A program made the position numbers and the translations under genes. Positions 1 to 64,000 of a stretch of 64,000 nt of DNA are shown piece by piece. Numbering within the stretch: position 1 is the first letter of the stretch; every line of letters starts with the position of its first letter. The notes beneath the pieces are model-generated. The model worked only from the letters and a program-made list of their open reading frames with translations, was not told the DNA's origin and ran no database searches. The DNA lies in NCBI RefSeq assembly GCF_006345805.1, contig NC_043013.1:45694001-45758000 (forward strand). The letters run 5' to 3'. Origin of the DNA: Octopus sinensis. Lineage: Eukaryota.

Positions 1-989
1 TAACTCGCCTAACGATGATGATGATAATTTCTAACAAAGGCACGTAGCCTTAAATTTGGAGGAGGGATATGATTGATTACTCTGAGCCCAGTACGTAACT
101 GGTATTTTATTTTATTGCAATGATGAAAAGCTTGGCAGAATTTGAACTCGGAACATAAAGGTCCACAAGTCATTTTGTCTGCTGTGCTAACAATTCTGCC
201 AATCCTCTGCCTTCATCATGGCAATTATTATATTTGTTTCTAACATAAACCTCAACCCCAGTGTTTAACTGGTACTTTGAATGAATGGTAAAATCAACCT
301 TAGTGGCATTTAACTTCAGAATGTGAAGCTGGAAGTGATGCTGCTAAACATTTTTGGTCTGCCAGCTCAATCAATGCCCATGTTTCAAATTTTGGCACAA
401 GGCCAGCAATTTTAGGAGATGATGATAATTATAGTAATAATCCTTACTACAATAGGCACAAAGTTTGAAATTGGGAAAGGGGTGGGGAGCTAGTCGATTA
501 CAGTGACCCCAGTGCTTGATGGGTCCTTAATTTATTGACCCTGAAAGGATGAAAGGCAAAGTTGATCTTGGTGGAATTTGAACTCAGAACTTTAAGATGG
601 ACGAAATGCCGCTAAGTATTTTGCCCAGTGTGCTAACGATTCTGCTAGCTTACCGCCTCAATAATAACAATAATAATAATCAGGGAATTTATTTTGTTAT
701 TAACGAAGAGAAAGCGACATTAGGGTTCATTAATCCTGCAATTGTTAGTATGAATTAATGTTTAGTTCCTTTGTATATCTTTGTGAAGAACCAGGATCCA
801 AATAATGGAAATGGACAACTAAGTACTTCTTAACCTATCTGTTTTAATAATGCAGAATGAAGGGGTGGGTGGGAGTAGACGCAAAAACTTTATGATATGA
901 GAAATTATTTTTTTGATAATGACTTTCAAGTTTGTTAATTCTCCAAGATCTTTTCCCCAACATTCTTAGCAATCTGTTTGGCTTATTTC

Positions 990-2040
990 AGCACCATAGA
1001 AGCACTTGTTCACACTAAATATTAATTAAGGTCTGTGTGATAATTTAAATATGGTTAATTCTATATTCTTAGAAAAACTGTGTTAAGATATATCTCTGTC
1101 ACGCTAAACACAACATTAGTAATAAGAATTATTACTTATTTACTTCTTGTGGCAAAAACTGTTACTGTAATATTCTATTGAAGTTCAGCAGAGCCAGAGC
1201 ATTTTGAGCACCAAAGTTCAATTCTTGTTTACCCGTAAGCTTAAGGTCACTCACTAGTTTACTGGATTAAGGGTTTTAATCATACAAATACTCTGTGTTC
1301 TTGTGCCCTCCGTCGACCATGTAGGTTGTAGTAAATCTAAATTTTGTTAAATTTGTATATGGAAAGAAGCGGTTCTGATATTTGAAGATTGACCCTTTGT
1401 CTGACAGAAAAGTAATTGTGTGGCGTAGAGAAGTGGCCAGGGAAAGATTGGGAATCAAAAGCTTGGAGGATAGAAAGTAGAAGTTATGGAGGGGCATGCA
1501 TATTAAGTGGAAAATGGACAAGATATTAAGTAGAAGATGGACAAGATGTAAAATAGAAGGGAAGCTAGTCTGCAGTTAAATATATGCTCAACACGAGTGT
1601 GATGGCATGACTAATAGCTCTGGCTTAGTAATGTGCAATATTCACAACAAATCAAGGACAGCCACAATTGAGAAAGTGTTGGATCTCCTTAGATTTAGAG
1701 TGAATGTTGTTGTTGTGGTGGCAGTAGTGGGGGGTCTTTATTGTGCAGTTGGTGAAGATGGAAGAATAGTTGATACAGAAGTCAGAATAAATGGGGTTTA
1801 TAGAATATAGAGGTGGACAACAGGTGGATGTTATCCCTAGTGATAAAAATGTTGGATAAAGTGGAAGTGATAATATAATAAACAACTATACTAAAGTGTA
1901 AACATTCAATGCAATTGTTTGTTGAACAAAACACATTTTGTTGAAGTAACAATTAGGGATTAAATGTTTATCCTTTGTCAGACTTATCTTTGAGTTCCTT
2001 ATTCTAAATGGCCAGACATAACTTTGTTGAACTTGTCCTC
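990..2040 (-). mobile_element. Decayed Penelope-like retroelement fragment
   Basis: Frameshifted translation TSIFYKP...NYSSIF...TIKTP...KSKEIQHFLNCGCP resembles the PLE RT C-terminus (YKPTDSHSYL...SQEMAQHFLNRGYP, from memory). Confidence 0.5.
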
Positions 2041-2056
2041 CCACCCTCAAGAATAT

Positions 2057-2262
2057 AATCCTTTTTTACTATAGGTACAAGGCCTGGAATTTGAGGGAAG
2101 GGTCTAGTTAATAACTGTGTGTAACTGGTAGTTATTTCATCAACTTCGAAAAGATGAAAGGCAAAGTTGACTTTGATGGCATTTGAACTCAGAACGTAGC
2201 GACGGGTGAAATACCGCTAAGCATTTCATCCAGCATGCTAACGATTCTGCCAGCTGGCCACC
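2057..2262 (-). mobile_element. tRNA-derived SINE family A copy about 60 nt after the SELENOO stop, with TSD
   Basis: Head GGTGGCCAGCTGGCAGAATCGTTAGC, core CTTTGCCTTTCATC; flanking direct repeat (CCACC)CTCAAGAATAT at 2041-2056 and 2258-2273. Confidence 0.85.
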
Positions 2263-2330
2263 CTCAAGAATATTAATAAAGTGTATTTGTGAGTAACAAG
2301 TGCTTCTACGGTGCAGTATTGAGAGATAAT

Positions 2331-2476
2331 TTATGAAGATCAGGAGACACGTATATCATAAGCCCAACTTGGAGGTTTGCAGTCATAACTGAATCCTGAG
2401 GAACTGTAAACACTGGAGTCCTCAAGACCGGCTGCTGCGGCCGCTGCTGCAACGGCACCTTCACAAGATGAAGAAG
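2331..2476 (-). CDS. SELENOO: SelO exon 13, terminal, with in-frame UGA (Sec) at 2340-2342
   Basis: ...GFSYDCKPPSWAYDIRVS-TGA-TCT-TCA-TAA, i.e. VSUSS*, matching the SelO family C-terminus; acceptor TTTATTGCAG; 146 nt, phase matches exon 12. Confidence 0.93.
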
Positions 2477-4468
2477 CTGCAATAAAACAGAAACATATAT
2501 TTAATGAGGAACAGAACATTTTACAGACGAGGAAGATCTGAAGAATTATTCAATAGAAATTTGAAATATTTGCTCAGTGATTTCTACACATTGTTTTATA
2601 GCAAATCATTTTACAATTGAATTTATAGGTTAAATTGAATCCCCTGATAGGAAGCATAGGACTAGTTTCCCAGTTCTTGTGACATATATATTTATAAATT
2701 AATATTTAACATTATAATCGATTGTTTGACATAATCATAATCGTTAAAGTTTCTAGTTTGATAATAGAGTTTTCTATAAGAAAAATTATTATTTTATTTA
2801 TTTCTTTAAAAAATATTGTTTTTAAATATATTTGATTATTATTTAACTATTATCATTAACCTGAAGATTGACTAAAACCATAATTCGAATTATTAATTGA
2901 ATTTAAATTATTGTTATTTGAATTAGGTTATGGGCATGAAACGATCATAGTGGTTTTACTTTTTATCTTATATTAAACTTTTTAATACTTTTTGATAGTT
3001 ATATATATTTAATAAATAAAAAAATATAAATAAAAATAATATATATATATATATAAATTTATAAATATAAATTAATAATTTAAAATTTTTAACTTTAAAT
3101 TTAAATAATTTAAATTTTTGAATTTTATATTTTATATATTATATTAACTAATTTTATTTCTATGTTTTGGTTTATGTTTTTCACTGTTTGATTTGCCTAA
3201 TAGTGTTTTATCTCTAATTTAATTTATATATATATATATATTCCTCTCTGGATGGGACTCAGGTCTATTGTAGGATTACTCATTTTCAACAGCTGAGTGG
3301 ATTGGAACAATGTGAAATGAAGTATTTTGCTCAAGAATACAAGGAATTGCCAGGTCCAGGAATTGAAACCACACTCTTACAATCACGAGTCCAACAACCT
3401 AACCACTAAGCCATGCACCACCACTATGCATGTACTCCTCCGATAAAAGGCATTACAAATCACAATTAACCATAGATGGTATTATAAAGAATTAGATTAT
3501 TGTAAAATGAATGAAAAATTTGCAAAATTACTAACACTGGAGAAAGAATAAAATGAAATTTTTCTAATCAATGTTAACTGAAGCAGCTTTGGATAAATTA
3601 TAACCATGTAAAGCCATGTTTGACACATTTGATTGTAATCAGTTGTAACAAGACATAACACTTCAAAAATAGTCCCAGGAGAAAATTCTTCACCCAAACC
3701 TGTGTAAATGCACATTTTGTTTTGGACTGTGCATAACATAATCAAATTATAGTACATGTGCATTTCTGCGTCTTTCTGTTTTGTCAGCAATGGAAAGTAA
3801 CTCAATCACCTACAAGATATACAGTAGTATAGTTTCTTCTTCTCCATCATCATCACTATCATTGTCATCATCATCATCAGAAAGTTTTAAAGATTTAATA
3901 TCAAAATTATCTTTCTTGTCTCCATAGAACAGTGGTTAAAGGATTAGTGAGACTTCAATGTGAACACTTTTTTTATATGGCCAATTGAGCAAGTGTATGT
4001 GTGTGAGGGAGAGAGAGAGTTGAAATTGATTTTGGTACTTGATTGATACTTTATTATTGACAAAAAAAGGGGATAAAAGGCAAAGCTTGTCTCTCTGGGA
4101 TTTGATCTCAGAAGTATTTGAACACTAGCAGTATTTGTTCTGGCCCTTGGCACCCCATCTGATAGTCTAACAACTCTTAGTTCTTTACTGCCTACAAGGG
4201 GATAAACACAGAGGGGACAAACAAGGTCAGACAAATGGATTAAGTCGATTACATCGACCCCAGTGCATAACTGGTACTTATTTAATCGACCCCGAAAGGA
4301 TGAAAGGCAAAGTCGACCTCGGCGGAATTTGAACTCAGAAAGTAACAGCAGATGAAATACAGTGAAGCATTTCGCCCGGCGTGCTAACGATTCTGCCAGC
4401 TCACCACCTATTCTAACAACTCTGCCAAGCAACCATACTCATTTCAAAATAACAAAAGAATATCCTAC

Positions 4469-4647
4469 CTTGATCAGTGTTATCAGTATTTGAAGATATA
4501 TCTAATCTGTTTGTAGAAACCTCATCCACTTCTGTGCTGTCAGTGTAAGGATTTTGAAGAAGACTGTAAACCCGGCGCACCTCAAAGAAATCACCACCTT
4601 CGGCAGCTTTTATAGCATTCTCTGCGATATAGTTGCGTAGTACAAAC
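4469..4647 (-). CDS. SELENOO: SelO exon 12
   Basis: FVLRNYIAENAIKAAEGGDFFEVRRVYSLLQNPYTD... (NPRFVLRNY motif); AG/GTAGGA; 179 nt. Confidence 0.96.
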
Positions 4648-5712
4648 CTACAGTATAAAGCATGGCGCTGACCAATTCAAAGCATAAATTATACAGATGA
4701 CTGGAATAAGAAAACGTGCACCTGACCATTACAAAGGTTTTTTTTAATTTGACCGAGGAAGACAGGCAACACATTAGTTTTACCTTTTGTCACCTGGTAA
4801 GTGGTTAATAGGTAAACATGGATACAACAATTTCAGAGAAATGAAGTTCTTTAGGAGGAATGGATAGTTATTTGAATGTAGTCTGGTTATTGCCAGAATG
4901 TAAGACTTACAGAGCAGTTAGTTGTCTGAGTCACTGCTTTTGCTTGGTGCTAAAACTTGGACATTGTACGAAAGTTAATGGAAGAAACTCTATGTTCCTA
5001 TATGATATCCCAGCGGTCAATCATAAAAATCTGGAGGAACAAGGCTTCCAGCAGTGAGATTCTAGGGCCAGCTTGATACCAAAATATGGAAGATTTCTTC
5101 TTCAGGAAAACCTCACATTGGATGAGTCATATTACCCAAATATTATCTGAAAATCTGATCAAACTCATGCTGTACACAAAACTACCAGAAGAACTAAAAG
5201 AATGTTGTCAGTCTCACTGACACTAGAGCATCATGGAGAGAAAAATGATGATACAACCTTAGACATCCCTTTGATAGGTATAGGAGTGGCTGTGTGGTAA
5301 GTAGCTTGCTTACGAACCATATGGATCAGAGTTCAGTCCCACTGCATGGCACCTTGGGCAAGTGTCTTCTACTATAGCCTCAGGCCAACCAAAGCCTTGT
5401 GAGTGGATTTGGTAGATGGAAACTGAAAGAAGCCAGTCACACACACACACACACACACATATATATGTATGTGTGTGTGTATATATATTTCTGAGTCTGT
5501 GTTTGTCCCCCTAACATTGCTTGACAACCAATGCTGGTGTGTTTACATCCTCGTAAATTAGTGGTTCGGCAAAAGACAGCCATGTCAAGTTGGATACAAG
5601 GGATATTCCAAATATGCCATTAAATATTACTTGCTGTAAAATGTTTATATTGAAATCTATCATGCTAAAACATTCATGGTTGTAACTAGATACTATGGGG
5701 ACAATATAATAC

Positions 5713-5870
5713 CTTGGATTGACGCTATTCATAAGGTGAACCCTTTTCTTGCAGAATCCTTCCAAATCGTCTTCTTCACTGGCTTCAGTCTGCAATAACT
5801 GAAGATATTGCTCCAACCATGCCTTCCATTCTGTCTTGTCACTCTGTTCCTTCTCTTCCTGAGACCTGTC
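5713..5870 (-). CDS. SELENOO: SelO exon 11
   Basis: DRSQEEKEQSDKTEWKAWLEQYLQLLQTEASEEDDLEGFCKKRVHLMNSVNP(R); AG/GT; 158 nt. Confidence 0.95.
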
Positions 5871-6928
5871 CTAATTAAAAAGACAAAACAAAATAGAAAT
5901 TAAATTTTTATCATCATTTAACGTCCACCTTCCATGCTGCCATGGGTTGGATGGTTTGACTGGAGCTAGTAAGGCCAGGGGCTGCATCCGGCCCCATTGT
6001 CTGTTCTGGCATGGTTTCTATCGCTGGATGCCCTTCCTAATGCCAGCCACTCTACAAAGCGTACTGGGTACTTTTTATGTGGTACCAGTGCTTTTAACAT
6101 GGCCCTAGCATGAGTGCATTTTATGTGGAATCGGTACCGAGTAAAAATCTTAAATGATATAAAATATAGTAAAGTTCCTTCATGACTGAAAATGAAAAGA
6201 ATGGTTCAAAGGTGCTCCAGCATGACCACAGCTGCATGGCTGAAACGAGTAAAAGAGCCAGTGATAGATGCTGTGAAGACAAATGGGATGAAGGGGCTGG
6301 GTCACATGTTAAGGAAAGACGAAGGGGGGGGAATAATGTAAAAGGAATACAGAGGATCATAGGGCAATATGAAGAAGATTATCATGTGACTTGCAAGGCC
6401 ACTACACTCACGGAGTGGTCGGCATTAGGAAGGGCATCCAGCTGTAGAAACACTGCCAGATCAGACTGGAGCCTGGCACAGCCTCCTGGCTTCCCAGACC
6501 CCGGTTGAACCATCCAACCCATGCTCGCATGGAAAACGGATGTAAAACGATGATGATGACGATTGTTTTAAATTATTCATGCATTTTGATGAGGCAGCTG
6601 TTAATAGTTAGAATGATATTGTAGGGTTGGTGTGAGAGGCCAGCTCTGGTCAGTTTGAACATAAAACAGGTGGATTATTTTGGTCAGGTATGGCCGGTTT
6701 AAATGCTAATGGGTTAAATATGTAGTGAAGTACCAGTGACCATATTTTAGATGAGATGCTTTGATACATAACAACATACACTACTATTAACAAAATAAAT
6801 AAAGATAAGAGTTTATGAAATGCTTCAACCAGCCACCACAACTCTCCTACTTTTTTGGTTTTTGAACAATATTTATGTCAAAAAGAAATATGGAAAAAAG
6901 AAAAGAAAATTAAATTTTCATAACTCAC

Positions 6929-7049
6929 AGCAAGTTTCCTGGCATTTTCAATTCTTTCCAACTCTTTAAAAACTTTACGAACCTCCGGTCCAAGTTGTGT
7001 TAAAATGTCTGGGTTGGTTTGAGCAATTGCCAAAATTAAGTTAAAATCT
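6929..7049 (-). CDS. SELENOO: SelO exon 10
   Basis: DFNLILAIAQTNPDILTQLGPEVRKVFKELERIENARKLA; AG/GTGAGT; 121 nt. Confidence 0.92.
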
Positions 7050-8143
7050 CTAAATAGAGAGAGAAAAGATAAAAAAAAGGGATCAAAATTTGAGCAGATA
7101 TCATAATTACCTTCATCATTTTAGCATCCGCTTTTCTGTGCTTGTATGGGTCAGTCAGAGTTTGTTGTGGTGGGTTTTCTATGACTGGATGCCCCTCCTG
7201 TCACCAACACTCATTTATTTCCAAGCAAAGTAATAACTCCCACAACATCAGACATGTTTTCATGGAAGATTGGAATGTTTACAACTATTAGACGATGTCA
7301 AGGCAAGGAGACAGTCACACCCACACACACGAATATATGACAGGAATCTTTTAGTTTCCATCTATGATATCCTCTCCTAGATGTTGGTTGTTGTTCCTTC
7401 TCGAGCCATGCCTGGCTCATAAGGGCCGGTTTCCTGGTTTTTTGGCGTATAGGTTCCCCACCTGGACGGGACGCCAGTCCGTCGCAGGTGAGCTGCAAGA
7501 TGCAGGAGGAAAGAGTAAGAGAAAGTTGTGGTGAATGAGTTAGCAGAAGTTCACCATTACCTTCTGCCGGATTCGCGTGGAGCTTAGGTGTTTCGCTCAT
7601 AAACACACACATTACCCGGTCCGAGATTCGAACCCGCGATCCCTCGACTGCGAGTCCGCTGCTCTAACCACTAGGCCATGTGCCTCCACATTCCTAGATG
7701 TAGGAAACATAAAATAACAAACTGTTATTGTAGTTTTTTTATTGGCTTTCCCTTGCTGGCATTGGCTGGACAAAACTTGTTTTCAAGTAAGATATTCACA
7801 TGTTGAATTGCCAAACTACCAGACTTTTTGATTGTATGTGACATAAACAATGTTATTTGCACAAATGCTGTCAATGTGAAAACACAGAGAGAGACAAAGA
7901 CACGCTCACACACACATATTTTATACACCCAACAGGTTTCCTTAATTCTTGACAACCAAATTTGGTTCACAAAATTTTGGTGAGCTGTATTTATTGAAAA
8001 ATAAGGTTAAGCACTCAAAAAAAATTATATTCAAATTAGTGTTAACATATGCAATGTTAATACTCACAAGTTATATTTTTTTCCATTGTGTTAACACTAT
8101 ATAATTTAAAGGTAGGGTTATCTCCCCTGTCTGCTTTGACCAG

Positions 8144-8179
<36 letters not shown>

Positions 8180-8183
8180 ATAC

Positions 8184-8378
8184 CTTGAGTTCACTCGAAG
8201 CTGGCAGTCAGCTTTAAGTTCTTCAATGGTTGAACAGTTTGAAACAAGGTATTCAAGTGCTTCATCAAGGCCATTGCCTTCCCCTCCTGGAACAGCTAAT
8301 TTACTCAGGAAACGGAAAGTGTTTGTGAAATCTGCTCCAGTTGAGGACATAGTTTTAAGAAGATCTTTAACAATATTG
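8184..8378 (-). CDS. SELENOO: SelO exon 9
   Basis: NIVKDLLKTMSSTGADFTNTFRFLSKL...KADCQLRVNS (GADFTNTFR motif); AG/GTATGC; 195 nt. Confidence 0.95.
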
Positions 8379-8504
8379 CTGTAATAAAAAGATTGTTTGA
8401 ATCAAAAAATACTTTATCTGCTAAAAGAATGTTTTAGAAATAAACTTACAAACTTAGAAATAAAAAATAATCTAAAGCAGATATAGAATCCAGATACATA
8501 TGCT

Positions 8505-8845
8505 GAGATCCCCTTCGGTCAAGAATGACCATGGGATTGCACCTAGAAAGTTACCCTCCCAGGCACAAGTCCAGGCAAGGTTGTTTATGGAAGACCAACA
8601 GTCGCCCATGCATACCGGCCTCCCCTCTTCACGCCACCGATGTTACCCCAAGGGAAAGGCAAAGGGGCCGATACAGCTTGGCATAAGTGACGTCGCAACT
8701 CATTTCTACAGCTGAGTGAACTGGAGCAACATGAAATAAAGTGTCTTGCTCAAGAACACAACACGCAGCCCGGTCCGGGATTTGAACTCACAACCTCATG
8801 ATCGTAAGCTCAACGCTCTAACCACTGAGCCATGTGCCTTCACAG
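8505..8845 (-). mobile_element. SINE family D (tRNA head; CTGAGTGAACTGGAGCAAC...TTGCTCAAGAACACAAC core)
   Basis: Near-identical copies at 39829-40163 and 40393-40731; related pieces at 3235-3425, 14335-14582 and 34760-35060. Confidence 0.8.
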
Positions 8846-8904
8846 ATACATATACTATTTATGTAAACTAAAACACTAATGAGATAATCAAAGAAGTCTC
8901 CATA

Positions 8905-9195
8905 TAATAATAATAATAATGAAATTATTGTATACAGTGCTCAGGTGCACCACAACTTGTCAGAAAGTGCGTCTAAAGTCTGGAAAGCGAACAATGTACG
9001 AGTCAGATACATGCTTGTGTGTGTATGGAGGGGAGAAAATCAGGTGTAGTGTTGGCGAATCTAAGGAAGCATGGAAGTTTTGAAGGATGCAGTGCTCCGA
9101 CAACTAACAACTGATGCCGGCAGTTTGTTCCATGCTTCAGCAACTCTCAGCGTGAAAAAATGTTTCCTGAAGTCATGGGAGCTGTGCTGTTTAAC
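8905..9195 (-). mobile_element. CR1-clade LINE 3' end
   Basis: DFRKHFFTLRVAEAWNKLPASVVSC C-terminus plus (TAT)n tail; related pieces at 31046-31195(-) and 37370-37620(+). Confidence 0.8.
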
Positions 9196-9905
9196 TTCCA
9201 AGAAATAGTAGCCAAATATTTTGCAAATCACACCCTAACAGAATGGACACATTTAGATAATAAGTTTAAAAAAAAGATGTGGTCACAGCTAGAATCCCCT
9301 TGCTCATAGGGGCATTTGATCAGATAAATATCTTCTATGGAATTGATATAAGGAGCAATGGCCTCACTTCTCCCATAACAGAAATTTTGACTAATGAAGT
9401 GCATTTGATAAAAATCAAATTGATTTCCATGATTGGTTATTTAAATCCTGCTAGGATCCTCTTTAAGAGTTTTTAAATAATAAAATCTACTTTAAATACA
9501 GTAAAGCTAAGAAACACTTAGTATTTCTGCATTTTGTTTTGGCAAACCCCTTACTTTTGTCTCATCCTAGAACAGCACAAGTGCCTTATTAGATAAAAGA
9601 GGCCTGATAATCTGTAATAATTTAAGAAACAGTGTGAAAGCATTCAGACTGATTAAGGAAGTCCTGCCTATGAATCCTGGTACTGTCTGTTCTCTAAGAA
9701 CTGTATAGAGTTGTTACGGTAACAAATAAGACTTGAGTAGATTGTCTATCACATGCATGGTTGGGGGGAAAATTTGGAATGTTGGTCTGGCTAAGCCATG
9801 TTATTCTAGAAGGGTTAGGTTTTAGAATAAAGAATGAAATGGTATCAGTTGGAAGCTATGCAGACATAAGCTGTGTAGAAGGTAATCTGGCACCAAACAA
9901 CTTAC

Positions 9906-9937
9906 TTCAGCTCTTTGTGGTCTTTTTGGAAGCCAAG
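9906..9937 (-). CDS. SELENOO: SelO exon 8 (32-nt micro-exon)
   Basis: LGFQKDHKEL; pyrimidine-rich acceptor TTTTCACCAG and donor GTAAGT; bridges phase 0 to phase 2 and supplies the conserved KKKLG. Confidence 0.88.
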
Positions 9938-10141
9938 CTGGTGAAAAGAAAAAGAGAAACAACAATCAGAAACAGGACCATATCCATAAACAGTCACTAA
10001 AAAGAGATTAGGTTAACAATGGTCTGGTTGGTAAGAATGAAATAAGAGTTAAACTGAAGTGGTGTATATTATGCTGTGAGAGGAATTAAGGATGTGATTT
10101 GGACAATTAGTGTCAGATGAGAATTGAAGATTTTGTAAGAA

Positions 10142-10279
<138 letters not shown>

Positions 10280-10803
10280 TACCTAGATGAATTCCTTGCC
10301 ATGAAATCACCTCAATTCTGGGAAGAGGGTATTTTCAAGTTAAAGGAAAGATGGAGACGCATTGTGCAACAAAATGGTTCATATCTGGTTGATTAAAAAT
10401 GTAATGGCAAGTATTTATTGACCTTTTTCTTTTTTCTCTTTAAAAATCGGCACAAACTTTCCAGACAACCCAATATACATGAATATATACATATACATAT
10501 ATATTTCTTTATTGCCAACAAGGGGCTAAACATAGAGGGGACAAACAAGGACAGACAAAGCGATTGAGTCGATTAAATTGACCCCAGTGCATAACTGGTA
10601 CTTTCTTTATCGACCCCGGAAGGATGAAAGGCAAAGTCGACCTCGGTGGAATTTGAACTCAGAACGTAGCGACAGACGAAATACTGCTGAGCATTTCGCT
10701 CGGCGTGCTAACGATTCTGCCAGCTCGCCGCCCTAGCACACACATATATATATTTGTAGGGTGAGGGGAAATAGAGTAACAGAAACAAAGTGAAACTGCC
10801 AAC

Positions 10804-10976
10804 CTTTTTCTTCATCATTCCAAAGTATTCGTCATTAAATGTTTTATCAAAGATGTTTTCCAACTCGGGCAAAGTCTTGTCAAGTGGCACAGCTTCTTGG
10901 ATATCTTCTGCCAGTTTGCGACAGTTCCATTTACAGATCTCTGGCTGTTTACTGTAAGAGTATCGGCCTTCTCCAT
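10804..10976 (-). CDS. SELENOO: SelO exon 7
   Basis: DGEGRYSYSKQPEICKWNCRKLAEDIQEAVPLDKTLPELENIFDKTFNDEYFGMMKKK; AG/GT; 173 nt. Confidence 0.95.
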
Positions 10977-11399
10977 CTAAAATTCAGGAGGGAAAAACTG
11001 AGTATGATGCAAAGGGATAAACCAAGTGGAATGAAATGCTTAAACATACACATGCTCTTTTTTCCTCTCTAACATCAACCACTTTACAAAGTGGGCTGGG
11101 CGTAATTTTACGTGGCACCAGCACAGGTGAGGTCCGTTTTGGCATGGGTTTCGTGGCTGGATGCCTTTTCCTAATGCCAACCCTTTACAGAGTGGACCGG
11201 GTGCTTTTCGTGCGGTACCAGCACCAGTGAGATCTGTTTTGGCATGGTGTTTGGACCCTTGATGTAATTCTCTCAAGTAGAATTAGTGACAAAACTGGAC
11301 TTTCAAAAACGTGTACAGTTAATTTGCCAGGCTTCCATACAGTTTCCAGTCTATTTTCACTCACAAGGCTTTGATCAATCTGAGGCTATGATAAAAGAC

Positions 11400-11665
11400 A
11401 CTTGCCCAAATAGAGAGAAAGTAGAGTTTCTACCAACATCTTTTCTACAGATTGAGCAGGGCCATCTACCTGAGGGGATTTGTGATTTGTCTGCCTTCCT
11501 ATTTACTATGACTTTGATTTTTGCTAGGTTAACTATAAAGCCCTTTGATTCTAGACCTTGCTTCCATACCTGAAACTTCTTCTCTAGTTCAGATAGTGAT
11601 TCAGCTATAAGTGCAAGGTCATCAGCATAGAGGAGTTCCCAGGGGCAGCCTGTCTTGAATGCCAC
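11400..11665 (-). mobile_element. RTE-clade LINE reverse transcriptase fragment
   Basis: GCPWELLYADDLALIAES...GLESKG..VNLAKIKV...WPCSIC: YADD motif and RTE-type CxxC. Confidence 0.85.
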
Positions 11666-12469
11666 TACATATCTGCATAACTACATACACAACATACCAT
11701 CATCATCACCACCACCACCACTATCATCATCATCATTGTTTTTACACCCACTTTTCCGTGCTCACACGCAGTGGGACAGAATTTCGTTGAGGTGGATTTT
11801 CTATGAGCAGATGCCTTCCCAAAGAAGGTAAAATTTCCCCATAACCAGACATGTTTTCCTGGAAGACTGGGAAATGAAGGATGCTGTTTGTATGAAGGTG
11901 ACATTCATTTACAAATGTCAAGTGATGTCAAGGCAAGGAGATAGTGACATACATACACATATATGATGGGCTTCTTTCAGTTTCTGTCAACCAAATCCAC
12001 TCACATGGCTTTGGTCAGCCCAGAGCTATAAAAGAAGATACTTGCCCAAGATGTCACACAGTGGGACTGAACCCAGAAGCATGTGGTTAGAAAACAAACT
12101 CCTTACCACAGAGCCACTTCATATAACTACATACATTACATACAACTATATATAATTAGATATACTACACAAAAACTACATAGAAGACGTGCCCATTATA
12201 CAGGCTTTTGATATATAAATAAATATGATAAATGTAGCAAAGACTACCTTGGAGATTTTATATCATAAAAACTTCATATAGTTTTTATGATATATATATA
12301 GGCGCAGGAGTGGCTGTGTGGTAAGGAGCTTGCTTACCAACCTCATGGTTTCGGGTTCATTCCCACTGCGTGGCACCTTGAGCAAGTGTCTTCTACTATA
12401 GCCTTGGGTTGACCAAAGCCTTGTGAGTGGATTTGGTAGACGGAAACTGAAAGAAGCTCATCGTATATA

Positions 12470-12532
<63 letters not shown>

Positions 12533-12811
12533 GTATGTGTGTGTATATGTTTGTGTGTCTGTGTTTGTCCCCCAACATCGCTTGACAACCGATGCTGGTG
12601 TGTTTATGTCCCTGTAACTTAGCGGTTCAGCAAAAGAGACCGATAGAATAAGTCCTGGGGTCGATTTGCTTGACTAAAGGTGGTGCTCCAGCATGGCCGC
12701 AGTCAAATGACTGAAACAAGTAAAAGAGTGAAAAGAGCATAGTGCCGTAATCTAAGAGCAATTACCTATAACAATGAAAATAAAGGCAAATAAACAACAG
12801 AATTGTTACTA

Positions 12812-12991
<180 letters not shown>

Positions 12992-13197
12992 TCAGTTTGA
13001 TGCTGTAGTTAACCCTTTAGCATTCAGATTACTGTGTTAAGTGTAAATCATATCATTTTGAATTAATCCTGCATTATCCTGTGGCTTTGAGATTTTGATG
13101 GTGTGATTGCTTATTTTTGGAAAGACACCCTAGAGGGTGTGAGAGGCCAGATACGACTGTTTTGAAGATAAAATGAGTAGAATATTTGGGTTGGTAT

Positions 13198-13400
13198 AGG
13201 GTGGCGAGCTGGCAGAAACGTTAGCACGCCGGGCGAAATGCATAGCCGTATTTCGTCTGTCGTTGCGTTCTGAGTTCAAATTCCGCCGAGGTCGATTAAA
13301 TTAAGTACGCACTGGAGTCGATGTAATCGACTTAATCCCTTTGTCTGTCCTTGTTTGTCCCCTCTGTGTTTAGCCCCTTCTGGGTATTAAAGAAATATAT
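13198..13400 (+). mobile_element. SINE family A (tRNA head GGCGAGCTGGCAGAAACGTTAGCACGCCGGGCGAAATGC; octopus OK/MetaSINE-like)
   Basis: At least 20 related copies in the window, e.g. about 390-660(-), 4170-4410(-), 10505-10730(-), 13970-14203(-), 15341-15572(+), 19220-19660(+), 27430-27610(-), 37032-37266(+), 51685-51900(+), 60585-60790(-); core GCCTTTCATCCTTTCGGGGTCGATAAA; family name is from memory. Confidence 0.85.
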
Positions 13401-14720
13401 GGCTAGTTCAAATGTGAAAGGGTTAATGGTGTAAAAGATGGATGGGCATATTAAGCATTCTCCAATTTCAGCAATGCATCCTCCTCTTCCTCCTCCTCCA
13501 CTTCCACCTTCTTTTCCATGCTGGCATGGGTTGGATGGTTTGACCAGAGCTGGCAAGCAAGAGAGCTGCACCCGGTTCCAGTCTGATCTGGTTTGGTTTC
13601 CACAGCTGGATGCCCTTCCTAATGCCAACCACTTTACAGAGTGAGTATGCTGGGTGCTTTTTATGTGGCATTGGTATGGGTGCTTCTATGCGGTGCTGGC
13701 ATGGGTGCTTTTACATGATGCTGGCATGAGGGCGTTTAAGCGGCACCAGCATGAGGGCTTTTTACATGGCACTGGCAAAGGGCTCTTTGCAGGCCAATCC
13801 TTTCCAGCAGGGGGAATGGCATTATCATGTTTGCTGTGGAGGATGGGTCTTCTTGAGTACAGCAAGGCACCAGATATCTTGGTCCTTCATCATCTCCCCC
13901 ATAAGGTTCAGTGTTCTGAGATTGTCCTTCAGTATTTTGTCCATATTTAGTGCATTAAAGCATATAATACCTATTTCTTTACTACCCACAAGGGGCTAAA
14001 TATAGAGGGGACAAACAAGGACAGACAAATGGATTAAGTCGATTACATCGACACCAGTGCGAAACTGGTACTTTATTTATCGACCCCGAAAGGATGAAAG
14101 GCAAAGTCGACCTCGGCGGAATTTGAACTCAGAACGTAACGTCAGACGAAATACCGCTAAGCATTTCGCCCGGGGCGCTAACGTTTCTGCCAGCTCGCCA
14201 CCTTATAATATAGGCCCAACTTTGCACATAAGGCCTGGGGTAGATTTTGTGATAAATTTTTGAAAAAAGAAACAAAAAGTATCTTACATGCCATCAAATA
14301 TAATATATATCTATGAAGGTATATTAGGATAAATGTTCCTTCTCGAGCCATGCCAGGCTCATAAGGGCCGGTTTCCTGGTTTCAGTGGCGTAGAAATTCC
14401 CCACCAGGATGGGACGCCAGTCCATCGCAGCGTTACTCATTTTTGCCAGCTGAGTGGACTGGAGCAACGTGAAGTGAAGTGTTTTGCTCAAGAACACAAC
14501 GCATCGCCCGGTCCAGGAATCGAAACCACAACCTTACGATCATGAGTTCAACACCCTAACCACTAAGCCACGTGCCTCCACTTGAAGGTATATTGATGAA
14601 AAGATATACTGTTGTTTCTGGACAGAACACTTTAATTTATATGACTTCCACCTCGAAATGGGAATAGGAAGCAAGTAATATGGGAATATTTAACTTCCCA
14701 TACCTTATACTTTTCAGCCT

Positions 14721-15090
14721 TTAACCCTTTCGTTACTATATTTCTGACCAAAGTACACCCCTCATGAGTTCCAATTAAATTCTAAAATAATCATGAATCT
14801 AGGCTCGTTTCGTTAAATAACTGTAACTTTCTTACTTATAAACATATTAATGTGGAAAAAAATCTCCCAAAATTCAGGGAATTAAAATTACACGTCGATC
14901 GTTGTACAAAACTGTAGATGAACTGTTTACGAAACATAATCACGTGTTTTCATGAATGTACTAAAGAGATTTGCTCTGATATTCTCATTTAAATATGAAT
15001 AGGTAAATTCGGGCGGGTTTGGTCGGTTTGGTCACATTGACCAAAATTTTTTTCAGGCGGCTTTGGGCGGTTTGGTAACGAAAGGGTTAA
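14721..15090. mobile_element. piggyBac-type MITE
   Basis: TTAA target duplication and perfect 12-bp TIR CCCTTTCGTTAC; related MITEs at 30983-31363 and 46247-46467. Confidence 0.85.
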
Positions 15091-15140
15091 TCAGACCCAC
15101 CCTCCTTTGATCCAATGAAGAAATCTCATTAAGATCTTAC

Positions 15141-15256
15141 CCATGGCACCAGCCAACGCATTGCCATGCCGCCACCAGTTTTGCTGTCCTTTTTACGATT
15201 TCTTTGTAGAAGTTCAAATACATTTGCTGTTTGTCATTCTGATGTTCTGACCAGAT
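15141..15256 (-). CDS. SELENOO: SelO exon 5
   Basis: IWSEHQNDKQQMYLNFYKEIVKRTAKLVAAWQCVGWCHG; AG/GTAAGA; 116 nt. Confidence 0.96.
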
Positions 15257-15810
15257 CTGAGAGACAGGAATAAATCAGAGAGTAAAATGCAATATCAATT
15301 CAAAACAAATAGAAAAACAATATAAGAATATAAGAAAATAAGGTGGCGAGCTGGCAGAACCGTTAGCACGCCGGGCGAAATGCGTAGCTGTATTTTGTCT
15401 GCTGTTACGTTCTGAGTTCAAATTCCGCCAAGGTCGACTTTACCTTTCATCCTTCTGGGGTCGATAAATTAAGTACCAGTTACGCACTGGGGTCGATGTA
15501 ATCAACTTAATCCATTTGTCTGTCCTTGTTTGTCCCCTCTATATTTAGCCCCTTGTGGGTAATAAAGAAATAAATATAAGAATATAACAAACAGCATCTA
15601 TGTTAACTGTTTTACTTGTTTCAGTCATGTGACTGTGGCCATGATGGAGCACCGCCTTTAGTTGAGCAAATCGACCCCAGGACTTGTTCTTTGTTAGCCT
15701 AGTACTTATTCCATCGGTCTCTTTTGCCGAACCACTAAGTTACAAGGACGTAAACCCGCCATCGGTTGTCAAGCGATGTTGGGGGGACAAACACAGACAC
15801 ACAAACATAT

Positions 15811-15842
<32 letters not shown>

Positions 15843-16394
15843 ATATATATATATATATATACATATATACGACGGGCTTCTTTCAGTTTCCCTCTACCAA
15901 ATTCACTCACAAGGCTTTGGTTGGCCCGAGGTTATAGTAGAAGACACTTGCCCAAGGTGCCACACAGTGGGACTGAACCTGGAACCGTGTAGTTGGTAAG
16001 CAAGCTACTTACCACACAGCCACTCCTGTGTCTATGTTAACTGTTTCTCAACAAAATATACCCAAGAAAGCAGAAAATATATAAAATTATTTAGTTTAGA
16101 ATCTTTAGTTGTACCAGGGCAATGCAATCTCTCTATTACTGGTGCCATAGTACAATGCACTTGTGCTAGTGCTATGTCAATGCAGCCATGCCAGTGGCAC
16201 ATACAAAGCACCCAGTACAACTCTGTAAAGTGGTTGGCATTAGGAAAGGCATCCAGCCATAGAAATCATGCTAAAACAGACAATTGGAGCCTGGCCATTC
16301 ATCCAATTCATGCCATCATGGAAAATGGATGTTAAATGATGACGACAATGATATATATATATATATAGGTAGAGGAGAAGAGTAATGAACTCAC

Positions 16395-16518
16395 CTCAGG
16401 ATAAAAAGACTTGACTGAATAATCCAACAACTGAAATAATAGCTCCTTGTTGCCAGTGCTGGGTCCAGATCGCTTGGTTAGATCATCTTCTTCTTTGAAA
16501 ATTTCAAATGATCCAAAC
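16395..16518 (-). CDS. SELENOO: SelO exon 4
   Basis: RFGSFEIFKEEDDLTKRSGPSTGNKELLFQLLDYSVKSFYPE; AG/GTGAGT; 124 nt. Confidence 0.96.
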
Positions 16519-18169
16519 CTTGACAAAAAAAAAAAAATTGAATCAATTTAGATACTTTAAAGAATGGATTACACACACACATGCACAAGTATAGTTGTTT
16601 ATTAATAAATATGTGATGAATATTTAATAACATTTAATAACATAAGATATCAAGGCACCACATTAAACACTCAACAAGGCGTAACTGGGCACTAAACAAT
16701 TAAATTATATTGCTCTATAGCTCATGTTTTGATTTTATAAGCTAGAAACAGAGGGGAAGTCTCTATAATCTTTGCAGATTCTCCTAAACTTGGTGGTGAA
16801 TGATACTTAAACATATATAAAGTTCATTGTTTATCCCAACTGGGCACTTTGAAAGGTATTGTCACTGCCTTTAGACAACAGAATATACCTCCAATGATAT
16901 ACAAAAAAAAATGACATATTTCATTCCATTTGGGCATAATGTGTTGTCTTATCAACCTTATTAACACTAATTTAATTATCCTATATTTAACTATACCAAC
17001 ACGGATTTAATTGTGATACCTCAGTTAGGATTCTGTTAGACAACAAACAGTTTCTGATGATTTGAAGAACTGATGAAATGAATTTGTACAATGAGGATAT
17101 TTGCTATATGTCCAAGATTTCAAAGTTTTATCTAAAGATTTATTAGTTTCATATAGGCTTATGTCATAGCTTTTAATTTGTTTTAATAACTACTTGAATG
17201 CTTTTGTGAATAGCACCAGAATCAACCAGACAAACATGTGATGTATTTCCCTGATGTGTGTATTTTATTATATTCACACATACATACAGCCAGTGTATAT
17301 ACGTGAATACAGCAAAGTTGAATCACTTACAAGCTGTCTTCACAATGACGAGGTACCACATTCAGTCCCACTACTTGGTATCTAGAGCAAGTGCCTTAAA
17401 TTCGATGACTGGTATCCGTGCTAGTGGAGCGCTAAGAACACCATCCGAGCGTGATCGTTGCCAGAGTGGTTAACTGGCTTCCGTGCCGGTGGCACGTAAA
17501 AAGCACCATTCAAGCATGATCGTTACTAATGTTGCCTTACTGGCATGAGTGAGGTCGTTGCCAGTGTCGCTGGACTGGCTCCTGTGCAGGTGGCACATAA
17601 AAAAAACTGCATTTGAGTGTGGCCATTGCCAGTACAGCCTGACTGGCCCTTGTGCTGGTGGTATGTAAAAGCACCCACTAAACTCTCGGAGTGGCTGGCA
17701 TTAGGAAGGGCATCCAGCTGTAGAAACTCTGCCAGATTAAGATTGGAGTCTGGTGCAGCCATTCATTTCGCCAGTCCACAGTCAAATCGTCCAACCCATG
17801 CTAGCATGGAAAGCGGATGTTAAACGATGATGATGATGATGATATTACTGGTAAAATCCAAGCTTTGTGAATGAAACTGCACAGAAGCCAATCAACTGGA
17901 TTTTACCTGCAATGGAAAGGTCCAGTTTTGTTGCACTGAAACACACTGATCCCACCTGAGAGTTGCATTAAGGGTATACATGTCTGTGGAATACTCAGCC
18001 ACTTGCACTCTTATTCAATGAACAGGTGGTTCAGTTGATCAAATAACTGAAAACTCACTGCCAAAACAGACAGAGATCTATTTTGATTTTGTGTGTATAA
18101 AAATGGAGATAAGACTGGATCGTGTGGATGAAAAAGCTGTGATTTTAAAAGTACACATATATATCATCA

Positions 18170-18765
18170 TCATCATCATCGTTTAACGTCCGTTTTCCGC
18201 GCTAGCATGGGTTGGACGGTTCGACCGGGGTCTGGGAAGCCAGGAGGCTGCACCAGGCTCCAGTCTGATCTGGCAGAGTTTCTACAGCTGGATGCCCTTC
18301 CTAACGTCAACCACTCCGCGAGTGTAGTGGGTGCTCTTTACGTGCCACCTGCACAGGTGCCAGGGGCGTCCAGCATCGGTCACAATTGGTTGGTGCTTTT
18401 AACGTGCCACTGGCACGAAAGCCAGCCAAGGTGGCGCTGGCATCGGCCACGTTCGGATAGTGCTTTTTACGTGCCACCTGCACAGGTGCCAGGGGGGTCC
18501 GGCATCGGCCATGTTCGGATGGTGCTTTTTATGTACCACTGGCACTGGAGCCAGTCGAGGCAGCCCTAGCCAGCCAAGGCGGCATATATATCATCATCAT
18601 CATCATCATCATTTAACGTCCGCTTTCCATGCTAGCATGGGTTGGACGGTTCAACTGGGGTCTGGGGAGCCCGAAGGCTGCACCAGGCCAGTCAGATCAG
18701 GCCAGTCAGATCTAGCAGTGTTTCTACAGATGCCCTTCCTAACGCCAACCACTCCGAGAGTGTAG

Positions 18766-18770
<5 letters not shown>
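18170..18770 (-). mobile_element. Repeat family E with RTE-type tail (GGCATTAGGAAGGGCATCCAGCTGTAGAAAC...GGACGTTAAACG(ATG)n)
   Basis: Copies at 5900-6110, 6400-6560, 13490-13760, 16170-16350, 17400-17840, 26600-26820 and 41460-41610; (CAT)n/(GAT)n tails. Confidence 0.75.
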
Positions 18771-18801
<31 letters not shown>

Positions 18802-18967
18802 GCAATGGTGATACTTCCTTTTACTCTCACTACAACATAAAATAAGCAAATAGGCCAAAAAGATGAGTTACACATTCTGGTTGATCCCCATGGTGCTTGT
18901 GAAATCCATGAAAATAATGAGAAACTAACTTTCACCCCATTTTATATTAAAGCAGTTAAGTACAAAC

Positions 18968-19113
18968 CGGAGAAACGTTGGAGCAATACGGAGGACAATC
19001 GTACATTTTTCGTGGATAGGGTTGCCCGAGTAGAAAATATCTCTTACAACTGTAGAGTCTGATGTTATACATGTTCCGGCCCTGGTGGTTGGAATACCCA
19101 GGTAATGAAAAGC
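18968..19113 (-). CDS. SELENOO: SelO exon 3
   Basis: AFHYLGIPTTRAGTCITSDSTVVRDIFYSGNPIHEKCTIVLRIAPTFLR; AG/GT; 146 nt. Confidence 0.96.
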
Positions 19114-19416
19114 CTGAAAAATAATGGGAACCTGTATAAATTTGTGTTTTGAAGTAAAAATAGCAGGAAATCAGGAAACAGAACTTTTTTTAAAATTTTT
19201 GGCTTTACTTCTTCTTCTTGCCAAGGTCGACTTTGCCTTTCATCCTCTCGGGGTCAATAACTTAACTACCAGTGAAACACTGGGGTCGATGTAATTGACC
19301 AGTCCCCTCCCCACAAATATCAGGTCTTGTGCTTTTAGTAGAAAGGATAAAAAAAAAACAAAAAATAAAATAAAACAAAATAAAACAAAACAAAACAAAA
19401 TAAATAATAATAATAA

Positions 19417-19456
<40 letters not shown>

Positions 19457-20490
19457 GCTCAGTGGTATTTCGTCTGCCGTTACGTTCTGAGTTCAAATTC
19501 CGCCGAGGTCGACTTTGCCTTTCATCCTTTCGGGGTCGATAAATTAAGTACCAGTTATGCACTGGGTTGATAAATTAAGTACCAGTTATGCACTGGGTCG
19601 ATGTAATCGACTTAATCCGTTTGTCTGTCCTCTCTGTGTTTAGCCCCTTGTGGGCAGTAAAAAAAAAAAATTATTATTATTATTATATGATTGACTTTTT
19701 CTTTGTATTTGTACAAGTTGGCTCCAAGTCTCACCCAGAGACCTCAAGAGACAACAAGTTGGAAGTTCATGTTGGTGTTATGCCTAGGGTGCCATATATT
19801 TGGTTTTGTACATAGTGTTGTTCTAAGAATGTTTAAATATTAACCCTTTGGCATTTAAACCAGCCATATCTGGCCCAAATATTCTACTTGTTTTATATTC
19901 AAACTTATTAGATCTGGCATTTCACACCTATCCTACTATGTTATTTTGAATAGAAAATAACCATATCATCCAAGATCTTGAAGCTATGAGATAGTGTATG
20001 ATTAATTCAAAACAATTTGAATGAATATGCCTTAAATTTGACAAATATCTTTTACCACAACTTCAGGTTTGACCTAAACCTTGTGAGTCAAACTGAATAG
20101 ATGGAAACTGCGTGGAAGCCTCTTAGATGGATTGTATGTGTAATTCAATCAGCCACACTTAACACATACTGTGGCTGATTCTGCTTGACTTACAGGTATA
20201 ATTTCTTACCCAAAATTTACTGCTTGACTTACAGGTATAAATGTCTGTGGAATACTCAACCACTTGCAATATAATTCAGTTAGTAGGTAGTTCAGTTGAT
20301 TAAACAATTCGAATACCATCAAATACAGTCAAACAGGAAATTTACTTTCAGACTATGACAGGAGGGAGAGTTGGCTGCTATAGCTACCCTTTGAGGATTT
20401 GTACTAATGCTACAATTTCGTGAAGTTTAGTAATTAATCAACTATGTTAGTTTTTTTGTATTTTTTTTATTTATATCAAGGTGTTTGTTA

Positions 20491-20712
<222 letters not shown>

Positions 20713-21052
20713 TTAATGCCATTTGCAAAGAATTTTTTAAAGGGAAGTAAGTGCGATTTATTTCAGTAGAGTTACCTCCCATATAACTTTCACAGTTGAT
20801 TATTGCAAGTTAACACAGAACATTGAAAACAATTACGCAACAGCCATGTCAATGAAGACCCGACATAGCAGAGGGTTGGAAATAACAGAGGAGCCATCTT
20901 CACATGATTTCTGGTCTTTATAGAAACAAAAGTGAGCTGAATGGAAAGCGACATAGTGACTTTCATGAAGGAATCTGACCTAAACATTAGTCACTGCTTC
21001 ATCTCAGGAGACATCGGTATACAATTATTTACATTTCCTTGCGATTCAATAT

Positions 21053-21840
21053 TTCTAATTTCTTTATTGTCCACAAGGGGGCTAAACGCAGAGGGGACAA
21101 ACAAGGACAGACAAAGGGATTAAGTCGATTACATCGACCCCAGTGCGTAACTGGTACTTAATTTATCGACCCCGAAAGGATGAAAGGCAAAGTCGACCTC
21201 GGCAGAATTTGAACTCAGAGTGTAATGACAGATGAAATACCTATTTCTTTACTGCCCACAAGGGGCTAAACACAGAGAGGACAAACAAGGACAGACAAAC
21301 GGATTAAGTCGATTACATCGACTCCAGTGCGTAACTGGTACTTAATTTATCGACCCCGAAAGGATGAAAGGCAAAGTCGACCTCAGCAGAATTTGAACTC
21401 AGAACGTAGCGGCAGACGAAATACCTATTTCTTTACTACCCACAAGGGGCTAAACACAGAAGGGACAAACAAGGACATACAAATGGATTAAGTCGATTAC
21501 ATCGATCCCAGTGCGTAACTGGTATTTAATTTATCGACTCTGAAAAGAGTGAAAGGCAAAGTCGACCTCAGCGGAATTTGAACTCAGAACATAATGGCAG
21601 ATGAAATACCTATTTCTTTACTACCCACAAGGGGCTAAACACAGAGGGGACAAACAAGGACATACGAACGGATTAAGTCGATTATATCGACCCCAGTGCG
21701 TAACTGGTACTTAATTTATCGACCCCGAAAGGATAAAAGGCAAAGTCGACTTCGGCGGAATTTGAACTCAGAACGTAACGGCAGACGAAATACCGCTAAG
21801 CATTTCGCCCGCCGTGCTAACGTTTCTGCCAGCTCGTGGC
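21053..21840 (-). mobile_element. Head-to-tail tetramer of SINE family A
   Basis: Four units, period 184-185 nt; only the 5'-most unit has the full head. Confidence 0.9.
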
Positions 21841-23278
21841 CTTGATATTTCAATACTTCTTCAATAGTTAATGTATCAAGTAATGGTAGAGCACTCTCTT
21901 TTGCTTTATGTCATTAGTCTGTGGCCATGCTGGGGCATCGTCCTGAAGGGTTTAATTGAACTGATCGACCCCAGTACTTTCTTTTTAAGTTTGCTATTTA
22001 TTCTATTGCTCTCTTTCGCCGAACTGCTTAGTTAATGGGATGTAAACAAACCTACACTTGTCAAATAGTGGTGGGAAGGAAACACAACACAAAGTCGCAC
22101 ACACACATAGGGCAAGGGGCTGGCAGAATTATTAGGGCAACAGGCAAAATGCTGTGAGATGTTTGTTCTGGCTCTCTGAGTTCTGAGTTCAAATTCCACA
22201 AAGGTCAACTTAGCCTTTCCTCCTGTCATGGTTGATAAAAGTATCAGTCAAGTATTAGCATTGGTGGTAACGTCTACTTTCTTACCCCAAATTTCCGGCC
22301 TATAACCACGATGTCTTTGTAAATGCTGCTAGTGTTACAAAACAGGACACTAAACTGGAAATTATTTCAGCAGCTATTTCACAAAATGTTAGTGTTGTGG
22401 AAGCACATGGTCTAGTAGTTAGAGCAGTGGACTCGTGGTCGAGGGATTGAGGGTTTGAATCTCAGACTGGGTGATGTGTGTGTTTATGACCGAAACACCT
22501 AAGCTCCACGCGGCTCCGGCAGAAGGTAATGGCGAACTTCTGCCGGCTCTTTCGCCACAACTTTCTCTCACTCTTTCCTCCTGCATCTTGCAGCTCACCT
22601 GCGACGGACCGGTGTCCTGTCAAGGTGGGGAACCTATACGCCAAGGAAACCGGGAAACCGGCCCTTATGAGCCAGGCATAGCTCGAGAAGGAACAAAAAA
22701 AATGTGTGTGTTTGTATGTGTGTGATGGGGTATAAACATGACCACAGAAAATGTACAGCAAAAAAATGTCACATGTCACAAAAGTGGAATAAAAAGGTGC
22801 AAAAATAATATGACAAATCCAGTCCTGAACCAATCTTCAAAGCATTAATTTGTTTTAGCCTTATTAGAACATTTTATTTTTGCCTTGTACACTTGTTTTA
22901 GTTGACAGTATAAACAGTGACAGTTTAGCCAAGCTAATTATTGCTAAACAAAAGAATTTAGTCCATAAAACCATTCAGTAGTAATGTTGCAATGGCAGCA
23001 ACATAGTTTTGTTTGTGAATTCCAGTAATATGTTCAAACAACACTGTTGATTATACTCAGTCTTTGCTTGGATGTAATATGCAGAAAGTATTACAAGCCT
23101 CAGCCATCTCCAGGGGCATTTGAATTTAATGATCCTGAAACCCCTCTAGTGTTTGTAAAGTCTTGCTTGCCTGAAGATTCCCCCCTGTTACACTTTCCAC
23201 TGATTTCACTCAGGTCACCAAACCTTTTGCTACATGAGCTCAAAAGTATTGTGTCAGTGATCGCAAATTCGTCACTTG

Positions 23279-23650
23279 TATTTGTATTTGTGGCGACATT
23301 CACCCTGGGCAGGTTGAGTCGGCTTCTTCTACTCATGGAAGAAGTTTCGTGGGAATATGTGGATTTCACAAGCGGTCCCCAACAATCCTGCATGTAGAGA
23401 CATCCTGTTTGCCGCAGATTGTCCGCAGACGCAAGGACAGAACGACCGAGGAGCCGCCGGTTGCCGAAACAGACACTCCGAGGATTTTCACCAGAGCCCC
23501 GTCTGCCGGGTTGTGGCCCTAATACCACTCGGTGTCAGACCAATCTGCCTTGGGTGACCCTACCAGGAACCAAAGTTCCCGACAGCATAGCTCTGACACT
23601 ACCCGTTTCCAGCGTCCCCACCATGGTGAGGAGGGGATGGACTTTGGGGA
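23279..23650. mobile_element. Short GC-rich retro-insertion resembling RTE LINE UTR sequence, with 13-bp TSD
   Basis: GCAAATTCGTCAC on both sides; (TTGTAT)n at one end; GGGTGACCCTACCAGG...GCATAGCTCT motif typical of RTE 5' UTRs (from memory). Confidence 0.6.
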
Positions 23651-24654
23651 TGCAAATTCGTCACACAAGGAATAAACTAATTTTTCAAAGAAGATATAAG
23701 AGAACTGAGTAACTTACTATAAAGTACTCGTGTACTAATAACAAAAAAAAAAAAAGGGGGACACCGGATAACTGATTTCTGAACCACTAACTACACTCTC
23801 CTTGGTGCTTTTCCAGCCCCTGTGATTCATGAACTAACCCAAACTCTACCTCAACATTTGCATTTTAGCAAGGTCTGTATGAAACATGTCTAGTGGGGAT
23901 TAACAGACCAACCTTATATTGTTTTATAAACCTAAGGACAATAGTTTCAATATACTGAAATCCATTCAACCTTATGAATGATATGGGATATTTTCAACAA
24001 GTGATGAACCAAATTATCTCACAAAGTGACCTTGAATTTACATGCTCAGATTTAGACAACATTATGGCATGTAGCAACTCTTTAGAAGATTATGACAGAA
24101 ATCTAAAGACATTAAATGTGATGTGAAGAAAATCTGAACACAAATCTTTCTAGTGAAAAGTGTGTCATCAATAAAACAAACATCAATTACTCTGATTATT
24201 GTATTTAAGAGCATAAAATAATCACCTGCTCCTGATAAGTTGCTTCCTATTAAATGCCTGAAAATTTTCAGTTTTCGAAAGAGTTGCTGGAGTGTTTACG
24301 TCCCCGTAACTTAGCGGTTTGGCAAAAGAAACTGATAGAATAAGTACTAGGCTTACAAAGAATAAGTCCTGGCATTGACTTGCTTGACTAAACGGCGGTG
24401 CTCCAGCATGGCCACAGTCAAATGTAATGGGAAGCAACTATAAGTAAGATGAGGTTCCCTGACTGATCTAGGAAAGTAATAGATCGTAATGAAAAACTGA
24501 CTTGGATTTTGACAACTCATCTAACCCATACAGGTAGGGGAAATGGATATATGAAGATAATGATAATGTTAATACTCTTAGTGAATATGTCATCTTTCTC
24601 ATTCTTCAAGAACCTGTTACTGTTTTCAAAAATATGAAAGCCGACACAGAAAAT

Positions 24655-25078
24655 ATTTACCTATTTCTTTACTTCCCACAAGGTGCTAAACACAGAGGGG
24701 ACAAACAAGGACAGACTTAGGTATTAAGTCGATTATATCGACCCTAGTGTGTAACTGGTACTTATTTAATCGACCCCGAAAGGATGAAGGGCAAAGTCGA
24801 CCTTAGCGGAATTTGAACTCAGAATGTAGCAGCAGACGAAATACCTATTTCTTAATTACCCACAAGGGGCGAAACACAGAGGGGACAAACAAGGACAGAC
24901 ACACGGATTAAGTCGATTATATCGACTCCAGTGCGTAACTGGTACTTATTTAATCGACCCCGAAAGGATGAAAGGCAAAGTCGACCTCGGCGGAAATTGA
25001 ACTCAGAACGTAGCGGCAGACAAAATACCGCTCAGCATTTCACCTGGCATGCTAATGTTTTTGCCAGCTCGCCGCCTT
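24655..25078 (-). mobile_element. SINE family A dimer with TSD GAAAATATTTACCT
   Basis: Two units; direct repeat at about 24649 and 25079. Confidence 0.85.
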
Positions 25079-26824
25079 GAAAATATTTACCTCCATACTA
25101 TTCACATCTAGATTATTTACATTTAAAAAGACTATATTAGATGCTACTTTAGTTGGAGTATTATTACAAGGACAGTGTTCTGTTACTTTTTACTCTTGTA
25201 CCCTTTCCAAAGGTGAATTGCTGTAGCCTTCTATTGAACTCCAAGATGCTAGCACAGCTGTTGAGTGTTTATACAACACTACTTCCTGGAGAGATATCTT
25301 GCTCTCATTACAGACCAACAAGGTATACAATTGATGTTTTATAAATCTTTTAAATTAACAATAACAAACGTCAAACTATTATGTTGGAAACTTCAAAGTT
25401 TCTGCCACTAGTTTTAGTTTTTTTTTTTATGTCGTGGAAAAGAGAATGCATGAGCTGATGTCTTGTCTCTAAGTTGTTTGGTTCAAACAGATAATAAGTT
25501 TCTTCAATGCATTCACAATAAATTCTGTCACCTATGTCTGAGAAGATTGTTACACATGTAAATAAGCATAGGAGTGGCTGTGTGGTAAGTAGCTTGTTTA
25601 CGAACCACATGGTTCTGGGTTCAGTCCCACTGCATGGCACCTTGGGCAAGTGTCTTCTATAGCCTCGGGCCGGCCAAAGCCTTGTGAGTGGATTTGGTAG
25701 ACAGAAACTGAAAGAAAGCCATCGTATATATGTGTGTGTGTGTGTGTGTTTGTGTGTCTGTGTTTGTCCCACCTAACATCGCTTGACAACCGATGCTGGA
25801 GTGTTTACGTCCCCGTAACTTAGCGGTTTAGCAAAAGAGCCCGATAGAATAACTACTAGGCTTACAAAGAATAAGTCCTGGAGTTGACTTGCTTGACTAA
25901 AAGGCAAGTGCTCCAGCATGGCCACAGTCAAATGACGGAAACAAGTAAAAGAGTAAAGATAAACGACAAAACACAACTAAAAAAAAAACACTTTCCATTT
26001 TCTATTAAAGAGTTTCAAAAAATCTGTTATGGTTACTCTTTTACTTGTTTCAGTCATTTGACTGTGGCCATGCTGGAGCACCGCCTTTAGTCGAGCAAAT
26101 CGACCCCAGGACTTATTCTTTGAAAGCCTAGTACTAATTCTATCGGTCTCCTTTGCCGAACAGCTAAGTTACGGGGACTCACAAGGCTTTGGTCGGCCCG
26201 AGGCTATAGTAGAAGACACTTGCCCAACGTGCCATGCAGTGGGACTGAACCTGGAATCATGTAGTTCATAAGCAAGCTACTTACCACACAGCCATTCCTA
26301 TGCCTAAATATATTCTAAACTAAACCTAAGTTTTACACTTCTACAAATCAACATTTTGTAAAGATTATTCAGGGGATAGAATATATTTCCTTGGTTTCTG
26401 TGGGAGACAAACAGTTGGTATCTTGCAAGAAATATCTTTGAGAGGTGTTTGATGAATACTTATGTTACCTTTTTGTTCTTTCTTGCACTGATATCTCTTA
26501 AACCATTATTAGATGGATCAAACAGCTATTTTCTGTAGTTGGGACTCCTAACGACATACACACAGATAAAAGAGTTCAATTTATGTGTAAAGAAGCCCGT
26601 CGTATATATATCATCATCATCATCATTTAGCGTCCGCTTTCCATGCTAGCATGGGTTGGACGGGTCAACTGGGGTCTGTGAAGCTGGAAGGCTTCGTCAG
26701 GCCCAGTCAGATCTGGCAGTGTTTCTACGGCTGGATGCCCTTCCTAACGCCAACCACTCCGCGAGTGTAGTGGGTGTTTTTTACGTGCCACCTGCACAGG
26801 TGCCAGACAGAGCTGGCAAACGGC

Positions 26825-26869
<45 letters not shown>

Positions 26870-27865
26870 AGAGTTTATGAAAAAAAAACAAAAGACGAAG
26901 ACAGGTGGTGTACAAAACAAACAGATGTATTAGTATAATGCTCAGGAATAGAAAAAGTCTTTTACGTTTCGAGCCTACGCTCTTTTACAGAAAGGGGCAC
27001 AGAAAAAACAAGGAGAGAAAAAAAATGTGTGTAGTGCAAAATCTCCTAAAACACAGAATTAGGCAAAACAGAACCATCTCTTTATTATCAACCCAAGAAG
27101 TAATGTAATACAAGAAAACCAATGAGACAGTGTAAGGAGCCTGAATCGTTAATTTTGTTAGAATCTTCCAGAATCATACTAGGATGATGCTCTTATTGAA
27201 CTATTTTGTTTGATTTATTCAATTCTCTCAGCTTCTATCAATTAGATTCCTCACCATCTTTTCTTTCTTCTTGGATACCATTCTTCAGTTGGTGTCTCTC
27301 TAGCTTCTTGACTAATTTTTCCTGGCCTTATCTTTATTTGAAAAAAAACAGGGACATATTCAAAAGTGATCCTTTATTAAAGGATGCACTGCTGGAAGAT
27401 AATTCTTTCTGTTGTAGGCATAAGACCTGAAACTTTTGGGGTGGAGACTAGTTGATTACACCATCCCCAGTACTTGACCAGCACTTATTTCATTTGTCCT
27501 GGAAGGTTGAAAGGCGAAGTTGACCTTGGTGGAATTTGAACTCAGAACGTAAAGACAGATGAAATGCCACAAAGCAGTTTGTCAGGCTTGCTAACAATTC
27601 TGCCATCTTACTTCTTGGATATAACGACAAGAATATTGTTATTCGTGAAAGAGGTGGAGTAATAGAGACTCTCTCACTGCATGATTTGTCAGGGTGCCTG
27701 ACATCTCCAGATGAAATAGTTAAGCTTACAGAGTCAGACTACCAATAGCTGATTCAGTAGAGCATCGCAATAACACTCATTTAGATCTCATTCTTCATTC
27801 CATGACAATACTGTTTCTCAAGCGGGAGATTCTTTAATTAACAACCATAGTGGTATTATTATTGA

Positions 27866-28285
27866 TGGCGGCAAGCTGGCAGAATCGTTAGCACGCCGGG
27901 CGAAATGCGTAGCTGTATTTCGTCTGCTGTTACATTCTGAGTTCAAATTCTGCTGAGGTCGACTTTGCCTTTCATCCTTTCGGAGTCGATAAATTAGGTA
28001 CCAGTTACGCACTGTGATCGATGTAATCGACTTAATCCGTTTGTCTGTCCTTGTTTGTCCCCTCTGTTTTTAGCCCCTTGTGGGTAGTAAAGAAATAGGT
28101 ATTTCATCTGCCGTTACGTTCTGAGTTCAAATTCCACCAAGGTCGACTTTGCCTTTCATCCTTTCGGGGTCGATAAATTAGGTACCAGTTACGCACTGGG
28201 GTCGATGTAATCGACTTAATCCGTTTGTCTGTCCTTGTTTGTCCCCTCTGTGTTTAGCCCCTTGTGGGTAATAAAGAAATAGGTA
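27866..28285 (+). mobile_element. SINE family A dimer
   Basis: Two units joined at AAGAAATA|GGTATTTC. Confidence 0.85.
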
Positions 28286-29436
28286 TCATTCCACAAAGTC
28301 CTGCTCTACCTGTCCCCCCGATTAATAAACTTCATCATTCAAAGAGAAAAGTTTAATTTGTGAGTTTATTACTAATGCTGAATTGTATAAACAACAAAAT
28401 CTAATATCAGATTGGGGTTATACTAAAACTGTTAACTTTGACTAAATTTACGATCCCATGATATTTATTTTCCTATTTTTCTGAAAGAAAAGAAACTGAT
28501 TCCTACTTTCCTTTAATAATTGATCTATCACCTGCCTGGCAAGTTCTCTCCCTTACTTAAGTTGGCTGTTTAATTGTATTAATTACATCATTTATTTCTT
28601 TAATAAAGTTTTTGATATATGATTGTCTTACAGTAATTTCTTATGATACAAACCATTGCTAATTAGAAAATTCCTAAGACTATGCTAATTTTAGAGTATG
28701 TATTAGATTGGGTTTCATTTTTAAAATATGGGAAATAAAAGTTCCTTAAACTAATTTTAGACTAAACCCGCGATCCTCCAGAGTGGGTAAATAACTCCCA
28801 TTCTTGTAAGAAGGCCCCAAAAGTCTTCTAAATAATGTTTTGGAAAAAATGTTTTATAAATATCGCCACGACTCAGATGAAAAAAATCTACAAGGCAGTG
28901 CCACAGCATGGCCGCAGTCATGAAATAAATAAAGGATATCGTTACGGAGTACCAAATGAGGTTACTGTCCCTGCGTGTTATAGGAAGAGTTGGCGATAGG
29001 AAAAGCATCGGGCCATAAAACACTTCTTGAAAGTTTTGTCTAACCCGTGCCGACAGGGAAAAGCGAACACAAAACGCTGATGATGATTAGTAATAACAAG
29101 GAGGGAAGCGACGGTCGCTAGAACTAGCAGTCGAATGTCCTTCAATCACACAAAGGGATTAACAATTATTTTGAAATCGCGACGCATTGGAGCCGAAGCA
29201 AAAACATTATTGGAGCATTTTGTACGGAAATTAGAAGCGCACTGCAAGTTTTAAAAACAACAGCTGTTTTTAAAGCTAAACATTGAAAGAAAACTACAGA
29301 AAGCTATTGTTTACTTTATACTAATTGATTATAATTCCTCATCACAAACTCACGAACAACACGCTTTTTTTTCTTAATTCTGGAAGATAGATTTTCTAAA
29401 AGCTTTTAATTACATTTTTATAAATCCGCAGCTCAC

Positions 29437-29477
29437 CTAGACACGCCTAGCTGCGCAACAGAGCGCTGCGGAGCCAT
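29437..29477 (-). CDS. Candidate alternative first coding exon (MAPQRSVAQLGVS-R) inside SELENOO intron 1
   Basis: AAACG-ATG-G strong Kozak context, 41 nt to AG|GTGAGC donor; phase 2 matches SELENOO exon 2; sits in a locally CpG-richer patch. Confidence 0.4.
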
Positions 29478-29881
29478 CGTTTGAGAACAAGTCCTAATAA
29501 TTTAGGACACATTAAATCCTCTTCGCCAATAATAAACAAAGACGAGGTGGTCACCGCTTTAAAACCTTTAAATGACAAGGTCAACAGAAATAAACAACGA
29601 CTTGTTTTTCTCTCATCAGAAGGGCTTTGTTCTATGCCACTTCTCCCCATGTCATACAAACGTATTTTAAACTCATTAACTTCACTGTTTATTGTTTGTC
29701 GACACAGACCACCGTCAGCTTACCATGTTCACTCGTAACAATACCAAGTATCTTTGAATAGATATTCCGTCACTGGTAAAATGACTATATAATTCGCTAA
29801 TTACTTTTCGGCGATCTTTCGTCTCTAGTAGACCTTTCCGTCGATTACACAACATACTGTCTGTCTCCCACACCCCATTAA

Positions 29882-29912
<31 letters not shown>

Positions 29913-30256
29913 CATCAATGCTCCCATGCACGGTAACTTCAAAAGAACTTCCCTCGTCATACAATCGCTTTCTCTTAGTCTCTTTCACTCTCATTACTTC
30001 AAAAGTTCCCGCAAGCCCATATGTAAAAGAAAAAAAAAATTTTTACGGAAATCGACGGAAAGGTCTACTAGAGACGAAAGATTGCCTACATTTCTTTTGT
30101 AAATTACTTTTACAACTGTTGAATTTATTATAACTTAATATTGAATACTATGGTTTCTAAAAAAAAAGGTTTGACAGATGAATAAAAAAAAAACAATAGG
30201 GAAAGAGATTCGTTCAGAAGTTATATAACTTTATAATAAAGTGCTTTGATACTTAC

Positions 30257-30786
30257 ATAGCAGCTCCGTCTCCGAGTTGACCCGAAAATAGACCAAACTG
30301 ATACCCGCAATAGCAATGGGCAGCTGGTTCCGAACCCTTCATTATTTTATTTCCACTGAAATATTCCACGGCCTCATTTGTCTCAATGTCCTCAACACTT
30401 AACCCCAGCAGGGCTAAAGCAGACGAAGAATAAGCAACCATCACCGGGTTCTCGACAGGGGTCGGTTGTGCCTTGGAAAAACACGCATTAGGAACGGGTC
30501 TTTGCGTTTTCACATCGTCCGAAGGATCAAACGGCAGGCACTTGAGTGCCTGGTTATCGAAATTCAGCTGCCTCATCCTAAGTTCTTTCTGGGGTTGACA
30601 TGAACAAAAATATGCAATAGCAGTGTGTAGCGACTTGATAGTATTGAGCGATACAAACGGACAAGTTTTAGCAGCCGCAGGGTCTTGTTCTTGTGAGAGG
30701 CAGCAGTAACAGGGTTCAGTTTTGCTCAAGAAGCATATCCGGACGTTCCGTATCGGCCTCAACCGTGTCAAACAGCGCCCAAACAT
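30257..30786 (-). CDS. SELENOO: Selenoprotein O (protein adenylyltransferase SelO) coding exon 1
   Basis: ATG at 30786; Arg-rich, acid-free N-terminus MFGRCLTRLRPIRNVR (mitochondrial presequence-like); then LNFDN...HCYCGYQFGLFSGQLGDGAA typical of SelO; donor AT|GTAAGT; 530 nt, ends phase 2. Confidence 0.95.
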
Positions 30787-31364
30787 GCAGGAAACTAATG
30801 GCGTTTAACCAATAAACAGAACGTTTTAAGCAAGACCTTGACTCAAGAATTACCTCCCTTGCTTTGTTATTAGCCACTCTAATTAGCTGCCAGCTGTTTT
30901 AAAGGAAGACGGTGTTAATTACGTAAACACCCATTTGGCCGGTGGCTTCAGATATTCAACGTTGAATTAACGTTTCTTTAGACTTAACCCTTTCGTTACC
31001 AACCCGGCTAAAACCGGCTTTGGCTCTGTAGTATAAATGTCTTAATAATAATAATAATAAACATTGTGTACAGTGCTCAGGTGCACTACAACTCATCTAA
31101 AGTGCATATATAATCAGGTGTAGTTTCGACGGATTTCGGAAAGCATGAGGGCCTTAAAGGATACAGTGTCATGGCAGTCAACAACTGACACAGTCTTCTT
31201 TTCATAAGTGTTCAATTAAAATCTTCCACTAAATCTTAGTCACAATTTATGTTCCTAAACACTAGCTTAATGATAACTAAGTTATTTTACTAAATTCTTT
31301 GTTATATTTAAAATAATTGAAAGAAACACATATCATCTCAAAATAAATCCGGTAGCAAAAGGGA

Positions 31365-31575
31365 GGCGATCCTTCGGTATAAGTACACACGTGGCTTTGT
31401 TTACATTTCTGAAGATAACAGAAACCCTTTTCTCCCACCCCTAACCCTAATCATAACCCTAATCCTAACACAAACCCTAACCCTAATCGTAACCCCCCAT
31501 ATATAAAAAAAAAACAACAACACTTTCTTGAAATGTATCCGGTACTTTCACCGGTACTTGTACCGAAATTACGCC
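31365..31575. mobile_element. Small MITE with internal (CCCTAA)n-like repeats
   Basis: Imperfect TIRs GGCG....TTCGGTA.AAGTAC at both ends; degenerate CCCTAA array at 31438-31497. Confidence 0.6.
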
Positions 31576-32466
31576 GACTTAAATATTCTGGCTTGAAGAA
31601 AAGACTATGTTTTCTACGCTTCGAGGAAATTGAGCGAATTCGTGGCAACATAGAATTTTTTCTAAGCTGTAATTAGTAAAATGTCTAAGTGCAGATGTAA
31701 TTTATGTTGATTAGAAAAGAAAAGGGACGCTGAAAAAGTAACGAACTTTTAAACGTTAATGTTAATTCTTTATTTTTATTGTTAGTTTCATGTGTTTTAA
31801 ATGCAAGTTACTCTTTATTCTTTTTACTCTTTTACTTGTTTCAGTCATTTGACTGCGGCCATGCTGGAGCACCGCCTTTAGTCGAGCAACTCGACTCCGG
31901 GACTTATTCTTCTTGTAAGCCCAGTACTTATTCTATCGGTCTCTTTTTGTCGAACCGCTAAGTGACGGGGACGTAAACACACCAGCATCGGTTGTCAAGC
32001 AATGCTAGGGGAACAAACACATACACACACACATATATATATATATATACATGTATACGACAGGCTTCTATCAGTTTCCGTCTACCAAATCCACTCACAA
32101 GGCATTGGTCGGCCCGGGGCTATAGCAGAAGACACTTGCCCATGATGCCACGCAGTGGGACTGAACCCGGAACCATGTGGTTGGTTAGCAAGCTACTTAC
32201 CACACAGCCACTCCTGCGCCTATTACGTTTTGTTCCAAAGAAATGAAATATAGGAATATATAGGGATTATCTCTAGGAATTGCAGGCTCACTTGTAAAAG
32301 TTTTTCATGAGAACCAGTTGGGTAACAACCAAGGTTCAGAAATGGGAAACCCGAAAATGTGATTACATGGATATAGTCTAAGTTATATTACTATCCAATT
32401 ATATGTTATTGGATTGTATGAACCTTTTCCATATGATAATACACTAATTCCTGTGCAGTAATAATG

Positions 32467-32890
32467 GGATCTTTTCGGTTTGAACGGCAATTTTTTCTAG
32501 CGGTATCATATGAAATTGTCACCCATAATTATGACCCTAGTATCGATCTATTGCATTTCAATCTGTTTTAGAGTTAGGGCTAAGGTTAGGGGTAGGGGGA
32601 AGGGTATCTTTTTTTCTTCACAAATGTAAATAAACCCAATCTGTTTCTTAAACGAGGGACATATTCATACGGCACAGAATGTTTTTTTTTACCTCAATAG
32701 ACGTCATTGATTGGTTGAAATTGCAGAAATTGAAGAAAAAACAACAAATATCTTACAAACTATAGAATTTTCTCAATAAAGGCAAGAGAAAAAGATGTTT
32801 TATAAACACATTCTACCAGTATACAAAGTTTAAAAGTGTTCAGTTATGTGGAAATTATGTTAAAAACTGCTGTTCAAACCGAGAAGATCC
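32467..32890. mobile_element. MITE with 23-24 bp TIRs (GGATCTTTTCGGTTTGAACGGCA)
   Basis: TIRs with 2 mismatches, TAA-like flanks (PIF/Harbinger-like), internal TTAGGG-like repeats. Confidence 0.7.
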
Positions 32891-33594
32891 TAATAATGCA
32901 CTTAGGGATAAGTATTAACTACCTTCATATGATGTTCCTGACTTGTATATCTTCTAAATAAATATGGCTTAACAGAATCCTCCTCCTCCTGGTGGTGATG
33001 ATGGTGATGATGATGATGTCGACAAAATTATTTTACAAAATTTTAAATTATTTTTTTCAAATTAAATTTAAAAAAAGCCAGGTATTTGAACTGAACAGTT
33101 CTATATTTAAGAGATGAGGAATTATTTACATTATTTACATTTGACGGATATTTATGCTCATCTTGTTTGTTGTTAACACAGTGTTTCGGTTGATATACCT
33201 ACCAGCCTTCATCAGGTGTCTTGGGGAAATTTCGAACCTGGGTTCTCATTCCTTAGGTATTTTTCGATGTTATTATTATTATTATTCAAACAAGATGAGG
33301 ACAAGTATCCATCAAATGTAAATAATGTGCTTTAGCTACTATCTTTGGCAGGTTAGGAGTGGGTGTTGAAGGAATCCTGGAGGTATTGTTAAATGACAGT
33401 GGAATTTGTCAGCTCTAGACATGTCTAAATCTGCCAAAATACCCACCTGTCCAATAACTCTGGGTTCAGTCCCACTGCATGGGACTGTATCTGCTATTTT
33501 AGCTTCACACTGACCAAAGTCCTGAGAGTCAATTTGGTAGACAGAAACTGAAAGAAGCCCCCATTGTGTGTGTAAGTGTATGCATATATATATA

Positions 33595-33627
<33 letters not shown>

Positions 33628-34450
33628 AAGTTAATCCAAACATGAAAGCACAAAAAAACACAACAACGCGAGGATGTGGAACAAATATAGTATTATTGGA
33701 CGCTCAGAAAAGAAGGAGGGTTTAACGTTTTGAGCAGAGCTCTTCGTCGGAAGCATAGGAGAAGGAAAGATCCAGAGAAGGGAAGACAGGAAAAAAAATT
33801 GCCAACGGTACACACGAGGTCTAGAGAAGAACCACCATGTAGCAATTCAACAATGATATACTTAAATCATACCATGTAGAAAAAAATGAAAGAAACGATA
33901 AAACACTTACCTAGAACTAAATAAAGTACGAAATAATAAATAAATAGTATATAATTAGTAATATACTAATATACTAAATAGTATGTAATTAGTATATACT
34001 AATTATATACTATTTATTTATTATTTAGTACCTTATTTAGTTCTAAGTAAATGTTTTATCGTATCTTTAATTTTTTTTCTATATGGTATGATTGTTGAAT
34101 CATGGTGATACTACTCTAATTTATATACATGTATTATATATTGTGAAATTTGATTTAGAATTACTAAATTGAATTTTTCCCTGTAAGTTTGGAATCCTAT
34201 TCCCTAACATTATTATTATTATTATTATTTTTTTTTTTTTTTTTCTTCTTCTTTCAAATTTGCTTCCATTTCTTGCCGAGCGTCTTCCCGACTCCTAGGG
34301 CAAAGAAACTCATAGTATACATTGGTAGGCCATTAAACCAAACTCAATAGTTCGTTCATTTTTTTTTTTTTTTTTTAAGGTTAAATTAAAATACATGGGC
34401 AGCAACAGCTCTCACGGCGACAATGCTCTTCTCAATACGTGTGATGTACC

Positions 34451-34594
34451 AGTTAAGACAATCTTTTGCACTTCTTGCAGGGATGGTAAGCCAGGGATCA
34501 TTCTCATATAATTTTCGGTTCCCTTCTTGAAAATTATATGAGAATGATCCCTGGCTTACCATCCCTGCAAGAAGTGCAAAAGATTGTCTTAACT
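34451..34594. repeat. Perfect inverted repeat (66-bp arms, 12-nt loop)
   Basis: 34451-34516 is the exact reverse complement of 34529-34594. Confidence 0.95.
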
Positions 34595-34622
34595 TATTAT
34601 TATTATTATATTATTATTATTA

Positions 34623-34660
<38 letters not shown>

Positions 34661-35895
34661 TCATAGGTCTGGTGCTTCTTCTATTTAGTAATCTACTAAG
34701 TCACAGAGAGGTAAACAAATCAATACTTGTCATAAGGGAGTGAGATACTAACCGAAGATGCGTGGCTGAGTGGTTAGGGTATTCGGCTCATTATCATAAG
34801 GTCATGAGTTCAATTCCTGGCGATGTGTTGTGTTCTTGAGTAAGATAGTTTATTTCACTTTGCTCCAGTCCACTCAACTGGCAAAAATGAGTTGTACCTG
34901 TATTCCAAAGGGCCAGCCTTGTTACACTTGTGTCACACTGTATCTCCCTGAGAACTGTGTTAAGGGCACATGTGTCTGTGGAGTGCTCAGCCACTTTCAT
35001 GTTAATTTCATGAGCAAGGCTGTTCTGTTGATCAGATCAGCTGAAACTCTCTTTGTTGTAACCAATGGACAGCTAGTAAATAAATAAATATATATATATT
35101 CAGTCGCCATGATAGATCGGTAGCCACTATACACATTTTTTTCTCTCCTTGTTTTTCCTGTGTCCCTTTCTGTAGAAGAGCGTAGGCTCGAAACGTAAAA
35201 TACTTTTTCTATTCCTGAGCATTATACTAATACATCTGTTTGTTTTGTACACTACCTGTCTTCGTCTTTTGTTTTCTTCGTGAACTCTCCCCCTATATCT
35301 CTCTCTATATAAACGGCAGTTTGTCTGTGCGTTTTCTGTGTGTCTGTTTTCTCGTACCCTCACTCTGACCACGGCTTTCAACCGATTCTGATGAAACTTG
35401 ACACACACATAGCCCAATGTCATAATTCAAAACTAACGCAGCGAAAATTTTGAAAAGTTCCCCCAGTTCTGAAAAAAATCGATAAATTCGACATGGGGTC
35501 GAGAATCAGAAACCCAAACCACAGACCGTCTAGGGGACGCAACTCCACCTTTTTTAACTCTCAAAAAAAATTTACCATCATTTTTTTCCCATTTTTTTGC
35601 TATTTTTTGGCTATAACTCTCTAAAAATGCTTTATAGTTATTTCCCTTACAAACCTGAGCAACGCCGGGCGATACTGCTAGTATATATATATAATGTGAC
35701 CTCGTGTGTACTGTTGGTGATTTTTTTCCCTCTGTCTTCCCTTCTCTGGATCTTTCCTTCTCCTATGTTTCCAACGAAGAGCTCCGCTCGAAATGTTAAA
35801 CCCTCCTTCTTTCCTTCTTTTCTGAGCGTCCAATAATACTATATTTGTTCCACGTCCTCACGTTGTTGTGTTTTTTTGTGCTTTCTTGTTTGGAT

Positions 35896-36016
<121 letters not shown>

Positions 36017-36194
36017 CAATAAGAAAATGGAGGGGATGAATTGGTGGTTCATCAACTTTTAGACATAATATTATGTCAACTTATTTATTTATTTACTAAA
36101 CTGACAATTACAAGAATATACATACATGTATAACATATTATGCTATACATATAAAATATATTAATATATATATACCAGTAATTATTAAAATATA

Positions 36195-36261
<67 letters not shown>

Positions 36262-36764
36262 CAAATTAGTAAATAAATGGCACAACAAAGTACCGATATT
36301 TACTGGAAATAGCGAACGTAAAAATATGACGCTAAAGTGTAGCTTCACCGCGTATGTATTAGTAAAAATGCGTGTGTGCAACAAAATAGAGAAAAAAACC
36401 GTCTTACCTCCAGGGAGAACATCTGAAAGATGAAACACCCGGAAAATGGATAATGTGGTACCTGCAGGTTTCAGGTTTTGCAAGATATGTCTCTCACCCA
36501 TATTTGCTTTACCTTCTTCAGCCAAACATATACCAAGACGAAACTACGATGTTACCACATAAATACTAACACACTCGACTGAAATACGGAACGCTAACAG
36601 TACGAGAAACGGTGAAGAAGTTTCAAAATATCAGTAATGCAATACAAAGTATTGCCTTCCAGTAAAAAGTAGCCCGTGAGGGAAAAATACAAATTAGTAA
36701 ATAAATGGCACAACAAAGTACCGATATACACATATATACACACATACATACACAGAGACATATT

Positions 36765-36800
<36 letters not shown>

Positions 36801-37629
36801 TGTGAGTACCATTGTGTCTATGTTCATCTACCTCCACCACTTGATAACTGTTGTTGGTTTGTTTATGTCCTTGTAAGTCAGCAGTTTGGTAAAAGAGACT
36901 GATAAAATAAGCACCAGGCTTTAAAAAAAAAAAAAGTATTGGTGCTCCAGCATGGCCACAGTTGAATGACTGAAACTAGTAAAAGATAAAAGATCTGTAT
37001 ATTAGTATTATGTTATTTAGGTATTCTTATAAGGTGGGCGAGCTGGCAGAATCATTAGCACGCCGGGCAAAATGCGTAGCCGTATTTCGTCTGCCGTTAC
37101 GTTCTGAGTTCAAATTCCACTGAGGTTGACTTTGCCTTTCATCCTTTCAGGGTCGATTAAATAAGTACCAGTTATGCACTGGGGTCGATATAATCGACTT
37201 AATCCGTTTGTCTATCCTTGTTTGTCCCCTCTGTGTATAGCCCCTTGTGGGCAGTAAAGAAATAAGTATGCTAAAGATTGGATGTAATATCTTGTGGGCA
37301 ATAAATATAAAATAAAGTTTATTATAAACAAGGTTATCCACCATCTTTCCAACAACAACCTTGGGCACTTTTTTGAATTCCATGACAAACACTCGCAGAC
37401 ATGCTTTTAAAATTAAAAAACAACACAGCACCCATTACTTTCAGAAGCACTTTTTCATGCTCAGAATTGCTGAAGTATGGAATAAACTAACTGCATCAGT
37501 TGTTAGCTGTCGAGACATTACGTCCTTCAAAACTTTCATGTTTCTGAAATCCGCCAAGAGTACACCCTGTGGTTTTTGTTTCTTTTTTTTTTTAAGATGT
37601 AGTGCACCTTAGCACTGTTTACAACAATT

Positions 37630-38183
37630 TCTGGATCTTTTCGGTTTGGTTGCCAGCAGCCCCCAAAATTAAAGTTTACTGAAAATTGCTCATCGTCTCT
37701 TTTTAACCAAATCCAGTGGCTAGCCTTCTCCACTGTAGTTTGGATATCAGTCATGGTGGTATTTACTTTACGATGAGTTAGGCCTAGCGATAACAACAGT
37801 CATCTCACACTGTGTCCAACAAACATTCTACATCCAACTTCGATTGGAAAATGCTCTGCTTTCCTGACTGTGTCTTCACCTTCTTCGAGGAGGTTTACAT
37901 AATGGTCTATCTTTTGAGCCATAGTGGAATCCATGTTACCTTCATGAGGAACCGTTAACTCGACTAGATTTACAACTTTCCTTCTTTCACACCACATCAA
38001 AATGTCTGTTTTTTTCGTAACTGGGATGGGAAAGAATCCCTGGCACCCAGGTAAATCTGCAGTTACCTCCCAATAGCCATTCCACTTTTCATCTCTCACA
38101 GGAAGTTTCTTGTTCTTCTTCTTGAAACGGATCTGCTGACCTGAGCACACGAAGGTAATGGAATCTCTAGTTGGTACTTTCAA
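37630..38183 (-). mobile_element. Non-LTR element fragment with restriction-like endonuclease domain (Hero/NeSL-like)
   Basis: TDILMWC..KVVNLVELTVPHEGN...K..HYVNL...FPIEVGCRMFVG. Confidence 0.75.
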
Positions 38184-38663
38184 TTTAATAAGATCTAATC
38201 ATGAGTAAGTGAAATTATGCTAAATACAACTAAATTGAAAACCTTTTCCCCCTGGCCATATTGGCAATTCTGAAAACTTTTGGGTGTGAATTTTACATGA
38301 GTAGAAGCATTTTTTTATATAAATTTTATCCTGAAAATCACCTGCATAAATTACACAGGTGTGCAAATTACATGGGTTTTTATGGTAATCCAAACTTTAG
38401 TACATTACTCAGAAATATAACATGTTAGAAAGATAAGGTATGTTAATATGATACTCTCTTTTACTTGTTTCAGTCATTTGACTGCAGCCATGCTGGAGCA
38501 CTGCCTTCAGTTGAGCAAACCGACCCCAGGACTTATTCTTTGTAAGCCCAGTACTTATTCTATCGGTCTCTTTTTGCTGAACAGCTAAGTTACAGGGACG
38601 TAAGCACACCACCATCGGTTGTCAAGTGATGTTGGGGGTACAAACACAGACACACAAACATAT

Positions 38664-38731
<68 letters not shown>

Positions 38732-39695
38732 GATAGGCTTCTTTCAGTTTCTGTCTACCAAATCCACTCACAAGGCTTGGTCAGTCCGAGGCTATAGCAG
38801 AAGACACTTGCTGAAGGTGCCACGCAATGGGAATGAACCCTGAACCATGTGGTTGGTAAGCAAGCTACTTACCATATAGCCACTCCTGTGCCTATGATAT
38901 TTAGCATCTTAACCTGTTGCCTGCCGTGAGTCCCATTTGGGGATCTGCTAAAAATAGTCTCACTGCTGGTTGTTTGTTGTATTTAAAGTGAATTGCATTT
39001 ATACATTGTATTTGCAGAGGTGTGTTTAACAACATTCAGTAGTTGAAGTTTGTCATTATTAGCTCTGGCTGATTCTAGAGGACATTTTATGTCATAAATC
39101 GCAATTCTTGAACTACAAAAATATTGACTGTTTTGAAAACGTTTTCTTTTTAGCATTTCCCACCTATATCATTCATTAATATTTCATACACATTCACATT
39201 TGAAACTACAGTTTCAAAAAAACTAAAATGTTTATTAATGCAATTGAATAGAAAAGAATAATTATGCTTTTTTTTCAGTGATCCCCATTTGGGACTTTAT
39301 GAAAAATTTATCATAATTTCCAAAATAATTCACATATGAAGAAAATTTAAATACTATTATAGTATTTTAAGTCCTAAAACATCTGCAAAGCCAAAAAATA
39401 TGAATAAAATAATTTGGCAGTTAATTGGTTAATAAAACCTACAGTGTGTTAATAAGACATGTAAATATTGTTAGATCTATAGTATGTTGCACGGATATAC
39501 ATATACTATATTAGTAGGACCTATAAGATTTAGATTTCAAAGTTTGGTACAAGGCCAGCAATTTTGGGGGAGGGGTAAGATGATTACAACAACCCCAATA
39601 CTCAACTGGTACTTATTTTATTGACCCCGAAAATATTGAAAAGCAAAGTTAATCTTGGTGGAATTTGAACTCAGAATGTTAAAAGACGGATGAAA

Positions 39696-40825
39696 TACCT
39701 CTAAGCCTTTTTTGTCTGGTGTGTTAATGATTCTTATTTTTTTATTGCCCAGAAGGGGCTAAACATAGAGGGGACAAACAAGGACAGACAAAGGGAAGAA
39801 GTCGATTACATCGACCCCCAGTGCGTAAAAGACCCCCTTCGGTCATGAATGACCATGGGATTGCACCTAGAAGTTACCCTCCTAGACACAAGTCCGGGCA
39901 AGGTTGTTTATGGAAGACCAGCAGTCGCCCATGCATACGGCCTCCCCCTCTCCACGCCACCAGTGTTATCCAAGGAAAGACAAAGGGGCCGATACAGCTT
40001 GGCACCAGTGACGTCGCAACTCATTTCTACAGCTGAGTGAACTGGAAGCAACGTGAAATAAAGTGCTTTGCTCAAGAACACAACACGCAGCCCGGTCCGG
40101 GATTCGAGCTCACACCTCACGATCGTAAGCTCGACGCTCTAACCACTGAGCCATGCGCCTTCACAGTGCGTAACTGGTACTTAATTTATTGACCCTGAAA
40201 GGATGAAAGGCAAAGTCGACCTCGGCGGAATTTGAACTCAGAATGTTAAGACGGATGAAATACCTCTAAGCCTTTTTTGTCTGGTGTGTTAATGATTCTT
40301 ATTTTTTTATTGCCCAGAAGGGGCTAAACATAGAGGGGACAAACAAGGACAGACAAAGGGAAGAAGTCGATTACATCGACCCCCAGTGCGTAAAAGACCC
40401 CCTTCGGTCATGAATGACCATGGGATTGCACCTAGAAAGTTACCCTCCTAGACACAAGTCCGGGCAAGGTTGTTTATGGAAGACCAGCAGTCGCCCATGC
40501 ATACCGGCCTCCCCCTCTCCACGCCACCAGTGTTATCCAAGGGAAAGACAAAGGGGCCGATACAGCTTGGCACCAGTGACGTCGCAACTCATTTCTACAG
40601 CTGAGTGAACTGGAGCAACGTGAAATAAAGTGCTTTGCTCAAGAACACAACACGCAGCCCGGTCCGGGATTCGAGCTCACAACCTCACGATCGTAAGCTC
40701 GACGCTCTAACCACTGAGCCATGCGCCTTCACAGTGCGTAACTGGTACTTAATTTATTGACCCTGAAAGGATGAAAGGCAAAGTCGACCTCGGCGGAATT
40801 TGAACTCAGAATGTTAAGACGGGTG
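39696..40825. repeat. Tandem duplication (period 565) of a SINE D nested in a SINE A
   Basis: TACCTCTAAGCC at 39696 and 40261; nested TSD CAGTGCGTAA in both copies. Confidence 0.9.
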
Positions 40826-41941
40826 AAATATCGCTAAGCATTTTGCCCGGTGTGCTAACGATTCTGCCAGCTTGCCGCCTTAGTCTACTAACATATTACA
40901 AATACATAGCGTGTTTTCAGGCCTATAGATGTCCTCAAATCTATTATATGGTAAAGCGGGTTTTAAAATATAGCAGAGTCAAGAAATATTAAAACAAACA
41001 TGAGAAAAATAATTTTTTCAAGATTTTAATGATGAATACTTATAAAAAAGGATGAAACTGGAATTTAAATTATTTTAAGATAATTAAAAACGAAATGCAG
41101 TGTGCCTGATCTTTGACAGCACAGGGACAACTATGAACATGTTTTTGTATAATTAAACCTCCTCAGTAAATTATAGGCTAAATATAATTGCTAGGTCTTA
41201 GAAGGCCGGAGAAGAATATAGGATTTCAGGGAATAAAATGAGTGGTGTAATAAGTTAAAAGAAAGAAAAAAAAAAATGATTGGAGAAAAATCCTCAGGGA
41301 CACCCACTGCATGAAAAACTAGTAGTAAAGTATGCATTAGCATACTTAATGTAGAGGAACTCATTCCCTATTGCATTTCAATTTTAATTACAGGGGTAGT
41401 TAATTTCAAAAAATTAAGAATTATTTTCACTGAAAAATTTAATTTCCACTCTGTATAGTAGTGGTTGGCATTAGGAAAGGCATCCAGCTGTAGAAACCAT
41501 ATCAAGGCAGACGTTAGAGGAAGATGCAGTTGTTGGACCAGTTGGGTGTTGTCAAATCATCAAATTCATATCAGAATGGAAGATGGATATTTACAAAATA
41601 ATGATGATGATGATGATATATACACACACATATATAATTTTGTAAACAAACCCAAAGGGTTGATAGATTATGGATCAAAGCGACCACAAAAGTCATTTAT
41701 GCAATAATAAATTATAATATATTATAATAATATCATAATATATCATTATAGTTATTACTGAATATATATATATATATATATGCATACACACACACACACA
41801 CATATATATATATACGTACACACACGTATATACATACACACACGCAACACATATATACATAATTACTATATGTGTGGGTGCATGCACATATGTGCCTCTA
41901 TGTGTGTATTCATATTTACATATGATATGCACATGTGTGTG

Positions 41942-41992
<51 letters not shown>

Positions 41993-42259
41993 CTTTTTTG
42001 TCTTTTAGTCAGGAAGGGAAACAATGTCAATGATTCTTTACTGATCTTCCACATCTGATAGAAAAGGAAAAAGTTATCTTGCAACTGGAGGAATTGCCTA
42101 AATATTTGCAACAGAACGAGAGCCTAAAGTACCACGTAAAAGTGTTCCACTACCCAACGTATGCATTTACACAAACACACGCGCACACACACATCAAAGT
42201 ATACAGTATTATACATCCATTACAACCGATTTTCCCAATCAGCTTTCCACCGGATATCT

Positions 42260-43000
42260 GGTAATTGACCAATTATTAAATAACTGTGCTTTTCAGTGAC
42301 GACAGGTGTGAATATAATGGCGACTGCTCTCTGTTACGGAAGGTGAGGAGATGTGACATCTGGTCTGAGTGGTGTAAAACGCACTAAACGAAGTCACGGG
42401 AGATAATTAAGCAGTGAATCTGTCAAGAGTTATGTCCCTTGCCCCCTAATCTGAGTGTGTTGTGACGCGGCCCATATGGGGTGAGTTAATATGTATGCGG
42501 CCTTGTTATGTGAGTAGGGATTTCTTGAGGTAGGGTTGGGTGGGTACTCAAACCTTTTAACCCATGAATAGGTGCCTAAGCACATATGTATGTATGGTTA
42601 GAATTTTGCTGGGCGCCCAGAATGTGATGGTGGGAGTATCTTGGAGGTCCCATCGTTTAGAATGATGGGGGAGCCTGTAGATAAGCCACCACCACCAGCA
42701 ACTGTTGTGGTTCACACGCAGACAACTCTTTTCCCTAAGCGTAAAATCTTCCTTAGCTTAATAAATACACCTTAAGTGTTCCTGTTAGCTGTGCACCCAG
42801 TATAAACAAAATATTAGGCCCTCGCCTGAGGCAGAGGCGAGATGCTCATGTAGTGGTATACCATATGTCCCCTTAATGGACTCTCAAACACAGAGACAAT
42901 CGTATATAAAGCAGAAGTGATGTCAAAGCACCCTAGTAGGGAGTCAAGTGTGTGGAAATATGTGGGTTCAACAGAAGGTTCTTTCAGAACCATGTCTAAC
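42260..43000 (-). mobile_element. Highly decayed Penelope-like fragment (GIY-YIG region)
   Basis: Frameshifted ...TQIRGQGT..LTDSLLNY... resembles the IRGSFTC..NLIY segment of PLE endonucleases. Confidence 0.35.
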
Positions 43001-43344
43001 AACTACAAGTCTTCCTTTAATATCCAGAAGAGACGCAATGTCTCAACCCAACGTAGCATACATAGTAGTTGAAGAAATCAAGTGAAGAATCTTGGTTTTT
43101 GACCGTAGTAGATTGTGAAGAGTATACCTACCAAAGAAAAGAATTATGTTAAAAAACTCTCTCCAATCAGACACGTGTCGAAACTGCAAGGGTAAAATTT
43201 TTAATTCATGCCCATGTTGGAGAAAGTATGTGATAGCATACCTACGGGCTCCACCCTGATTATAAACACCAGAACCCACACTATTGGTCCTTCTATCATT
43301 ACATTCTGAGAATCCTGCAAAGTTCTAACCAAATCCTACACATA

Positions 43345-43517
43345 TAGGTGCAGGAGTGGCTGTGTGGTAAGTAGCTTGCTTACCAACCATATGGTTCCGG
43401 GTTCAGTCCCACTGCGTGGCACCTTGGGCAAGTGTCTTCTGCTATAGCTCCGGGCCGACCAATGCCTTGTGAGTGGATTTGGTAGACGGAAACTGAAAGA
43501 AGCCTGTCGTATATATG

Positions 43518-43587
<70 letters not shown>

Positions 43588-43805
43588 TTGTGTGTCTGTG
43601 TTTGTCCCCCTAGCATTGCTTGACAACCGATGCTGGTGTGTTTACGTCCCCGTCACTTAGCGGTTCGGCAAAAGAGACCGATAGAATAAGTACTGGGCTT
43701 ACAAAGAATAAGTCCCAGGGTCGATTTGCTCGACTAAAGGCGGTGCTCCAGCATGGCCGCAGTCAAATGACTGAAACAAGTAAAAGAGTAAAAGAGTAAA
43801 GAGTA
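43345..43805 (+). mobile_element. SINE family B (CORE-like: GGAGTGGCTGTGTGGTAAG...ACCTTGGGCAAGTGTC) with internal (TA)n(TG)n
   Basis: Related copies at about 5281-5600(+), 12301-12740(+), 15610-16030(-), 25570-25960(+), 26030-26300(-), 31820-32220(-), 38450-38895(-); tRNA A/B-box-like head and CORE-like ACCTTGGGCAAG. Confidence 0.85.
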
Positions 43806-44559
43806 TATACAAATACAAATGCATATGCACTCATGCATGGATTTAAAGATTTTGCTACTCACCCAATTCCCATCAAAATGCACACATACCAACTTTTCCA
43901 GTCGTCCCTACAGGCATTTCAATCCAGTATGTTTACTGCGTCACAATTCACTCATGTTTTTTTTTGGAGAATGGCGGTGGTGGGGTGGGGATGGGGGAAA
44001 GGGATACAACGTTTGGTAAATTCCCTGCAAAAATGTCTTTTACAACAACATCGTTTCAACTTTTCCACAAATCGGATGTGATACTTTTTCACCTTCAGTA
44101 GCAGGGAACAAATCGCAATCTTTTTCATATCTGCAATCTCTGACAAGTGCAGTTATTAGAAAATTATCCGGTTATCTATGTCTGGTGCAGAACCAATTGA
44201 TAAAATAATAATACTGTATAATTCGGGTAATACATCCTTTCTATTGACAAATGTATGAATGTCTATTTTTTTTTCTGACTAATGGATTCTAGAAAAGGGA
44301 ACTGTATTTGATTCAGTCCCTCAGCAAAGTCAGATGACCAAGTGGAAAGAAAAGGTTGTTGAAAGAAGGTTGGTTGGCATGAGATATGGATTCCTTCTTT
44401 AAGTTACCTATGATGTACTCAGGACTGGATTTAAACCATGGCAGTGGGTGGTCACTGCAAGTTCGGTGAGCGCTTTACACACAAAAATTAAAATCTCAGA
44501 AAATTACCAAATTTAAATCTCAAAACCCATCTATTTCATGTGACCTCCTGCTACCACCC

Positions 44560-45170
44560 ATAATTCTCGTCATTCACAAATTTCTTCTATTTTAAGTAAC
44601 CATGTTGACCTCGACGAACAAGCATGATAAAGCGTTTCCTGCCATCCTCCTGCGATTTCTTGTTACCATTAACTGCTTCCATCTGCTTTTTAACGGAACA
44701 ATAGAGAATTTGGAGAACCTTATTGTGCTTCCATGCATAACTTTTCAAAGCCATTGAGCAGTTAGATGGAATATATTTTAGTATGCCAACTTTCCCGCAT
44801 CTACATTTGTCGCCGTTCACTATTCTCCATCTCATCTGAAGGCAGTACATCTGGGGCCGGGTTTATAAGGTGGAGCGAAGTGGGCAATTGCCCTGGGCAT
44901 TTGATAGATATCGGGGGCTCCTTGTTACGAAAGGTATGTAGCACTCAATACAGGAGGGTTCCCCCTCTACCAACAATCAGGCATGAAAAGGCTCCCTTTC
45001 AATATACAAAGGTATCTTGACTTCTTTAAAAATGTAATGGATTCTCTTTTATGATAAATAACCATAAATTTTTCCTCCTTAGAGACACCTATTAATTCAA
45101 TCAAAAAATTACTGAGTCCCAAAGCAGTTACAATTCCCAAGAGAACTGTAACTGCTTTTGGGATGACAGA
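44560..45170 (-). mobile_element. Second Hero-like fragment (zinc-knuckle region)
   Basis: CRCGKVGILKYIPSNCSMALKSYAWKHNKVL, a degenerate CCHC followed by the WRHNKVL-like motif. Confidence 0.65.
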
Positions 45171-48100
45171 GAAAAGAGAACTAAGTTAAGGGTACCTGTG
45201 TCTGTGGAAAATGAGCAAGTTGTTCTGCTGATCGGATCAACTGGAACCCTCGTGGTCATAACCGACGGAGAGCCAGTAAGTTATATAAGTAGTTAAACGT
45301 AGTTTTTGTGTGAAACGATTTGTAATTTTCTCACCATTTCCTTGTTTACGGAAGATCAAATAATATTTGAATAGAATATTTCTAATGACCAACACATCAA
45401 CTAAACAGAGTAAAGTTCCCACTTTTTTTTTTATCACACACAAAATGATGACGGTTTTTATTATCTCTGTCATTGTTATGATTTTGGTACTTAAATTTTT
45501 TCGTTCTTCACAAAAATCCAATTGCATTAAAGAAATATTACAATTTCTTTGAGAAATTTGTATATTTTGTTGCCAATATAATGGTACGTTGTAACATTTA
45601 GTGCCTTTTTAAAGTAATCGGAATCTAAAGTTATTTACTTAGTATTAAAATTCTATAGAAATTCTCCGAAGACTAGAATGCTCCAAAAAATCACCGAAAT
45701 CATTCAGTGCAGATAAGTTGAAGAACAATCAAACCGTGACCCAATTTTAGACATTATTCACTCAGTCTGAAGATGTGGAAGAGAACAGAATTGATAATTC
45801 TTTAAGATGATTGAAACTATAAAGGTTGAAAATTCTGTTGGTAAATATAAAGGACTGTACAATGATAAATGGTTCAATGGAGTGACTGGGAACCTGTTCA
45901 ATAAATGGAAAGCTATTATAAGTAGACAGTTCAAAGTTCTAACCAAGAGCTAATTCTAATAAATCAATAGAAATATAAAAGGAAGGATTCTAACGAATCT
46001 GAAGAAAAAGTAGTTAAACAAAAATTGATTGTAGAATGTATGTGATCTTGATGGAAATCAATTGAAATGTTCCAAAGACGATCCCCCCCACCCCAAAGCG
46101 AGTATGAAGATAATTGATGGGGGATAGTGTAGAAAATTTCATTTTGTTCACGTAGGAAGTACACTTGACATGAAAAACTAACATAGAAACTTCATAAGGC
46201 CAAGAAAATTATGTTTAGTTACTCGTGTATGGAATATTGTTCTTACTTTTGTTACCAACCCGGCTGAAACCGGCTCTGGCTCTGAGTACAAATGTCTTGT
46301 TTTCGTAAGTTTTGAATTAAAATCTTCCATCAAACCTTAGTCACAATTTATGTTCCTAACAATAGCTGAATGATAATTAAGTTATTTTACTAAATTCTTT
46401 GTTATATTTAAAGTAATTGAAAGAAACACACGGCATCTCAGAATAAATACAGTAACAAAAGGGTTAAACCCATCTCATTTGTTTAGCAATAGCAGACACA
46501 CTCAAGACATCCTGAATGAAACAAATGTATTTTAGTAAAGTTCACTTTCTAGAAGATGATGATAGTTAATTAATGATATGTGATATCGTTACAATATATA
46601 CAAAAGAACAATATTTTGACAAATCAGAGAAGATTAAGAGGGGTTGATATTGCAACAGAAAACTACAGGAAAAATGAGGTCAGTTTGCTATTGCAAAAAA
46701 GCACCAGCCTCACAAATCCGGCATGAGGATAAAAGAATCCTACACCAACATCTCAGGAACATCTTTCTCATTCAGCAAGATGTCAAGGAGTAAATAACTG
46801 GCAAAGACGAAAATATTGATATAACAATAAATATTTTTAACAAGAAACATTTATATAACAAAGTAATAACAAAACGCTACTGAAAGTTTAATATAATGTA
46901 CTAGTACTATGACCCGGCGTTGCTGGGTCATAGTGCTAGCGCATGCATATACAGCTGCGTACGTGCGCACATACACGCGAGTACTGTCCAAATCTCCGAC
47001 CAATCACATACAGCAAGCTGGCATTCAATTGGCGTATGAAGTTTCGGGCATTTTGATTGGGTTTTGGATAGAAAATTTACAAAAAAGTCACTTCTATTGT
47101 TCTTTTAATGGCTTTGCGGGGTGACTGGGGAAATGTAAAGATGTGCACGACCACCCTTGGGCGGTTTGGAATGACCATAGAAAGTGCGAGCCCTCTAACT
47201 GAAAAATTGTGGATTTGTATACAGGACATGCACGCACACACACACACACACGCAGACATTTTGCCGTTTATATATAAAGAGATACTAAAATAATTTCTTC
47301 AACTGATTATGAAACCCCGGATGGTTATGGTTAGAAGGCATCTGGTCAAGGACCCGTTCGATTAGGCCCGACTAGAAGCTGAAGAGCAGTAATTATTTTA
47401 AAGTGTTTTCTCTTTTTTATTTGTTCACAAGCATATTAGTGAGCCAAGCCGCCCCCACGAATGAGAGAAGACACGCAATTTTCTAGATCTTTCTCAAATG
47501 AGAAATTATAATTCCTAATCTGAAAGACCAAACTAGTTTCGAAAATTGCGTTTCCACTTTGAAATTAACGGAAATAGATTTCTAAACTGTTCCTGCTGTT
47601 TCATACCTGATGATACAAATATAACTAATTAGGGATCAACAGGGATAATGAAGGGCTTCAGGGTTTTAGTGAAAATTATTTTAGGAACATTTTAGTCAGA
47701 ATTATTTTATGAAACATAAATGAGCCGAAATGAAAACTAAGTTGAAGAACCATCAGGTATTGTGCTTAAGAAATAAGACTAAGCTGGTAGGGATTTGTGA
47801 TGCGTCTGTATGAATGTTGAGAACTGGATAAAGAAGTGTTAAGTGAGCCAAGTAGAAGGAATCTACGACCGAAGAAGAACGAGGGAGACATTGGGACAAA
47901 TGGTGACGGTTAATAACAGCTGGTTGAACCTCATGAAGGTGACGAGGGACATTTGATATATGATTAAAAGCATTCCAGACGTGATTATCTCGACATTTTG
48001 TACATCAAATACTACTTTGTCAATGTTTTCGTTGTTTTAAGACGATAGAGTGCAATTCAAGGATATTTGGCTGTTATTTGGCTGTTATTACTAGCAAATC

Positions 48101-50018
48101 GAGCTATCTCATGATGGCCGAACTCTCTCATGATGACTCTCTTGTTGACTGTTTTAACATTCAGTGAGGTCGTCTGAAGAAATTTTTATTCACGAATTTC
48201 ACCAAACAGTCATATAACTGTAATAAAAACAATACATTTTGGATTCTAGTGAGAGTTTTGTATCTGCGAAAAATAAATAAGCTTGGAATAATAGATTTTA
48301 TGTTGCCTAATATAACTGATCAAAGGAAAATAATCATTAATGGTGCTAACTCAAGAAAATGTCCTTTGATAATATTCAATACTTGTCCAAGCAGGAAATA
48401 TTTCGTTACAACAGAATTTCCTTTGTGTTTTAACCAACATACTTAAATCTCTTATTATAAAAGGCAGATTTTATCTGCCTCCCTTTGGGAGTTATACAAA
48501 TCTACAATATATGATTTCTTCAATTACAATTTACCTAGCATTTTTAAGAGTACAATGCATCGCGTCATGCCAGGTCCAGTTTTTAAAATTTAAACTCCAA
48601 TTAAGCAAAATTTACAGAAAACTCACATTCTGGTGTGTGTGTCAAATGCTTTTCTTAGTCTGGTTTACACCACACGCAAACGCACACACACAGTGGGCAA
48701 CGAATAAAATGAAAGTAATTCACTTACTGTAGTGAGTGATTCTTTCACTCTGCCTCCCACTTCCTATTTCCACACATAGACACGCAAATATATAAATAAA
48801 ATTGTAAGCTAACGTGCGTGTGTGTGAGTGTGGTGTGTGTGTGTGTGTGCGCGTGTGTGTGTGTGTGAGAGGGTGCGTGTGTGTGTGTGTGTGTGTGCGT
48901 GTGCGTGAGTGTGTGACAGGAAAGTTTTTTACGACGAATATAACACCTATATCCAAGTAGCAGAAAGATAAGACAGTAAGGTGTGATTTGAGGGAGATTT
49001 GGCTGCTATTTCTACCATGTCTAGCTGCCATGTAGGGGTCTCCCTCATAGGCTCATACATACATATATACATAGATAAGACAGTAAGGTGTGATTGGGGG
49101 AAATTTGGCTGCTATTTCTACCAGGTTTAGCTACCATGTAGAGGTCCCCCTCATTGGCTCATATATATATACATACATAAGACAGTAAGGTGTGATTTGA
49201 GGGAGATTTGGCTGCTGTTTCTACCAGGTCTGTTAGGCCTTCTCATGTAAACTCAAGCTTTCTCATGCCTTGAACATAAGACCAAAGCAGAGAATGTATT
49301 CTTTTATTCTTCTGCTTTTTCCAGCCATTGGTCTGTGGCCATGCTGGGGCAATGCCTTGAAGAATTGTAGTTTAATGAATCAACTCCAGTTTTATTTTTG
49401 TAAGCATTGTACTTATTCTATCTGTTTCCTTTGTCAAACCACTAGGTGACAGGGATGTAAACAAACCAACATTCGTTGTCAAGCAGTGGTGGAGGACAAT
49501 CACAAGCACAGACACGCACACACACACACATACATGCATACACATATACACACATACATACATACATGCATATATATATATATGTGTATATATATATATT
49601 GCAGCGTGGGAGGTGTTTGCAAGCCATTTAAGAAACACACAAAAACCGTTACATTCACTTCAACATTTAAATTTAATTTGCCAAAATATTTTCGTCGCTT
49701 TGAGACCGCAACCTGTTCACTGACAAAAATATCGTGCTAACAGGTCGCGGTCTCAAAGCGACGAAAATATTTTGACAAATTAAATTTAAATGTTGAAGTG
49801 AATCTAACGGTTTTTGTGTGTTCTTAAATGGCTTATAAACACCTTCAACGCTGCAACTGTTTTCGTTCCAGCACACGATCTCAGATCAAGTCACTTGCTA
49901 TGCAAGTACATCTCTGTAACTATATATATATTTATATATATATATATATGTATATTGGTAAAAACAGTAAGATAACAAAAGAAAGAAAGAGACCTCAATA
50001 TTATGTAAATAGAGGAAA

Positions 50019-50413
50019 TCTTTATATATAAAAGTGAGGTTGTGTGTCTGTCTCCTACGATTTAAATTCCTAACTACTCCCACATTTTGCGGTGCAGTTT
50101 AACCAAAACCGGGTATCTTATAGTCGTGATTCATATCGAGACCGTCTGGGTATTAGCGCGCGTCTACGATGAGTCTACGATTTAAAAAAAAAATTACCAT
50201 CAATTTTTCCCATTTTTAATCCATTTTTGACATATATAAGGGAAGTAACTCTCTAAAATTTATTATTAAATCTCAGAACGTAAAAAGCTACAGTAACACC
50301 CCTCCCCCTTTGTGGTTAGCCATATTGAGATGGCTATTATACTTTACATCTCTAAAAATGCTTATATAATTATTTCCCTTACAAACCCGAGCAACGCCGG
50401 GCGATACTGCTAG
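50019..50413 (+). mobile_element. Non-autonomous Helitron
   Basis: A|TC 5' end, subterminal hairpin CCCGAGCAACGCCGGG, CTAG|T 3' end; related copies at 35298-35681(+) and 46901-47282(-). Confidence 0.75.
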
Positions 50414-52435
50414 TCACAATATAAAACTTTGGTTGCGGCCTAAAATCAACCAATAAAATGACTGAAATATCGTCGGATAAAGCAGCATTTTATTTCGTTT
50501 GCTCTTCATTATTGTGATTGATTTTATACTTAAGATGTCTTTACATGTTGAAGTGTCTGGACATTGGATAGCTTGGTTGGTAATTGCCTGCTTTCAACAT
50601 CACTGACGATATCAGAAATCTGTAACACGAAAGGTGTAACTGAGAAAGGTTATCTATGGAGAGGCAGCAGTAACACCTGAATTAGAAAAATCATTTGGTG
50701 TAAGATTACCAATTAAAATTGCGGGGGATGAAATAGATGACGTTATCTGCATAATTCACTACGTCATTTATCTCAGAATTTCTATTCGAGCAGAAAAAAT
50801 TCCTGATCCTGATCTGGATAGTAGACACGCTGACTTCTCACCTTTGGTGGTCGTGTGATGTTATCGTTTTGAAATATCAACAACCAGTCATCGTAAAGTT
50901 AAAAGTGTGTTTCTAAAGTATTTAGGACATAATAACAAACTCCCAGCATTGCTGTGACACCGTCTGAAGTGTTTTGGATGAATAGACTCCTGCACGTATC
51001 TGTTGACACGAACAGAGCTAATTAGAGATTAACAGGGATAATGAATGGATTGAGGGGGTTTACTGAGGATTATTTTGAGGCTTATTGAATGATGGAATAT
51101 AAATGGGCCGAAATAAAATGGCTTAAGAACCATCAGGTGTTGTGCACAAGAAAAAGGACTAAACTCGTACGGACATGTGATACGCATGTATGAAGGTTGA
51201 GAGTTGAATAAAGAAGTGATAAGCAAGCCAAGTGGAAGAAATCTACGATCGAGGGAGAGTAGAGATGACATCAGGACAAATGTCGAAGGACGTATTTCTT
51301 ACTGTTTCTTACTCTATCGGTTACTTTGGCCGAACCGCTAAATTATAGTTTGATTAATCAATTTATTTATTTCTGTTTTCTTTTTCAATAAAAAAATATT
51401 TTACTAAATGTAATTAAATTCAAAGATTGCAAATTTGAATTTCCCTAACAATCCAAATAGACGATGTTTTACTGTATATTCTGTTTTCTTTTGTGAATCA
51501 ATTTGCACTTAGGTAAACTTACACACTTAAATACGAATTTATTTTGACATTAAGCAGTCACCACTGCTATTATCTTGCCATATAATTTAATTCTTCTGCA
51601 TCTTCTAGCGAGCTACTCTCAAGAATATAAGCTCTCTGTAGGCTACTAAATTAAGTGAAGCAATACATGTCCGCTTTCAGAAGGCGGGGAGCTGGCAGAG
51701 GCGTTAGCACGCCGGGCAAAAGTGCCTAGAGGAATTTCATTCGTCGTTATGTTCTGAGTTCAATTTCTGCCGAGGTTGACTTTGCCTTTTATCCTTTCGA
51801 GGTCGATAAAATAAGTACCAGTTGAGTACTTGGATCGATATAATCGACTTACCCCGTCCCCCGAAGTTACAGGCTTTGAGCCAAAATTTGAAATCAATAT
51901 AGGTTTACTTTCAGATCGATTTTGTATATCTTATAAAATAAAATCTAACAGCTACTTTTAAAGCTTTGAGAGAAGAATGTCATGAGAGACAACTGTTAGT
52001 AAATTTGTCGATAAACCGATCAATTAATGGATCGATTAAGCATGCCAATCACTATATATAACGGATTCAGCTCACCGGATTATTTGAAACGTGCTTAAAT
52101 GAATAAAATACCGCATGAATAACGCTGGACACCAGTGCCTCGTTGTAGTAGGCTTCCTTCTTTATTTCTTTACTAATATTCTCTGTGATTAATACAACTA
52201 AACTATTAATTGCTGATTTACAGTATGCACCTCTCACACGGATTTTACAATCTATATGGGGCACTGTAATCTTGACTGGGAATCTCCTTTGGCGCATTTT
52301 GTTTACATGGACTACTTGAAGTATTTGCCTGTATTTATTTCAATCCCCATTTTCTTTTATACATACATACATGCCGGAGCTGAAGCCTGCTCCGGCATCT
52401 CATCAGTTATTAAGACAAAACTGCTGTTTTTGTCT

Positions 52436-52498
52436 TAATAACTGATGAGATGCCGGAGCAGGCTTCAGCTCCGACATTCGAAACTCTGAGTTTTATTA
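52436..52498 (+). ncRNA. Minimal type I hammerhead ribozyme
   Basis: TAATAA-CTGATGA-stem II (GATGCCGGAGC/GCTCCGACATTC)-GAAA-stem III ACTC.GAGT-GTT-TTATTA; all core nucleotides and three stems are present. Confidence 0.75.
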
Positions 52499-53203
52499 CG
52501 ACAACTAACTGATTGTTCTATATTATATTTATAAATTCTTCTATTTACATAATATCGAGGTCTGATTCATTCTTTTGTTGTCATATTATTATTATTAATA
52601 TATATATATATATATATAAGTAATAAAATTGAGAGATATAATGGATATAAATTAATTTTAACTAATTAACATTACCTACAATTGTAAACGCCTTTTAGAC
52701 CGAGTGGATAGAAACAGGGACGCACTTTGGAACAAAACTTAGAGGAGAAACCCAAAGTAACAAATTTATCCAAGAAAACTCTCCTTGCAACAAACACCAG
52801 TATACTATGTTAAAGTTAGAAATGCACGCAGGTTGACGCAGTGAATATTTTAGAAATAGACGTCAAATGCTATTTCCAACCGATGATTGTAGAGCATGTT
52901 TGTCATGCAAAGCATGAAATCAATTGATATTGGGATATGTGTTATTTATCTTCGAATTCCATTCTGAAGGTAAGCCTATTTTAAAGATATTCCTTGCATT
53001 GCTCGTGTGTATATTTATCGTAAGATTGGTGGTTTTTTGAAGCTGTCGCTTTGATTTTTAAGAAGCGGTATTTTAACCCTTCTTTTCTTCAATTATTTTA
53101 TGTTGTACTTGTATAGGTAGCGGTCATGCTAGCCACCTCGTTATTACTGTTTATAGCTGTAATAATACTTCACATATTTAAATTATATATATATATATAT
53201 ACA

Positions 53204-53350
53204 TATAATCAAAATAAGCAACAAGGATATCCAAGGTAGAGTAGTACAATTGCTTCATGCTACTTCATTTTATTAAAAACTGGAAATGAAGTAGCATGAA
53301 ACAATTGTACTACTCTACCTTGGATATCCTTGTTGCTTATTTTGATTATA
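53204..53350. repeat. Inverted repeat (67-bp arms, 1 mismatch, 13-nt loop)
   Basis: 53204-53270 vs 53284-53350; about 180 bp upstream of the Penelope RT. Confidence 0.95.
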
Positions 53351-53449
53351 ATCACCCCATTTGATTTATATGGATAATACCATACAAAATTCTGGCGCCT
53401 TTAACTAAGTACCATATTCACCTGAATCTAAATTTTGCTGAACTTATAT

Positions 53450-53530
<81 letters not shown>

Positions 53531-53875
53531 AATAAGGGCTTCACAGACATTGGCGATAGGAACATTGACATTATCATGCATGCCAGGAGAACGGTGATGT
53601 TCAATAAAAATTCGACGTGGGTCAAGCCATCTGACTCCGAGGGTTTCTCCGAAGTGGCGATGGGTGCCTACGACAGCGCCGTCGCATGTGATCTCATTGG
53701 ACTATACATCCTGGACACCTAAAATTACTATCGAGAAGAACTTCATCATCGTAGACTTCCTAGATGTTACTCTAGGCATGAGCTCCGGTACACACAGGTC
53801 ATATTGCAAGTCAAACGAGAGGTTGCCTTATATCAACACAACCTCCTGCTACCCTCCCATCGTGTTGAAGAATCC

Positions 53876-54585
53876 AGTGAAGGGTGTTAGCGAGTGGATC
53901 TCGAATCTATCTTGAAGTCAAGAAATTTTGTGACGCCATCGCCCCCTACTACAACGAGGCACTGGCGTCCAGCGTTATTTAAGGACCTCAAATCTAGTGA
54001 AGGGTGTTAGCGAGTGGATCTCGAATCTATCTTGAAGTCAAGAAATTTTGTGACGCCATCGCCCCCTACTACAACGAGGCACTGGTGTCCAGCGTTATTT
54101 AAGGACCTCAAATCTAGTGAAGGGTGTTAGCGAGTGGATCTCGAATCTATCTTGAAATCAAGAAATTTTGTGACGCCATCGCCCCCTACTACGAGGCACT
54201 GGCGTCCAGCGTTATTTAAGGACCTCAAATCTAGTGAAGGGTGTTAGCGAGTGGATCTCGAATCTATCTTGAAGTCAAGAAATTTTGTGACGCCATCGCC
54301 CCCTACTACAACGAGGCACTGGCGTCCAGCGTTATTTAAGGACCTCAAATCTAGTGAAGGGTGTTAGCGAGTGGATCTCGAATCTATCTTGAAGTCAAGA
54401 AATTTTGTGACGCCATCGCCCCCTACTACGATGCACTGGCGTCCAGCGTTATTTAAGGACCTCAAATCTAGTGAAGGGTGTTAGCGAGTGGATCTCGAAT
54501 CTATCTTGAAGTCAAGAAATTTTGTAACGCCATCGCCCCCTACTACAACGAGGCACTGGTGTCCAGCGTTATTTAAGGACCTCAT
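53876..54585 (+). repeat. Tandem array of six 117-120 bp units derived from the Penelope RT coding sequence
   Basis: AGTGAAGGGTGTTAGC recurs at 53876, 53996, 54116, 54233, 54353 and 54470. Confidence 0.95.
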
Positions 54586-55260
54586 CTACATGCTAGGCCC
54601 TAGCACCCACAAAAGAAGCGCCGCCAAAACGTCGTTTGGTTTTCCCCACCCTTCTCACTCAGCGTGAAGACTTGTGTTGGAAGAATATTCCTCAGATTAG
54701 TAGACAAACACTTTAAACACAGATACGGACGTTTGTTCAATAGGCACTACCTAAGGGTTTCCTTTGGTTGTGTACCCAACATGAAAAGTATATCAACTAA
54801 CACCCGTAAAACGCGGGAGGAGGCCGGTTGCTCTTGCAGCATGTACAATGACTGTTTAGTGGGAGGCCGAGGGAGTCATCTATGAGGCTGTGGTTATACC
54901 CAAGCCTAGCGACCATAGTAATAGCAGATCATTCAAGAACATCGACAGTATCGGCAACCGCGACAGCAGCAGAAACACCAGCACTGATGCCAACGACCCA
55001 GGGCACTGGGGTCAACAGCCCCAGCACTACGGCCGGAGAGGATAACCACGCCGGCACAAGCAGCACCAGCAAGACTGCCGGCTCCACGCCCAATGCTACC
55101 AACGACGGCACCCACATCACCGTCAGTGACAGTAGCGCCAACACCACGGCCAGGGACGACCACTAGAACGACAACAGCCACGGCGATATCGCTGGGCCTA
55201 TGCCTCGTAATGATAACAGCACCAATGGCAGTCCAAGCAACACTGGTGGCAACAACAGTG

Positions 55261-55620
55261 GAGGCGCAATGGCCCAATGGTTAGGGCAGCGGACTCGCGG
55301 TCGGAGGATCGCGCTTTCGATTCCCAGACCAGGCGTTGTGTGCGTTTATTGAGCGAAAACACCTAAAGCTCCACGAGGCTCCGGCAGGGGGTGGTGGCGA
55401 CCCCTGTTGTACTCTTTCGCTCCAACTTTCTCTCACTCTTTCTTCCTGTTTCTTATCCCCGACTTCCTACGCAACCGCTGAGCCTGGATGCACATTCGTC
55501 CATCCGTCGATGCTCTCGGTGTCGGGGGTTGACCTGCTTTCTCTTCTGTGGGTCTTACGAATAGCAAAGGACCACGTTTCGGACTTCTCCCACTCTGGGA
55601 CGAAGACAGCTTCGCTCAAC
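55261..55620 (+). mobile_element. SINE family C2 (Arg-tRNA-like head, different body)
   Basis: Near-identical copy at 63052-63420; both end in CAA/CAG-rich tails. Confidence 0.85.
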
Positions 55621-56309
55621 AGCAACTGCAACAGCAGCAGCAGCAACAGCAGCAGCAGCAACAGCAGCAGCAGCACCAGCAAGGTTGCCGGCCTCACGCC
55701 CAATGCTACCAACGACGGCACCCACATCACCGTCAGTGACAGTAGCGCCAACACCACGGCCAGGGACGACCACTACAACAACAACAGCCACGGCGATATC
55801 GCTGGGCCTATGCCTCGTAATGATAACAGCACCAATGGCAGTCCCAGCAACGCCGGTAGCAACAACAACATCTCCAGTCACGGAGCCAACCGAAGATGCT
55901 CCAGTAATGTGAGCACAGCCAACACCCAAGCCTGGAAATATATCGGGTCAGCCGGAACGCCGTTCCAGCTCCTGTCGATTGGTCTCCCAGAAGTCCAGAC
56001 CTCACGTCTTGCGATAACTCTCTGTAGGGTATTAACAAGGAGAGAGTTTCGCATGAACAATACCAGAATACCCATCAGTTGAAGGTCACCGTTCGGAGAG
56101 CCGTTGCAACAATCACTAAAGCACAGCTTCGAAAATTATCACAAAGGACATGGCACCGCATCATTTTGTGCCACGAAAATGATCGTGTTCATACAGACCT
56201 CCTCGATGTGTTTCAGCATCAATGAAAGTGAGTAAACTAAATCCAGTTCGTTCTTTGGATTATTGTATTACTTCTTCTTCTATTGTTCTCATTACTTTTT
56301 GGTACAGTG

Positions 56310-56605
56310 GAGGTACATGGCCTAGTAGTTAGAGCAGCGGACTCGTATTCGAGGGATCGCGGGTTCGAATCTCGGACCGGGCGATGTGTGTGTTTATGAG
56401 CGAAACATCTAAGCTCCACGCAGCTCCGGCTGTAGGTAATGGCGAACTTCTGCTGACCTTTCGCCACAACTTTGACTCACTCTTTCCTCCTGCATCTTGC
56501 AGCTCACCTGCGACGGACCGGCGTCCCGTCCAGGTGGGGAACCTATACGCCAAGGAAACCGGGAAACCGGCCCTTATGAGCCAGGCGTGGCTCGAGAAGG
56601 AACAA
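56310..56605 (+). mobile_element. SINE family C (Arg-tRNA-like head GGCACATGGCCTAGTGGTTAGAGCAGCGGACTCG)
   Basis: Related copies at 7385-7690(-) and 22400-22700(+); tail GAAACCGGGAAACCGGCCCTTATGAGCC. Confidence 0.85.
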
Positions 56606-57329
56606 ACTTTTTGGTAGCGGGTAACAAGACTTCCGGACCATCTTGTACATATACACACATATATGTGTGAGTATGCATATAATAATGATTATGCACCGAT
56701 ATTTGGTGATGACTATACGTCGATATCTACGTATGGGACCGGAAAAGGCTTCCTCTTCAACGATATCCTTAAATAAATCCAAATACAGACATTTTGATTA
56801 ACATTAAATGCGAGAACAACGTAGAACCGCATGAACATGCTAAAGCTAAGATTTTGACCAGGACCTTTAGAACTTCAGGATAATTATTTCCCAACTGAGC
56901 TATTTCGGATTGCAGCAAATGGTCTCGTAATTTGTAGAGATATATTTACTATCATTAAAATGAGAATATTTTGCTAAAATTTGCCAAAGGAAATACGTTA
57001 AATAATGGCTAGAAAGAAAAACTCATTCCGAAAAAAAAAAAAAAAGCAATTCAAAATATAATAGGTTTCTTCTGTTTTTATACAATTTTATAGTTTTCGT
57101 TTATGCGTATTAGATTTATCTGAAATCTATATATTTACATCGTAATTTATAGAAATATATTTACTGTCATTAAAATGAGAATATTTTGATAAAATATACC
57201 AAACGAAATACATTAATAAAGGATAAAGAAAACGACTCATTCTAAATTAAAAGTGATTCAAAATATCATATAATGTAATACAATACACACACACATACAC
57301 GCGCGTACACAGACCCAAATACACACACG

Positions 57330-57447
57330 TACGTATGTATGTATGTATGTATGTATGTATGTATGTATGTATGTATGTATGTATGTATGTATGTATGTAT
57401 GTATGTATGTATGTACGTACGTATATGTACGTGTGTGTCTGTGTCTA

Positions 57448-57484
<37 letters not shown>

Positions 57485-57494
57485 CTATCTATCT

Positions 57495-57549
<55 letters not shown>

Positions 57550-57613
57550 ATATATATATACAAGCATATACATATATATAAGTATATATACATATATATA
57601 TATAAGTATATAT

Positions 57614-57659
<46 letters not shown>

Positions 57660-57742
57660 CATTATATATATATAAATATGTATATACATTATATATATAT
57701 ATACAATATATATATGTGCATATCTATCTATCTATCTATCTA

Positions 57743-57816
<74 letters not shown>

Positions 57817-57819
57817 ACC

Positions 57820-57897
<78 letters not shown>

Positions 57898-57900
57898 GCA
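57330..57900. repeat. Compound microsatellite block (TATG)n-(TATC)n-(CT)n-(TA)n-(TATC)n
   Basis: Direct reading. Confidence 0.95.
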
Positions 57901-58310
57901 CTAACACACACTCATACACATACTTACATATGTATGTACGTATGTACGCACACAAGTGTACATATAGCTATCTATAAATATGATTTCGTAGACGTAGATA
58001 ACAGAAACACAGAAACTCTGGTAAATATGAGGCTGAGTCAACCTGTTCAGAGATACTTTTAATTCTCTCTGCATGTCTTGACTTCTATTTTAGTTTGTTT
58101 GTACATCTGCCTGTACACACACGTACACACATACGCATACACACACATGACCATACACACATATGTACACACATATGTACACACATATGTACACACACAT
58201 ATGTATACACAGATATTTACACACACATATGTACTCATACACACACCAGAGGCGTTCTCTCGATGAGTGGATCGGTGGGTCAAATGCACAAAAACCAACT
58301 TGATTTTGGA

Positions 58311-58382
58311 TCATACAGCTGACGTGAGGTTTTCCAAGTCTATTTGTTGTTTTCCGTCAACAGTTTCCCATGACATTATACC
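58311..58382 (-). CDS. Candidate terminal coding exon (GIMSWETVDGKQQIDLENLTSAV*)
   Basis: Acceptor ATGCATAG, phase 0, TGA stop at 58311-58313. Confidence 0.38.
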   Translation of the reverse strand, partial: GIMSWETVDGKQQIDLENLTSAV

Positions 58383-58512
58383 CTATGCATATATAAACTG
58401 TACGTAAACAAAAGACGAAAACAAAAAGCGGTTAACGAAAAAGAACAAAAGAACATGGAAATCTCTCGTCAGATTTGGGATTCAAAATCAAGTTCGTTTT
58501 GGTGCATCTCAC

Positions 58513-58532
58513 CCATATCTGGTGAGCAGTGA
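58513..58532 (-). CDS. Candidate 20-nt micro-exon (ITAHQIW) of the unidentified gene
   Basis: Acceptor CTTCATGTTTACAG, donor GTGAGA; phase 1 in, phase 0 out, fits its neighbours. Confidence 0.4.
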
Positions 58533-59180
58533 CTGTAAACATGAAGTGGAAGGGAGGAAGTTCATTAAAAGTTTGAAGTTTTAAAGCAGAAGTGGTGGTG
58601 GAGGGGGTTGGTTGGTTGCGGGGTGGGGCAAAACATACGAATGGAACGGAAAATTATTGGTGAACAAATTCAGAGAAATCCAGTTCGATGAAAAAGAATG
58701 CAGGCTTTCGACTGAGCAAAAAGAACGTTCGTGCAAACGGAAGATACTTTCATTGGAACACAAAGTGAAAGATAGAGACAAGCTTAGAGTGAGTGGACCA
58801 GACAACGATCGCGATACGAAAGAGGGAAAAAATAGGCGTGTTGGGATGGGAGCAACAGAAAGGTGCAATAGTAGATGTGGAGAGGGAGAAAATAAGAGCA
58901 ATGGATAGATAGATAGACAGATAGAGAAATAGACAGATAGATAGAGAGATAGACAGATAGATAGAGAAATAGACAGATAGATAGAAAGATAGACAGATAG
59001 ATAGATAGACAGACAGATAGATATACAGATATAGAGAGAAAAAGGAGTGAGAGAGAGAGTGAGCGACAGAGAAAGCTACACAGAAGGGGAAAGAAAGGGC
59101 AAGTAGTGAATACTACACAGCTTCTAGCAAGTTTTATAAAACAGCAAATTCTAACGCATACAAATTCAATCATCTTCTGA

Positions 59181-59728
59181 GTTCGTGTCGATTTATAGGA
59201 GCTTACCTTTCAACTTATTTTAGAACATGGTTGAGTCCATAAAATAGGATTTTACTACACCTCCATTTAGAGCACAGTTTAAGCTATCTTTTCCTGGAAG
59301 AAGGTTTATGTTCTTATAATCTGTGTTAATTCTGTAACCCTTTAAAATGGAAGATAAGAAAGTTCATTTTCGGCACTTCATTCTTTGGGAACCGGACAAA
59401 AATTGCTGCAGCTCGACTGGGATGTGTCACCCCACCCTCCATATTCACCAGATATTGCTCGTTCGGATTTCCACTTATTCAGGTCTCTGCAGAATAGTCT
59501 TAATGGTAAAAATTTCAATTCCTTGGATGATGTAAAAAGATACCTTGATGAATTCTTTGCCATGAAACCACCTCAATTCTGGGAAGAGGGTATTTTCAAG
59601 TTAAAGGAAAGCTGGAGATGCATTGTGCAAGAAAATGGTTCATATTTGGTTGATTAAAAATGTAATGGCAAGTATTTATTGACCTTTTTCTTACCTTTAA
59701 AAATCGGCACGAACTTTCCGGACAACTT
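59181..59728 (+). mobile_element. Internally deleted mariner transposon
   Basis: N-terminal MEDKKVHFRHFILW fused to C-terminal WDVSPHPPYSPDIARSDFHLFRSLQNSL...; TIR-like GTTCGTGTCGATTT / AAATCGGCACGAAC; related 3' fragment at 10279-10475. Confidence 0.88.
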
Positions 59729-60092
59729 CTGATATTTGTCAGACAATGGCTGTATCATTTGTTGATGTATTCAAACCATCAATTAACGAAAGTACATTTT
59801 TTGAAATTTGTTCCATTAAAAGAAGTTACATGTATCTTTGTGAAAAAAAATCTCTTAGAGAAAATAGGGATAACAACAGCCCATTGGAGAAATGAGCCCC
59901 GCGAGGTGGAGAGGGTGCTTCAGCGAGTATCGATGGTGTGGTTGAGTACACCATTTGTTCTGGGGTATGTGGGCCATCGACCCTTCCTCCCCCTCTGTCT
60001 CCTGCTGCATCACCCCACCCCTTTTCCTTTCTTTCTTTTCCTTTCTTATCTCCACCCCCCCGTTTCTTTGTATTTTAATGTTATAAATAAAA

Positions 60093-60445
60093 GAAAACAA
60101 TTGCAGCGTGGAAGGTGTTTATAAGCCATTTAAGAAACGCACAAAAATCGTTAGATTCACTTCAACATTTAAATTTAATTTGTCAAAATATTTTCGTCGT
60201 TTTGAGACCGCGACCTGTTCACTGACAAAGCATCGTGATGCAGCCCGAAGCTTTGTCAGTGAACAGGTCGCGGTCTCATAGCGACGAAAATATTTTGACA
60301 AATTAAATTTAAATGTTGAAGTGAATCTAACGATTTTTGTGCGTTTCTTAAATGGCTTATAAACACCTTCCACGCTGCAATTGTTTTCGTTCCAACACAC
60401 GATCTCAGATCAAGTCACTTGCTATGCAAGTACATCTCCGTAAAA
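60093..60445. mobile_element. Fold-back element (139-bp near-perfect arms, 18-nt loop, unique 3' tail)
   Basis: Arms 60093-60231 and 60250-60388; second copy at 49599-49918 with the same tail CACACGATCTCAGATCAAGTCACTTGC. Confidence 0.85.
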
Positions 60446-61229
60446 TAAAAGAAAGTTAAAGACAAAATCAAAAATCTGTTTGGTTAAGATTATCCTAACC
60501 AACCACATATCAGATTTACTTACATTTGTGAATAATAAACAAGTATTGAATGTGTTTAAGGGCAGCGTTTCTGATAAAGATTTCAAATTTTGGCACAAGG
60601 CCAGAAATCTCGGATGAGGTAGATAGTCGATTACATCGACCCAGTGTACGACTGGTATTTATTTTTATCGACCCTGAAAGAATGAAAGGTAAAGTCGACC
60701 CCAGTAGAATTTGAACTCAGAACATGAAGACAGATGAAATGCCGCTAAGCATTTTGCCCGGTGTGCTAACGATTCGGCCAGCTCACCACCTTCAGAGTTT
60801 ATAATATCAAATATCAAATATTAAAAATCTGTTTATGTTTACACCGATGTTTGTAATATATTATCATGTACCCTTGCTCCATGATTAAGGGTATCTCTGC
60901 CTATAATACCTACAATGTATTTGTGATTACATATAAGAAATAAATTTAGTGTTACTGTGAATTTTAGACCGTATTACGAAGTATTGGTAATGTAGTTATG
61001 AATGACAGAGAACAATTCTTGATCAAGAACTGTGGTCAATGAAGTTCAAACCACTTCAATCCCATCTTATTTCAGAAATTGTCTATCCCCAACTTCTTTA
61101 TATATCTTGTTCTTTAGTTGTTATGGTGGAATTTAAGGAGGATTGGCTGTTATTTCTGGCAGGTCGAGAAACCACGTAAAGATTTCGTGTTTGTTGTCTG
61201 ATCCTTGTGTGCAAATGTGTCTGTGTGTA

Positions 61230-61268
<39 letters not shown>

Positions 61269-61654
61269 GTGTGCGCATTCGTGCGTGTTTATGTGTATAT
61301 GTGTTGATTTCCATAGAGAGTTAGAAGTTGTGATTTTCGGTATGATGGCAAAAATGATCTAATTTTAAATACTTGCAACTCTTTTATTATTACACGCATG
61401 TGAGTGAGAACACTTTGAGATATTTTTGGTATCTAACATATGTCAGATACTGCGAGCGCTGCTTCTGATTGGTCAATCCATGGTGATGACCCGAGGTCAC
61501 GGTGACAGCGCTGCTTCTGATTGGTCAATCCATGGTGATGACTTGAGGTCACGGTGACGGCACTACTTTTGTCATTCATAAGTTACAACTAAACGTGAAG
61601 AATTTAGTTATTGGGTTTATAAAATATGGTCGTTTATTCGTGTGTAATAAATAA

Positions 61655-61744
61655 AATACCAAACTCATTCCCTATGGATACCGTATTTATTACAACGAGT
61701 GGCTTGTAATAAATACGGTATCCATAGGGAATGAGTTTGGTATT
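61655..61744. repeat. Perfect inverted repeat (41-bp arms, 8-nt loop)
   Basis: 61655-61695 vs 61704-61744. Confidence 0.95.
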
Positions 61745-62430
61745 CTCTATTTATTATTTTTTTTAGAGAAAATGAGAGTGATTTTCGTCACCAGAATGCA
61801 AAACCACAACAGTATAGAAAATTTTAAATTATTTTACAGGTTATTTCGGAAAATTCTAGTCGTTGGAAAGAATTTAACAAGATACTATAGGTTTTTCCCG
61901 GTCAAAGCCAACCTAAGGATAAAAAACAGCAGCAATATAACTTTTGATGAGCAGTGATATCCACCCACAGGTATATATCCATCATGATAACAGGCAATTC
62001 AGGAATTGGAGAATTGGTGGTGGCAATGTTTTATAAGTAGTTCCGTCTCATAATGGAAAATACGTATATTCATGGAGTCAAGCTGTGAGCGTGGAGTGAT
62101 TTGATGATGGTGATAATATATCTTGTTAATATATCTTAATTTTAAGATAATTGAATGTAAATAAGGATATGCATTCGCATTGGTTGACTTGTGGAAATTG
62201 GGAAGGCCATCGAGCTGTAAAGCCTCCAGTATAATAGCAACAACATACGCTCGACTTCACATAATGTTGCTTGCCATAACACAAACACCTCTTGCTGTTG
62301 CTATGGTGATGGGTGAGGCTATCGAAGATGTATCTAACTTGTTATGCAAGCATTGACAGCTACAAACATTAAATGAACTAATGATTAGTCATGAGGATGT
62401 ACAGGTAAATGCTTTCAAAGCAGTACTTAC

Positions 62431-62492
62431 TTGCCTGAGTAGCAACAACAACAGACGACAAAATAATCAGCAGGAGCTTCATGGCGAAATGT
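62431..62492 (-). CDS. Exon of an unidentified gene (HFAMKLLLIILSSVVVATQA, hydrophobic segment)
   Basis: Strong acceptor CTCTTTCTCTTTTCTAG and donor GTAAGT; open frame encoding a signal-peptide- or TM-like stretch. Confidence 0.6.
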
Positions 62493-63651
62493 CTAGAAAA
62501 GAGAAAGAGCGTTGTACAAATAATTTATGAGGACATCTGTGTAAATTAGAGCGAAAAATTGGGAGAAAATGGATGAAATTTATACAAGCTTTGACAGGAA
62601 ATTAACTCTATAAGTCCTGGCCTTCCTACATGATCAGCCGACTTACTTTGAAATGTAACTTTGGTACATCATCGTTATTGCTTCATTTAGTGTAATTTTT
62701 GTTCTATTACATCTCTCCACTTCCATCTTTTATCACATAAGTTATCTGGAATGATCTCTCACACAAATTCATCAATATTTCGATAATCAGAAAACATCCA
62801 TATATTCCACACAACTTCACACTTATTCCCAACAAGCAACTTCTGTATCCCTGTTTGAAAACTTATGATTTAGTTGAGCCAATGAAACAGCAACCAAAAT
62901 CTCCTTCAAATTACATCAGTCCTAAAAAAACAGAGGATGCACAAATCGAACAATGTTCTCCCCGATATATAAAACAATGGAATGATCATGTCTGGAACGC
63001 CTTTGTCCATAAGTTTGCCCTAGGTACAAACGACAACAGCAGCATAATCAGGAGGCGCAATGGCCCAGTGGTTAGGGCAGCGGACTCGCGGTCGGAGGAT
63101 CGCGGTTTCGATTCCCAGATCGGGCGTTGTGTGTGTTTATTGAGCGAAAACACCTAAAGCACCACGAGGCTCCGGCAGGGGTGGTGGTGACCCCTGTTGT
63201 ACTCTTTCGCTCCAACTTTCTCTCACTCTTTCTTCCTGTTTCTTGTCCCCGACTTCCTTCGCAACCGCTGAGCCTGGATGCGCATTCATCCATCTGTCGA
63301 TGCTCTCGGTGTCGGGGGTTGACCTGCTTTCTCTTCTGCGGGTCTTACGAATAGCAAAGGACCACGTTTCGGACGTCTCTCACTACGGACGAAGACCGCT
63401 TCGCTCAACATCATCAACATCAGCAACATAATCAACAACAACGTATAAACCATGAACTTTTAAGAGATCCTCTAGGCGCAATAATCATTCTCTTTCGACT
63501 CACTCCCGAAGATAATCTTTTTTTTTTTTTAAAAAGGATACTGGATAATGGACGTAAAAAAAAACCCCAGAAAGAAACAGTTAAGAAAATCGACAGTCAT
63601 GACTCGTACGTATTTGAGCATGTCTGCTCGAGGAGTGCAGACCCTGGAGTT

Positions 63652-63660
63652 AAACTACTA

Positions 63661-63692
<32 letters not shown>

Positions 63693-63801
63693 ACTGCTAC
63701 TACTACTACTACTACTACTACTGCTGCTGCTGCTACTACTACTACTGCTGCTGCTACTACTACTACTGCTGCTGCTGCTGCTACTACTACTGCTGCTGCT
63801 G

Positions 63802-63836
<35 letters not shown>

Positions 63837-63843
63837 GCTGCTG

Positions 63844-63874
<31 letters not shown>

Positions 63875-63905
63875 GACTACTACTACGACGACAACGACGA
63901 CGCCA
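63652..63905. repeat. Mixed (CTA)n/(CTG)n trinucleotide array
   Basis: Alternating CTA and CTG blocks, ending in ACG repeats. Confidence 0.95.
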
Positions 63906-63958
63906 CCACCATATACTATTCCTTCATATGTGTGTATCACAAGCCTCACAACACTTAC

Positions 63959-64000
63959 AAGCTGTTGTACAACCCCAGTCTGACCTGCTCCAGCAGATCG
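63959..64000 (-). CDS. Partial upstream exon of the same unidentified gene (DLLEQVRLGLYNS)
   Basis: Runs off the window edge; donor TT|GTAAGT; phase 2 joins in frame to exon 62431-62492. Confidence 0.45.

What the first reader, a model, noticed from the sequence alone, without database searches (positions are those of the whole stretch)
2331..2345. In-frame UGA three codons from the end: this SelO is very likely a true selenoprotein
Seen: the spliced CDS is intact (720 aa) and ends GTC TCC TGA TCT TCA TAA. Known: vertebrate SELENOO ends in ...VT-U-SS and bacterial YdiU in ...VS-C-SS, and this residue pairs with an activation-loop Cys, retained here in FICNSS (exon 6), to redox-regulate AMPylation. 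Inference: the UGA is decoded as Sec. Standard gene predictors would stop the protein at VS and hide this.
Basis: partly seen in the sequence, partly recalled or inferred. Interest (0 to 1): 0.7.

Follow-up and report, generated by a model that had tools for sequence, protein, structure and literature searches.

The report
Octopus SelO gene encodes selenocysteine
The octopus gene for the mitochondrial enzyme SelO almost certainly reads its apparent TGA stop as selenocysteine and adds two more serines, as in vertebrates, so this corrects a known type of database truncation rather than revealing new biology.

Summary
On the minus strand, window 2348-2331 reads GTC TCC TGA TCT TCA TAA. It closes a 13-exon, GT-AG-spliced SelO gene of 720 codons whose only in-frame stop is the TGA at codon 718. 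The exons are 100% identical to Octopus sinensis SelO (XP_029646876.1). That record, like the O. vulgaris and O. bimaculoides records, stops at ...DIRVS.

- In 11 orthologue DNAs (Octopus, Argonauta, two decapodiform cephalopods, bivalves, Aplysia, Lingula) the TGA is always followed by TCN-TCR-TAR. All differences are synonymous, and the sequence diverges freely right after the stop.
- The TGA aligns with the C-terminal Cys of bacterial SelO and of tick/mite SelO (..RVS-C-SS).
- The FICNSS Cys aligns with E. coli Cys272, the disulfide partner.

A type 2 SECIS candidate lies 2.65 kb downstream. It is single-copy and conserved in Argonauta, and it is the only SECIS_1 hit and the top structural hit in 10.9 kb. 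It sits about 306-367 nt outside the window and scores below Rfam's gathering threshold.

Sec-containing SelO was already reported in a mollusc and other invertebrates in 2012, and truncation of proteins with a C-terminal Sec is a documented RefSeq flaw. Interest is low.

The parts
30257..30786 (-). SelO coding exon 1. ATG at 30786. Includes an Arg-rich N-terminal extension, presumed to be a mitochondrial presequence.
   Evidence: tblastn 100% identity to P0001; splice solution. Presequence role is inferred from the RefSeq name and composition.
20509..20647 (-). Coding exon 2. Contains the LKGAG Lys motif.
   Evidence: alignment to 6EAC
18968..19113 (-). Coding exon 3
16395..16518 (-). Coding exon 4
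15141..15256 (-). Coding exon 5
12814..12917 (-). Coding exon 6. Encodes VLNTDN...DYGPFGF...FICNSS (catalytic-loop and DFG-like motifs and the activation-loop Cys).
12824..12826 (-). TGC codon of Cys383, in FICNSS. Aligns with E. coli YdiU Cys272, the proposed redox partner of the C-terminal Sec.
   Evidence: Alignment to E. coli and P. syringae chains; Cys272-Cys476 disulfide as described in PMC7278666
10804..10976 (-). Coding exon 7
9906..9937 (-). Coding exon 8 (32-nt micro-exon)
8184..8378 (-). Coding exon 9
6929..7049 (-). Coding exon 10
5713..5870 (-). Coding exon 11
4469..4647 (-). Coding exon 12
2331..2476 (-). Coding exon 13, the last one. Ends ...PPSWAYDIRVS-U-SS-stop.
2340..2342 (-). 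TGA, codon 718. Proposed selenocysteine codon.
   Evidence: Aligns with the C-terminal Cys of P. syringae SelO and of tick/mite SelO. Invariant TGA in 11 orthologue DNAs.
2331..2339 (-). TCT TCA TAA: Ser719, Ser720 and the true stop codon.
   Evidence: Codon positions 1-2 are invariant in 11 orthologues (0 of 6 sites vary), against 6 of 6 varying in the next three triplets.
1..2330 (-). Proximal part of the 3'UTR. It is largely repeat-derived (SINE-like copies at 2085-2270 and 543-664) and contains no canonical SECIS. The SECIS candidate lies 306-367 nt beyond window position 1 (O. sinensis locus L006 41092-41153; ATGA at 41101, AA at 41117-41118, GA at 41142-41143).
   Evidence: No SECIS in the window; SECIS candidate; conserved in Argonauta; window-to-L006 mapping; repeat copies

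Best explanation
This is the Octopus sinensis/vulgaris-type orthologue of SELENOO, the mitochondrial protein adenylyltransferase (AMPylating pseudokinase). The TGA at codon 718 is decoded as selenocysteine and translation then ends two serines later at TAA, giving a 720-residue protein ending ...RVS-U-SS.

Decoding is directed by a type 2 SECIS stem-loop in a long 3'UTR. The SECIS lies about 2.65 kb after the TGA, just outside the window.

By analogy with bacterial SelO, the penultimate-region Sec forms a reversible selenenylsulfide with Cys383 of the activation loop (FICNSS), which switches AMPylation activity with redox state.

What is shown: the gene structure, the in-frame TGA, its homology to Cys, selection on the post-TGA codons, and a conserved SECIS-like element. 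What is inferred: actual Sec insertion, that the 3'UTR is continuous up to the SECIS, and the redox mechanism.
For: 1. Gene model. There are 13 GT-AG exons and 720 codons, with a single internal TGA. Identity to O. sinensis SelO is 100%. The protein carries PF02696 and matches SelO structures 6EAC and 6III at E=1e-100 to 1e-97, with KGAG, HGVxNTDN and D[FY]G conserved.

2. Post-TGA codons. The 11 orthologue DNAs read as follows:
- Octopus: TGA TCT TCA TAA
- Argonauta: TGA TCG TCG TAA
- Decapodiform transcripts: TGA TCT TCG TAG and TGA TCT TCA TAG
- Two further Logan transcript contigs (L008, L009): TCT TCA TAA and TCT TCG TAA
- Oyster: TCC TCG TAG
- Aplysia: TCC TCA TAA
- Scallop: TCC TCG TAA
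- Mussel: TCA TCG TAA
- Lingula: TCT TCG TAA
Mean pairwise identity is 0.87 for TGA plus three codons, 0.33 for the next 18 nt, and 0.55 for the six codons before the TGA.

3. Homologous position. P. syringae ...PPDWGKHLEIS-C-SS aligns with ...PPSWAYDIRVS-[TGA]-SS. Six chelicerate orthologues end RVS-C-SS, and 108 of 120 orthologue proteins are cut at V[S/T].

4. SECIS candidate.
- It is the only SECIS_1 hit in 12 kb downstream. It scores 22.5 bits, with E=1.6 across 4,227 families, which is about 4e-4 for that family alone.
- It is the top hit of an independent SECISearch-style scan at -17.9 kcal/mol, against -10.0 for the next hit.
- It has ATGA, an unpaired AA 12 nt later, GA, a 10-position helix II and an apical mini-stem.
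- It is single-copy.
- It is one of only two significant conserved islands between the Octopus and Argonauta 3' flanks (E=2.5e-10). The ATGA, AA and TGA motifs are invariant, helix II is 94% paired and the mini-stem 100% paired.
- Poly(A)-type signals lie 70-130 nt downstream of it.
- Oyster, Aplysia, scallop, mussel and Lingula SelO each have a comparable SECIS candidate 0.17-1.3 kb after their TGA.
- The oyster candidate also scores below Rfam's gathering score (28.8), so the low Octopus score is typical for this gene.

5. Redox partner. The FICNSS Cys aligns with E. coli Cys272. The Cys272-Cys476 disulfide is described in PMC7278666.

6. Literature. Sec-SelO has been reported in Lottia, Capitella, amphioxus, Nematostella, Trichoplax and a sponge (PMC3473315).
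Against: - The SECIS candidate is below Rfam's gathering score (22.5 against 35).
- Its predicted folding energy is no better than shuffled sequence (z = -0.59 for Octopus, +0.64 for Argonauta).
- In Argonauta, helix I is poorly preserved and helix II has one extra A.C mismatch. With only two sequences there are no compensatory double changes.
- My own scanner has a background of about 0.15 equally good hits per 10.9 kb.
- The SECIS is outside the window. It is separated from the TGA by 2.65 kb of repeat-rich sequence whose presence in the mature mRNA I could not verify.
- The decapodiform transcript contigs end within about 600 nt of the stop without a SECIS, probably because they are incomplete.
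- There is no proteomic or 75Se evidence, and the Sec machinery of the octopus genome was not examined.
Confidence: 0.9

Rival explanations
1. The TGA is a genuine stop. Octopus SelO is a 717-residue protein ending in VS, as annotated, and the Ser-Ser-TAA that follows is a non-functional remnant.
For: All public octopus gene models end there. No SECIS reaches Rfam's curated threshold.
Against: A remnant would drift. Instead TCN-TCR-TAR is kept with only synonymous changes in 11 of 11 lineages, including three cephalopod lineages, while adjacent UTR sequence is unalignable. A SECIS-like element is conserved between Octopus and Argonauta. Lineages that gave up Sec in SelO (ticks and mites) carry Cys there, not a stop. 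RefSeq is documented to mis-call exactly this class of gene.
Confidence: 0.03
2. Sec is inserted, but the functional SECIS is a different element from the candidate at L006 41092-41153. It could lie further along the annotated gene range, which extends to 10.9 kb, or it could be brought closer by a 3'UTR intron.
For: The O. sinensis gene range extends to a poly(A) site 10.9 kb past the TGA. The candidate's scores are moderate.
Against: Neither Rfam nor the structural scan finds any other credible SECIS between the TGA and that distal poly(A) site. The candidate is the conserved one in Argonauta.
Confidence: 0.06
3. The TGA is bypassed without Sec. One route is cephalopod A-to-I editing of UGA to UGG (Trp). 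Another is near-cognate read-through, giving a 720-residue protein with a standard amino acid at position 718.
For: From general knowledge, coleoid cephalopods recode mRNAs extensively by A-to-I editing. The 3'UTR is rich in repeats that could form double-stranded RNA. Nothing here tests this directly.
Against: The same TGA-Ser-Ser-stop arrangement is conserved in bivalves, gastropods and a brachiopod, which, from general knowledge, are not known for such extensive recoding by editing. The homologous residue is Cys or Sec, a redox residue that Trp could not replace. A conserved SECIS-like element would be unexplained.
Confidence: 0.01

Closest known systems
Vertebrate SELENOO (selenoprotein O, mitochondrial protein adenylyltransferase)
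   Same: Same PF02696 pseudokinase domain and an N-terminal extension. A single Sec lies three residues from the C-terminus, followed by Ser-Ser-stop, with the SECIS in the 3'UTR. About 50-55% protein identity.
   Different: Octopus and other molluscs have R-V-[S/T]-U rather than the chordate C-V-T-U, so the 'CxxU' motif is absent. The SECIS is further from the UGA (2.65 kb), across repeat insertions.
Invertebrate Sec-containing SelO (Lottia gigantea, Capitella teleta, Branchiostoma floridae and others; Jiang et al. 2012, PMC3473315)
   Same: Same gene family, with one Sec-SelO gene per genome. The orthologues examined here (oyster, Aplysia, scallop, mussel, Lingula) show the same TGA-Ser-Ser-stop and type 2 SECIS candidates.
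   Different: No paper I found in two full-text searches reports it for cephalopods, and the octopus database records lack the Sec.
Bacterial SelO/YdiU (E. coli, P. syringae; PDB 6EAC, 6III, 6K20)
   Same: The catalytic motifs, the activation-loop Cys (FICNHSD against FICNSSD) and the C-terminal x-S-[C/U]-S-S tail align residue for residue. The Cys272-Cys476 disulfide is reported to regulate activity.
   Different: Cys instead of Sec, no SECIS and no mitochondrial presequence. The octopus protein has an inserted, low-complexity region of about 170 residues before the tail.
Chelicerate SelO (Ixodes, Haemaphysalis, Rhipicephalus, Dinothrombium)
   Same: Close animal orthologues that end ..LRVS-C-SS at the same position.
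   Different: Cys form, so there is no recoding.

Membership tests
SelO/YdiU protein adenylyltransferase (Pfam PF02696) | PF02696 domain with significant similarity to solved SelO structures | tested here: met
   PF02696 is precomputed for the identical protein P0001. 6EAC matches at E=1.8e-100 and 6III at E=2.3e-97.
SelO/YdiU protein adenylyltransferase (Pfam PF02696) | Active-site motifs of the flipped-ATP pseudokinase: the Lys in LKGAG, HGVxNTDN, and D[FY]G | tested here: met
   [22 protein letters not shown] and VDYGPFGF align with the P. syringae and E. coli motifs. That these residues are catalytic is from general knowledge of the family.
SelO/YdiU protein adenylyltransferase (Pfam PF02696) | C-terminal [C/U]-S-S tail, plus an activation-loop Cys | tested here: met
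   ..RVS-[TGA]-SS aligns with EIS-C-SS. The FICNSS Cys383 aligns with E. coli Cys272.
Eukaryotic selenoprotein (SECIS-dependent UGA recoding) | In-frame UGA at a position occupied by Cys or Sec in homologues | tested here: met
Eukaryotic selenoprotein (SECIS-dependent UGA recoding) | Coding constraint continues past the UGA to a conserved downstream stop | tested here: met
   At positions 1-2 of the Ser, Ser and stop codons, 0 of 6 sites vary across 11 orthologues, against 6 of 6 in the next three triplets. All differences are synonymous.
Eukaryotic selenoprotein (SECIS-dependent UGA recoding) | SECIS element in the 3'UTR: an AUGA...AA...GA kink-turn core with helix II of suitable length | tested here: met
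   The motif and geometry are present at L006 41101-41143. It is the top structural hit, the only SECIS_1 hit, conserved in Argonauta and single-copy.

Caveats:
- It scores 22.5 bits, below Rfam's gathering score of 35. The oyster SelO candidate is also below it at 28.8.
- It lies outside the window.
- Its inclusion in the mature mRNA has not been verified.
Eukaryotic selenoprotein (SECIS-dependent UGA recoding) | Sec physically incorporated (75Se labelling or mass spectrometry) | not testable with these tools
   This needs experiment.
Eukaryotic selenoprotein (SECIS-dependent UGA recoding) | Sec machinery in the same genome (tRNA-Sec, SECISBP2, eEFSec, SEPHS2, PSTK, SEPSECS) | not tested
   None of these genes is in the window, and no octopus-wide search was possible with the caps available. 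Selection on the USS codons and the SECIS in cephalopods implies that the machinery is present.

The most novel reading that the evidence does not exclude
In octopus, repeat insertions have pushed the SECIS 2.65 kb from the UGA, and alternative poly(A) sites lie both before and far beyond it. The gene might therefore produce two products in a regulated way: a Sec-containing 720-residue enzyme with the redox switch, and a 717-residue form without it. The choice would depend on tissue, selenium supply or 3'UTR isoform, and could perhaps be modulated by cephalopod A-to-I editing in the repeat-rich UTR.
Probability: 0.05. Interest if true: 0.5.

Novelty: new member of a known kind. Interest (0 to 1): 0.2.

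Why it matters
The practical value is annotation. The RefSeq/GenBank SelO proteins of O. sinensis, O. vulgaris, O. bimaculoides and Argonauta, and 108 of the 120 closest orthologue records retrieved, lack the last three residues. Those residues include the one that gives the family its name and probably its redox regulation. This example extends to cephalopods and other lophotrochozoans a flaw already quantified for vertebrates, the truncation of selenoproteins with a C-terminal Sec. It also shows that Rfam's SECIS model under-scores SelO SECIS candidates in these phyla. It does not change what is understood about SelO or about selenocysteine decoding.

Tried and rejected
1. An Rfam scan of the in-window 3' region (1-2600) found no SECIS. 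A relaxed pattern scan of window 2330-1 gave only weak TTGA/GTGA hairpins. I conclude the SECIS is not in the window.

2. An Rfam scan of four decapodiform transcript contigs and three other transcript contigs found no SECIS. Their 3'UTRs (59-760 nt) are probably incomplete, so this says nothing either way.

3. I attempted a leave-one-out covariance model built from non-cephalopod SelO SECIS elements.
- MAFFT could not align the five hairpins in structural register.
- A two-sequence seed model (scallop plus mussel, R1) recovered the oyster element only weakly (15.5 bits) and missed Aplysia and Lingula.
- I abandoned this route rather than build a noisy model.

4. Thermodynamic z-scores of the SECIS hairpins were not distinctive, so I do not use them as support.

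5. I suspected an alternative coding 3' exon, because the O. sinensis gene range ends 10.9 kb past the TGA. That end is a poly(A) site about 30 nt after an AATAAA, not a stop codon.

Baclaocos et al. 2019 (PMC6885538) is not held. One orthologue (Pomacea) had no encoding contig on record.

Full report
**What is in the sequence**

The finding's 15 bases lie on the minus strand. Window 2348-2331 reads GTC TCC TGA TCT TCA TAA.

Stop-free segments upstream on that strand carry recognisable SelO peptides. The N-terminal part matches P. syringae SelO (PDB 6EAC) at E=4e-33. A search of the large protein collection returned Octopus sinensis 'protein adenylyltransferase SelO, mitochondrial isoform X1' (P0001, XP_029646876.1, 717 aa, PF02696) as the best hit. 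tblastn shows that every exon in the window is 100% identical to it.

I required the spliced translation to equal P0001 followed by *SS*. This gives one solution:
- 13 coding exons between window 30786 and 2331, with a GT donor and AG acceptor at every intron.
- 2,163 nt of CDS, which is 720 codons plus TAA.
- The only internal stop is the TGA at codon 718 (window 2342-2340), in the last coding exon.
- FICNSS is in coding exon 6, with Cys383 at 12826-12824.

**Is the TGA read as Sec?**

There are three independent lines of evidence.

1. Homology of the position.
- The octopus tail ...PPSWAYDIRVS-[TGA]-SS aligns with ...PPDWGKHLEIS-C-SS of P. syringae SelO.
- Of the 120 best orthologue proteins, 108 end at ..V[S/T], exactly one residue short of this position.
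- Six chelicerate proteins end ..RVS-C-SS.
- One rodent entry ends CVT-SS, with the U dropped.

2. Selection beyond the TGA. I retrieved the encoding DNA of ten other orthologues:
- Argonauta hians (genome).
- Two decapodiform cephalopod transcripts.
- Two further mollusc-like transcripts.
- Magallana gigas, Aplysia californica, Ylistrum balloti, Mytilus galloprovincialis and the brachiopod Lingula anatina (genomes).

All read TGA TCN TCR TAR. Across the 11 sequences, codon positions 1 and 2 of Ser, Ser and stop never vary (0 of 6 sites), while all 6 corresponding sites vary in the next three triplets. Third positions vary freely and always synonymously. Mean pairwise identity is 0.87 for TGA plus three codons, 0.33 for the following 18 nt, and 0.55 for the six sense codons before the TGA. 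Ser-Ser-stop occurs at 2e-4 of arbitrary 3'UTR positions. This is the signature of translated codons, not of UTR.

3. A SECIS.

Nothing in the window qualifies. The window ends only 2,330 nt after the stop. The O. sinensis locus L006 contains the window exactly, with window position 1 equal to L006 40786. Its recorded gene range ends 10.9 kb past the TGA, at a site about 30 nt after an AATAAA, so I take the UTR to be long.

An Rfam scan of 12 kb downstream gives a single SECIS_1 hit, at L006 41092-41153 on the gene strand. It scores 22.5 bits with E=1.6 for 4,227 families, which is about 4e-4 for that family alone, and E=0.045 on a 351-nt slice.

Its anatomy is canonical type 2:
- Helix I.
- AUGA.
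- A 10-position helix II with one U.U mismatch.
- An unpaired AA 12 nt after AUGA.
- A 4-bp apical mini-stem.
- UGA on the 3' side.

A SECISearch-style scanner that I wrote independently ranks it first in 10.9 kb, at -17.9 kcal/mol. The next hit is -10.0 and non-canonical.

It is single-copy in everything I hold. It is one of only two significant conserved islands between the Octopus and Argonauta 3' flanks (E=2.5e-10). The other island matches no annotated feature and was not examined. In the alignment of the SECIS region, ATGA, AA and TGA are invariant. Helix II is 94% paired and the mini-stem 100% paired across the two species. Poly(A)-type signals follow 70-130 nt later.

The same scanner finds one strong canonical candidate 0.17-1.3 kb after the TGA in each of oyster, Aplysia, scallop, mussel and Lingula.

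**Weaknesses of the SECIS evidence**

I do not want to overstate this line.
- The score is below Rfam's gathering threshold of 35. The oyster SelO candidate also fails it (28.8), and the Aplysia and Lingula candidates are not reported at all, so the model is simply insensitive here.
- Folding energies are no better than shuffles.
- Helix I is poorly kept in Argonauta, which also has an extra A.C mismatch. Two sequences give no compensatory changes.
- My scanner's background is about 4 equally good canonical hits per 287 kb, or about 0.15 expected in 10.9 kb.
- I could not confirm from transcripts that the 2.65 kb between the stop and the SECIS is retained in the mRNA. That stretch includes SINE-like repeats present in 25 copies in the window.

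**Mechanism**

The FICNSS Cys aligns with the Cys of FICNHSD in P. syringae and E. coli SelO. By my count on the E. coli chain, which carries a four-residue offset, this is Cys272. [quoted passage not shown]

The catalytic motifs (LKGAG, HGVLNTDN, DYG) are intact.

The most likely mechanism is therefore SECIS-directed insertion of Sec718, which pairs reversibly with Cys383 to gate AMPylation. This last step is inference by homology.

**Comparison with what is known, and novelty**

Jiang et al. 2012 (PMC3473315) already list one Sec-containing SelO in each of six invertebrates, including the mollusc Lottia gigantea.

All public octopus records end at ...DIRVS. These are O. sinensis X1 and X2, O. 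bimaculoides XP_014772372.1 and O. vulgaris CAI9734993.1.

I found no paper dealing with cephalopod SelO or a cephalopod selenoproteome in the held library.

The finding is thus a correct, well-supported annotation fix: a new member of a known kind, and of low surprise to a specialist.

**Verdict**

The SECIS is probably the conserved element just outside the window. Interest is 0.2.

Noticed in passing
window 2085-2270, 543-664, 21143-21834, 24747-25076, 27859-28196 and about 15 other sites: An abundant SINE-like interspersed repeat with 25 copies in the window at 75-84% identity. One copy lies right after the SelO stop codon. Several copies sit head-to-tail at a spacing of about 184 nt: four in a row at 21143, 21327, 21511 and 21696, and pairs at 24747/24931 and 28018/28196.
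   Followed up: partly
window 5713 downward (intron 11); protein P0121: O. sinensis isoform X3 (XP_036366439.1, 640 aa) ends ...VNPRYYIVPIVSSYNHECFSMIDFNINILQF. This is read-through of the exon 11 donor into intron 11. That product would lack the C-terminal domain and the Sec tail altogether.
   Followed up: no
C-termini of orthologues (proteins P0001-P0043): The 'CxxU' motif cited for mammalian SelO is not conserved. Cephalopods, bivalves and gastropods have R-V-[S/T]-U and Lingula has T-V-T-U. Only amphioxus, among those read here, has C-V-T-U. This fits the activation-loop Cys, rather than a CxxU Cys, being the conserved redox partner.
   Followed up: partly
proteins P0054, P0081, P0086, P0093, P0094, P0106: Tick and mite SelO orthologues carry Cys at the Sec position (..LRVS-C-SS), a Sec-to-Cys replacement in chelicerates.
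   Followed up: no
window 11378-11680, minus strand (intron 6): A reverse-transcriptase fragment with a YADDLAL motif. RVT_1 matches at E=8e-6 and 26 bits, just under Pfam's cut-off. It is probably a decayed retroelement. A 132-aa ORF at 37803-38198 (minus strand) had no Pfam match.
   Followed up: partly
window 54900-56100: A GC-rich segment (GC 0.53, against about 0.38 elsewhere) with long low-complexity ORFs on both strands (Ser/Asn-rich and Ala/Val-rich). No Pfam match.
   Followed up: partly
window 63650-64000: A long trinucleotide-type simple repeat, translating as poly-Leu, poly-Tyr/Cys or poly-Val/Ala depending on frame and strand. It runs to the right-hand edge of the window.
   Followed up: no
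L005 (Argonauta) 31349-31420 and 30725-30776: In the Argonauta SelO 3' flank there is a tRNA-like match above Rfam's gathering score (31.5 bits against 29) about 150 nt after the SECIS candidate, and a weak Hammerhead_1 match (22 bits against 34) upstream of the SECIS candidate. They may be repeat-derived.
   Followed up: no
L006 45911-46063 (outside the window): A long (GT)n/(AT)n palindromic microsatellite that gives spurious miRNA-family matches in Rfam (mir-5014, MIR810 and others). All are far below their gathering scores.
   Followed up: no
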